NCBI RefSeq assembly: GCF_964213995.1
Contig: NC_135802.1
Location: forward strand, 75,888,001-75,952,000
Origin: Mustelus asterias
Lineage: Eukaryota
Direction: 5' to 3'
Length of the DNA stretch: 64,000 bases
A model generated the notes under the pieces. The model was not told the DNA's origin. It ran no database searches and worked only from the letters and a program-made list of their open reading frames with translations. Position numbers and translations under genes: made by a program. Shown piece after piece: positions 1 through 64,000 of this stretch (position 1 is the stretch's first letter; each line of letters begins with the position of its first letter).

Positions 1-280
1 GTTGTTGGAGAGGATTCTTAGAGACAGGATGTATGCGCATTTAGAACGGAACAATCTCATTAGTGACAGACAGCATGGTTTTGTAAGAGGGAGGTCGTGC
101 CTTACAAATTTGGTGGAGTTTTTTGAGGAAGTGACAAAAACGGTTGACGAAGGAAGGGCCGTGGATGTCGTCTATATGGATTTCAGTAAGGCATTCGACA
201 AAGTCCCTCATGGCAGGTTGGTTAAGAAGGTTAAGGCTCATGGGATACAAGGAGAGGTGGCTAGATGGGTAGAGAACTGG

Positions 281-684
281 AAGCTAGTGGCGTTTGCTAC
301 CAAATAAACCTGTTGGACTTTAACCTGGTGTTGTTAGACTCCTTACTGTGTTTACCCCAGTCCAACGCCGGCATTTCCACATCATGACTACCATTGACAC
401 CGCAAACTGCCGGCTGCAAGTGGAGAGGATCTCCAAGGAGATAGCGCATATCGACACAGACATCAAGTTTCTACACAGATGCAAGAAAGCAGCTAATCAG
501 TATTCTGCAACTTGATTTTGTGTCTCTGTGCCCTGTTTGAGAGCAGATTTCCACTCCATCTGACGAAGGAGCAGCGCTCCGAAAGCTAGTGGCGTTTGCT
601 ACCAAATAAACCTGTTGGACTTTAACCTGGTGTTGTTAGACTCCTTACTGTGTTTACCCCAGTCCAACGCCGGCATTTCCACAT
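281..684 (+). mobile_element. Mini Penelope-like element: partial pLTR + ORF 5' end (MTTIDTANCRLQVERISK..., ATG 384) + second pLTR
   Basis: Direct repeat 281-383 / 583-685. The same ORF start occurs on the minus strand at ~63090-63186. Inserted into CR1 with no visible TSD. Confidence 0.85.
556..592 (+). ncRNA. Minimal type I hammerhead ribozyme motif in PLE pLTR
   Basis: CCAT-CTGACGA-A-GGAGC(agc)GCTCC-GAAA-GC-TA-GTGG: CUGANGA and GAAA cores, 5-bp stem II, helix I CCAU/GUGG, palindromic AGCU in place of helix III. Confidence 0.75.
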
Positions 685-1820
685 CTTGGCCGCAGGAGAC
701 AGAGGGTAGCAGTCAAAGGGTCTTTTTTCAGCTAGAGGTCTGTGACCAGTGGTGTTCCGCAGGGCTCTGTACTGGGACCTCTGCTATTTGTGATATATAT
801 AAATGATTTGGAAGAAGGCGTAACTGGTGTTATCAGCAAGTTTGCGGATGACACGAAGTTGGCTGGACTTGCGGATAGCGATGAACATTGTCGGACAATA
901 CAGCAGGATATAGATAGGCTGGAAAAATTGGGCAGAGAAATGGCAGATGGAATTTAATCCAGATAAATGCGAAGTGATGCATTTTGGAAGAACTAATGTA
1001 GGGGGGAGTTATACAATAAATGGCAGAGCCATCAAGAGTATAGAAACACAGAGGGACCTAGGTGTGCAAGTCCACAAATCCTTGAAGGTGGCAACACAGG
1101 TGGAGAAGGTGGTGAAGAAGGCATATGGTATGCTTGCCTTTATAGGACGGGGTATAGAGTATAAAAGCTGGAGTCTAATGTTGCAGCTGTATAGAACGCT
1201 GGTTAGGCCACATTTGGAATACTGCATCCAGTTCTGGTCGCCGCACTACCAGAAGGACGTGGAGGCTTTAGAGAGAGTGCAGAGAAGGTTTACCAGGATG
1301 TTGCCTGGTATGGAGGGTCTTAGCTATGAGGAGAGATTGGGTAAGCTGGGCTTGTTCTCCCTGGAAAGACAGAGAATGAGGGGAGACCTAATAGAGGTGT
1401 ACAAAATTATAAAGGGTATAGATAGAGTGAACAGTGGGAAGATTTTTCCCAGGTCGGAGGTGACGATCACGAGGGGTCACGGGCTCAAGGTGAGCGGGGC
1501 GAGGTATAACTCAGATATCAGAGGGATGTTTTTTACACAGAGAGTGGTGGGGGCCTGGAATGCGCTGCCAAGTAGGGTGATGGAGGCAGACATGCTGGCA
1601 TCGTTTAAGACTTACCTGGATAGTCACATGAGCAATCTGGGAATGGAGGGATACAAACAAATGGTCTAGTTGGACCAATGCGCGGCACAGGCTTGGAGGG
1701 ACGAAGGGCCTGTTTCCTGTGCTGTACTGTTCTTTGTTATATGGTTATGAGATCCTAAAGTAGTTTGTGTTGGAAACATACTTGTGAAGAAGAAGTTGCT
1801 GCCACCATTGGAGAAAAGTG

Positions 1821-2053
1821 AAACCAAAAGAGAAAATGCTGGAAAATCTCAGCAGGTCTAGTAGCATTAGTGAGGAGAGGAAAGAGCTAATATTTTGAGT
1901 CCAGATGACCTTTTGTCAGAGCTCTGACAAAGGGTCATTTGGACTTGAAACATTAGTTCTTTCCTCTCCTCACTGATGCTACCAGACCTGCTGAGATTTT
2001 CCAGCATTTTCTCTTTTGGTTTCAGAATCCAGAATTGGCAGTAATTTGCTTTT
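1821..2053. mobile_element. Fold-back (palindromic) PLE pLTR, second family, with 14-bp TSD
   Basis: 102-bp inverted arms 1820-1921/1922-2023 centred on agag|ctct. TSD attggagaaaagtg at 1807-1820 and 2054-2067. Decayed hammerhead ctgacaaagggtc...gacttgaaac. Confidence 0.85.
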
Positions 2054-3164
2054 ATTGGAGAAAAGTGTTTGTGTCTGTAAGGTTTTGAGACAAGCTTTGG
2101 CTTCCCAGTATTGAATGAGAGAGAAAAGCCTGTGTAAGACTTCCCATATAAAAACAACGGATTTGTAGGAATATTACTGGAATTTCTTTGTAGATTAGAA
2201 TCCATGAGAACTGTTGCCTGAAAGGAATGTTTAGCTCTGAGTTAATTAAGCAGAAATCTTTGGGAACTATTTGTAGAAGTATTGTTAACTGTGTAACTGT
2301 AATCTTGTGTCTTTAAGTTTTATTTTTTACTTTTTAAAATAATGTTTAAATTTAATTTTTAAAATCTTCAGAGGTGGTTTTAAATTCTTTCTCCTGACTT
2401 CAGATACCTTGTCATAAAATGCAAATTGCAAGTTATTGTAATAGTTTGTTCAAGTTTCCCTTTGGGATTTAGGCAGCCTGGCAATTACCTCCTGCCATAT
2501 CATAATACTTCCCTTCCCTATCCAGCCGTCACTCCACCCTAATTCCACTTCCAGCCTTCCCCTGCCTCCTAGATCCAGCCTTAGCTCAGCTTTTGCTGCT
2601 AGCACTTGATGTGAGTGAAGTTATGCAAGCTCCCCAAGAAGGCAAAAGCAGCATCTACAAACAAATGGAGCTCATCAGGTCCATGCCGCTTCTAGTCATA
2701 AAAAGTGGTTTCCATTCTCACTAGCAGGGAACTCAATTCAAGGTTGAAACTAATTCTGATCAGAAGGCCCCTTAATGAGCATGCATGGGATGTCAATGTA
2801 TGCAAATAGGGTTCCCAGAGTCGCTCGTTGGGAAAGCCGGGGAAACAAAATTCCAGCAGTTTATCCCACTGTCAGGAAACATTTTGTTTTGTCTCTCTCC
2901 AAATTAAGTGTCCCCCTCCCACTACAATTCCCTCCGCTGGTGGGGCTGGAAGATGGCACCCCTGCTGTCATTTGGCTGTGCACTATTTCACATCCCCTCA
3001 AACATTCTCTGGGCCTTTATGCTGTGTCTTTCTACTATTTTTCTGGCATGTGACGGGGGGGAGGGGGGGGGGGGGTGGGCAATTGAGGGAAGAGCTGTTG
3101 CACTGTTTTTAGGTATTAAACAGATATTTCAACTGCTTCACAAGGGTGTAGCCAGTCAATGCAC

Positions 3165-3570
3165 TGCTTGAAGGCTACTATATATGGTTGACAATTCCGA
3201 ACTTCTCAGGTTTGATCCCTGATCTGTGTTAACCTACCTGGTCTCAGCCAGAGCATTGGCAGTGGTGGTCCACACAGAGTAAACAATCCTAGGTTATGAT
3301 GTGGAGATGCCGGCGTTGGACTGGGGTGGGGACAGTAAGAAGTCTCACAACACCAGGTTAAAGTCAACAGGTTTATTTGGAATCATGAGCTTTCGGAGCA
3401 CTGCTCACCTGATGAAGGGACAGCGCTCTGAAAGCTCATGATTCCAAATGAGCTTGTTGGACTTTAACCTGGTGTTGTGAAATTCCTAGGTTAGACAGGG
3501 GACCCGCATTTCTCCTTATGTGAGTTATTCTGTAATGTCCCTTAAAACCGAATAGCCTGCCAGCATTCTG
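3165..3570 (+). mobile_element. Old tRNA-derived SINE remnant (LF-SINE-like), interrupted by a PLE
   Basis: B-box-like ggtttgatccc followed by tctgtgt..tggtctcagcc, and distal cgaatagcctgcc; similarity is recalled, not searched. Confidence 0.4.
3297..3484. mobile_element. Inverted PLE pLTR pair with 10-bp TSD
   Basis: Minus-strand pLTR joined to a plus-strand pLTR at the hammerhead (~3405). TSD tcctaggtta at 3287-3296 and 3485-3494. Confidence 0.85.
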
Positions 3571-5044
3571 TGAACACTAACATATAAAGGATAGCCATTT
3601 GGGTGCGGTGCTTAACAGTGCTTCAGCCTGGATCCTCACTGTTGAGAGAAGGGACAGGAATGTGAACAAGACTGAGGGCAGAGAGAGCAAAGGCAAACTA
3701 AAAATGTACTTTTTATATATCCAGATCCAAGATAACATCCAAGTGCAATGCATTAAACCATCAGGAATTTGTGTTCCATATAAAAATAATAGTTTTATCT
3801 TACAAAGTAATAATAACAAAGAAACACTGTGGTATATATTTGTGAAAGGATTTGTTCAATCTAAGCATCTCTGTCACTGGAACTTCTTAATGGTTTGTTT
3901 TCCAAATTCTGAATTTTGTCCCCCATGTTGAAATCTCAAATCTTTCCACAGGACAACTGCAAAGGTTTTAAGACTAACAGTTTGAAATGCTAATAAGTAA
4001 ATCTATCCTTTGTGTTCCCAGAGGTTTGTCTGCTGCTGAACATCACTAATCCATGATTGTGTGTTACGATACCACCGCGAACTACAGGTAAGCATTGCTA
4101 TAAAATCTTAACTGCGACAAATCCAATTCATTCACTGACGTTTCACTTAGTTATCTGAGCCATGGGCATGCTGGATGGCTCATTAGAGTTTCTACCAGAT
4201 AGAGTAAACTGTCTCAAGAAACAGAGACTAGGGATAAATGGCATAATTTCAAGTTGGCAGACAGTGAATAGTGGATTGCCACAAGAATCAGTGCTGGGGC
4301 CTCGGCTATATACAATCTATATTCATGATTTAATATCATTAGGTTGCAGAGCCACATATGATTCTTTAATGTCTCATTTGTGGCTTCTGTTTAATGAGAG
4401 TTTATGCAAAGTATTTAAACAGTTAGTGATCAATGATTCTGTTCCTATTGAGCTTTATAAGTACGTTTTGAAACACAGAAATGAACAGAATTCTGCCTTA
4501 TCCACATGTACAATTCAATCAATCCCAGGAACCAAGCAAGATTTCCTACCAGTTTATGTCATCATTGCATTAATTAATTCAAGATCTGTTTTAACTGTGA
4601 CCCATAATATATACAGCACCTTTCACAGACTTTATACCTTATCATGTTTAAATAAAATAACAGTTAGACTCAGTGCAGTGAGTTAGCAAAGCTCAAAATC
4701 TTTGCTGAAAAGTATCACCTAGCTGTGAGAGAAAATGCTTTGCTACGATTCTCCAGGAAAAATGTTGATAAAGCTGAAGGCAAATTGGGTAGCAACAAGA
4801 TTCAACTTTAAAATCAAAAATAATAATTGTTACTTAATTCAGGAATGTAGCAATTGGATTTTTGCCCGTCCTATACACAAGATTAAAATTGAATGAAGAC
4901 CAGGGAATCAACAAGAAGGAGGAGATCAACCATGGTCTAATGGAATGGCAGAGCAGGCTTGAAGAGCTGAAATGTCTACTTCGGCTCCTATTTCCTATGT
5001 TTTATGAACGAAAATGGACAGTTTGCTGGAGCTATGCTGTTATG

Positions 5045-5316
5045 GTGCACGGTGGCACAGTGGTTAGCATTGCTGCCTCACAGTGCCAGGGACCCGGGTT
5101 CGATTCCCGGCTTGGGTCACTGTCTGTGTGGAGTTTGTACGTTCTCCCCGTGTCTGCGTGGGTTTCCTCCGGGTGCTCCAGTTTCCTCCCACAGTCTGAA
5201 AGACGTGCTGGTTAGGTGCATTGACCTGAACAGGCGCCGTAGTGTGGCGACTAGGTGAATTTCACAGTAACTTCATTGCCTTACTTGTGACTAATAAATA
5301 AACTTTACTTTACTTT
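5045..5316 (+). mobile_element. tRNA-derived V-SINE-type SINE
   Basis: A box tggcacagtgg, B box ggttcgattcc, V-domain gtgtggagtttg..ttctccccgtgtctgcgtgggtttcctcc, (ACTTT)n tail. Confidence 0.9.
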
Positions 5317-5339
5317 CTTTTACCATGGACTCTGTGTGA

Positions 5340-6310
5340 TGAAAGCTACTTCCAAATCACAAGGTGTCCCGGAGACATGTGTGATCATACACTTAGCATC
5401 AGCCAGATCTCATCATCACCAGATGTACCACCCTCAACAGTGCCCTCGTCACTCATAACTATCACCGTGCTAACTATGACACTGACCACTCCCTGGTGCA
5501 TAGTAGGCTCACGGTTCACGCACGCTATAGGAAGCGCTCCAAGAAGGAAAGTCATCCTCAGATTAACACTTGCCATACCACTGATCCAGAAAAGAGCCAG
5601 GAATTCCACAACATCCCCAATCAGCATCTTTTGAGACAACAATGTCCAAGGCCAGAATGCAGAGTCAAAGTGGGTTTATCTGTGTGATACCATTTGTAAC
5701 TCTACACAGCAAAAGAGATCAGAGGAAAGCTGACTGCTTTGAGGCTTTTTGGATTGAAATGGAGGTCCCAGCAAACAAAATCGAGATGCATTCACAGCTG
5801 CCAGTATGGGTTGAAACCCTGTTACAGCAAATGAACTGAATCTGGGATGTTGGAAGGATGTACAAAAATGTAGGGGACCCAGCAGCAACCCAATCAGGCC
5901 CCTGGAAGATAAAGACACGGTTGATCATCACTGAACCTAGCAGGCAAATGGATAGGTGGGTGGAGCACTATCTCGAACTCTGCACAAGGAAAATCCTTGC
6001 CACTGAAGAAGCTGTCAGCTCAGATCCTATCAAGGAGGAGCTAGACAATGAATCCACCTCAGGAGAGCTCCACAACGCCATTGACTGTCTTGTCAGTGAT
6101 AAAACCCCAGGAAACAATGGCTGCCACCTGAATTCATCTAAAGTAAAAAGCAGCACTGCTGCAGCATCTCCATGAACTTCTGTGTCTCTGCTGGAAAGAA
6201 AGATTCGTGCCTCAAAATACGTATGATGCAAAATAGTCACCTTGTACAAAAACAACAGGGATTGCAGTGACTGCAACAATTACTGAGACACTTCCGTGTT
6301 AAGTATCATG
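5340..6310 (+). mobile_element. RTE-clade LINE fragment (decayed)
   Basis: ORF 5858-6175 RWVEHYLEL...EELDNE..GELHNAIDCLVSDKTPGNNG; downstream IVTLYKNNRDCSDCNNY. Confidence 0.75.
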
Positions 6311-6348
6311 AGTCAGTACAATCAGCCAGCATTTTGGAAGTTATTTCT

Positions 6349-6659
6349 TAGAATCCCTACAGTGCAGAAGGAGGCCATTCGGCTCTTCGAGCCTGCATCA
6401 CCAACAATCCCACCCATTATCCCATGTATTTACCCTGCTAATCCCCCTGATACTAAGGGGCAATTTAGCATGGCCAATCAAGCTAATCTGCACATCTTTG
6501 GGCTGTGGGAGGAAACCCATGCAGACGCAGGAAGAACGTGCAAACTCCACACAGACAGTGACCTGAGGCCGGAATTGAACCTGTGTCCCTGGCGCTGTGA
6601 GGCAGCAATGCTGGGTGCTGTGAGGCAGCAGTGCTGACCACTGTGCCACCGTACCGCCC
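6349..6659 (-). mobile_element. HE1-like tRNA SINE (V-domain, CR1-type tail)
   Basis: Reverse strand reads gggcggtacggtggcacagtgg...V-domain...cctccttctgcactgtagggattcta. Confidence 0.9.
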
Positions 6660-7189
6660 CAAATTCTGCTTTAAAGGATAGTCCTTCATATATCTAAGAG
6701 TGATTAAATGGTGCAGTTTGATAAATAAGCTGAAGATGGCTTATTGTAAACAATAATCATTTTTTGCCAATGTATAAATCCACCACCTGATTCTAAATAA
6801 TTGAGAATTTTTTTGAAGAAAAACTATACAAAACCATGCAAAGGGTCTACAATTAAAAACTATGACAACGATCATCCAGACTCAAAACATTAGCCCAGTT
6901 CTCTCTCCACAGATGCTGTCAGACCTGCTGAGATTTTGCAGCATTTTCAGTTTATGTTTCAGGTTCCAGCATCCGCAGTAATTTACTTTTATATAGAACT
7001 ATGTTTGTATTACATAAGTGTAAAGAAGTCACCTTCTTAACGGAGTAAAAAAAAACATTCTAAAGCTTTTGAAACATACCTGTGGTGCCCTGATAAAAGG
7101 CCTATTAAAGTATGCAGTTGGTGGAGATTCACAATGAATATTACTGAAAGGAGACACATGCTGCGACTCAATCAACAGAGTGAGTAGAC

Positions 7190-7630
7190 ACTGTACTCAA
7201 CCAGCCCGCATTTTCAAAACCCCAAAACAAATCTTCTTACTGTTAAATGTGATTCCACGATTGGGCAGCACACACTGAAGCGCACTCTAATAGTTACACT
7301 AACAAGCAATTTAAGAAAATCAGACAACATCATAACATTACACATTTATGCTTGCTAGAAGTGACATGCATTCATTCACAGGGACCCGTTATCTGCAACC
7401 TGAAGGAGTATGTTCAAGCCTTGCATCTTCTTTGAATGAAACCTGGAAGCTAGGGGAGCCCATAGTTCACCTTTGCTTTCTCCATTGCATTACATTGGTT
7501 GCCAAGTCGACTCTGATTAACCAATCAGCATCCCTTTCTCCTGTAGTACAAGCTGTAGTGATCATCTGAAATTTGGCATTTTTGCATTTGTCCTGGAAAG
7601 CTTCAGCAACTTGTCTCTCAGCAATGTTCA
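7190..7630 (+). mobile_element. Penelope-like element fragment, third family (GIY-YIG C-terminus and 3' UTR)
   Basis: Translation ...HLCLLEVTCIHSQGPVICNLKEYVQALHLL*; 3' gtcctg-gaaagcttc resembles a hammerhead with stem II deleted. Confidence 0.55.
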
Positions 7631-8323
7631 AGTTCTGTGCTACTGAGCAACTGTTTGTAAACTCACACTGGCATTTAATTTGATCCTGGTGGGTGGGATG
7701 TCATCCGTTTTGTGGACCGAATCAATTTCTAGGGCAACGTTTATAAACCAGTGCCAAAGATTGTGGAAACTTGATTTGTGCTAGACCTTACTTGCATTTG
7801 AAGTTCTGCAATTGGTTGTGCCGATTTGGCCAATTTCAGACCAATTACATTGAAACAAAAAGCGCCACCTAGCGAAAATTTCAGGAAACAGCCTGGAAGA
7901 TAAAGGCAGAGCAGGTTGAATGTGATTTCATAAGTAGGAAGTTTAAGGTCAGCTGCAGAAGGGCTCACCTTTGTGCACTCGTTGCTGTTTGCCCCAGCAA
8001 GGGTGTGGCACACAATGTTTGTACATCCATCCCCTCTCACTGTTGCAGGATCACATATGTTTCCTTTCTACTGTAGTCTTAAATATGATTGAAGATGAAA
8101 ACACTGTCTAACATATTTCATTGAGTACTTTCAAAGCCTGCCCCTACTCAGTACTGCCATCACAAAGAACATTCCCTGTCTTATCGTGGTGGCCATGCTA
8201 GTGGAGGATGAGATGAGGTGGGGTGGAAATTGTGGTCATACTGGTGCTGTGTGAGAACCTATATGAGTTGGCATATTCATCGTTATGTTGAGTTTGCAGC
8301 CCAAGGCTGTACAGAGCCATATA

Positions 8324-8428
8324 GAGCTCTGGCTGTACAGAGCCACTCACCTGATGAAGGGCAGCACTCCGAAAGCTTGTGCTACCAAATAAACCTGTTG
8401 GACTTTAACCTGGTGTTGTGAGACTTCT
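8324..8428 (+). mobile_element. Short PLE pLTR with hammerhead motif and TSD
   Basis: cacctgatgaagggcagcactccgaaagcttgtg; tacagagccatata duplicated at 8310-8323 and 8429-8442. Confidence 0.8.
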
Positions 8429-8476
8429 TACAGAGCCATATACACAGCTGGCAAATATCCTGTTACTCTCAATACA

Positions 8477-8829
8477 GTAAGAGTTTTAACAACACCATGT
8501 TAAAGTCCAACAGGTTTATTTGGTAGCAAATGCCATTAGCTTTCGGAGTGCTGCTCCTTCGTCAGATGGAGTGGAAATCTGCACTCAAACAGGGCACAGA
8601 GACACAAAATCAAGTTACTGCCAGCATCAGTAGTAAATGCGCCTAGTTTGGGGGCGTTTAAGAGATCCGTAGATAGGTTCATGGACGAAAAGAAATTGGT
8701 TTAGGTTGGAGGGTCACAGTTTTTTTTTTTAACTGGTCGGTGCAACATCGTGGGCCGAAGGGCCTGTTCTGCGCTGTAATGTTCTATGTTCTATGTTCTA
8801 TGTTCTAACGCCGGCATCTCCACATCATG
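8477..8829. mobile_element. Inverted PLE pLTR insertion containing a CR1 3' end (~8620-8806)
   Basis: TSD actctcaataca at 8465-8476 and 8830-8841. Hammerhead motif on the minus strand at 8533-8569. CR1 tail gggccgaagggcctgttctg..(gttctat)n. Confidence 0.8.
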
Positions 8830-8929
8830 ACTCTCAATACACTCATAGTACTAGAGGATGTGAGCCTAATTCTACAACAAGTTGTACTTTTGTCCCCACA
8901 CACCTCACCCCCCACCCCCGCCCCACACA

Positions 8930-9298
8930 CACGGGGCATCTGTCACTTTTTCTTAAGTTTTGCTTTCACAGAGCACCGACCTTTATTCTGCTATTAACAC
9001 ATTCTGCTGTCTTACCTTTCTGCCATCATCTGCACCTTCTCTAGTCCTTAACATTACCGTTGATGCTTCATTTGTCTTGAGTCCCAAACAACTTTGTCCA
9101 CTCTCTCCTAGCTCACTCCTATCCCTGATCTTTTACTTTGTTCCATATTCTCCACCCCCTCTTTAACAGAATAAAATCCATCACATTCCTTCCTCTGTCT
9201 AGCTCTGAAGAAGAGTCATGTGGACTCGAAACATGAACTCAGTTTCTCTCTCTGCTGATGCTGCCAGACCTGCAACATTTTTCCATCATTTTTGTTTT
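8930..9298 (+). mobile_element. PLE 3' UTR/pLTR (second family) with hammerhead motif at ~9204-9235
   Basis: ctgaagaa-gagtc-atgtg-gactc-gaaac followed by gatgctgccagacctgc; related copy on the minus strand at ~15975-16310. Confidence 0.7.
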
Positions 9299-9299
9299 A

Positions 9300-10740
9300 A
9301 TTAACTTGTATTTATATAGCACCTTTAACATAAAACATCCAAAGGAGCTTTACGGGAGCATTATAAAGCACACTCCAAAGATGTGCGGGTTAGGTTGATT
9401 GGCCATGCTAAATTGACCCTAGTGTCAGGGGGATGGGCTAAGTAAATACATGGGGTTACGGGGATCGGGGCTGGGTGGGATTGTAGTCGGTGCAGACTCG
9501 ATGGGCTGAATGGCCTCCTTCTGTACTATAGGGATTCTATGATTCTATAATATTTGACACTGAATCATGGAAGGTGATTTGAGGGCAGATGACCCAATAC
9601 TTGGTCAAAGAGGTTGGTTTTAAGGTGTGTCTGAAATGAAGAGAGAGAAAAAATGAGGCAGAGAGGTTTAGAGAGGGAATTCCAGAGATTAGGGCCCTGA
9701 TTTACCAGCATGACCCCCGAAATTGAGGTGGGCGAGGCTCACAGAATGCCATTCTCCGTTGGCCTCACGCGCGATCCTACGAGCCTCGGGCGGGCGTGCC
9801 GGTAAAATTCTGGCCTAGGACTTAGCTTGGGGCACAGTCATCAACGTAATGGTGGACTGATTAAAATCAAGGACGACCAATAAGAGGTCAGAATTAGGTT
9901 GGACTGGAGGATTGACAGAGATAGGGAGAGGTGAGACCATGAAGCAATTTGAAAATGAGGATGAGAATTGTAAAACTGAGGTGTTGCTTATTTGGGAACC
10001 AATGTAGGTCAGTGAGCTGATGGGTGATGGATGAATAAGCAGTCGCGTTTTGGATAACCCCAAATTTATGAAGGGGAGAATGCGTTGGGCTGGTTACAAG
10101 TGTGTTGAATAGTTAAATCTAGTGGAAACGATTAGGCCTTCAGAGCAGATTAGCTGAGGCAGGGCAGAGTCAGGTGATGTTATGGAGGTGAAAGTTGGTG
10201 GTCTTAATGAAGCCAGCGATATATGGTCAGATCAGCTCATTGCAGCGTGAAATCTGACTCCAAGGTTGCAAACAGTCTGGTTCAGCCTCAGCCTATTGCC
10301 AGGGAGAGGAATGAAGTAAAGAACTACAGACAATAGCCTCAGTCCTCACAATATTTAATTGGAGGGAATTCCTACTCTTCCCTATTGGTTGACAGATACA
10401 GTCTAATAATTTAGCAACAGGAGAGGAATCTAGAGAGGTGGTGGTGAGGTAGAGCTGAGTGCTGTCAGTGTACATGTGAAAATCAACATTTTGTTTTCAG
10501 ATTATGTTGCCGAAGGCAGCTTGCAGGTGAGAAATAGGAGGGGGCCAAGTTAAGGTCCTTGGGGGAGATCAGAGGGAACTGTGCAGGAGCAGGAAGAGAA
10601 GCCATTGCAGATTAACCACTGGGTATAATTAGATCAGAATGGAAGCAGGTGAGTGGTGGACAATATTGGAGAGGGCTGGTGTGGTTAACCCTGTCAAAAG
10701 CTGCAGACAGGTTGGGAAGAAAGAGGCAGGAGAGTTTACC
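9300..10740 (-). mobile_element. L2-clade LINE remnant with nested HE1 SINE 3' part (~9370-9549) and a MITE
   Basis: ORF 10293-10475 (YTDSTQLYL...LQLNIVRTEAIV) is L2 RT C-terminal-like; tail reads aggtgctatataaatacaagtt on the minus strand. Confidence 0.7.
9693..9815. mobile_element. Harbinger-type MITE, TSD TAG
   Basis: Termini ggccctgatttacc / ggtaaaattctggcc flanked by tag...tag. Confidence 0.75.
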
Positions 10741-11119
10741 TTGAGGACACTGATTTGAAGAGATTGGCAAAAGAACCAAAGGCAATTAGAGAAAAAAGCA
10801 TTTCACAGCTTGAATAGTTAGCATCTGTGCCATTCACGCTAGCCACTTTACGCTTGATTTTACGGCATTTCCCACTGAAGTAGGCCATTTTCCAAAAGCC
10901 ATATTTTTATTATCTCATCAATATTCACCTCACTAAACATATTCATTTATTGGACTGATTGGCACCATTCGTAATGTGCCCACAATGCAGAGGGGAACAC
11001 CCGAATGGACATTCGTTTAAATCCCCCTCTGCACAGCTGAGAGACTTTTAATTTCAAAGCCGACAAAAGATCCTTATTCTGCCCAGCAACAGCACGAAGC
11101 TACATTTTAAACCGGCCCT

Positions 11120-11737
11120 TGGCCAGAAGATCGGGATATCTGCAAGTCAAGACCTGGAGTGGGATATATGGCATAACCGGACTGTCAATAAAATATTACG
11201 GGAATAAAATGGGCAAGGCAGGCAAAGAAACTTAATAAACCAGGATAAAAAGAATAAAAGATTAGATTAAATCCCCCTACACACAGCAGGACAAAATGAC
11301 ATTAACACCTAATCTCGCAAGCATAGAATACAGACACAAAACAGCAGAGGTCGATTTAGATAAGGGGACACATCGAGAGGATAATGGGAAACACATTAAA
11401 ACACCGGGGCAAGAACAGGCAGTCCCATTAACACGGACACACACCATACAGATGCAAATTGACAAGCCTCCCAGGGAACTTCCTGACCAGACAGGCCACT
11501 TTTTAGGTATTGTAAAAATGTATGAGCAAATGTTCCCGCTCGAATTTGGATTCCTATAAATATCCAGAGCAAATGTATAACTATTGAGATCAACGTGGCC
11601 AAGCCGCTGTTTCTAAGCTGGCTACGCGGTTCTCCCTGGGTTCCCAGTAATTGTACAATAAAGAAAAACGCTTTGAACCTTGCCTTGCGACTCGACTTCC
11701 TTCAATGCACTGGTACAAGGGATTTTTCCCTACAACA
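11120..11737 (+). mobile_element. Putative solo LTR within a Harbinger-like element
   Basis: TATA-like ctataaat ~11554, aataaa ~11657, ends ...ctacaaca; 5' boundary and TSD unresolved. Confidence 0.4.
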
Positions 11738-12253
11738 CCATGGCAAAACGGGCGTAAAGTGCCAGTAAAACTCGGCCCACTAACTCTGTTTCTCTTTCCA
11801 CGCAACTTGCCTGACCTGTTTTTCTATTAATTTGTTGATAACTGACTGCTTTTTAATCCTGTAAATTCATCCTTCAAGAGTTGTTTTGACCAAGTAAAAT
11901 CAAACTTTTGTGCAGCACTGCAGATCACAACAAGCTTTCCTTCAAAAACTAGCTCCTAGCACCGAAAGTTTAAAGACGGGTTACCAGATGAAGCAGGTGA
12001 GGAGGAGGAAACGGAGGGGGTAGGAGAGAATGATGAGAACTTTGAGCAGGTCACAAATGTACACCATATATTTCACATTAGTTAGCTGCACAAACGTCTA
12101 AACGTGTCATCTGTCTGATCCTTCGAGCACCCCTGCCCCGCCTATGTTAGATCTGCAGATTGCACATTGTCCTATCAGCCACCTCAGAACCCACTGAATT
12201 AGAGTGGGAGCGAATCACCCTCCCACCCGAGGGACTGCCCGAGCAGAAGTAAT

Positions 12254-12363
12254 GGACAGGATTTTCCAGCCCCGATATCGACAGGCAAGGTCAACAGCTC
12301 TCCAAATTTCCCTGTCCCACTTGCAACAATGTCGACCGGTATCAGAGTCGGAAAATTCCAGCC
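12254..12363. mobile_element. Harbinger-type MITE
   Basis: Termini ggacaggattttcc / ggaaaattccagcc; flanks aat/agt. Confidence 0.6.
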
Positions 12364-13149
12364 AGTATCTTTCTAGGAGATCCAGCAAGTCCCATTAAAC
12401 TGACCGAAACCACCTGAAGAAGTAGCAGGTGGGTGAATTATTAAAGACACTTCATCTGAATTAATATAAAAAACTGTAATTGAGCTCAGAATTCATTTCT
12501 GCAGAGGGAATATTCAAAGGAAGGTAATTTGGAAGAAGGTACAGAGGTACAAGGTGACCAGAGCAATTGTGGTCTGACATGCAAACGTTGTACATTTAAG
12601 AGAAACAGGAAATTCTAACCCCACCCCTTTGATTTCACTGTGTATGATGTCTCAACCAGTTTAATCACACTGTAGGAGGTGCAAACTTGTTTAACAGCTG
12701 CTCCTGGCTGTATGATGGTGCAGGCTCCATCTGCTCCCATTGTGCTGTGTGAAATGAAAACTGCTCTACTACAGCAATTGTCTTCCCAACTGCCTGCATG
12801 AATCGCAGCTTTTAGAAAATTAATTTTGTGTGAAAATGCTGGTGTTTTCAAATCACTTCAAATATTTGTTGATTGTCGTATTTTCTGATTCCCGACAATC
12901 TTTTCTCTTCTCTATGGGGCAAAAAAAAACAGAGGTTGAGGAATGGCTATCCAACAGTGAAAGCCTTATTAAATCAATAACATGCATTTGTATCGTACTT
13001 TTTATGAGCAAGGAAAGCACTTTATGATGAAATATGGATTTTTTGAAGTGTAATCATTGTCATAATGTGGAGAAACAGCAACCAATTTACACACAGCAAG
13101 GTCTTGCATACAAAGGTGAGACAATTGACCAGTTAATCTATTTTGGGGA

Positions 13150-13785
13150 TTTTTTATTCATTCATGGGCCAGCATTTATTGCTCATTCCTAATTGTCCTT
13201 GAACTGAGAGGCTTATTAGACCATTTCAGAGGGCATTTTTAAAGAATCAATCACATTGCTGTGGACCTGGAGTCACTTATAGGCCAGACCAGGTAAGGAT
13301 GGCAGATTTCCTTCCTTAAAGGACATTATTGAACCAAATGGGTCTTTACGGCAATTGAGAATGGTTTCATGGTCATCATTAGACTTGCAATTTCAGATAG
13401 GGGTGGCACGGTGATACAGTGGTTAGCATTGCTGTCTCATAGCGCCAGGGACTCTCGGGTCACTGTCTCTATGGAGTTTGCACATTCATCCTGTGTCTGC
13501 GTCGGTTTCCTTCGGGGGCTCCAGTTTCCTCCCACAGTCCAAAGATGTGTGGGTTAGGTGGATTGGCCATGATAAATTGCCCCTTTGTGTCAGGGGGATT
13601 GGCAGGGTAAATAAGTGGGGTTACAGGGATAGGGCCTAGGTGGGATTGTTATCGGTGCAGGCTCGATGGGCCGAATGACCTCCTTCTGCACTGTCGGGAT
13701 TCTATGACATTTGCTGTGGTGATTTGAATCTGGGGCATTACCCTGGGTTTCTGGATTACTAATCCAATGACGATATCACTACTCC
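13150..13785 (-). mobile_element. tRNA-derived shark SINE with a nested plus-strand HE1-like SINE (13401-13707)
   Basis: Same family as 32935-33290 (aaggaaatctgccatccttacctggtctggcct); inner gggtggcacggtg...gggattctatga. Confidence 0.75.
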
Positions 13786-13907
13786 AATTGTTTTGTTTTT
13801 TCTTCCGCAATGGAAAGACAAGGAAAATACAGACTTACTGGTTCAAGCAAAACAAATGAGAGATCACAATCCTTAGGCGGGAGAGCAGAAAATCCTGATC
13901 TTGCTTC

Positions 13908-14631
13908 TGTGACGCTACTGTAGCTTTATTAAGAAATGTATTTTTAAAAAATCATGTTCTCCACAGTTTGTAAGCCAGCCTTTTGTTTTTGTTGTGGCAC
14001 TGGCTGCCTGCTTAGATGTCTTTTTATTGCTGCTTCAATGGTTTAAATGGGGATTTGTTTATCCTTACGCTGAGTCTAATGCATTTTCTGGGAGTTTATG
14101 ACCTTTTAAATTGTTAGGGGGGAAGAATGATTGATAGGTCAGGTGACAGGAGTTCTTTCATTTTCAGTGTGGGTTGCTGGCTGCTGTTTTTGATTAAAAG
14201 GTGTTTGGACTTCAGGTTCGGTCTGTCTCTCTCTCTCTGGTGTGTTGGGAAGCAGTTCTGACTTCAAGCTTGTCTGTGTCTGCGTCAAGAAAGCTGCAGA
14301 ATCCAACAGCATCACGTGAGCATTCCTATTTTCTGTGGCAGGTGTATGTGTATAGGAGGTTTGTGGTATTGGAACAGTATTTCGTTGTTAAGGTTTATAC
14401 AATATCATGGTTTTTTTGTTTGTAATTGGTAAAAGTTGTAGCTAATTTTCTTTCCATATGTTAACTGTATTCTTAAATAAACTTTGTTTGATAAAAGCTC
14501 CCTAGTGGGTCATTTGAGTCATACCTGAAGTGAAACACCTTGCGTTTAACCTAGCCAAATTCAAAGCTCAAAACTTATGATCCAAGTGGACTTCACAAAA
14601 TACCTTGGAGTTTCTGACCTGGATTATAACA
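13908..14631 (+). mobile_element. Putative solo LTR
   Basis: TG...CA termini (tgtgacgc...attataaca) and internal aataaa; no clear TSD. Similar LTR-like blocks at ~1740-2510, ~30841-31654 and ~55540-56249(-). Confidence 0.45.
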
Positions 14632-17561
14632 GTTGTGAGTTTTGCTGGATGTAGAGAACTGAGCTATGAGAAAGTATGACAAAAACAAGAGGTATTTGGT
14701 GTTGGAAAGAAGTTTTAAATAGATAGTCTCATTGTGGTATATACATTATCTACACATAGAAGAGATAAACCTGGAACATTACTTCAAATTAAACTGAAGC
14801 AGTGGCATAAGGAGGTCCATGGACACGCTAGCAAATTTAGCATTGATGTCAGAAAATTCTTCCTAAGACAGTGTGACAATCATATAGAATGGGATTTTGT
14901 GTAGGCCATGTCATTCTAGAACATAGATACCAATGAATGAGGCATTGGCTTGTTCTAGATATTTTTGATGTTTTTCTCACGTTGATAGAAAAAAAGCTTC
15001 ATTGAGACAGTCCACAGTAACAATTAGTCTTGTGTGTTTAGTAAATGGAGTGCAGTATGTCATGGGACAAACACTGTTGCTGATTGTCGAAAGCTTGTCA
15101 CCAAACAGCAGAATTATGCTACGTTTCGCATCAATTGAGAAAACATGGTATTCATAACTGATTAAAGTATTAAATAGCTGGGTTTATTCATGAATTAAGT
15201 ATTTACAGAATCAAGGAATATTGGCCCAAATCTCCCACACTCTGGATTGTCGGAGACCTGGTGTATGACTGAGAAATGTGTTTAGACCCTGTGGAAGTCC
15301 AGACTGGCTGATGTACATGGGAATTTCCCAGGAAGTTTCAATTTCTGTTAGGCAATTCCCCTGCTCCCTGGGAGCCTCGCGAATGTCTCTGACCCTGAGT
15401 TAACATCAGGGTCTTTGAATAGTTCTGTGGCATGTACTGAATAGTTGCTCAGGGATTGTTGGACATATTAAAACCAATAACTACCCCAATGGGCCACTAT
15501 TCGCACTGATCCCCTGACAAATCCCTGTGACCCAATGACCCAACCAAACTCATGACCACCTGACTACCCCTTCCAAAAAGAGTTGACCCCCCAACTACCC
15601 ACCGGACTACCCAGCTACCCACCTCACCTCACTAGGTCATCCAGCCGACCACCCTGCTCTCTCTCTTCACCTCCCCGCACCCCCCCTCCCCCGCCATCCC
15701 ACCCCACCATTTGACTACCTGGAACCAGAGGTTTGCTTTATAATCTGTCAGAAAAGGAATGCTAATCTGAACTGAGAGGGTGAATGAAGAATGCCCTTTT
15801 GAGCAGATTGACAATTGTGTCGACGACATAAACAGCACTAAAGTTAATGATCTAATGCAGGAAGAGATATTTCTGCTTGTAAGTAAAATGCCCAGGAAAC
15901 TGTCAAGTAGGACATAGCAGCTGAAACATTCCTGTGAAACATAACAGGAAAGCAAAGGCAACTGGCCGAAAGATAAAAACAGAAAATGCTAGATCAACTC
16001 AGCAGGTCTGGCAGCATCATGGAGAGAGAAACACAGTTAACATTTTGAGTCCATGTGACCCTTCTACAGAACTGAAGAGGGATTAAAATGGAATGATTTA
16101 TTTAGTTGGAGAGGCGGGTAGAGGAGGTGGGGCAGAATGACAGTTCGGAGAAAGGTCAGAGCAAAGGAGAGATTGACAAAGGTGTTGTGAACATGAGACA
16201 AAGGGCGTGTTAATGGTAATTTGAGGACTGAAGAGTGTTTATAGTGGCAAAAGGTAAGAAAGCAGAATGTGTTAATAGGAGAACATAGGTCAGTGCTCAG
16301 GGGGGACCTGGACAATAAGAGATGGATCATCTAGAGATAACTTGGTTGAAGATAAAGCGTACCACTCCTTATTTAAAAGATTGTCCTGGATTTCTTTGGG
16401 CCTCTCTTGGAGTTCTGGCAAGTGGGAGATATGGTGGGAAGGCCATCTTGGACAAATCTGCCGGTGAGGGAGGCAGGTGGATGTAATGATGCACTTCCAT
16501 AGACATCATTTGTAAATATAAAAAGGATTATTAATAAGAAAACAGCAGCCCTGTGGCTGCACCTTGCTTCCTACATGTTTTCTGCCTCAAAGGACTCCAC
16601 TCTCTGGGACGATTACCCACTCTAAGTCCCAATTAGTGCCTCAAGCCAGGTGACCCTGATTCTGCTGTGTTGCCCTTAAAGGGACAACCACCACAAATCA
16701 CCATGGTGGGGGAGGATCTGTAAAATTCTGCCTGCAGTTCCTTTCCAAGGTTCTCAAGGAGTTCACAAATCGGAGCCTGCTTAGTAATCCAGCAGATATG
16801 GGAGAAACTGTAGGATAATGGTTGTGGAACAAAGAGGTGAACGAGTCACTGAGTGTCAGAAATTAAGGTTGTCATTTGTAATTTTAAAACTGCATGTTTA
16901 TTGTGTATTCCAGCCCAAATCCATTCCAATGGATTCCAAGAAATCCATTACAGGACTCCGTCTATTGAGAACAATTCAATAATGTACTCTGATTCCATCT
17001 TTAACTGCAACATATGTGATAAACTCTATTTCTCACACATCTTCTTTCAGGAATGATTATGTCCTCTTGCTTTTCTTTTCTCATATACACTGTAATTGCT
17101 TTTCTAGGAAAGGAATTTGAACCTTTGTGTGTGTCTATCACACTCATACAGCAAAGCCTATTGTCCATTTATTAGATATACAATCATGGCTTCACCGGTT
17201 TCCTCATGTTCCTGGCCTTCTGCTCGAGTCTCTGCAGCTTCAGAGATTCTGCGACATGCTGCCAGATTTATTATGTCCCTCTGGCGTATTCTTGATTCAC
17301 ATGAAAAGTTGATAATAAAAGGGAAGTTAAACAACAGCTGAGCCAAGGTGCTATCAAATACGATCTCAAAGTGTCATTGATCTCAATTCATATCAGTCAA
17401 AAATGAAGTGTTCAATTAAGCAACATATATTTTTCAATGTAAAATGTTTCACCTGCCCTTGCCCAAAATATCACATTTTAGTCTTCAAGGCTGAAATAGT
17501 GAAGAGTTATATAAAATAGTCTAATTTTTGCAGCAGGCATCAGTGTCTTCAACATTGACTG

Positions 17562-18157
17562 TGATGTGGAGATGCCAGCATGGGCTGGGGTGGACACAGC
17601 AAGAAGCCTCACAACACCAGGTTAAAATCCAACATGTTTATCGCTTCTCGGCCTTTTGGCTAAGATCAAGTGTAGTAGCCCATGGTCGGCCGCACTTGTT
17701 TGAGGTCATTAGGTTACGCATATGAAGCAATTTTTAAAAGCAGCATCTCGGCCTTTTGGCTAAGATGCAAATGAGCTCAAGTCTTGGAGGGAGAACCTCC
17801 CCCTCCTCCAATCAGCTTGGCTCATGTAGATCGGGCCCAGGACAGGGTGGTTTGGTCGCTCGCCCTGTCTTGTCAGCCTGGATCGGAAATGTCTCAACTT
17901 GTTGAGACTCTGAATTGGATTTGATTTGATTGAATTGGAAAAGCATTAAAAAAAAATCATGAGCTTTTGGAGCACTGCTCCTTCATCTGGTGAGTGTAGG
18001 TTTCACAAACTTGGCATATATAGACAAAGACACGGCTGGAATGCAAGTCTTTCCAGGTAATCAAGTCTTTCTTTACAGGTACAGACAGTGCGAGTGGAGA
18101 GAGGGATAATCACAGGTTAAAGAGGTGTGAATTGTCTCAAGCCAGGACAGTTAGTTT
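17562..18157 (-). mobile_element. PLE 3' end/pLTR with 11-bp TSD; hosts the U2-headed insert
   Basis: TSD aacattgactg at 17551-17561 and 18158-18168; sequence matches the pLTR at 50590-50855. Confidence 0.85.
17640..17956 (+). mobile_element. U2 snRNA-headed, poly(A)-tailed retroposon (candidate SINEU-like element or chimeric U2 retrocopy)
   Basis: 17640-17677 = ATCGCTTCTCGGCCTTTTGGCTAAGATCAAGTGTAGTA (U2 nt 1-38, exact). Second U2 stem-loop I at 17743-17766. Hairpin-rich body, GATTT-like repeats and an A9 tail. Interrupts a PLE pLTR. Confidence 0.8.
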
Positions 18158-18253
18158 AACATTGACTGACTTAGTATAAAACCTAGCTGGAAAATAAATG
18201 GTGACAATTTTGACATGAGGGACTTAAAGTTGCATTTCGAGAAAGCACATGAT

Positions 18254-19245
18254 GGGCCGAATCTCCCATTCAGGGTCAAAACATTTATTTTCAACTTTGA
18301 ATGGACAAAAAAAAAATACATTTACCTTCCGCCGATGGTTCTGGGCGATCTTCTGATGGAGGATGCTGCAGGGCTCAGTCAGTACAGGAAACTCCAGAGG
18401 GAGAAGTGAAGAGAATCCACATAGAAGCGACACCCCCATTTTACAGCACTAACTGATGTCCCAAACCTAAAGCTTCTTTGAAAAGCTACAGAGGTAAGCT
18501 TAGTGGGTCAGGGGGTAGGATGGATAAGGTGGTCGGATGGGTAGATAAGTGAGGTAGGGTGATAGATGGTGAAGTCAGGTCAGGTCGGATGTGGGGGCTG
18601 GTGGTGGCAGAGTCGGAGGGTTTGGGGGGAGTAGGGTGGTGAGGTTGGGTTGAGGGGAGTCGGGATACTGGGAGGGTGAGGTGGGAGGGCTGTGGGTAAT
18701 CGGGTGGGGGGGTTTTTGGGTTGGGTCAGAGGTGAACCCGGAGAGGGGAGGTGGTCAGGGGGGTTAGGTGGTGGGAGCTAATCAGATCAGGTTGGAAGGA
18801 AGTTGGGGCATCACGGGAATTTGGAGCTCGGTGGGGGGTAGTAGGAGGATTGAAGGAGAGTTGAGGGGTCATAGGTATGAGTGATGGGGGAGGGGTCAGT
18901 TCTGTAGTGGCTTTACCTGGATTCTCTCTATCAGATTTTTCTCCTGACTGACGTGGCAAGCCATTGGTTGCTAGCAGGATCCCCTGGTCCCCCTGAAATC
19001 TACTGCTTTTTCCATGTCTCCTCCGTCCCTTTGCCAGGGAAGCTGGTGTGGGATGTTAAACCCGGCGGGAGTGGAAAACCCTAGCCGCGGGAATGGCCTG
19101 AAAATCTTGCCCAATGCTTTAATCTAACATTTCCTGGGTAACTATTCAGGTAGGTAAGTCAGAACTGTCCAAAGTCTCTGACCGGGACACAGGGGAAGTC
19201 CATGGGAAATACTCCGACTATCTGGAGACTGGAAGATCTGGGCCC
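18254..19245. mobile_element. Non-autonomous Harbinger-like element with G-rich interior
   Basis: Termini gggccgaatctccc / ggaagatctgggccc; related inverted copy starts at ~15223. Confidence 0.55.
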
Positions 19246-20224
19246 ATGTATCACATTCTTTGTCAAAATGAAGCTTAACATTCTAAATGTGGGTTAATGT
19301 TTGTAAAGAATGTAATGAATGAATATTGTCATCATTATTATGGAAGTATTTCCTTTCTTTAGAAAGACTGGACGCATTGAATTCTTCAATTCAACCCTCT
19401 GAACATTGCAGAAAAATGGAATTGTTAGTTATTAAATATGAAAGAGCGGACTTACATTTATATAGTGTCTTTCATGTCCTCAACATGTCCCAAAGTACCT
19501 CAAAGCCAATGATGTGTTTATGAAGAGTATTCACTATTGGGATGTTGGGAAATGGGGCAGCAGAAGGTTGGCCCAAAAAAGCAAACCTGCTGGGCACTCA
19601 GTGATTGATCAAAGCACTTGGCATCAGGAAGGAGAAGGGATGGCTGCAGAGTGACACACCCATGCCCTTTTTCCCGACCCCACTGACCTTCCCCCAGACA
19701 GTGAGTCCCATCCCACGATCCCCATCCCGCCCTCACAAACCTGCGCCCCAGGCTCTTTGCTGATTATAGTCCTCCAGTGGGTACCACCACCCCTCTGGGG
19801 CTGTGCCAGGAATGAAGATTTGCTAGCTTCTGATTGGCTGGCAGCTCTTGTGGGTGGAGGGAGGTGGGGGGCGGCGGGGGGGGGGGGGGGGTTGGAGGGT
19901 TGGGCAGATTTCTGCTCTTATGGTCCCTGATCCCAGGGAAGGCTCGCCATTGGCCACTTAAGTGCCCGATTGGCATTTAAGTTATGGGCCTTCCCCAAAG
20001 GACGTGACACAGAGCTCTTGCCCACTTTACAGATGGTAGGTGAGACTCATCACCTGGATTAAATTTTCCCCAGTCATTTACAATGCAGAAGGATGGCATT
20101 CAGCCCATCACATCTATGCCAGCTCTCTGCTGAGCTACCCAGTCAATTCTATTTCTCTCACCCTATCCTTATAGCTCTGCAAGTTACTTTTCTTCAAGTG
20201 TCCATCCAATTTCCTTTTGAAATC

Positions 20225-21912
20225 ATAAGAACATAAGAACTAGGACTAGGAGTAGGCCATCTAGCCCCTCGAGCCTTCTCCGCCATTCAATAAGATCATG
20301 GCTGATCTTTTAGTGGACTCAGCTCCACTTACCTGCCCGCTCACCATTGCTCTTAATTCCTTTACTGTTCAAAAATTTATCTATCCTTGCCTTAAAAACA
20401 TTCAATGAGGTAGCCTCAACTGCTTCACTGGAATTCCACAGATTCACAACCTTTTGTGTGAAGAAGTTCCTCCTCAACTCAGTCCTAAATCTGCTTCACC
20501 TTATTTTGAGGCTATGCCCACTAGTTCTAATTTCACCCGCCAGTGGAAACAACTTCCCTGCTTCTATCTTATCTATTCACTTCATAATCTTATATGTTTC
20601 TATAAGATCTCCCCTCATTCTTCTGAATTCCAATGAGGGTATAGCCCCAGTCTATTCAGTCTCTCCTCATAAGCCAACCCTCTCAACTCCGAAATCAACC
20701 TAGTGAATCTCCTCTGCACCCCCTCCAGTGCCAGTATATCCTTTTTCAAGTAAGGAGACCAAAACTGTACACAGTACTCCAGGTGTGGCCTCACCAGCAC
20801 CTTATACAGCTGCAACATGATCTCGCTGTTTTTAAACTCCGTCCCTCTAGCAATGAAGGACAAAATTCCATTTGCCTTCTTAATTACCTGCTGCACCTGC
20901 AAACCAACTCCTTGAGATTCCTGCACAAGGGCACCCAGGTCCCTCTGCACAGCAGCATGCTGCAATTTTTTACCATTTAAATAATAGTCCATTTTGCTGT
21001 TATTCCTACCAAAATGGATGACCTCACATTTACCAACATTGTACTCCATCTGCCAGATCCTCGCCCACTCACTTAGACTATCTATATCCCTTTAGACTTT
21101 CAGCGTCCTCTGCACACTGCTCTGCCACCCATCTTAGTGTCATCTGCGAATTTTGACACATTACACTTGGTCCCCAACTCCAAATCATCTATGTAAATCG
21201 TAAACAATTGCAATCCCAACACTGATCCCTGAGGCACACCACTAATTACTGATCGCCAACCAGAAAAACACCCATTTTACCCCCACTCTTTGCTTTCTGT
21301 TAGTTAACCAATCCTCTATCCATGCTAACACATTACCCGTAACACCGTGCACCTTTATCTTATGTAGCAGTCTTTGGAGCGGCACCTTGTCAAATGCCTC
21401 CTGGAAATCCAGATAAACCACTTCCACAGGTTCCCCATTGTCCACTGCACATGTAATGTTCTCACAGAATTCCACCAAATTAGTCAAACATGACCTTCCC
21501 TTCATGAACCCATGCTGCGTTTTACCAATGGGACAATTTATATCCAGATGTCTCGCTATTTCTTCCTTGATGATAGATTCAAGCATTTTCCCTACTACAG
21601 AAGTTAAGCTAACCGGCCTATAGTTACCCGCCTTTTGACTACCTCCTTTTTTAAACAGTGGCGTCACATTTGCTGTTTTCCAATCTGCGGGAACCGCCCC
21701 AGAGTCCAGTGAATTTTGGTAAATTACGACTAGTGCATTTGCTATTTCCCCCACCATCTCTTTCAGTACCTTGGGATGCATTCCATCAGGACCAGGAGAC
21801 TTGTCTACCTTCAGCCCCATTAACTTGCCCAACACTACCTCTTTCGTGATCATGATAGTTTCTAGGTTCTCACCTGCCATAGCCTTCCTGTTATCAATTT
21901 TTGGCATGTTAT
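20225..21912 (-). mobile_element. CR1 LINE, 5'-truncated (RT region and 3' UTR)
   Basis: ORFs 21242-21907 (KSPGPDGMHP, NYRPVSLTS, QHGF, YLDFQEAFDKV) and 20615-21049; (cataagaa)n tail at 20225. Confidence 0.95.
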
Positions 21913-22947
21913 TTGTGGATTGTTTCTGCTTTCACCCCTTCATAGGCAGTGAGTTCCAGGTCATTGCAACTTGAGGAAAAAAATGTTTCATTTTGGCAAT
22001 AGATTCAAGGTGAGTAAAGATCGATTTCTTTATCAAATGGCTGGTAGAAGTTTAACACTCTTTGCCCACCCTGTTCCCCATGAGGAATCTAAGGATCCAA
22101 CAATGGCTGCAGCCATCTTGTGCTCCTCCTATCCAGCTACTGCTCCACAGAGCTCATGGAAGAAGCGATGGTATCCAGGTTCATGTGCATCTCCTGTTTC
22201 CATTGGGTGGTCTGCTGGAAATGGCTCTTTTTGAGAATCACTAATCTCTCAATGGAGGAAGCCGTGCCTGTGGTATTTGAAAAGAGAAGCTGCAGACCGT
22301 AAAGGTATAAAACAAAGTAGAGCTTTTACTGGGGAAGGTGTTGCTCTTGCAGGCCCTTAGATTAGACTGATTGTAAGCCTGGCCCAATTGCTGATGACAT
22401 CATCAGTATGTCATGTGATCAAATTCTTAAAAGGACCTTGCCCCAGCTAGGGACAAACATGAATATACCACAGACCCTTATGCTACAGCTTCAGCATTTA
22501 ACACCTTGCGGATTACTCCACAGGTACATCATCGTTCATCTGACGCTGAGCATCGCTGGTTCCTCCCACAGTCCTCCGAGTGTGTGACCTCAACTATCAC
22601 AGCGTCAGTCAGTTGCTGGGCCACCTCTGTACTATGCTCACTAGATAGTGACCCCAATCCTAACTGCGCATGCCTACTCGTTGATGTGAGAGTATCTGCA
22701 CACTGGTCGAGTGTTTGGGGGAATGTTACTCAACACCATCTGAGACCTCCTCCTCATCCCCCACAGGGGTGGAGGGCTGTCACTCAGCTTCAGTGACCTG
22801 CTCCTCTAGTCTCTGATTTGCAAGACGATAAGACTAATGTGGACCATAAGCTTTTCAATACGTTCTTCTAACTACTCTTGAAGTCTATGTGAGCAGTGGT
22901 GCACACCTCAACACAATATATTGAGCTCACTGGAGAGTCTAATCCCA

Positions 22948-23360
22948 TCATAGAAACATAGAATCTCGAAGTGGGAGTAGGCCATTCAGCCCTTCGAGCC
23001 TGCTCCGCCGTTCATCTTGAACATGTCTGATCATCAAATTCAATATCCTGATCCCCCCTTCCTCACATATCCCTTGATCCCTTTAGCCCCAAGAGCTATA
23101 TCTAATTTCTTCTTGAAATTAGACTACATTTTGGGCTCAACTACATTCTGTGATGTGGAGATGCCGGTGTTGGACTGGGGTGGGCACAATAAGAAGTCTC
23201 ACAACACCAGGGTAAAGTCCAACAGGTTTATTTGGTAGCATGAGCTTTCGGAGCACTGCCCCTTCATCAGGTGAGTCAAAGTGGCCCAGCAACAGACTGA
23301 CGCTGTGATTCTACATTCTGTGGTAGTGAATTCCACACATTCACCATCCTCTGGGTGATC
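22948..23360 (-). mobile_element. CR1 3' end interrupted by a PLE pLTR (23153-23310, TSD ctacattctgtg)
   Basis: TSD at 23141-23152 and 23311-23322; host homologous to 41053-41300. Confidence 0.8.
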
Positions 23361-25256
23361 CATTAGGCCATTCACTATTATGGGGCTGCACACCAGTCTC
23401 GCCTTCCACAATTGCTTTGCTGCCTTCATTCCACCCAGCTCCATTCTTCCACCATAGGCATCAGGGTGGCCATGTTGGGCTCACCTGTATAAGCTCTCTT
23501 CCATTGCAAACACATAGTTAGTCACCCGTCGAACAGAGTCATGGCTAAGATGTTGGTGATCGGCCATTGTAATAATACAAGCAAGTCTCCTGAGTGCAGC
23601 TAATTAGCACTGTCTGACCAGAGAGACTGACGTACATCTGACAGCCAATCCTGACGCCTAGATATCTCTACTGGCAGAGTGCACACCTTTTCTGCAATCT
23701 CTTATTCACTTTCAGTCACATTTAAGGATGCCAGATAAATGGTATGCATTGCACTCCCCTTTCTAGATCCCCTCAGGCCATTGAATCTTTTTCGGCACTA
23801 CAGCCAGGTATGAGGGACAAGCCCTTTGTGCTCTCAATAAGTCTTCTGCTGATGGCAATGGATTTGGGCAGGAAAGGTGTGGCCATGATGCAGAACCTCC
23901 CAGTTTGAGCGAGAGGCTCTTTTCTAGCTGGCCTGTAGCTGCAGCATTATCAGTGATGGCAGGTTTCACCACTGAAAATCTTCCCACATTGTGGAATCAC
24001 AGGTGCCCCCTGAAACAGGCTCACATTTCCAGTTCTGCTCTTGGGAATGTTGTGCCACTGATAAAATTCCATCCATCCTGTGCTGCTGCTGCTGCCTGGC
24101 TTTTAAAATCGGCACCAGCAATTTTATCTCGAGAACCCCTCCTCACCCTGACCCCCACCTTACTGAATGCCTCTCTTAATCAGAGGTTCTGATAAGATTG
24201 CATGTCAGAATCTCCCAGCCCTGCCTTTCAGCTTTGGTGGTGGGAATTTCTGCCTTCAGACAAAATTCCAGCTAGCGTGTAACAGTTGGGAAGGAGGAAC
24301 TCCATACTTAAGAAGGCTCTTAATTGCTTTTCAACTATCAGAATTGGCTTCCCGCCAGACTCAGAGGACTGGGGAAACTGGAAGAGGCCACAATTGCAGC
24401 CTGCTCACGCCAGAGCCCACCTCTAATGGGCTGAGGAAATTTCGCCTACTACATTTTAATGGAACTTTCATGTTGCACTGTATTTCCCTCCCTTGATGTC
24501 TGTGGCCCTTCTCTCTAACTCTTGGTATAAAAGATGTGTCGAGTTGCTAAGAATTCGATATGAACTGCACTGCCACTTAATAACTTTCTTTGTACATTTT
24601 TCATCCAACAGCTACTCACCTTTACTATCAAAAGCGAAAATAATCTGTGAAATCTGAAAAAAAATGATACATTTTACAGATATCTACAGAAACTACTATG
24701 ATATTCTGATCACTGCTAAGCAATTTAATACTGAGGAATCAATTATGGAATATTCTATTTAATCTATCAGTTCCAATCTTTTTCCCTTGGCCATGCACTA
24801 GATGGTGCTGCACCATGTCATAAAATTAAAGCAATTTAGACAAGTCTAAAGGATTAATTTCTAGCACTGGGCAACTCCATTCAGGCATTCACTTTGGTGG
24901 GGTTTCCCTGAATGTAGTGCTGCTTTCAAGCATGTCATTACAGTTCAACAACTTAACACCCGTCCCTTTCTTTGTTGACAGGATCGTGTACTCAAACAAA
25001 ATTGCTGCTGATTATATTTTAGGAGAAATCCACTATACAATGTCATTGTAGTTCAGCAATGTTGTAATATTATAAAGTATAGAAAACCTTAAGTATCAGT
25101 GATCCATCTATAGCCACTTTTGGGAATTGGATCAAGTTCACTTCCACTCATTATAACTGAACCACTTAAGGAACGTGAAAATCCCTCGAGATGTTTTATA
25201 CTCTCCTAATTTTATCACTTCTGCTGTTGAATACAGTAATTCAAAGCTGATATATA

Positions 25257-25382
25257 GGCTGGAATTTTACCGGCCCGCCCACCACGGGAATCAGAATGGG
25301 CGAGGGGCAGACCATGGAATGGTCCGATCCCTCGGGCGGGATTTTACAGTTTCGGGACAAACGAGGCCGTCATATCCCGCCC
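25257..25382. mobile_element. Harbinger-type MITE, TSD ATA
   Basis: ggctggaattttac...atatcccgccc flanked by ata/ata; same family as 27056-27182. Confidence 0.75.
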
Positions 25383-27055
25383 ATAGTGTCAGCAACTGCA
25401 GCTTTTTCATATCTTGCCTGATTGACCACTTCAGTGTGAAAAAGTCAATAGCAAATGTCATGCTGTAATCCTGACCACCTCCACTATCACTGTTAAAGCA
25501 GTTATGAGCAGGGCTTACTGTATAACAGTCACAAGTATAACCTGGCTCTTTTTATTCCCTCCCTTTCCCAGGCAACTGAGACTAGTGTTAACAAGAACAT
25601 ACATTTATAAAGTCATATATTCATTATACCAGAGAAGGAGGCCAGTTCCCCATCAAATTCATGTTGTCTTTATGGTGGAGCAACCTAGTCACTCCTATTT
25701 CCCTGGCATTTTGATTAGTGGCTTTGGAAGCCACACAGAGGGGCTTTGCAGTGAATGGCTGCTGGTTAGACAAGACTGACTTAGAGAAAAAAAACTACCT
25801 CCTCCTGGTCTTCTTTGATTGACAGGGCATTAGGTGCAACTTAGAAAAAAAATCTGTCTAGTTTATCAATTGACTTAATTGCTTACATTGTTATTACAGC
25901 TGAGACTATTATGAATGATTGGCTGGGTTTCAATAGCTCCGAAACACATCTCAGCTGGAGATCTGTGTTTGTGTTTGATTAAAAGCAAAACAGCTGGAAA
26001 AACTCAACAGGTCAGGTAACATCTGTGGAGACAAAAAGTGTTCACATTTCAAGTCAATGACCTTTCATCAGAGCTTATTTTTATTTTAGACATGGTATTT
26101 GTGGGAGTCTGTGGATTTGTAATGAACATTAGTAGACAGCCCATCTCTGGAAATTGAGGCAGAGAAGTAGAGAAAGGGAAGAGTCCAAGATGGACCAGGA
26201 GAAGTGTGAAAGTTAGAAAGAAAGTAAATGACATTTTCCAGTTCATGGTGAGAGCAGGAGATGGCACTGATACAGTTATGAATGCATCATGAAAGATGAT
26301 GGAGGGGCCTGAATAGAACTTGAATAATAAATGTTCCACTTATCCCAGAAAAAGACAGGCAAAACAAGGACCTATGCGAGTACATAGAGTAACACCTAAT
26401 ATTTGCAGAGGGTAAGTAGAGTTGAAGGAGATGTTGTTCAGAGTGAGGACAAGCTCGGCCAGGTGGAGGAGGTTGGTGGTGGATCGAGACTGGTTGGTCT
26501 TCCATTCAAGGAAGAAGCAGAAAGCTCTGAGACTGTCCTGGTGAGGGATGGAGGAGTAGAGGCATTGGAAATCTACAGTGAAGAGAAAACAGTTAGGTCC
26601 AGAAAACCGTTGGAATGACGTAGGGCATTGGAAGAGTTATAGATGTAGGTCAGAAGATTCTGTACAAAGGGAGAAAAGATTCAAAGGGGATAGCTAGAAA
26701 TAAGTTCAGTGGGACAGAGACAGTTTGAAAAAGGTTGATTGGAACAGTCCTGTTTCTGGATTTTGGGAAGGAGGTAGAAGTGGGCTGTTCAGGGTTGGGG
26801 AACTATAAGGTTGGAGCAATGGATGGAAGATCTCCAGAGAACATAAGGCCAGTGATGATCCTGGGCACACTGATTTGATGTTTTGCAGTGGACTCATGAT
26901 TTAGTGGGAGGTAAGAGGAAGTGTCAGAGAGTTCGCGTTCAGCCTCTGTGAGATAGGGCTAGAGGCCAGACAACAACAGCACTAACTTTGTCAGTGAGCT
27001 TAATGACAATGTTAGGATTTGACCTCAGAGAGAGAGAGAGAGAGAGGAATGTTGT

Positions 27056-27182
27056 GGCTGGAATTTTACCACCCCGCCCACCACAGGAATTGGAGCAGGC
27101 GAGGGGCGGGCAATGGGAAGGTCCATTGTTCTCGGACGGGATTTTACGGTTTCAGGAAGAGCAAGCCCGTAAAATCACACCC
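27056..27182. mobile_element. Harbinger-type MITE, TSD TGT
   Basis: ggctggaattttac...gtaaaatcacaccc flanked by tgt/tgt. Confidence 0.75.
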
Positions 27183-27289
27183 TGTAAGTTAGAGGGAGCT
27201 AAGTTAGAGTGACTGAAAGGAGCAGATATTGAGATGGCTGATGGCCCACTGGCAGTTCTCAATGAAAAGTTCGAGAGAGATTAAGAGGT

Positions 27290-27545
27290 CCAAGACAGGG
27301 GTCGAGGTGGAGATATCAGAGGGATGTTTTTTACACAGAGAGTGGTGGGGGCCTGGAATGCGCTGCCAAGTAGGGTGGTGGAGGCAGACACGCTGGTATC
27401 ATTTAAGACTTACCTGGATAGTCACATGAGCAGTCTGGGAATGGAGGGATACAAATGAATGGTCTAGTTGGACCAATGAGCGGCACAGGCTTGGAGGGCC
27501 GAAGGGCCTGTTTCCTGTGCTGTACTGTACTGTTCTTTGTTCTTT
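27290..27545 (+). mobile_element. CR1 3' end, nearly identical to 1513-1737
   Basis: agatatcagagggatgttttttacacagagagtgg...gctgtactgtactgttctttgttcttt. Confidence 0.9.
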
Positions 27546-28579
27546 AAGGAGGGAGAATATTGGAGACAGTTGAAGGGATCCATTAAGTGGGGAGAAGACT
27601 CCTGCTCAAAGAAGAGCACAGAAGCGGAGGCGATGAAAGAAGAACATAGTGTTTGTGCCAAGCTCAAAATTCATTGAAGTGGGGATGGAAGGAGATGAAG
27701 CTGAAGCTTTTGCTAAGGCAAAGCTTTCAGAATCAGAGAGGGGAAGATCAGAAAGGTATCTGAAAGGTGGTGAATATACAGCAAGGGTTAGACTTGAGGA
27801 AGAAGGGGTCAGAGGGAAGGGGAGGAAGGATCCAGATGGGTGTTGGTATCCATGAGTTGACAAAGCTTGTGATCGTTCCAACCTTAAAGGAATATAAAGG
27901 TTTTTGGTTAAATTGTCGAATGAGGCAAAGGCTGAAATGGAACTGTGGACCAAGACAGCTTTGAAATAGTGTGAGTCAGTGTTGCTTAAGGGAGAGATGG
28001 AGAGTCTGCATATGGCTTTGAGAGTGTGCTTTAGGATGCAGTAAGTACAGTGGTTTGAGGAGTTCTGGATGTCTTGGAGATATCAAGAAGGGTGAAATTT
28101 AATTTGGAATCCACAAGGAATAAGATCAAACAGGAGACCGTTGCTGAGAAAAGAAATGCAGCTATGGAAGTAGGGTTTTGTTTAGATATCAGATCAAACA
28201 CGAGAAAGGAAATAGAAAGTGAACGATGTAGAAGAGTCAAATGGAAATACCATTGGAGAAAAGAGCAGAGCCTTTACACACTCTGTGAAATGACAGTGAT
28301 TTAAACAACAAATAATATATTAATGTTTTGATTGACATTTTTAGAAGTTATTAAAATAATATCTGTCTTTGATGTGGTCACAGATTGGCCACTTGAAGGG
28401 ATTTATATTTTTTTGATTGGGTTTCATGAAAGAGAGTAATTTTCAGTATCAAATGTGTCTAAGAGTTCAATTAGATTGTTAGAAGCTTATTCTTTATTCA
28501 CCTCCTGATGATTCCTGAGGTTTGCCCATATTGGACACTGGGTGAGTGGCTATAGAGGATACATGGACAACATAGAGGT

Positions 28580-28862
28580 CATGATGTGGAGATGCTGACG
28601 TTGGACTGGGGTGAACACAGTAAGAGTTTTAATAACAACAGGTTAAAGTCCAACAGGTTTATTTGGTAGCAAATGCCATTAGCTTTCGGAGTGCTGCTCC
28701 TTCATCAGATGGAATGGATATCTGCTCTCAAAATTGTCTCTGTATGCCGTGTTTGAGAGCAGATATCCACTCCATCTGACGAAGGAGCAGCGCTTCGAAA
28801 GCTAATGGCATTTGCTACCAAATAAACCTGTTGGACTTTAACCTGGTGTTGTTAAAACTCTT
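28580..28862. mobile_element. Palindromic PLE pLTR pair with hammerhead motifs on both strands; 13-bp TSD
   Basis: Inverted arms ~28620-28732 / ~28752-28864. Hammerheads at 28676-28712(-) and 28772-28808(+). TSD acaacat(a/g)gaggt at 28567-28579 and 28863-28875. Confidence 0.9.
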
Positions 28863-29204
28863 ACAACATGGAGGTGGCATGGGTTGTATTGGGAGTGTTG
28901 ATGTGGCATGGGGATATGGAGGGGATGTGGGATGTGTGTGGGTTGAGGGGGATGAGTTGTGAGGGTTTGAGTGCTTGACATTCATTATTGTAACAGGGCT
29001 GATGACTCAGTTCCAGTCTGCCAGCTTGGTGGCCCACCTCGGATCTGATTCTAGCCCATCCCTGCCTCCCTGGAATGGAAATATGGTCGGCAGGAGCCTT
29101 TTTAAAGGACATGGATCTGCTAGGTCAGGAGAATTCTGGACTTAATCTTCCGACCTCCTCCAAAACAATTTGACCCAATCTTATCTTTATTTGTGAAGCT
29201 GAAG

Positions 29205-29720
29205 ATTGGAGGGTGGCAAATGTTGTGCCTTTGTTTAAAAAGGGCTGCAGGGAAAATCCTGGGAACTACTGGCCAGTGAACCTCACATCTGTAGTGGGTA
29301 AATTGTTGGAAGGTAATCTGAGAGATAGGATCTACAGGCATTTAAAGATGCAAGGACTGATTACAGACAGTCAGCATGGCTTTGTGAGTGGAAAATCATG
29401 TCTCACAAATTTATTGAGTTTTTTGAAGGAGAAACCAGGAAGGTAGATGAGGGCAGTACAGTTGATGTTGTCTACATGGACTTTAGCAAGGCCTTTGACA
29501 AGGTACCGCATGGTAGGTTGTTGCATAAGGTTAAATCTCACAGGATCCAGGGTGAGGTAGCCAAATTGATACAAAATTGGCTTGATGTCAGAAGACAGAG
29601 GGTGGTTGCAGAGAGTTGTTTTTCACACTGGAGGCTTGTGACCAGCGGTGTGCCTCAGGGATAAAGTTGGGCCGAAGGGCCTGTTTCCATGCTGTCAACC
29701 TCTTTGACTGACTCTATGAC
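29205..29720 (+). mobile_element. CR1 RT fragment fused directly to the 3' tail (internal deletion)
   Basis: ORFs 29213-29446 and 29398-29664 end at GVPQG, followed immediately by ttgggccgaagggcctgtttcc. Confidence 0.85.
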
Positions 29721-30562
29721 TCTGGTATAGGCTTTGCTAATTAATCTCTCAATATGTCCAGCCACCTTCAAAGATCTATGCACAGGAAGCCCCAGATTCC
29801 CCTCTGTTCCTGAACACTATTTGAACTGTGTCATTAAATCTATATTGTCTGTCCTAATTCCTTCTAATAAAATGCATCACCTCACACTTCTCTGTACTAA
29901 ATTCCATCTGTCACTTGTCTACACACCTACTAACCTATCCATGTCCAGTTGCAGTCAGTTGCTATCATGCTCACTGTTTGTTACTCCTCTAAGTTTGCTA
30001 TCATTGGCAAATTCTGAAATATTATTCTTTATTTCAATAACCAAGTCTTATACATACAGCAAGTAAGGAAAAGTCTTAGACTGACCCTTGGGGAACAACA
30101 CTATCTACTGTTCCCCAGTCTGAAAAATAACCATTTACCATATCTCGTTATATTCTGTCCTCGAGTTAATTTTTTCATGTGGAAACTTTATCATAAAAAA
30201 TCCTCCTGAGGCTTTTCACATGGGTGCAATCAGAAAAAAGGTCTACTGAACCAAGGAAAAAATACTGGAGTGGTGACAGAAAGTTTGATCACAGAGATGG
30301 GTTTCCAGGAGGAGAGAGAGGTGGAGATGCAAAGGGGTTACAGGGGCAGTTTTAATGTGAGGGGAGTAGGCAGCTGAAGATACAGATGTACCAATAGTGG
30401 GAGAAAGGAAAGAACGAGTGTATGAATGAGTGAAAATAATGACCATTTTGTTTTATTCATTCACAGGATATGGGCATCTCTGGCTAGACCCATTTATTGC
30501 CCATCCCTAATTGCCCTTAAGAAGATGGTGGTGGGTCACCTTCTTGAACCGCTGCAGTCCAT

Positions 30563-30683
30563 GGCTGGAATTTTACTGCCTCACCCGCCCTGAAATTGGG
30601 GCGGGCAAGGCTCGCAGAACGGCATTCTCCGTTGGCTTTGGGCGGGACCTTACGAGTCTCGGGCAAGATGGTAAAATTCCAGC
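30563..30683. mobile_element. Harbinger-type MITE (family of 9693-9815)
   Basis: ggctggaattttac...ggtaaaattccagc. Confidence 0.7.
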
Positions 30684-32114
30684 ATGTGTGTTTGAGCTGC
30701 ACCCACCGTGCTGTTAGGGAGGAATTCCAGGATTTTGACCCAGTGTAGTTGACGTACGATGATTGCTAAGGCACAGGACATTAACATTGTCTGGAATTGA
30801 GGGGGGCGAGCATTGCAGTGGTATGAGGCTGTTATATAATTGTAATACTTTAAGTTAAATTTATACTTGTGTGTTAAGAATGGTGAAGCATGGTTCTCAT
30901 TGCACTTAAAGGTTTTTTTGGAGCTGAATGTGGGAAGTCTCGAGGTCCTGTTTGTATAGATGCATTTTAAATGTGGTTTTACAACATCTGAAGTGAAGAG
31001 CTAGGTTACAGAGGAATTAGTATTTTAGTGAATTCAGAGAATAAAAAGATAAAGTAGAAAAACATGTGCTGTTGCCCAGCAATAGGGGTCCAGGGACACA
31101 GACACATGGAAAGACAGTTGGGCAGTCAGTCCGTGTGTGTGTGCCACAGAGTGGAGGCAGAAGTTCTAAGCTCTCTAGTAAGAAATCTTGCAAGACCGCT
31201 GGGAACTGAGTTTGGGTAATGCACGTGTTTGCCCTGAAGTTGAAATAATAGTGAGTTAGATGGCAGTTTTTGGGTGTCTCAGGGAGAGATGACAGTTTGG
31301 GGCAAAGCATCCAGTGAATGTACAGAATCCTGCTGGAAGAACATCGGTTGTAACTGAGCCAGCCCAAGCAAGAAGCCTTGGTGTTTAGATAGTGGTAAAT
31401 CTTCACTTGGTTTTTGTGTCTGTCAGGGGATTGTTGGGATGAGTTTGAATCATTTTCGGGGGTTTGTACTGAAATCTTTCCAAGCTTTCCAAGTGTAATA
31501 TAGTAATTTTTCTTGTTTAATAAACATTTTATTCTTTGTGTTAAAAGTACACCGATAGACTGTTATGAATGTGTTTAGTAACTGACCTCCACAGATTCTA
31601 AAAAAGAAAATTAGGATCTATGAGCCAGGTTTCACTCTGGGATCGGACTTAACAACAGCTGAATTATAGCACTGTACAGTTTCAGAGGTTGACAGCCCCA
31701 TTTCAAATAATGTAAGTCAATTAACTGAGGACAGATCTTGAGCAGCATGTGTTCAGCTTTTGATGAGGGAAGTGAGCACGTCTGCACTGGAATTATGCTT
31801 GACGATTGAACCCCCAACTCTTCATCCCTGCGCCCCTGCTGGCGCTGGCATCGGAAGGTTAAAAGAAATTCCAACATAAAATGGTGAGAGGGTTAAATCA
31901 CAATCAGCATCGGCACACTCTCCCCGATCTCAATCTGGACCAATGAATTCTGAAGTTCTATTGGGGATTTTCATGGCAAAACCAGGTAAGCGATTGAAAA
32001 CGACTCTTTATGCAGCTTCTAGGGCCACCACAGAAGCGAAGGCAGAAGATTGAGAGAATGTCTGAGGAAATAGAAATTTAGGAGCATCTATGTTCAATAA
32101 ATATGAGGCACAGT

Positions 32115-32253
32115 GGCCGGAATTCTCCCATCCTGCCTGCCACTGGAATTTTAGCGGGCGAGTTGCGGACAATGTTGCGGACAATGTGAAACGCATTGAC
32201 AGTTGGGCGGGAATTTCCGGCTTTTAGACCAGTGTGGCCAGAGAATTCCGCCC
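32115..32253. mobile_element. Harbinger-type MITE
   Basis: ggccggaattctc...gagaattccgccc; flanks agt/aat. Confidence 0.7.
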
Positions 32254-32934
32254 AATTTTCTTAGTAACGTTATCTGAGTTAAGCTGAGATTCTGAACTTT
32301 CATCCATGAATAGCATATAGTAATTTAATTCGACTTAGGAAGCAGACAAGCTAGCTACAACCTGCACCTGACCAGGCTGTCAAAATAGCTATTACACTCA
32401 TAACTGCCCATTATGATTCTGTAATAGTTTTTACACAGCTTAAAGAAATAATTCAGTAGTAAAAAGTTATTACTACTGACTGTAATAGGTTGTGGGCATT
32501 CTAAAATTGCCAGCTCCAGGAGGTATTCCTCGAGGGTTTTTTTGTGACATCTTCCCACATGACACTGTCTAGGAATAAGGGTCACTCATTTGAGACAGAT
32601 GAGGAGAATTGTTTTCTCTCATGGTGCCATGGGTTTCTGGAACTCTCTTCCTCAAAAGGCAGTGGAAGCAGAATATTTGACTATATTTAAGGATGAGCTA
32701 GATGGAGTTTTGATTAACAAGGGGGTGAAAGGTTATTGGGGGTATGCTATTGAGTTAACAACCAGGTCAGCCATGGTCTTATTGAATGGTGGTGCAGGCT
32801 GACGAGCCTACTCCTACTCCTAATTTGTGTGACATCAAATCACATGAGGTCAGATGACAAAATATCTGAGCACATGACTTGCATAAATGTTATTGAATTT
32901 TTCTTATAAAGCTTGGGTTCCTTATAGGGGTGAA

Positions 32935-33290
32935 TGTGGTGCAGTTATAATGTTGCTGGATTAGTAATCCAGAGATGCAGGGCAAGATCTGGTGACCCAG
33001 GTTTGAATCCCACCATGGCAAATGGTGGAATTAGAATTCAACAAATGTCTGGAATTAAAAGTCTGATGACGACCATGAAATGATTATTGACTGTTGTAAA
33101 AATCCATCTGGTTCACTAATGGCGTTTAGTGAAAGGAAATCTGCTGTCCTTACCTGGTCTGGCCTACAAATGACTCCAGATCCACTGCACCGTGGATAAT
33201 TCCCAAATGCCTTCTGAAATGGGGGGCAGTTAGGGATGGACAATAAATGCAGGTCTAGCAAGTGACTCTCATGTTCCAAAAATGAATTTT
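32935..33290 (+). mobile_element. tRNA-derived shark SINE
   Basis: B box ggtttgaatccc; core aggaaatctgctgtccttacctggtctggcct; other copies at ~45115-45470(-) and ~51478-51715(+). Confidence 0.7.
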
Positions 33291-33799
33291 TAAAAAGCTG
33301 AGAATCTTCATTTCACACCAGCAGCTGTTGTGCGACAAACCATGAGCAGGTGAAATGGAGAAATCATTTTCTTCACCTCTCAACTCAAGCCTGCTGCCTT
33401 CATCTTTCCCTCCATGACTGACCTTCTCTGCACCTTCACTGTAGCTATAACACTACATTCTGCATTCTGTTCCACTACCCTGATGTATTTATGTATGATA
33501 TGATTTATATGGATAGCACGCAAACAATATTTTTCACTGCATCTAGGTACATGCGACAATAATAAATCAAATCAAAAATCAAGTTCCCATTCCCTAGTCA
33601 TCTTCTCCCTCAACTCTCAAGCCTCCTTGATTTTAGGGAACACCTGACATTTTCCCCACTCCCCTTTTCCCAACTCTATCACCACCACTCCCCCAACTGG
33701 ATTTGTAACTGCCGGTCACATTTCCATGAGGATATTGGATCTGACCGTAGCTGATGATGAGTTCCACAGAAAAGGCAGGGAAATAGTTGTGTTCAAAAT

Positions 33800-36070
33800 G
33801 CACCACAATACCTGGAGAATTTAAATGTACTTAATTAGGTAGCAGCAATGGTGGCTATGAAAGTACCAGATTATTGTTCATTGATGCCCTTTAGGTAAGA
33901 AAATCTGCTGTCATTATCCAGTCTGGTCTATATGTGACTCCAGATCCACAGCAATGTAGTTAATTTTCAAAACCCCTTTGAAATGGCCTTGCAAGCCACT
34001 CACTTGTATCAAAATTGTTATGAAAATTAATAAGAATAAAGCCAAATGGACTGCCTGGCAATGACCTGCAGCACCAGACATGACAAACACTCAGTGCATT
34101 GTGCAAAATCCTCCTCACTGTCAGTTGGGGGCTTGTGCCAAGATTGGGAGAGCTGCCCTATAGACTAGTCAAGCAAAAGTCTGACACAGTCATATCCATC
34201 AAATCATACCTTACAACCAATGAACCAAACTCCTCCATCACCATTCCTGGGTATGCCCTGCCCCATCAGCATGACAGACCCACCAGAGGTGATGGAACAG
34301 TGTATACAATTGTCAGGGTGTTGTCCAGGGAGTCCTAAACATTCCAGAACCCATGAAAACTCCAAACATCAGGTCAAACAGTGGGCAAGGAAGCCTTCTG
34401 CTGATTGTCACCCTTCACCTTCCCTCAGCTGATGAATCAACACTTCTCCATGTTAAACAACACTTGGAAGGAGCACTGAATGTAGAGTGGGTGGGTAATG
34501 TCAATGTCTATTTCCAAGAGTGGTTTTCAGTAGCACCACCACTGACCAAATTGGCCTAAACCGGGATCTTGGGTTTATGTCACACTATCAGTAACCCCCA
34601 CAGCTTGCCTCTGGGACTTGCAGAATCTCACTGGCTGTCCTGTCTGGAGGCAATACACATCTCTTTAAACTGTGCTTAATGCTCCCTCCACTCACATTGT
34701 CTGTATCGTTAAGACCTGGTTGGCTGTAGAGATTCGCATTCTAATCAGTATTCTGTAACTTGATTTTGTGTCTCTGTATGCCCTGTTTGAGAGCAGATAT
34801 CCACTCCATCTGACAAAGGAGCAGCGCTCCGAAAGCTAATGACATTTGCTACCAAATAAACCTGTTGGACTTTAACCTGGTGTTGTTAAAACTCTTACCA
34901 AATTGAGTCTATCCAGCATTTTCTATCTTTATTTCAGATTTCTAGCAATTGCAGTATCTTACTGTTGGATCAAATCAAAGCTCTGCTGTTCTGTTATGTC
35001 CTGAAGGTGGACATTAAACAACTAAATGGAGGAGAAAGGTCCACAATGATCCCCACCCTCAGTGATGGGCAAGCCTGGAACATCAGAGCGAAATAAAAAA
35101 CTAAACTGTTTGCAACTGTCTTTAACCATAAGTGTTGAGTGGATGATCTATCTTGGCCTCCTCCTGAGGTTCCATACTCAAAGGTGGAAGTCTTCCAATA
35201 AGTTGATTCACTCCGCTGAGATTAAAAAGAAGCTGGGTACAGCAAAGCTATGGGCCCTAACGACATCCAGTAGTACTGAAAGACGTTTTCCAGAAATAGC
35301 CACACCCCTGGCCAATCTGTTCTAGCACAGTTACCTTACTGGCATCTACCTGACAATGTGGAAAATTGCCCAGTATGTCCCCTTCGCAAAAAGGACAAAT
35401 CAAACCTGGCCAATTACTGCCTCATTGGTCTATTCTGAATAATCAACCACTGACCAGAAACCTAACTGTGTGGGCCACATAAATACTGTCAGAGGCTGGC
35501 TGTGATGAATGGCTCATCACCTGACTCTGGAAAGCCTTTCCACCACCATCTATGAAGTAGATATCAGGAGTATGAAGGACAACTGGATGAGCGCAGCTCC
35601 AACAACACTCCAAGCAGCCAAACACCATTCAGGAGAAACAGCCTGCTTGCTCAGCACCCATTCACAATCTTAAAGATTCATTACCTCCACCACCAGCACC
35701 CAGTAACAGCATTGTGTACTGTCTACAAGATGTACTGTAACACCTCATCAAACCTCCTTTGACTGCAACTTTGACTGCAACTTTGAAACCCTACCACCTA
35801 GAAGAACAAGAGCATCAGGTTAATTGGAGCACTAGAACCTGCAATTTCCCCTTCAAGTCACACACCATCCTGACGTGAAATGATATGGTTATTCCTTCAG
35901 TGTTACTGCACCAAATTCCAGTAATCCCCTTCCTGATAGCACTATGGCTATACCCACACCACGCCGTTTTCAGTGGTTCAAGAATGCAGTTTACCACCAG
36001 TGTTTCAAGGGCAATTGTCAATAAATGTTGGCTTTGCCAATGATGTCCATGCCCCACAAATGAAAAAAGA
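33800..36070 (+). mobile_element. Old CR1/L2-group LINE remnant (endonuclease and RT fragments) interrupted by a PLE
   Basis: ITIPGYAL..HDRPTRGDGTV (APE endonuclease-like); GIYLTMWKIAQ, DKSNLANYCLI; 3' tail shared with the SINE at 33220-33290. Confidence 0.65.
34554..34896 (+). mobile_element. 5'-truncated PLE (ORF end ...LNRDLGFMSHYQ* plus pLTR), 9-bp TSD
   Basis: TSD accaaattg at 34545-34553 and 34897-34905; decayed hammerhead at 34806-34842. Confidence 0.85.
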
Positions 36071-37395
36071 ATGAAAATTTAAGCAGGATATTGTAAACTT
36101 CTTGTCAAAACATAGTAGGCTGAAAGAACAAAGTAAAAATACACCAGCAGTAAAAAAGATCTTGCATTGATATAGCATCCTATTAATCTCTCAGGATCTC
36201 CTGAAGTACTTTACATCAAATGAATAACTTTTTGAAAATACATCATCTTTATGTGTATGAATGTGATAGCCAGCTGGCACATAGCAAAGCCCCAGAGGCG
36301 AATGGCCAATTCCTCAATAGTTTTTAGTGGTGTTGGCTGTGAACAGAATGTTCGCCTCCTTTTTGCCTTTTTTAGATAGTGCTGTGGATATTTTTGTTTA
36401 TTTCTGAGCAGACAGACAAACTACTGGCAGCACCATTGATGCAGTACTTCCTCTGTACCACTGAAGTGTCAGATGAGATTTCTGGATTGAAGAATTAACT
36501 CCAGGACCTATCTGACTCAGAGAAAAGTCCTGCCAATTAAGCTGAGATGCCAAGAATCATTAAAATAGCAACATTTGTGTGAATTGCGATATTTATTAGC
36601 TTTAATGCAACATTAAGTAGTGTTTCTGTAGCCAGTCAAGTTATGAAGAAGGTCTAAATTGGCCTGAAAACAGCTGTTAAAAATATTATTTGCACTTATA
36701 TATTAAAGGGCAGAAACCCGACAAAATAGTGTAGGGAATGGAAAGTGCAGTGGGACAACTTCCTGCTACTTTGATCTGCTACTGATATCCACCAAAATGT
36801 CAAGGATGGGGTAAATTATATAGTCAAAGGAAGTCTGCACAATGCAAGTGACTGCCCCACAGCAGCAACAGATCCCAGAGTTGTACCGTGCTACTTCAAG
36901 GCGAGGGACCTGAGACATACACGAGATAGTAGAAAAAGTATCATACATTCTTTGATGTCTAAGACAAGAGGCAAAAGGGCCAAATGGAAATAGCCTTCAA
37001 TCTTCAGGCTCTCTTTAAGCCAGGGTTGGCTCCTAGACTTGTTTTAGGGGCAAGTGCTTGGGCAGGGATCCTGGGGAAGCATGAGAATGCACCAAATTGC
37101 TGGAATAATGTAACAGGATTGGGCAGAAGACACACCTACATCCCCCTGGGGTACGATTCCATTGTTTTGAATCAATGGGAGATTAACTGAGGAAAGATGT
37201 TATCCCTCTCCAGTTACAGCTCTCAATCTGACATGCGCAATTTATGCCCTTACACCTTGAAAAGCAGTGTAATAAAAAATATAGATAAGATAGGATATGC
37301 ATTCTTTGCCTACTTCTGCTCCTATTTCTTTTGTTATCATATTTCAATTGACTTTCTATTTTCTCCAAACATGAAGAATTTCTCAGCATAGTAAT

Positions 37396-37515
37396 ATAGA
37401 GATCTTACGAAAAGAAAGATCCAGACGGTGATTTGGAGTATCATGATGTATGGGAGGGAAACATAGGCCTTGAGAAAAGTGGACATAGAAAGGTGGGAAA
37501 TGTGATTCTGGGGAT
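37396..37515 (+). mobile_element. RTE-like LINE fragment
   Basis: Translates as KRKIQTVIWSIMMYGRET*ALRKVDIERWEM*FW. Confidence 0.55.
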
Positions 37516-37673
37516 GAATGACACTCAACTGAATGCAGCCTTCAAAATCTCTCACAAGTATTTGTTGCCAACGGGCCCTTGACTGGCCGCACTCACTGCA
37601 CCTGCACTCCCCTAATAAGACAGAGCTGTATATAAGCTGCAGGAATGGGCACACAGCCAGTCACACCACAGAG

Positions 37674-37890
37674 ATGTATTCCAGGAAGCCTGCCCCATGA
37701 TTCGCCGAGGCTGATCAGGACCACCTGCTCGATGCTGCGGAGAGAGACGTGAGCGGATCTTCCCCAGCCAGGGCCCTCACCCAAGGGGTGCAGCCGCCAT
37801 GGCATTGTGGGAGGAGGTGGCAGATGTGGTGAATGCCAGGAGCCTCACACCACGCTCTGGCCAGGATCCCAGTGTGCACAACAGCGAGTT
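37674..37890 (+). pseudogene. Myb/SANT-like DNA-binding gene remnant of a Harbinger transposon
   Basis: MYSRKPAP*FAEADQDHLLDAAE / RRERIFPSQG..AMALWEEVADVVNARSLTPRSG..QC, resembling the NAIF1/MSANTD-type motif; TATATAA at 37629-37635. Confidence 0.7.
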
Positions 37891-38175
37891 GTCATCATCC
37901 TTCAGCCTTCAACCAAAACTCATAACCATTGCCAGCCCAGGCATATTAACAGGTTTGGATGTTTCTGGGGCATAGAGTGGTGGGATGAGAGAGGCTGGGG
38001 AAAGGTGATGTGGTTTGAGAGCCCAGTTCAGTTTGGGGGGGGAATGGTGGCTGCATTTGCTCCTGGGGTATGGTGGATGTGTGTTGGTTGCAGCCCCTCA
38101 GTGCCCAGCCCCAGCTAGGTGAAGCGGCTGTGATTAAGGCGTCCCTCACTGCCCTTCCCTGCTGGACACCTGCCA

Positions 38176-39070
38176 TCACCGCCCGCCATCTTTCCTATGG
38201 CTCCTCATAAGGCAGGGCATCCACTCCTCCTCCTCCTTCATCTCCTCCTCCGTCTCCGCCTCCATCTTCACCTCCATCTTTGCCTCCATCTCCTCCTCCT
38301 CCTCCTCCGTCTCCTCCTCCGTCTCCTCCTCCATCTCTCCGTCTTCCCGCTGCTGGGCGATGTTGTGCAGAATGCAGCACACAACTATAATGCGTGAAGC
38401 ATGCACAGGGTCATACTGGAGGCCGCCCCCCCCCATCCCACCCCCAGAGCGGTCCAAGCAGCGGAATCGCATTTTAAGCAGGTCGATGCACCGTTCTATG
38501 ATGAACCAGGTGGCTGCATGGGCCTCGTAGCGAGTCTCTGCCTCGGTCTCTGACGTCTGCACAGGCATCATCAGCTATGACCTTAGTTGGTAACCTTTGC
38601 AATCAGCCTGGACTGGTCTTCAAAGGGGCCAGGATGTCCGACTGCCTGAGGAGAAAGCTGTCATGGACACTCCCTGGATGGCGTGCATCGACCTGCATGA
38701 TCCTCATTAGATGGTCACATACGGTCTGTACATTCAGGGAGTGGAACCCTTTCCTGTTGACAAATTGCTGCGGTCCTGCATGTGGGGCCCACAAGGCGAT
38801 GTGTGTCCCATCCACTGCTCCCTGGACATTGGGAATCCCGGCGATGGAAGCGAAGCCGAGAGCCTGAGCCTCCTGCTGTGCACGGCCCACATCAAAGTTT
38901 ATGTACTGCCCTGGCCGGGCATACAGGGCATCTGTGACCTGCCGCACACATCTGTGCACGGAGGTCTGGGAGATCCCAGCTAGGTCACCACTGGGTGCCT
39001 AAAATGACCAAATGAGAAAAAATTCATGGCAGCCGTCACCTTCACATCAACAGGGAGCGAGTGGCCTGGA
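38176..39070 (-). pseudogene. Harbinger/PIF DDE transposase (HARBI1-like), disrupted
   Basis: LPVDVKVTA..GDLAGISQTSVHRCVRQVT..GAVDGTHI..NRKGFHSLNVQ..PGSVHDS..IERCIDLLKMRFRCLD..CCILHN, with an acidic tail. TATATAAA on the minus strand at 39309-39316; TIR-like gggagaatcgggtcc ending at 39604. Confidence 0.92.
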
Positions 39071-40257
39071 GGGGAAGGCTGAGCAGGACTCCTTCAGGGA
39101 CCCTCACGCAGAGAGCTCTGAGAAAATAGACGCCCCCCCTCTCCCCCAACCCCACCCCTGGTATCACTGGTCTATGGGCCAGCACCTGAAGGCAGCAGGC
39201 GGAAGCCCACCAGGCATCTGCAGGGCCTGTCTGCAACATCCCCCGTGCTCCGCTAGCAGCACTTAACCTCCTCACGCCAGTTCCAGGCTGTCACGCCAGG
39301 TTGAGACCTTTATATATCTACTGTGATTCGCACCAAAGTGACATCATGCCAAAGAGGTGGGAGACGCTAATGTGGGCGGAGATTGCCGTGTCGATCCTGA
39401 TAATGGCATGTTAAAGTATGGTAAGTAATGCCAATCAGTGGCATGTCGGTTTTCAGCGCGGTCCCAGCGGCCCCATTTCTTTCCAGTTGGGAGAGGCGCA
39501 AGGGTCGTAGATGCTCATGGGGATTCGCGAAATGGCCGACACATGCACCTCCCCCGACCTGGTGTGCCAAAAAGTGTGCGCGTCGCGACGGGAGAATCGG
39601 GTCCTTGGTTACTCACTTACGTGTAAAAGATACTTTTCTCAAACATTGTTTGTTGCTTGATTTAGAATTAATAGCTAAATGATTGCTTAAATGAAAAGTG
39701 TTAATAGATTTGGCTATGGGATTGAGTTGACTCAGTTTTCAGTTGACAGGAATAAATTACTGTTTTTGTACCTTGCAGAAACTGTTTAAAACTTTTCCAC
39801 GTCAAAGCAAACACTATTTTTGTTTTTTCTTGCAGCAATACATTGAGTACTTTGTGATCACACTTTGAATTTGCCTAACATAGCTTTAGCAAGACAATTA
39901 TAAGAAAGTTTGTGTCTTGAAACCATTGACACAGTGAATAATGTGGAAGTTCCTGCCACGTGAGTTCTTTTACCCAGTTTCTGATTGTTCAACTTTATTT
40001 GCAATATCTAGCAAACAGTAAACAGCATTGAGGCATCAGATCTACCGTGTACCCTGCCACACCTGTTAATATTCTGAGGGCAAATTTTACAAAATTGATT
40101 TGTGACTTCCAAGTGTTTTCAAAACTCCAGGTTAAGAATCTGGAGGAGAGTCCTGGTAGGAGTAAACGTCTGAAGTATCTGGCCAGTTAGAATTCAAGAC
40201 AGATAAATATTATATTGAACCGGGATGAGGTTCCTGTTCATATTTTTCATTGAACAT

Positions 40258-40497
40258 GGGCAGGATTCCCTGGCTGTTCACGCCAGTGGGATTCTCTAGC
40301 TGTTCACGCCAGTGGGATTCTCTAGCTGTTCACGCCAGTGGGATTCTCTAGCTGTTCACGCCAGTGGGATTCTCTGGCTGTTCACGCCAGTGGGATTCTC
40401 TGATCCTGCTACAGTAAGCTGACATTTGGCTGAGGGAGAAATTCTTCATCTTCGCTTGCAGCGGCAGCAGGGCGTGAATGGCCAGAGAATTCTGGCC
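40258..40497. mobile_element. Harbinger-type MITE with TSD CAT and a 5 x 26-bp internal tandem array (40273-40402)
   Basis: cat|gggcaggattccc...gagaattctggcc|cat; unit gctgttcacgccagtgggattctcta. Confidence 0.85.
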
Positions 40498-40699
40498 CAT
40501 GCTATGGATAATTAATAGAACACATTCACTATTGTGTCACTTCAGAATCTATGAAGTGCTTTTTTCACAATCTTCACTTCCAGCCTCTGCTAGTTGCTTT
40601 CCATGGGAAAGTCCCATACTTGCAGCAGATCAGACAGAATCATTCTCCATAGAATATGGATAACCTCATTCTATATTTAACACTATAACCAATTTTAAC

Positions 40700-42355
40700 T
40701 CCCACCAAACTGCTGATTGTCCAACTTTCCCCCCTGGCCCTGACATTAGCCATTATTGTTCATGATTCACCCAGTGTTGTCCCTCTCTTCTTTTAAATCA
40801 GCCACCATCATTCCTCTGTTCAAAAACCAGCACCTGACCACAGCATTCTTGCAAACGACTATCCCATTCCCAACCTCCCTTTCCTCTCCAAAGTTCTTGA
40901 ATCTATTGCCACCTTTCAAATCCATCCCCATCTTTGCCAGAACTGTTTAAATTCTCCATTCAGATATCCCCCCCCACCCGCCACCGCCCCCCCCCCCCCC
41001 CACCCCCCGTCCACCCCACCAGAACAGATCTGATCAAAATCACAAATGGCATCATAGAAACTAGAAGCAGGAGTAGGCCATTTGGCCCTTTGAGCCTGCT
41101 CCACTATTCATTATGATCATGGCTGATCATCAAATTCAATATCCTGATCCCCCTTCCTCCCATATCCCTTGATCATTTTCACCCCAAGAGCTATGTCTAA
41201 TTTCTTCTTGAAATCACACAACTTTTTGACTTCAACTACTTTCAGTGGTAGTGAATTCCACACATTCGCCACCCTCTGGGTGAAGAAATTTCTTGTCACC
41301 TCAGTTCTAAAAGGTTTACCCCTTATCCTCAACATGTGACCCCTAGTTCTGGACTCCTCCACCATTGGGAACATCCTTTCTGAATCCACCTTGTCTAATC
41401 CTGTTAGAATTTTATAAGTTTTTATGAGATCCCCTCTCACTCTTCTAAACTCCAGTGAATGTAATCCAACCGACTTAGTCTCTCCTTGTATGACAGATGT
41501 GCCATCCCAGGAATCAGCCTGGTAATCTTCGCTGTACTCACTCTATAGCAAAGACATCCTATGTGATAGTGAGAAAGGTAAACTTTCCCTCCTCAATATT
41601 CTTGGTCTTTCTACAACCTTTAACAAGGTTGACCAAACTATTCTTCTCTAATGCCTCTCTATTCCTATCCATCTGTGTGGGACTGCACTCAACAGGTTGC
41701 ATAAATATCGATCCAATCATAGCCAGAGAATCTCTTGCAGTGGCTCCATTTTCTGCTCCTGCACAGTTACCTTTGATTTCCCCCAAGATTTCATTCTTGG
41801 CCCTTTCCTATTTCTCATCTAAATGTGGCTCCTTGCTAACATCATCCAAAAGCGCATATTTTTCACATATACGTTCCACTTCATGTCCACCACCTCTCCT
41901 CCACTGTTGCTGAACTATCAGACTGCTTACCCAACATCCAGCACTGGATGAACACAAATTTCCTCTCATTAAATATTGGAAAGACCGAAGCCATCATTTA
42001 TGATCCCTGCTTCAAATCCGTACCTTAATGACTTACCTTCTCCCTGGCAACAGTCAGAGATTAAACTAGTCAATTTGCAACATCAGCACCGCGCTTGATC
42101 CTGAGATGAGCTTCTGAACTCATAATCATGACTTCACTCAGCTCGCCTATTTCTACTGTGAAATGGCCCAATTTTGCCCCTGTCTCACCTCATCAGTTGC
42201 TGAAACCTTCATTCATGCCATTATTACTTTCAGATTCGATTATTTCAATGTTCTTCTTGGTGGGTTCTGCATTCTCAGTAAACATGAGATCATCCAAAAC
42301 TCTGCTGCCCGTGCCTTAACTCATACCAGGTCTCGTTTACTTATTACCCTGTTGT
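40700..42355 (+). mobile_element. L2 LINE remnant interrupted by a CR1 3' fragment (41053-41538, minus strand)
   Basis: FKSATIIPLFK; AETFIHAIITFRFDYFN..IQNSAARALT; CR1 ORF 41117-41440 MRGDLIKTYKIL. Confidence 0.75.
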
Positions 42356-44574
42356 AATGTAGTCATATATTACAAGAATGTCCAGTGCATGAAGATATCA
42401 TTAAATTATATTATACTGAGCCTCATTGTTCCTTAAAACTTGCAGCTGCACTCAGTCAAATAGGTTGCCGCAGAGTCCTAGGCCTGGATTTTCATCCTTG
42501 AGGAGTTGAGAAAATTTCAAGATCTAAAAGCAGAGGATCCTCTCTCTCTCTCTGAGATCCAATGCGTCAGGTGGCTCAGGCTTCCACCATATTCTCCTGG
42601 AACAAGATGCCCTTCCCAGTGGAGCTAATGGACATGCACTGTCACTGTCCATTAAGGTGCTTCGCCAGTTCTCCCAATCACCACAACCAGCAACCCCCTG
42701 CCCCACTGTTCTTTGCTTCTGCCTGAAGTTGTGCGCACTCTTCTCTTGCAGGGAATATGAATTTGTGGAGAGAAGGAAAGTGGAAGGTTTGTGAAGGGTA
42801 ACTGCGAGGCCTGGCAGTGAGATATTAATAAGATAAGGGTGCATTTTGGCTACTGATGGGGATGTGAAGAGGAGCCTGGAAGAGAGACGGAGGAGGAGGA
42901 GGGGGGACGGGTAGTGTTTTGATGATCTTGTGCTTGGAGTGATGGGGGTACAAGCCCAGCACAGCAAACACTTGGACTATCCTTGGTGTGACCCAGAAGG
43001 GACCCAGCGCTCTCCTCCTGATCCTACTAAGAAAGGCTCTTTCTTCAGCTACCTTCAGTCACTTTGCCGTCTTTCCAAGAACTTCATCTGGAAGAGGTAT
43101 CTGTGGTATAGGTACTCTGTTCAGGAATGGACTAAAATACTATTGATGTTGCCTGAAACCCCAGCCTTCATTTATTAATGAGGCTCCTGCCAAAGTCCAG
43201 CAGTATTAGACTGGGCAATCAGAGGGAACTGAATGTGTAATGAGCCGCTCCATGTTAACTGCTTCCCTGCACCTTTCCTGCTGATTGGGGAGAATTAAAA
43301 TTCCCCCTCATTACTCTGGAATTGTTGCAATCCTGGTTATTCTGTCTCATATAATCTGTTGCATTTAATTTATCAAATTGATTCACTTCATGATTTTGCC
43401 GGAGGATTTGTTTCATGATAATTTAAACAGAACATGTTTTTTTAATTGACTATAATTTCAGTGTGACTAAATTTAATTAGTTTTGGAATAGAACTGCAAA
43501 TCCCCATTTGGATGTATTGTTGTTTATGAATAAAATGGAACAATTTGTAAATTCTTCCTCTTATTTCTGTTTCCTTGAATGCTGTAAGAAAGGATTTAAC
43601 ATTGTTGTTAATAGTTCTCTCCTCAGGCACTTTCATTGGCTCTTTCGAATCTGCTATCAACATCACTCTCCTCAAACAAACAACTCTCATCCCCTTCATC
43701 CTTGCAAACCTCCCTTATCTCTACAAAGCTCTTGAATGTATTGCTGCCTCCTAAATCTGTGCTTGCTCTTCCTGGAGCTCCATGTGTGAATCTGTCCAGT
43801 CAGGTTTCTGCCGCTGCCACATCACCGAAACAACTCTTATCAAAGCTGTGGAAAACATACTAGGTGACGGTGACAAAGAGAGACCATTCCTCCTTATCCT
43901 TCTCAACCTACCTGCAGCCTTTGGTTTGTTGACCACATTATCCTCCTCCTAAGCTTCTCCACGATTATTAAGGTGGGTGGAACAACAGTCACCTCAAAGA
44001 ATCACTTACAGTGGCTTATTTTCACTCTCCCACACAATTACCTCTGGCATTTCTGAAGGGTCTATCTTCAGGTCACTTCTATTTTGATTTATTTTTTTCA
44101 TTGGATGTCAGTAGCACTGGCTCAGCCAGCATTTATTGTCCATCCCTAATTGCCTTGAGAAGGTGGTGGTGAGACACCCTCTTGAACTGCTGCAGTCCAT
44201 TTAAGAAGCTATTGGATAGGCACATGGAGTACTTCGGGATGATAGGGAGGAAATAACTTGATCTGGGTTTCAGACAAAGCTCGGCACAACATCGTGGGCC
44301 GAAGGGCCTGTTCTGTGCTGTACTGTTCTATGTTCTATGTTCTATTCCATGTGGTGTACGTGCACCCACACTGTTGTTAGGAAGGGAATTTCAGGAGTTT
44401 GACACAGTGACAGTGAAGGAACAGCGATATATTTCAAAATCAGGATGGTGAGTATCATGGAGGGGAACCTGCAGGTGGTGGTGTTCCCTTGCATCTACTG
44501 CCCTTGTCCTTCTAGATGTTAGGAAAGTGCTGTTGAAGGAATCTTGGTGAGCTGATGCAATGCATCTTGTAGAT

Positions 44575-45820
44575 GCTACATATTGCTGTCTTTATATGCA
44601 GTAAGCTGCTCAGAATGCCATTCAGTACACTGGATCCCACAGCTACCTTGACTATGCTTCCTCATGCTCTGCTTCCTGTAGAGACTCCATTATCTGTTGT
44701 GATGATGCCCACTTCCACAGCTGATATGTCTTCCTCTTTGCTTAACCCATGGTTCGCCCACACCTTGGTTGATGGTGCCCTTGGCCATGTCTGTTCCATT
44801 TCCCACACTACTGTGCAATTCCTCTCCCTCCCAGAGCATGATAGGGTTCCCCTGGTTGTCACCTTCCACCCCAACAATTTCTGTATTTAATGGATCATAC
44901 ACCACCATTTCTGTCCAGCATGATGGCACCCCACCAAACACATCTTCACTTCCCATTTCAGCAGTCCCAAAGGATCGTTTCCTTCATGATACTCTAGTCC
45001 ACTCCGCAATCACACCCAACATCCCAAACTTTTCCCATGACACCTTTCCATGGAAACTCAGGAGAAGTAACACCTACCCTTTTACCAATTTGTTCGTGAG
45101 ACATAGGCAACACTAGCTGCTGAGCATTTATTGCCCATCCCTAGTCGTTCTTGAACTGAGTGGCTTGCTAGGCCATTTCAGAGGGCAGTTGAGAGTTAAC
45201 CACATTGCTGTGGCTCTGGAGTCATATGTAGGCCACGCAAGGTAAGGACAGCAGATTTCCTTCCCTAAAGGACATTGGTGAACCAGATGGGTTTTTCCAA
45301 CAATCGACAATGATTTCATCAATTGTCATCAGTAGATTCTTAATTCCAGATATTTTTAATTGAATTCAAATTCCACCATCCGCAGTGGTGGGATTCGAAC
45401 CTGGGTCCCCAAAACATGAGCTGAGTTTCTGGATGAATAGTCTTGTGACAATACCACTCGACCATTGCCTCCCGCAAAGTCCAAAGTCCCAAATACTCCT
45501 TACAAGTGAAACAGTGACATTTGTGTCCTTCTTTCCATTTATTATGCTGTATTTGCTGCTCACAATGTGACCTACTCTTTACCCCATAGACAAAATGCAA
45601 ATTAGGTGACTGCTTTGCAGAACACCTCTGATCAATCTGCAAGCATGACCCTGAGCTTCCAGTTGCCTATCATTTTAATTCTTCAGCTTGTTCTCACACT
45701 GTCCCCTCTGTCCTTGGCATTGTTCCAATGAAGCTTGACTTAAGTTCAAGGAACAGCATGTCATCTTTTGATTAGGCAAGCTACAGCCTTCTGGACTCAA
45801 CATCGAATTCAACAACTACA
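44575..45820 (+). mobile_element. Decayed PLE (thumb/GIY-YIG region) with nested SINE
   Basis: DRVPLVVTFHP; C-terminal EQHVIF*LGKLQPSGLNIEFNN. Confidence 0.7.
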
Positions 45821-47519
45821 ATTTCTACCCCATTTGCAGAGATAGATTTACAGTGAAACGCACCATGCTAAGGCACAGGGCCCTGACCAATGTGGTCACT
45901 GGGCATCCAATCAGAGCCGTATTACTCTGCATTTGCTGGTAGGCTCAACAAATACAGATGAGCCTCTCAACAGACAATGCAGAGCAACATCAGACCCTGA
46001 CTGATGAGTCAGGAAGAGTGACAAAGCCACTATGAGGTGGAGTCAGCCGCTAAGTGAGGGGAGCAGGAAAGGTGAACAGGCGACTCGACCTGGGGCTCAG
46101 GGCGGGCCAGCAACAGTGAGGTGCAACACCCCAAATCAAGCCTTAGCCACGAGGGGAAGATAGGTGAGGCAAGTGAGGTGAGTGAGATTGGGAGAATGTG
46201 AGGGCTGGGGGGAGACTGAGGGGATGAAGTGGGGGAAGAGTGTGATGGGAGGAGAGTGTGTGAGGGGGTTAGTGGGGGAAGAGTGTGATGGGAGGAGAGT
46301 GTGTGAGGGGGTTAGTGAGGGCCTTCATGAATAAACTCAGCCAGTACGTGATTTGAACTCACGCTGTTGCTGTCCCTCGACATCAATGCACCAGCCATCT
46401 AGTCAACTGAGTTAACTGACTCCCCTTCATTAGGTATCCCACAATATGTGTACGCTATATCCTCGAAGCACACTTTCAAGCACTCAGCTTGTTCATTGGA
46501 TACTATTTTGTGATTGAATAGTTGAGAATAGAGGAGGTAAAATTCAGCAAATACCTCTTCCTGTTTAATGGGGGATGTAGGATCACCAAAATTGGAGCCT
46601 TTTGATCGGACAAACTTTTGGAGAATAGAAGATTGAAAAAATTCACTACATGTTTGGCAGTGTCATTAATTGTACTACCAAAATGTTTTTGCTTATGTGA
46701 CTTTACAACACGGGCAAAAAAGTTGGTTCTCTCAGTTGACTGGATAGCTGCAGAGCGATGCCAACAGTGTGAGTTCAATTCCTGTACTGGCTGAGGTTAT
46801 TCACCTTCTCACGTCTCACTTGAGGTGTGGTGATCCTCAGGCTAAAACACCACCGCCGGAACTCTACCGCTTCGCTTGCCACGGAATTGGAGCGGCGAGG
46901 GGCGGACAACAGAAATGTCTGTTGACCTCGGGCGGAAATTTCTGGTCTCGCTCGAGCGAGATTTACCACATGAATCACCCATTCACCATGTTTGTTTGCT
47001 CCTCAAAAAGTGTTTTCAGCTGTGATTTGCTGCAGGATCACAGGGAGATATAAATTATATTTCTTTATTTTTGTTTGTGGCGTGCAATATAATACAGGTT
47101 TCAAACTGCAAGAGAACAGGGGAACAAGTTTTCTATTATATCCCACTGTCTCTGGCTGTGAGTAAAGGAACACTTGCAGCAGAGAAAGCAAGGCTATGAG
47201 GGGCAATGTGGTATTTTCTACCAGTATATTGCAAATGGTGGAGCTGTGAATTCTGCTTCCTGCAGTGCCCTGTTGCTTGGTGTAACTGCCTCCAGTTACC
47301 TTGGTTGGCCGAGAGAATACATTGAACCTATTATGGATTGACTAGCTTGGAAAGAAAGGAAAAAGAAAAAGAGAAAGAAAGGAAGAGAGAAAGATTGATT
47401 CCCACTTTGGATATAATTAGCAAGAACAAAACACAGTGAAATTGGATGTAATCTTGCAGCATGGCTTGGTAACAGCAGGGGTCAGTGTTAACATCCCTGC
47501 TCTTCCAGATGAATATTTA

Positions 47520-48470
47520 TGAACTGGACTTGGGTACAAGGCACAATTTCAAAATGTGTGGATGACACAAAACTTGTAAATATTATGAACTGTAATAAGG
47601 ATATTAATAAACTTCAAGAAGACATAGACAGGGTTGGTGGAATGGGCAGACAAGTGGCAGATAAAATTTGTTGCAGAGAAGTTTGAAGTGATTCATTTTA
47701 GCAGGAAGAATCAGGGTAGTCTATATAAAAGAAAGGGTACAATTCTAAAGGGGCTACAGAAGCATTCGGGACCGGGGTATGTGCACACAAATCATTGAAA
47801 ATGCCAATGGAGGTTGAGAAGGTGATTAATAATAAAGCAAATGGGATCCTGGGTTTGGTAAGTTGGGCCATAGAATACAAAGGAAGAAAAGTTATGACAA
47901 GACTGTATGAAACACTGGTTCGGCCTCACCTGGACACTACAAATTCGGAAGGATGTGGAGGCATTAGAGACAGTGCAGAAAAGAATCACTAGATTGATTC
48001 CAGGGATGAAGAGCTTCAATTATATGGATAGATTGGAGAAGCTGGGACTGTTTTCCTTGGAGAAGCTGGGATTGTTTTCCTTGGAGAAGCTGGGACTGTT
48101 TTCCTTGGAGAAGAGGTGGTTGAGAGGAAATTTGATAGAGCCGCTCAGAACCATGAGAGGTCTGGAAAGAGGAGAGAGGGAGAAATTGTTCCTGTTGGCA
48201 GAAGGATTGAGAACCAGGGGACACCAATTTAAGGTAAATGGTGAAAGAAGCAATGACCACATGAGGAAAATGTTATTATGCACTAAGTGGTTAGGATCCA
48301 AAATGCATTATTTGAGACTGTGATGGAGGCAGATTCAATAATGGTTTTCCAAATAGATTTGGACAAGAGAAAAGAATTACAGGTTTTCAAGATAAAAATG
48401 GGATTAGATGAGTCGCTCTTGTCGAGTCAACATGGAAATTACAAGCACAAAGGCCTCTTTCTACACTGTA
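47520..48470 (+). mobile_element. Old CR1 3' fragment with an in-frame 24-bp triplication (LEKLGLFS x3, 48033-48113)
   Basis: ORFs 47795-47992 and 47907-48323. Confidence 0.85.
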
Positions 48471-48779
48471 ATCAGCCAATGATCCAAGAAAGTAGGAGAT
48501 ACATAGTGTTAATAAAGGGAAAAGCAGGATATCACCAGTAGTCTTCTCCATCATTATGCTTGGCATGGCCATTGCCTTCTGAACTATGATCAGAAATCTC
48601 TCCCACTCTTATCACCCTGCCATCAGGTGTAACGAAAGGATTTATAGGTTGATAACCAACTTGTTTGCCACATTATGACCATGTCTTCCATAGTCATTAA
48701 GCTCTGAAGTGGGACTTGATCCTGAATTTTCTGGCCCAGAGGTATGGACACCACTACTGCACCACAACCTTGAAACAAT

Positions 48780-49808
48780 AGTGGAATTTTATCCAAAAAT
48801 TTCTAAGGTGGCGATCTTACCAAAAAACTTAAGTGCTGAATGAGCAAGAAAACAGGAGAGTTTCAGACTCATTTTTTGGGTGAGTTAGAAAAAGCAATCT
48901 TATGGCACTCAGTCAAAACAAAGTGCAAGGATGCCATTCTTGGCAGTAGGAGATGGGGCGGAGCCTAATCTCATTGGTAAAGCTGGCTGTTGAGCTCTTG
49001 AGGCACCATTGTGCAGGCGCCCTGATATGTGTACACAGTGTACTGAGAGATCTCTTGTCACTCCCCCGCCATGGACATCGAGACCTGCTGCTGATCACTC
49101 CCTGTGCCAGGCTTCCCTCCTTCCAACTCCAACCTCCCCCCTCACCCCGGAACCATTGGTGGGGACCATGCATGATCCTCACTAGTGAGGACTTTAACCA
49201 GCAAGCAGGTAAGCAGGTAAGAACAAGTGAGACTAGATGATGGCGCCTGGGACTCATTAATGACATGGTAATGATGTCATAAATATTTAAATCTTCTTCG
49301 CGCCCTTTCTGAGCACAAAGCCAATTTCGCCGGCAAAACAGGGCCAGTAAGATCGCGAGAAGTGAAAAACTGGACGCGATCCTGATTTTCGTCCTCTCGC
49401 CCGATCTTACCGGCTCACCACACCGGCTGACTGATGGGGCGAGCTGGTAAGATCACCCCCTAAAGTGTCATCACCACGAGAAAACTGGAGCAATTTGTGC
49501 TGGTCTCTCAGGCATTGCGATCTTCCAACACTTAGTGCACTGAAAGAGCACGTGGAACACGTCGTCATGGAGGCTCCAGATGCTTAACATGCCCCAAGTG
49601 GCCGCAGTTGTGCATTTAAACACTAACAAAGCACCCACGGTCAGTCACTCCCGAAAGTGCATGAAGTGGTTTGTGCCATTCGCAAAGGGCCGGGAGGATC
49701 ACAAACCGTCTGGCACTGGACACAAATCGGATTTTTAGCCTCGCACGCTATTTTCCTGACTCACTGCCATTTGCGCAGGGTGTAGTGAGGTGGTAAAACA
49801 CCACCCCA
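48780..49808. mobile_element. Harbinger-like non-autonomous element(s)
   Basis: TIR-like gtggaattttatcc, ggtaagatcacccc and ggtaaaacaccacccc; CpG-rich subterminal region. Confidence 0.45.
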
Positions 49809-50587
49809 TTATTGTTGCTCAATTATCAGACTGCTTATCCAACTTCCAGTATTGAATAAGCAGACATTCTCTTCAATTAAATATCGCACTCCAGATGTAT
49901 TTAATTGAGACCTGAGAAAAAGCTTAGAATGGTCTTCAGGCACTTCTGTTCTGGTATCCTGTCCGTGTGAGGTCATTGGAATTGTACTCAGTCACAGGCT
50001 CCAAACAAATTTAGGCCATAATGTGATTTTAAAATGCTATATAGATTTTATTTGCTAATTCAATACAGCTGGAACTGAAAATAATACAGAACATTCATAA
50101 AATCAAAGAAAGATTGTCTAAAAGGTGAAATGCCGATGTAACCTTAGCTATAAATAGCATCAAGTTCTAAAACACTCCAAGCAGCTGCTTGCTATTAGGT
50201 GTCATTTTGTACTGTTTAATTATTTTGGACTTCTGGTTTTCTGCCTTGAGAAGCTAATAACCAAATGTTCATGGTGAAATGTTGTATCCACCCACGTCCT
50301 GACCTGAACATAGTCATGCGTAGTTTGTGTCTTCTCAATAGACAGGGTTCGCATAAACAGTTATCTATTATAATTGTAGGACACATATTGTTTACAGCAG
50401 GACTTACCTTAAAGGTTTGATTGAGCTCACTAATTCTGGTGAATTTTTTATTGCTCATCAATTTATATTGAAACTTATTTTGTTTAACCTGCCTTACAAA
50501 TATCAACAATAAAAAAACTGGAGTTTCCTTTGTAGTCCCATTTGACTAAAATTGACATACATAGCAGAAAACAGAGCTATTAGTGGA

Positions 50588-51473
50588 GGCACAGTAAGAA
50601 GTCTCACAACACCAGGTTAAAGTCCAATAGGTTTTTTGGTAGCACAAGCTTTCAGAGCACTGCTCCTTCAGCAGGTGAGTGAAGAGTTGGGTTCACAAAC
50701 AGGAGACATATAGACAGACTCAATTTACAAGATAATGGTTGGAATGCGAGCCTTAACAGGTAATCAGGTCTTTACAGGTACAGATAATGCGAGTGGAGAG
50801 AGGGTTAAGTACAGGTTACAGAGGTGTGAATTGTCTCAAGCCAGGACAGTTAGTGAGATTTTGCAAGCCCAGGCATGTCGTGGGAGTTACAGATAGTGCG
50901 ACATGAACCCGAGGTCCTGGTTGAGGCCGTCCTCATGTGTGCGGAACTTGGCTATCAGTTTTTGCTCGGCGATTTGCATTGTCGTGTGTCGTGAAGGCCA
51001 CCTTGGAGAACGCTTACCCGAAGATCAGAGATTGAATGCCCGTGACTGCTGAAGTGTCCCCCGACAGGAAGGGAGCACTCCTGCCTGGTGATTGTTGAGT
51101 GGTGTTCATTCATCCATTGTCATAGTGTCTGAATGGTCTCGCCAATGTACCATGCCTCGGGGTATCCTTTCCTGCAGCTTACCAGGTAGACAAGGTAGGC
51201 CGAGTCGCAAGAGTATGTACTGTGTATCTGGTGGATGATCTCACGTGAGATGATGGCATCCGTGTCGATGATCTTGCACGTCTTGCAGAGGTTCCTGTGG
51301 CAGGGTTGTGTGGTGTTGTGGTCACTGTCCTCCTGAAGGCTGCATAGTTTGCTGCGGACAATGGTCTGTTTGAGGTTGCGCGGTTGTTTGAAGGCAAGTC
51401 GTGTGGGTGTGGGGATGGCCTTGGCGAGATGTTTGTCTTCATCGATGACATGTTGAAGGCTCTGGAGAAGATG
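50588..51473 (-). mobile_element. Penelope-like element 3' part: GIY-YIG endonuclease and pLTR
   Basis: LAFKQPRNLKQTIVRS..CKTC..CDSAYLVYLVSCRKGYPEAWYIGET..H..LPVGGHF..GLNQDLGFMSHYL* (stop 50887-50889). Confidence 0.9.
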
Positions 51474-52029
51474 TAGCGGTGGCAGCGGTGTAGCGATATT
51501 GTCACTAGAGACCCTGGGGGTGTGGGTTCAAATCCCATCACAGCAGATTCAATTAAAAATCTGGAAATAAAAGTGACAATAACCAAGAAACCATTCTGGT
51601 TCACTAAGGTCCTTTAGGGAAGGAAATCTGCCATCTTGGTCTGGCCTGCATGTGACTCCTGATCCACAGCAATGTGGGTGACTCTTAAAATGGTAAGGAA
51701 TGAATTAAAAAATGCTGAATATCTATTGTGAAAATGGCTCAGCAGTAGAGACATAATACCCCAACTTTTATTTATATAGCATCTTTCACACAATTAAATA
51801 AAGGGATTATACAACAAAGTTGATGCTGAACCACATAAGGAGAAAGCAGTAAAGCTTTTGCACTGGTGAATTGAAAACATCAATTAAGCCAGTTATTGTG
51901 AGATAGATCCAATTACATTTAATAGCAGTGTAATTCCAGAATTTCATCTGGGATTATAAGCGACCCTCAGACCAGACTTTAATCTAATGTTGGCTGAGGC
52001 AAATGCAGTGAGAGCGAATTTTAATTATG

Positions 52030-52600
52030 ATGCAGAAAACAAAAAAGATAGTCTGCACTGATGTATTTCTCAGTTCTGTAAATGGTTGGAACAATAGCAA
52101 ATGAAAATGAATTCACATCGGAAGGAATAATAGTTGTCATCCTACATGCACAATGAGGATGAGGCTGAAACAATAAGAAACAATAGAGGTGCAATTACAC
52201 CACTGGGTGTATTCGATAGGCTACCAACTGGTGGGAAAGATATAGAGGAACAGTTTTGAAGTTAAATGACAAAGAGATGCAAAGCTATAGAGTGGTGATA
52301 ATGATGCACTTCAGCCATGATAATATGGATGGGATTGCAATGGCATAAAGGGCAGAGATTCTGCAGTGTGCTTAGAAGAATTTTATACGTCAGAATATGC
52401 CCGGCCCAATAAGAAATGAGTCATTGCTGAATCTGGTTCTGAGGAAGAAAGCAGGTCAAGTGTCAGTAGGGCAACATTTAAGCAATCAGAGGACCATACG
52501 ATTATGGAAAAGGACAAGGAACGATCTAGAATAAAAAATACTGAATTGGAGGAGGGCCAATTTCAGTGAAGTTGGAATGGATTTGTCCCAGGTAAATTGC
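52030..52600 (+). mobile_element. CR1 endonuclease-region remnant
   Basis: GAITPLGVFDRLP; RNESLLNLVL; KILNWRRANF. Confidence 0.6.
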
Positions 52601-52627
52601 AACTTTTGTCTCCAGTTTAAAAACAAA

Positions 52628-53620
52628 GGGGGTGATTCTCCCAGCTTGCTGCGCAGGCCAGGAGGCAACAGCGGAGGGCATTTAGCAGACTCCCCACTGG
52701 CAACCTCGGCATCCGCACGTATCCAGGCCCCGGATTTTCGGCATTGTCAGCTCTGTGCTGGAAACCAGTGTGGAGTTGATTTAAATATTGAAATTGCTAT
52801 TTCCATCTGATTAGTGTGCCTGGGACTGAAGTCTTTGGGCCCGCTAGTGTTCCCCCCCCACCCCAACAGGGGTGGATTCCATAGCTCTCCACTATCGGGG
52901 AGCTGGTGGCCCGACCCCGCTGGAGTGAAGGGAGGCCATGGAGGCCATCTAGGAGGTTGGGGATAAGGGGAGAGTGCCCCCTGGGCATTGCCAGCCTGGC
53001 AGCGCCTATCTGGTTCCTGGCACTGCTCAAGGGGCATCTTGGCACTGTCCACCAGGCACTGGGCAGTGCCAAGGGAGCGGGGCCTATTGGGGGCAGGGGC
53101 CTGTGGGGGGGCGATTAGTAGGGGTGGGGGGCTCCTGCTGCCACTCTGCATAGGGATCCGTGGCAGAGGGAGAGAAGGGACTGATCGGGGTTGCCCATCC
53201 AGGTGGGGGGGAATCGGGAGGGTCGGGGCTGCAGGGTTGGGGGAGGGGTCAGGACTGAGGGGGGTGTCAGGTCTGCTGGGGGGCCTGGTATCTCGGCATA
53301 TCAGGGCATGGGGGGTCTCGGGGAGATCAAGGCAGGCTGGGGGGGTGGTTGGGGCTGCCCCGGAAATGTCAGGGAGGCCAGCGATCGGGTGGGGGGTGGT
53401 GGAGGGGTTCTGTGTGGCAGTGATGGGGGTTGCTGTGCTGGCCAGTGAGCAGGCCAGCCAGCACAGCAACGTAATTTCAACGTAAATCTCGCTAGGGCAC
53501 TCTGCAGTGCTCAGAGTGTGGGGGATTCATTTTGAAAATCCCACTAAAAAAATCATCAGGAGTTACTCCCGTTTTTACAAAAATTCAACACTTCAAATTT
53601 TTTGTGGGTGAATTTTGGCC
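52628..53620. mobile_element. GC-rich non-autonomous Harbinger-like element
   Basis: Termini gggggtgattctccc / gggtgaattttggcc; interior related in inverted orientation to 61818-62930. Confidence 0.65.
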
Positions 53621-55249
53621 GTAGGGTCTCCCATTTAAGACTGAGAGGAAGATAATATTTTTCTCTCCGATGGTAGTTAGTCTGTGGAACTCTCTTTCCC
53701 AGAGAGCTATGGAGGCAGGGTTATTGGATATTTTTAAAGCTGAGTTAGATTGGGTGCAATCTAACCAAAAAATGGCCAAGTGTCAGGGCCTGACTGAAAA
53801 CCGGCGAGTTTCTGTCTACAGAAACATGCTGGTTTTCTCTCCAGATCTTATGACAATTTGTCAAAAAAAAAATTGGGTATGTTTTAGGCTGCCAAGTTGA
53901 GGGGCGGGGCCTAAATATGCTGGCAAAACCAGCTGCACTGAGATCGGGGTGCCCTTGATCAGAGGAAAAATGACCTCCCCCCGCCCCTCTTTCCTATGCC
54001 ACCACGGAGATCTCAGGGGCTCTGCTCCTGCCCCCCCCCCCACCCCACCACGCACAGTATCTCTCCCTCTCTCTCCCCCACCCCTGGCAAACAAACAATG
54101 ACAGCATTGGTTCCCACCACTCCCTACCCCCCACCGCCAAACAGTCATTGTCAGCATTCTCAGAACACCCTCATCTGCTCCACCACCACCACAAATAAAT
54201 GAGTCGTCGTGTTCCCCCCCCTCCCCCCCCGTGTCCCCCCCCCCCCCCCCCCCCCCCGTGTCGTGTCCCCCCCCCCCCATGAGGCTTCCAATAGGATCTG
54301 CCCTTGTTCCTGTCTTCAGCACAGGTTGGCAAAGCCAGGTTGCACATGCCAACCTGGCAGTGTCAACCTGCACCACGGGGCACTGCCAGGGCGTTCCCTA
54401 GACATGTCTCTCTCTCCCCCAGGGCGATATTCACCTTTATGTCCATGGGGGGCAATCTCCACGACAGGTTCACGGTTGGGCGAACCTGTTGTAAAACACG
54501 CTGACATGATGTCATGTCGGGGTGGTGTTGTAAATGGCGGGGGGTGGTTGGGGAATATATGCCAGGAGGGATGATCTTTAATTATATTAAAATGTCTGTA
54601 AATGTATTGCAATCAGGTTCACCCCACATGGGCATGAACTTGATTACGCTGGCAAGGGGTGGCGAATATTGGCAATTGTGATCTCCCTGGCAAGGTTTGC
54701 AATTTCCGGGATGTGTCGGATCTTGAGCCCTCACTGCCGATCCCACGGACAGAGAGCACAGGCTCAAAATTTCTCCACCGATTCTTGATTGACAAGGGGG
54801 TTAAAGGGTACAGGGATAGACAGGAAAGTAGAGTTGAAGCCACAATCAGGTCAGCCATGATCTTATCAAATGGCGGAGCAAGCTCGAGGGCCTAATGGCC
54901 GACTCCTGCTCCTTGCTTGTATGTTCATATTGAAAAATGGAGATTTGGGAAAGATGGGAATGTCATTTAATAAGGTTGTAGCTGATTTGATAGTAACCTC
55001 AAATCTGCATCTCACTTACCCCGATAACCTATCCCTCTGCCTTCACCTCCTTGGAGAAAATGGTGTTTGACATTATTGGCAAGTCCATTGCTTGGGCCAT
55101 GGCCATTGGTGTTACTGAAGCCATCCAGGATGGTGGCATGTTCCTACCTTGAAGACCCTTGCCTTCTTTTCATAAAAAGCGAAGAAATCTGAGCAGGAAT
55201 TGACCATACAGTGTGTTAAGCCTGCTCCACGATTCAATGCAATCATGGC

Positions 55250-57710
55250 TAATGAACATGAAAGGAAACCGTCTGGAATATAAAAACAAATTGTAAGTAT
55301 ATAAAAGGAAGAGAATAGGCAAAATAAATGTTGGTCTCTTGGAAGGACAGACAGAAGAAATTAGCATGTGAATAAGGAAATGATAGTGGCATTGAAGAAA
55401 TAGTCGAAGACAAAAGTTACATTCCAAAAATAGAGGGTAGCCGAGAGGTGAATAAGAGTAAAGATATTAGAGTAACTGATACCAGCAAAGAAAAGGTATG
55501 TAGAATCTCAAAGGAATAAAATCAGAAACCCCAAGATATCTTATGAAATCAGACTAGACCCTAACAATTCACTATTTTGGCATTCATGTGAGGATATGAT
55601 GTTTCACTCCAGACATGATTCTACTGACACACTAGGGAGCTTTTATCAAAACAATTTGTATTCAATGACACAGTTTAACTATAATAAATGATTTAGCTTA
55701 ACATTTAACAATTGGACAATACATAAACATGTCAGGATACAATTCTTAACTGCTAACATGCGACTATATATTTCAATTGAAGCAATATTTCTCTTAAACC
55801 TCTCTTTAAAATTCATTAGCAAAGCACAGACATACTTGGATATCTCAGGTTAACAGTCCTAGAGCTTTTAGAACATCACTGGAGAGAGAAAGAGAGAGAG
55901 AGAGGCACCTGTTTCTTCTGGCAATCCAAACAGCAACTGTTTGTATTTTCACAATGAAACTGAAAACAATATTTCTTTCTTGCAAGCGTAACTTCTCCTA
56001 TTAAGCACATAATTCTGTCCCTGTCAATCAATCTAATCAAAACTCTACCCTGAACCCCCCAAGGGAGATTCAAGTAAGCACAAATGCATTGGCCCAGCTT
56101 AAAACAAACACTCTAGGTCTAAAATGAGTACATACTCTGTGTTCCCAGCTACCAATTTAAAGGTTTTGCTAGACAGATTGGCACCCTGCAAAACAGATCT
56201 GAATTCTAAACATATCCCTTGCAAGAAAAATGATATACATATATTCCTCAAAGGCCCAGTATCATCACAAAAATCTGACAAATTCCCAAGACCCGATGGC
56301 CTACATCCTTGGGTTCTTTAAAAAAAGAAAACTGCAAAGATAGTGGGTACATTGGCTATAATTTTCCAAAGTTCCCTAGATTCTGCAACAGTTCCAGCAG
56401 ATTAGGAGTATGCAAATGTAATACTGTTATTCAATGAGAGAGAAAAGGGGCCAGTTAAACTTACATTAGTCATTAGGAAAGTGCTGGAATCTATTAAGGA
56501 AATTTTAACAACTTGGTATGATTAGAACCAAGTCAGCATGGTTTTACAAAAGGTAAATCCTGTTTGACAAATTTATTTGAGTTTTGATGTAACTAGTAAG
56601 GTACATAAAGGGGAACCAGGGGATGTAATACACCTGGATCTCCAAAATGTACTGAGAAGGAGCATACAAAATGTTGATACACAAGCTAAAGGTTGATGAA
56701 GGATTGATCAATGGATTTAAAGCAGAGAATAGAGATAAATGGCACATTTTTGATTTGACAGGCTGTGACTAATGGAGTGCCACAAGGATCAGTGCTGGGG
56801 CCTCAGCTCCTTATAATCTATATTAATGACTTCGACTACGAGACAGAGAATAATGTGTCTAACTTTGCTGATAATACAAAGATCAGTTGGAATACAAGCA
56901 ATGAGGTGAGTACAAAGAAGCTGCAAAGAATTACAGGCAAGTTAAGTGAGTGGGAAACAAGATGGCAGATGGAGTATAGTGTGGAGTGTGAGGTTATTCA
57001 CTTTGGTTGTAAGAATAGAAAAGCAGTATATTTTTGAATAGATGTAAAACTTGCAAATGTTGATGTTCAGAGAGACTTGGGTGTACTCATACAAGGACCA
57101 CAAAAGGTGAGCGTGCAGGTGTAGCAAGCAATTAGGAAAGTAAGTGGTGTGTTTGTCCTTATTGCAATGGGATTGGGTACAAGAATAAAGAAGTATTGCT
57201 ACTTTTGTACAGGGCTTGGTGAGACTGTGTGCAATCTCAGTCTCCATCTTTACAAAAGGATATATTTGCATTGGAGGCAGTATAGGGGGGATTGATCAGA
57301 TTGGTTCCAAGGATGAAAGTGTTGTGATATGATGTGAGAATGAATAAGTTGGATCTATTTCCTCTGGAGTTTAAAAGAATGAGAAGTGATTTCATTGGAA
57401 CTTTCAATGCTATAAAGGACTTGAGTGGGTTGATACTGAAAAGCTCTTCGTCCTGGCTGGAGAATCAAGATGGAACAGTTTCAGGACAAGAGGATGATCA
57501 CTTAGGACTGAGATAAGAAAAAAATCCTTTACTTAAAGGATTGTGAATCTTTGGAATTCTCTGCCCCGTAGGGTGTGGATGTGCCATCCTTGAATATGTT
57601 GAATGGTCTAAACAGATTTTTTTGGTCTCTCAGACTCATGGGATATAAGAGTAGTTGGGAAAATGGAGTAAAGCCCAAGATCAACCACAATCATATTGAA
57701 TGTTGAGGAT
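55250..57710 (+). mobile_element. Decayed CR1 ORF2, interrupted by an LTR-like block (~55540-56249)
   Basis: KFPRPDGLHPWVL; [23 protein letters not shown]; LEFKRMRSDFI. Confidence 0.8.
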
Positions 57711-59504
57711 CCCGCCACCTCCCTGTCTCCACCCTTAGGTCTGTGGCAAGAGGACCTGTGGACGATCTCCCTACCCCACTGTCAAGTGAAGACCTTAAGT
57801 GGCCAATCAATGTCCACTTAAGGGCCTCATCCAACTGCTGCTGGTATTAACCCAGCAGCATGTGGGGGGAGGGGGGCTTGTAATACAAGGAGCATGACAA
57901 ACAAGCATGTGTGAGCTTCCATGGGGTGAGGGTGAGTCCCTCAATCACCCAGTGACTGATTGTGGAACCTGGCATCAGGAAAGGGTGGAGTTGGGGGGGC
58001 ACACCCCTGGCTTGCAGCCATTGCCTCACCTGGTGACCATTTCCTTTCATCACTCACCTGTGCCCTGGGATCCAGTGATGATACTGGGCCTTGGGTGGGT
58101 GTCATACTGGCTCGAGCCACCACCTCTCTCTGTTGGCACTGCTGGTCAACAGATCCGGCTGGCAGCTCTCAGTCGGTAGGACTTCCCCTCTTGGGGTCCT
58201 TGATCATGGGAAAGGCCCACCGATGTTCAGTAGTACCTGAGTGTCTTCCCTAAGACAATGTAGCATTCTTTCCAGCTCTCTAACTAACAGGCAAGACCCA
58301 TGTTGCCTGCACTAAATACTGCCCAAGGTGATGAGAACTAAATACTGAGATTTCGATAGTGATTGTACGCCCTAAGTTCTCTCTGTATCATCAGCAGAAC
58401 CCAGAAAAAGCAGCATTAATAATCATTACAGCATTTCTCTGGGTTTTTCACTGATATTTCTGCTAATGTTACTGATTGAAAACACTTGCAGAAATTCCTT
58501 CCTAAAATGTATGCAACTAAACAGTAATTTTACAGCAAATTCAGTGAACCTTGCCAAGATTAGGGAGAAGATCTGACCTTCCCCAGTTGCTCCATCTAGT
58601 GAGTCTCTGCCCTAGACCACAGAATTGCTGTTGTGTCTATCTGTATATCTATGTTCAAAGTTTATGTTAATATATGCATCAACATCATATTCTGAGGTAG
58701 ATAGTATTAATGTCAAATAGATTCCATGTCCTGGAGAATTCTAGATAAAAGAACAGCTTTTGCAGAACTGGTATGATAAGTGACATTCCATTGCTGTACA
58801 GATTCATGCATTGAGTATACTCTAGAATTCATTTTTACAGAGGTGAATATTAAGTGGGGCGAGGATTATAATTGGGAAATGACTGCAATCTTCAACTGAA
58901 GAGTCATTTGTAATAGAAATTCGAATAAATGAATCATCAAAACACCAACCACCCACTCCTCATCCTACACCACCTCATCATGCCCACTCGTCACAGACGT
59001 GTATGTCGGCTGTCTCTGTCCTCTGATAGATCAGCATGTTTGGGTGCTGCATCCAACTCCAGAAACTGCTCTGTAACTAGTGCAAACATGCACCCTGGTT
59101 TTCTAGGCTGGTACCTGTGTTGTATCTTTCAGGTTAATGATGACTATCTGACTGTAACCCTGCTCTACATACAACGACATTGACCTAACTGTAAGAAGAC
59201 TTATAAATATTTTAAAAATAAATACCTTTAAAGGTGAGTGAATGGAGACAGAATAAACTTTATGAATGTTATGGACTCACTAATGTGAAAAGCAGAATAA
59301 CTGAAATAAGTGCAAAATTTCGTCTTTCCTGACATTAGTGATAACAGTTCACATTCTGCAATAGTATTGTTGCATTTTCAGCCTGGTCTAAGGTTACTGT
59401 TTTTGTGTCTTCAATGTAATGCATTGCGCCAGTCCTGTTATTTGCAGAACTGTTGTTGCTTCTCTGTCTTTAGTATTTTCCCTTGGAAAATAGTGTGAAG
59501 TAGA

Positions 59505-60003
59505 CCATAAGACCATAAGACATAGGAGCAGAATTAGGCCACTCGGCCCATCGAGTCTGCTCTGCCATTCAATCATGGTTGATATTTTTCTCATCCCCAT
59601 TCTCCTGCCTTTTCTCCATAAGCCCTGGTCTCCTTATTAATCAAGAACCTATCTATCTCTGTCTTAAAGACACCCAATGACCTGACCTCCACAGCCTTCT
59701 GCGACAAAGAGTTCCACAGATTCATCACTCTCTGGCTGGAGAATTCCTCCTCGTCTCTGTTTTAAAGGATCATCCCTTTAGCCTGGGGTTGTGCCCTCTG
59801 ATTCTAGTTTTTCCGACTAGTGGAAACATCCTCTCCATGTCCACTCTATCCAGGCCCTGTAGTAATCTGTAAGTTTCAATAAGATTCCCCCCTCATTCTT
59901 CTAAACTCCAATGAGTACAGACCCAGAGTCCTCAACTGTTCCTCATACGACAAGCTCTTCATTCCAGGGATCATTCTCGTGAACCTCCTCTGGACCCTTT
60001 CCA
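59505..60003 (-). mobile_element. CR1 3' end
   Basis: LERVQRRFTRMIPGMKSLSYEEQLRTLGLYSLEFRRMRG; (cataagac)n tail. Confidence 0.9.
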
Positions 60004-60895
60004 GCAGTGGATGGATTCGCAAGCTGATTAACAATCTGGCAGCTCTGTGGCCATTGTCAGCCTTTATACCTGCATGGAAGATGCAAATGACAGCATTTCT
60101 ACAGAGGAAAAGTAATAAAACTGTTAATGGAGGAGACAAGAGTTTTTACTGGAGCTTTGCCAGCTTCCCATCATAACTCCAAAGGACCTGAGTGGAAAAT
60201 GCTGCAGAAGCTGTTCTGTTGACTGCTGGTTGGTTCATCCTTGTCACTTCCAGGGTTTCCCACAGAGGGAACAGAAGAGGCAGAATATATCTGTCCTAAT
60301 ATGGGTGAGCATATTCAAATTAGTTGCAAAAGGAAGGATGCATCATCTGACACATTTTCTGACATTTGCACCCTAGCAGCACTGTGAATTGAGAATGCCT
60401 GTGCGTTCTTGGCACTCAGGTTCCCTATGATGCTGGGACACCTTTTTAAGATTTAAAAAAGTTTCCTTAGCTTAGACCAAGGTAGAATTACAACTTTATT
60501 TTCAAAGGAATTTACATTTAGGGAAAGCCTTGGAGGCCGTTAGGCATTCTACATTGCAGCAGACTCCTGTAACCTGCTGCAGTCATTTTCCCGCATCTCC
60601 CCCAGCTGATCACCCTGCAGGAAGCAGTAATCTCTTCGAGGATTTGCTGTATTTCTTTAAATTATTCATCGGGGTGGGTACCCTACTGAAGTTATGCCAA
60701 GATTCTTCCAAAACAGAAAAATCTTAGTGAATGGCGAATAAGACCAGCTGCTTGATGAACGGGTCAAATCCAAAAGAAAAATTACCTGGGATAAAACATC
60801 AAACTGCAACTAACAAGCATGATGAGGATAACTGGTCAAACAACATTTTCTGATGGGTTAAAGGAGTGGAAGAGTTCCATTAGCATCGCAACAAT

Positions 60896-61206
60896 GGCCA
60901 AACTGTTCCAGCCCATCCCACCTGCCAGTGGTGACCCCCTGGGCCCGGCCCCCACGAGCAGAGGGTGCAGGGCATGCAAATCTCTGCAGACATTGGCGGG
61001 ACTGGAAGATCCCACTGCTGGCCAATGACAGGCTGCTTCCGCCGCCGGAAAATACGCTGAAGGACGAGAATCCCACCTAATGGACAAGATCTTACAGCCT
61101 CACTCAGGCGAGATTGGAAATCCCCATCTGAGGTCAACGGAGATTTCCACTGTCGGATCCTCGCCCATGCCGATTCCGTAGCAGGCGAGGTGGTAGAGTT
61201 CTGGCC
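60896..61206. mobile_element. Harbinger-type MITE, TSD AAT
   Basis: aat|ggccaaactgttcc...ggtagagttctggcc|aat. Confidence 0.55.
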
Positions 61207-61817
61207 AATGTCCTTAAAGGTGCCTAGAAGAAGACTGTTGCTATTCAGTTTTCCTCTTAAGCGATGGGTTGAGACTTTGCCCGTACCAGGCCAAACTAGA
61301 AATCCCTCTTTTAATGAGACTGTAAGAAACTGCCTTTATGGCTTGCTGCAAATCACTTTGGCATGTGACTTCAGCTGTTGAATTCACATGAACCGCTCTT
61401 CAAAAATGTAAAAGACCTTCTATTCAGACGTGCAACATACCTTCTCCAAAGCAAGACAACGACGTGGATTACGAACTGTTTCTTTTTATAACTTATAAAG
61501 GTGCGCTATTCTCTCCAACTGTACTTTCCTTGAGGTTTTTTTTGCGTGAGTGGATGCAGTAGTGTTAGAGTTTAGGGAGAGTGCTTGAGTAGAAAATCAA
61601 CTTTATTTAAATTCTCAAAAACCTGGTTACTCAAACTGTCCACACACTCAAGAGTTAAAACCACACACAATCATCTTTTCAAAAAACTTACTGATTAGAG
61701 ACAAATGGGAAGGGTGCAGGGCTTTCAACAGTTGCTGTTTGCCCTGTCTGTAACATAAAACATCTTTTACACCCATAATGTGTTCCAAAGCACCAAGAAC
61801 CTACTTTTGAAATGGTA

Positions 61818-62930
61818 GGGGGCGAGTCTCCCAAAAGTGCTGATTTGGCGGGAAAACTGTTCTAAATCCCAACTGTTCTGACAGTTCAACTTCTCACCTG
61901 AGTCTCTGCACTCTGTGCACTGAAGAGGGCCCAGTCGTGAATCTCATTAAAACCCCATGGCGGCAGGGCCTATTCACGTCGGAGTTTGATTAGTTCTGGA
62001 GCTCTGCGCAAGCGCAGTGGCCCCAAACTGTCAAACTCCCATTTGCTGGCCACTCGATCACTGGCTAGCCTGGGACCACCGCAGTGCTGCCCCTCCAGCC
62101 CCCTCCCCCACGGCCCCTACAGCAATTCCTGGGCCAGCCATGAACAGCCGCCCCCCCCCCCCGGCCCGTCCCAGGGCACGCCGATGTCCAGGCCCCACCT
62201 CCCAGCAGTGGCGATCCCCCCACCCCCTCACCCTGGCAGACACCGCCACACCCCCGCCCCGACCCCTCGGTCAGACCCCCCTGGAGGCAGGCACTCCCCC
62301 AGCAGACCACCCCAATTGCTGCCCTCCCTCCATCACAGACCGATCCCAATGCAGCGTGGCAGTGGGACCCCCCACCTCCACTGATCGCTCCTAGGCCCCG
62401 CCCACAGTAGGCTCCGTCCCTTGGTACTACCCGATGCCCACTGGGTAGTGCCAAGGTGTCCCATGGGCATGGGCACTTTGCCCCTTGGGCAGTGCCAGAG
62501 GGCACAGGCTGGCACTGCCAGGGTGCCCAAGCCCAGGGGGCACCAACCCCTGCTGCCCGACCCCCTGGGGGGCACCGATTGCCCCCTCTTCATTCCGGCA
62601 GGGTCTCCTGCTAGTTCCCCGAACATGGGGAGCTCATCTAAACCCCGCCAGGATGAAGTACTCCTGGCAGGGTGGGAGCTTCAATCAGGACTTGAAAGGT
62701 CCTGATAATGAACAAATATACAGATTTAAAATACGTGCAGAAAAGATTTAAATCATTTACCTGCCTTCCCGCCGGTTTCCAGCGTGGTCTGGCCGGTGAC
62801 TGTTCTCCGGCTCTGGAAGATGTGCATGCATTCCCGTTGCATGCGCAAATCCGTGTTCAAGGATGCAGACGCGCGTCTCCCACCGCGACCCGCCAGAAAA
62901 GTTGCGGGTCGCAATGGGAGAATCGTGGTC
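61818..62930. mobile_element. 1.1-kb non-autonomous Harbinger element, TSD GTA
   Basis: gta|gggggcgagtctccc...gggagaatcgtggtc|gta; right end resembles the transposon end at 39590-39604. Confidence 0.8.
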
Positions 62931-62971
62931 GTAATCACTTGTAATGTAGGAAACTTGGCAGTCAATTTGTA

Positions 62972-63365
62972 ATGTGGAGATGCTGGCGTTGGACTGGGGT
63001 AAACACAGTAAGAAGTTTAACAACACCAGATTAAAGTCCAACAGGTTTATTTGGTAGCAAAAGCCACAAGCTTTCGGAGCCTTAAGCTCCTTCTGTAGAA
63101 ACTTGATGTCTGTGTCGATATGCGCGATCTTCTTGGAGATCCTCTCCACTTGGAGCCGGCAGTTTGCAGTGTCGATGGTAGTCATGATGTGGAGATGCCG
63201 GCGTTGGACGGGGGTGAACATAGTAAGAAGTTTAACAACACCAGATTAAAGTCCAACAGGTTTATTTGGTAGCAAAAGCCACAAACTTTCGGAGCCTTAA
63301 GCTTAAGGCTCTGAAAGCTTGTGGCTTTTGCTACCAAATAAACCTGTTGGACTTTAACCTGGTGT
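62972..63365 (-). mobile_element. Mini PLE (pLTR-ORF start-pLTR) with terminal fold-back; 12-bp TSD
   Basis: TSD agtcaatttgta at 62960-62971 and 63366-63377; MTTIDTANCRLQVERISKKIAHIDTDIKFLQ; palindrome centre ccttaag|cttaagg at ~63301. Confidence 0.9.
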
Positions 63366-64000
63366 AGTCAATTTGTACATCGCAATATGAAGTGACAGCT
63401 AATGTGTGTGATTTTCCAGCACTGCCGAGATTGTCCGGTCCTGCTGAAAGTCATTGGGCGGAAAAAGTCATAAAATGGGGTGTGATGTGACTAGCGGGAA
63501 TGGTGCCTGTTTTTGCGCCCATTCCCATTTTACCAAGAAAAAAAATCAGTGCGATCGGGACCCTGCCCAAAATGGGTGAAACATCAATTTGCATTTTTTT
63601 GCATTCATCACAATGTAATTAGTGAGCTTCACTCCCAATCGTCCCAGCTCACCTACCTTAACCACCTCGTTTGCAGCCGGATTGGTCAGGAAAACACCTC
63701 AAGTATAAAAGTCGGTTTCAGGCACTTGATCCGTGAGAGTGAGTGAGAAGGTAAGTCTCTGCTTTCAAACTGCTCCATGCTGCTCAGGAGGGGTTGTTTC
63801 ATGGTGATCATGTTGAGTTTCGGGTCGGAGAGGGCCTGCGAGTGTGTGGGGGGATGGGGGGCTGTTGTTGTTCATGGGATCTGACTTTGGCCTCTCAGCA
63901 CAGATCCGGATCAGAGTGCTGACCTTGGGTCTTAGCGCTGACTCTGGGTCCTCGTGCAGGCAGCAGCAGGCACAGTGGCTAGTGGGGAATGGGCTGGTGC

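Follow-up and report, generated by a model that had tools for sequence, protein, structure and literature searches.

Three crocodilian families, named SINEU-1 to SINEU-3, carry heads derived from spliceosomal snRNAs and are mobilised by the LINE Tx1-Mar, and none is placed outside crocodilians in the available text of their description (Kojima 2015, PMC4494074). Since the promoters of U1 and U2 stand upstream of the transcribed RNA, a retrotransposed copy leaves them behind; how these elements are transcribed was left there as an open question, and a dependence on flanking transcription was suggested. The same source, in the text available, describes snRNA-L1 chimeras and tailless U2 retropseudogenes, in which a 5' fragment of U2 was retrotransposed with other sequence, as in the element analysed here. 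The retrotransposons Keno (Tx1 clade, APE endonuclease) and Utopia (RLE endonuclease) are described in PMC4640811, in the sections consulted, as leaving U2 nt 39 directly after the insertion and as standing in tandem in U2 arrays, which also holds for the insertions reported below. R2 and R2/R1 SIDEs, according to the accessible part of PMC3414825, resemble our element in being non-autonomous, in occupying the multicopy RNA gene site of their LINE and in relying on the host transcript. In the literature searched, with subscription papers, Repbase and Dfam outside its scope, we found no description of a U2-headed SINE in cartilaginous fish, and the available portions of PMC5381603 and PMC7245038 named none of this kind.

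The window, a 64,000-nt stretch of the genome of the shark Mustelus asterias, contains one copy of such an element at 17640..17956 on the plus strand. The first head (17640..17677) is an exact match to U2 nt 1-38, as the first-pass annotation had stated, when set against the U2 genes of this genome, and it matched the Rfam U2 model with 48.3 bits (E 1.4e-07); a search of the element against Rfam at E values up to 1 returned only U2, other known RNAs and ribozymes being absent. All further parts lie on the same strand. The head is followed by a spacer (17678..17723), which duplex energies and RNAalifold suggest to be the head copied in antisense, now degenerate and with a predicted pairing to the head itself, and by AATTTTTAAAAG with a T5 run (17729..17740), which looks like an Sm site by eye and would act as a Pol III stop. 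A second U2-derived fragment, nt 4-27, occupies 17743..17768, where GCATCT/AGATGC closes a longer hairpin; the stretch after the head had been taken for about 270 nt of non-U2 sequence, and this needs correction, since 17743-17766 matches U2 at 23/24 positions. The body (17772..17908) comprises three hairpins (17772-17824, 17829-17884 and 17891-17908) predicted from the fold z-score and a 16-copy alignment. The element ends at 17913..17956 in GATTT-like repeats, the family tail and A9, and AATAAA is absent; the GATTT-like stretch (17913-17939) and the A9 (17948-17956) are both where they had been noticed. In sister copies the family tail reads GAAAAGTA-Tn-An. The window copy differs from the body column majority by 2.0% and from its sisters by two private internal deletions. 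After the head, sisters usually match U2 up to nt 39 and continue with TGGTCGGCA, which is missing from the window copy; the sharp stop right after the branch-point-binding segment, remarked on earlier, is in this copy aided by the private deletion.

The copy interrupts a repeat that was recognised by BLAST to sister copies (repeat family D3), leaving a left part at 17562..17639, to which no strand was assigned, and a right part with a decayed hammerhead-type core at 17957..17995 on the minus strand. Many copies of this repeat lie within the window. Its minus strand carries a minimal hammerhead-type core (CTGANGA...CGAAAG in sisters, decayed at the insertion), for which the Rfam models gave no hammerhead call, and its label as Penelope-like comes from this motif together with the consulted part of PMC4209133. 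Compared with the repeat copy at about 3360-3392, the insertion removed TTGG (4 nt) if the shared AT and AA belong to the target, and otherwise at most 8 nt. Short hammerhead-core (Penelope-like) repeats, often as inverted pairs, were also seen in the window at 274-691, 3292-3487, 8343-8616 and 23151-23275, with others at 28577-28873, 34766-34907, 50576-50681 and 62972-63371, and they were present in every U2 array unit examined. Elsewhere in the window we observed a decayed CR1-type RT on the minus strand (20495-21931), whose best named relatives were from Callorhinchus milii (64%), ahead of turtles (52-56%), as would fit a cartilaginous fish; a 103-nt inverted repeat with perfectly abutting arms of 92% identity (1819-2024), with miRNA-model matches below threshold; a 26-nt tandem repeat (40237-40427); and a 12-nt CCT-rich tandem array (38214-38351).

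A search of the animal's own genome (3.68 Gb) returned 2,502 candidates, and among the 40 that were scored there were 39 other near-full-length copies at 90-93%, some of them segmental duplicates. A 21-mer of the head had 4,249 exact matches in the genome and a 21-mer of the body 2,042, with 0 for both controls. Among the first 30 head matches, 29 ran into the same body, at 74-94% to a young copy, and on these two figures we estimate a family of about 4,000 copies that, judged by their sequences, appears young, dispersed and SINE-like. The 135,653 Rfam 'candidates' were rejected as a copy number, being noise. The remaining head match (L229, C1 at about 5.312 Mb) is an old one-head relative in which the U2 head runs straight into the final two hairpins, the whole being split by another repeat, and it is a candidate for the ancestral form. 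Family copies measured 317-335 nt. When the body 21-mer list was followed in genome order for 90 loci, 75 of them retained a head; 23 of these began at U2 nt 1 and 52 further in, as 5' truncation produces. Target site duplications (TSDs) of 8-24 nt flanked 42 of the 80 copies with a parsed tail, 10 of the 90 loci having been dropped, and the two longest were ambiguous. A target deletion of about 4-6 nt without TSD had been described for the window copy; it indeed has no TSD and has lost 4-8 nt, but against these 42 of 80 copies with at least 8 nt the absence is atypical.

Divergence from the column majority had a median of 1.0% (173 distinct copies, 197/216 body columns) in a sample biased toward young copies, and the subfamilies vary chiefly at the post-head junction and in the hairpin loops. 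Apart from segmental duplicates and target repeats, the dispersed copies had no common upstream flank. A strong target consensus at dispersed sites was considered and rejected, because 42 sites showed only A|T-rich positions beside the nick, in part by construction. At four loci (L028, L141, L085 and L160) we saw trains of 3-5 or more SINE copies of mixed subfamilies with short target duplications between them. The junction and tail recur in thousands of copies, and the window copy is therefore not a one-off chimera, in agreement with what had been expected of it.

The fold of the window copy was more stable than those of its shuffles (z -5.15). Its head-spacer duplex reached -25.2 kcal/mol against a shuffle mean of -16.8, with 6 of 500 shuffles as good, and U2 nt 28-34 were predicted to pair with a probability of at least 0.97. 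In six diverse copies, the 46-70 nt located 3' of the head were predicted to pair with it, with duplex energies from -27 to -39 kcal/mol where shuffles averaged -15 to -21; none of 500 shuffles was as good in five of these copies, and 5 of 500 were in the sixth. From these energies the spacer probably arose long ago as an inverted copy of the head, and is predicted to hide most of the branch-point/U6-pairing region of U2. A derivation of the spacer and AATTTTTAAAAG from U2 39-112, now decayed but with its Sm site, was not accepted (p 0.06 against shuffles); an antisense head copy is the better fit. In 16 diverse copies, RNAalifold retained the head-spacer helix, the second-head hairpin and the three body hairpins, mostly through G-U-tolerant changes, and across subfamilies in this alignment the body stems were conserved and the loops variable. 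Selection on RNA structure is suggested by the models and not proven, because two-sided compensatory change was found in only 1 of 78 predicted pairs. Two other results were set aside: a stem-versus-loop test, in which pairing was kept in 13/21 recurrent stem alleles and 34/104 rare ones, had a poor consensus fold, and 117/122 perfect head-spacer helices came from a regex that favoured pairing letters.

The U2 genes of this genome form arrays on C24 (42.98-43.07 and 44.81-44.94 Mb), with units of 1.83 kb and 8.0 kb, and a variant U2 (U2b, sharing about 87% with the main U2 across nt 39-185) forms 449-bp units on C21. We found three SINE copies in situ, all at nt 38/39 and next to Keno-type LINEs; this is the position given as the Keno/Utopia insertion site in the consulted part of PMC4640811. 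At the end of the 1.83-kb array (U2a) on C24, the upstream DNA was identical at 300/300 positions to that of the adjoining intact gene, and was followed in order by U2 1-38 with a one-head SINE variant, a degenerate U2 39-55, a 5'-truncated LINE, the next U2 39-55, a two-head SINE and U2 39-191. In the U2b cluster, several LINE copies and one SINE were each followed by U2 nt 39, and the SINE lay between U2b upstream DNA (255/258 versus the intact neighbour) and U2b 39-191. Loci with U2 upstream DNA before the element and U2 nt 39 onward after it, which the first-pass annotation had predicted, thus exist. The in-situ TSDs end at U2 nt 52-58. The in-situ copies show 1-3% divergence and dispersed copies with 0% exist, so today's master copy is not seen in the assembly, and no in-situ copy of the window's subfamily was among those found. 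By eye, no clear PSE or 3' box emerged when the U2 upstream DNA of the in-situ loci was set against U1 upstream DNA.

Other features of the U2 arrays were also observed. At C24 44.81-44.94 Mb (L062-L065), U2 matches recur every 8.0 kb across about 120 kb, and the tandem unit consists of an intact U2 gene and a second U2 into which a full-length Keno-type LINE has inserted; a tRNA-SINE-like insert breaks ORF2 of that LINE, so a dead LINE has been amplified with the array. The U2b cluster (C21 28.05-28.08 Mb, L209-L212) differs from the main U2 in upstream sequence and is heavily invaded by Keno-type LINEs. In the 1.83-kb array (L055 at 5124-9018, L057 and L058), several U2 copies have an internal duplication of about nt 18-37 beside the Keno site, and these may be traces of abortive insertions that turnover of the array has multiplied.

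The LINE that occupies these U2 genes, with U2 nt 39 directly after it, encodes in ORF1 two ZCCHC3-type RRMs and CCHC knuckles and in ORF2 APE, RT and zf-RVT domains (Pfam). Relatives of its RT stood at 41-45%, among them a protein of zebrafish labelled 'transposon TX1' and an RT of fugu (44% across the region used as query). It fits the Keno of PMC4640811, as far as that source was available, by target and domains, and the name 'Keno-type' rests on these two features because none of its protein matches was labelled Keno. A motif from the LINE 3' end had 240 exact genome matches, and U2 39 onward followed it at 0 of the first 30 dispersed loci; the specificity of this LINE is therefore relaxed, which sets it apart from Keno, and the SINE differs from both in being non-coding and without detectable LINE sequence. 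A second, older Keno-like lineage, at 75-82% to the young one, was seen on C24 at 41.74-41.76 and 42.98 Mb (L068, L070 and L051); some of its members are tandem forms that lack internal sequence and have a U2 head and U2 39/40+ at the flank, and these are possible true SIDEs.

The SINE and the LINE share relaxed targets as well. A SINE lay within 1.5 kb of 9 of the 30 dispersed LINE loci, with about 0.4% expected by simple arithmetic, and a family copy stood at most 60 nt downstream of 14/80 SINEs and 5/29 LINEs. Most of these tandems were joined between U2 coordinates -13 and +7 with both members in one orientation; in two the orientation was inverted and the junction fell at 43-44. The upstream member was the less diverged in 20 of 26 tandem pairs, so that new insertions tend to arrive immediately 5' of an old head. 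The AATAAAC of the hammerhead-bearing repeat was a second hot spot, with 71 matches, 41 of them on C1-C26; nine of the ten checked were SINE tails, and about 2 would be expected from one site every 8.7 kb, an estimate without correction for A-rich priming. The window copy sits at this same AATAAAC in the opposite orientation, as does one LINE.

Some dispersed copies carry DNA from the U2 arrays. A pattern joining the SINE tail to U2 39 onward had six genome matches, two in situ and four in dispersed cassettes (control, 0). In these cassettes and in the matches of a related search, L071, L214, L216 and L217 among them, spacer and upstream DNA of a variant U2 lie alongside the SINE. At L217, a 17-nt TSD encloses 1.7 kb with three SINEs; L214 combines U2 12-46, upstream DNA from -93 to -1 and the SINE between the copies of a 16-nt TSD; TSDs are present at L071 and L072, and none was seen around the cassette in L216. 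The last five bases upstream of U2a, joined to head and spacer, matched four times, once in situ and three times at dispersed sites. In a further 14 dispersed copies (13 + 1 matches), a U2 extension 5' of the head ended at nt 47-55, a range partly constrained because the search pattern could see ends only up to about nt 77. These 14 cover old and young junction types and many subfamilies, including the window's own (L291). Non-transcribed array DNA is not obtainable by a template switch onto mature U2 RNA, and its presence requires that SINEs standing in U2 arrays were transcribed and then copied again.

Comparing these sequences, we consider it probable (about 0.72) that source copies of the family reside in U2 genes, use the U2 promoter of the host for their transcription and are copied by the Keno-type Tx1 LINE. 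A source would stay, perhaps transiently, in a U2 gene, where Pol II would start at U2 +1, so that the head would be the first 38 nt of the host gene and no internal promoter would be used. The spacer would fold over the head and is predicted to stop the RNA from acting as U2. The ORF2 protein of the LINE would prime on the A-tract and insert the cDNA, occasionally into a U2 gene, giving a new source with a TSD from U2 39 to about 47-58. Most insertions would fall at relaxed sites, such as just upstream of older copies, the AATAAA of the hammerhead-bearing repeat, or elsewhere. Within a U2 gene, a 5'-joined copy that follows its own TSD would gain an extra head, which would explain the fixed second head. 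Dispersed copies such as that in the window would be promoter-less dead ends.

The heads could instead have been added by template switching of the RT onto U2 snRNA, as the consulted part of PMC4494074 proposes for the 5' extensions of SINEU-2, with sources mostly dispersed and read from flanking promoters and the U2-gene insertions as dead ends. The in-situ copies number only 3 and none is the youngest, and the U2 extension is rare (1/75 headed copies), as such a process would have it. We nevertheless regard it as unlikely: it does not supply the non-transcribed U2-array DNA in the retrocopies, the extension ends agree with the in-situ TSD lengths, and dispersed copies read from flanking promoters lack a common upstream flank, segmental duplicates and target repeats aside. 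Transcription from the head itself is the least probable of the readings considered. Loose A-box-like (TGGCTAAGATC) and B-box-like (GGTYGAGGTC) words, judged by eye against the consensus, would make head and spacer an internal Pol III promoter and every full copy a potential source, but the T4 at U2 nt 15-18 and the T5 at 17731-17735 would stop Pol III, and Kojima argued likewise for SINEU in the text available (PMC4494074).

The choice of machinery and the origin of the body were judged by comparison with the LINE. The SINE body showed no detectable similarity to the UTRs of the Keno-type LINE, 3' homology being limited to a vague tail (p 0.40), and we rejected a derivation of the body from a Keno UTR, since comparisons with the sense 5' UTR, the 3' UTR, the inter-ORF region and the whole LINE were all at chance (p 0.40-0.91). 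This lack of body and 3' UTR homology, and an excess of SINE over the LINE 3' motif of about 17-fold (4,249 versus 240 exact matches), would suit a U2-gene-sourced family mobilised by another Tx1 or L1 family. Such a partner is improbable in our judgement, as the exact nt 38/39 site, the TSD lengths, the relaxed targets and the interleaving are all common to the SINE and the Keno-type LINE. The same chance-level sense comparisons make it very improbable that the element is an internally deleted, SIDE-like Keno and so a non-autonomous LINE, although R2 SIDEs have the same target sharing and host-promoter dependence (PMC3414825, accessible part), one of eight tests gave p 0.01, for an antisense match with the 5' UTR of the LINE, and an older Keno lineage could be the donor. 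The proposal of a non-autonomous derivative of a U2-targeting element thus holds for the machinery and fails for the origin of the sequence, the body being unlike the UTRs of the Keno-type LINE.

The shark family agrees with SINEU in every class-level feature tested, which supports the SINEU-like option of the first-pass annotation. It has a U2 head (nt 1-38 exact, plus 4-27), is below 500 bp, non-coding, A-tailed, dispersed and multicopy, shows TSDs or target truncation and 5' truncation, and has a target preference in common with a Tx1-clade LINE. As far as PMC4494074 was available, the two also agree in the repeated addition of U2-derived heads, the internal oligo-T, copies in thousands, tandem copies sandwiching a TSD, a Keno-related Tx1 partner and a secondary preference for one repeat. 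Against the same text, the shark family is unlike SINEU in having copies inside U2 genes at nt 38/39, which are not reported there, in a partner that targets U2 where that of SINEU targets Mariner-N4_AMi, and in its spacer, predicted to lie antisense over the head, its lack of any U1 part that we noticed, and its cartilaginous-fish host. From SINEU-2 (U1 and U2) and SINEU-3 (internally deleted U2; shuffle p 0.06) it is set apart by their description only, taken from that text. The snRNA-L1 chimeras are treated in it as one-off events, whereas this SINE is a family with common junctions and subfamilies. In the accessible part of PMC3414825, SIDEs are LINE-derived, with a 5' ribozyme and rDNA sites; the SINE has a piece of a host gene's 5' end as its head, no Rfam ribozyme, more than 99% of its copies dispersed, and no homology to the partner LINE at both of its ends of the kind that defines SIDEs. 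It is likewise no classical Pol III SINE, as T4 and T5 are internal and the head is not tRNA, 5S or 7SL.

If this reading is true, an snRNA-headed SINE would for the first time be known from a non-crocodilian, and for the first time together with its source loci and partner LINE. We lean slightly toward a wider interpretation, in which the snRNA head is the 5' end of a parasitised host gene and the sources cycle through U2 arrays, mask the head and seed dead copies that attract further SINE and LINE insertions. The genome would then offer, at named loci, a concrete and testable answer to how SINEU-type elements get transcribed, and Keno targeting and SINEU heads, which were described separately, would become linked. 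This suggests that snRNA-headed SINEs may arise repeatedly wherever a U2-targeting LINE lives. Such a young family (median divergence 1% in the young-biased sample) would provide insertion markers, and a vertebrate LINE with site preference would have in it a naturally occurring non-autonomous cargo.
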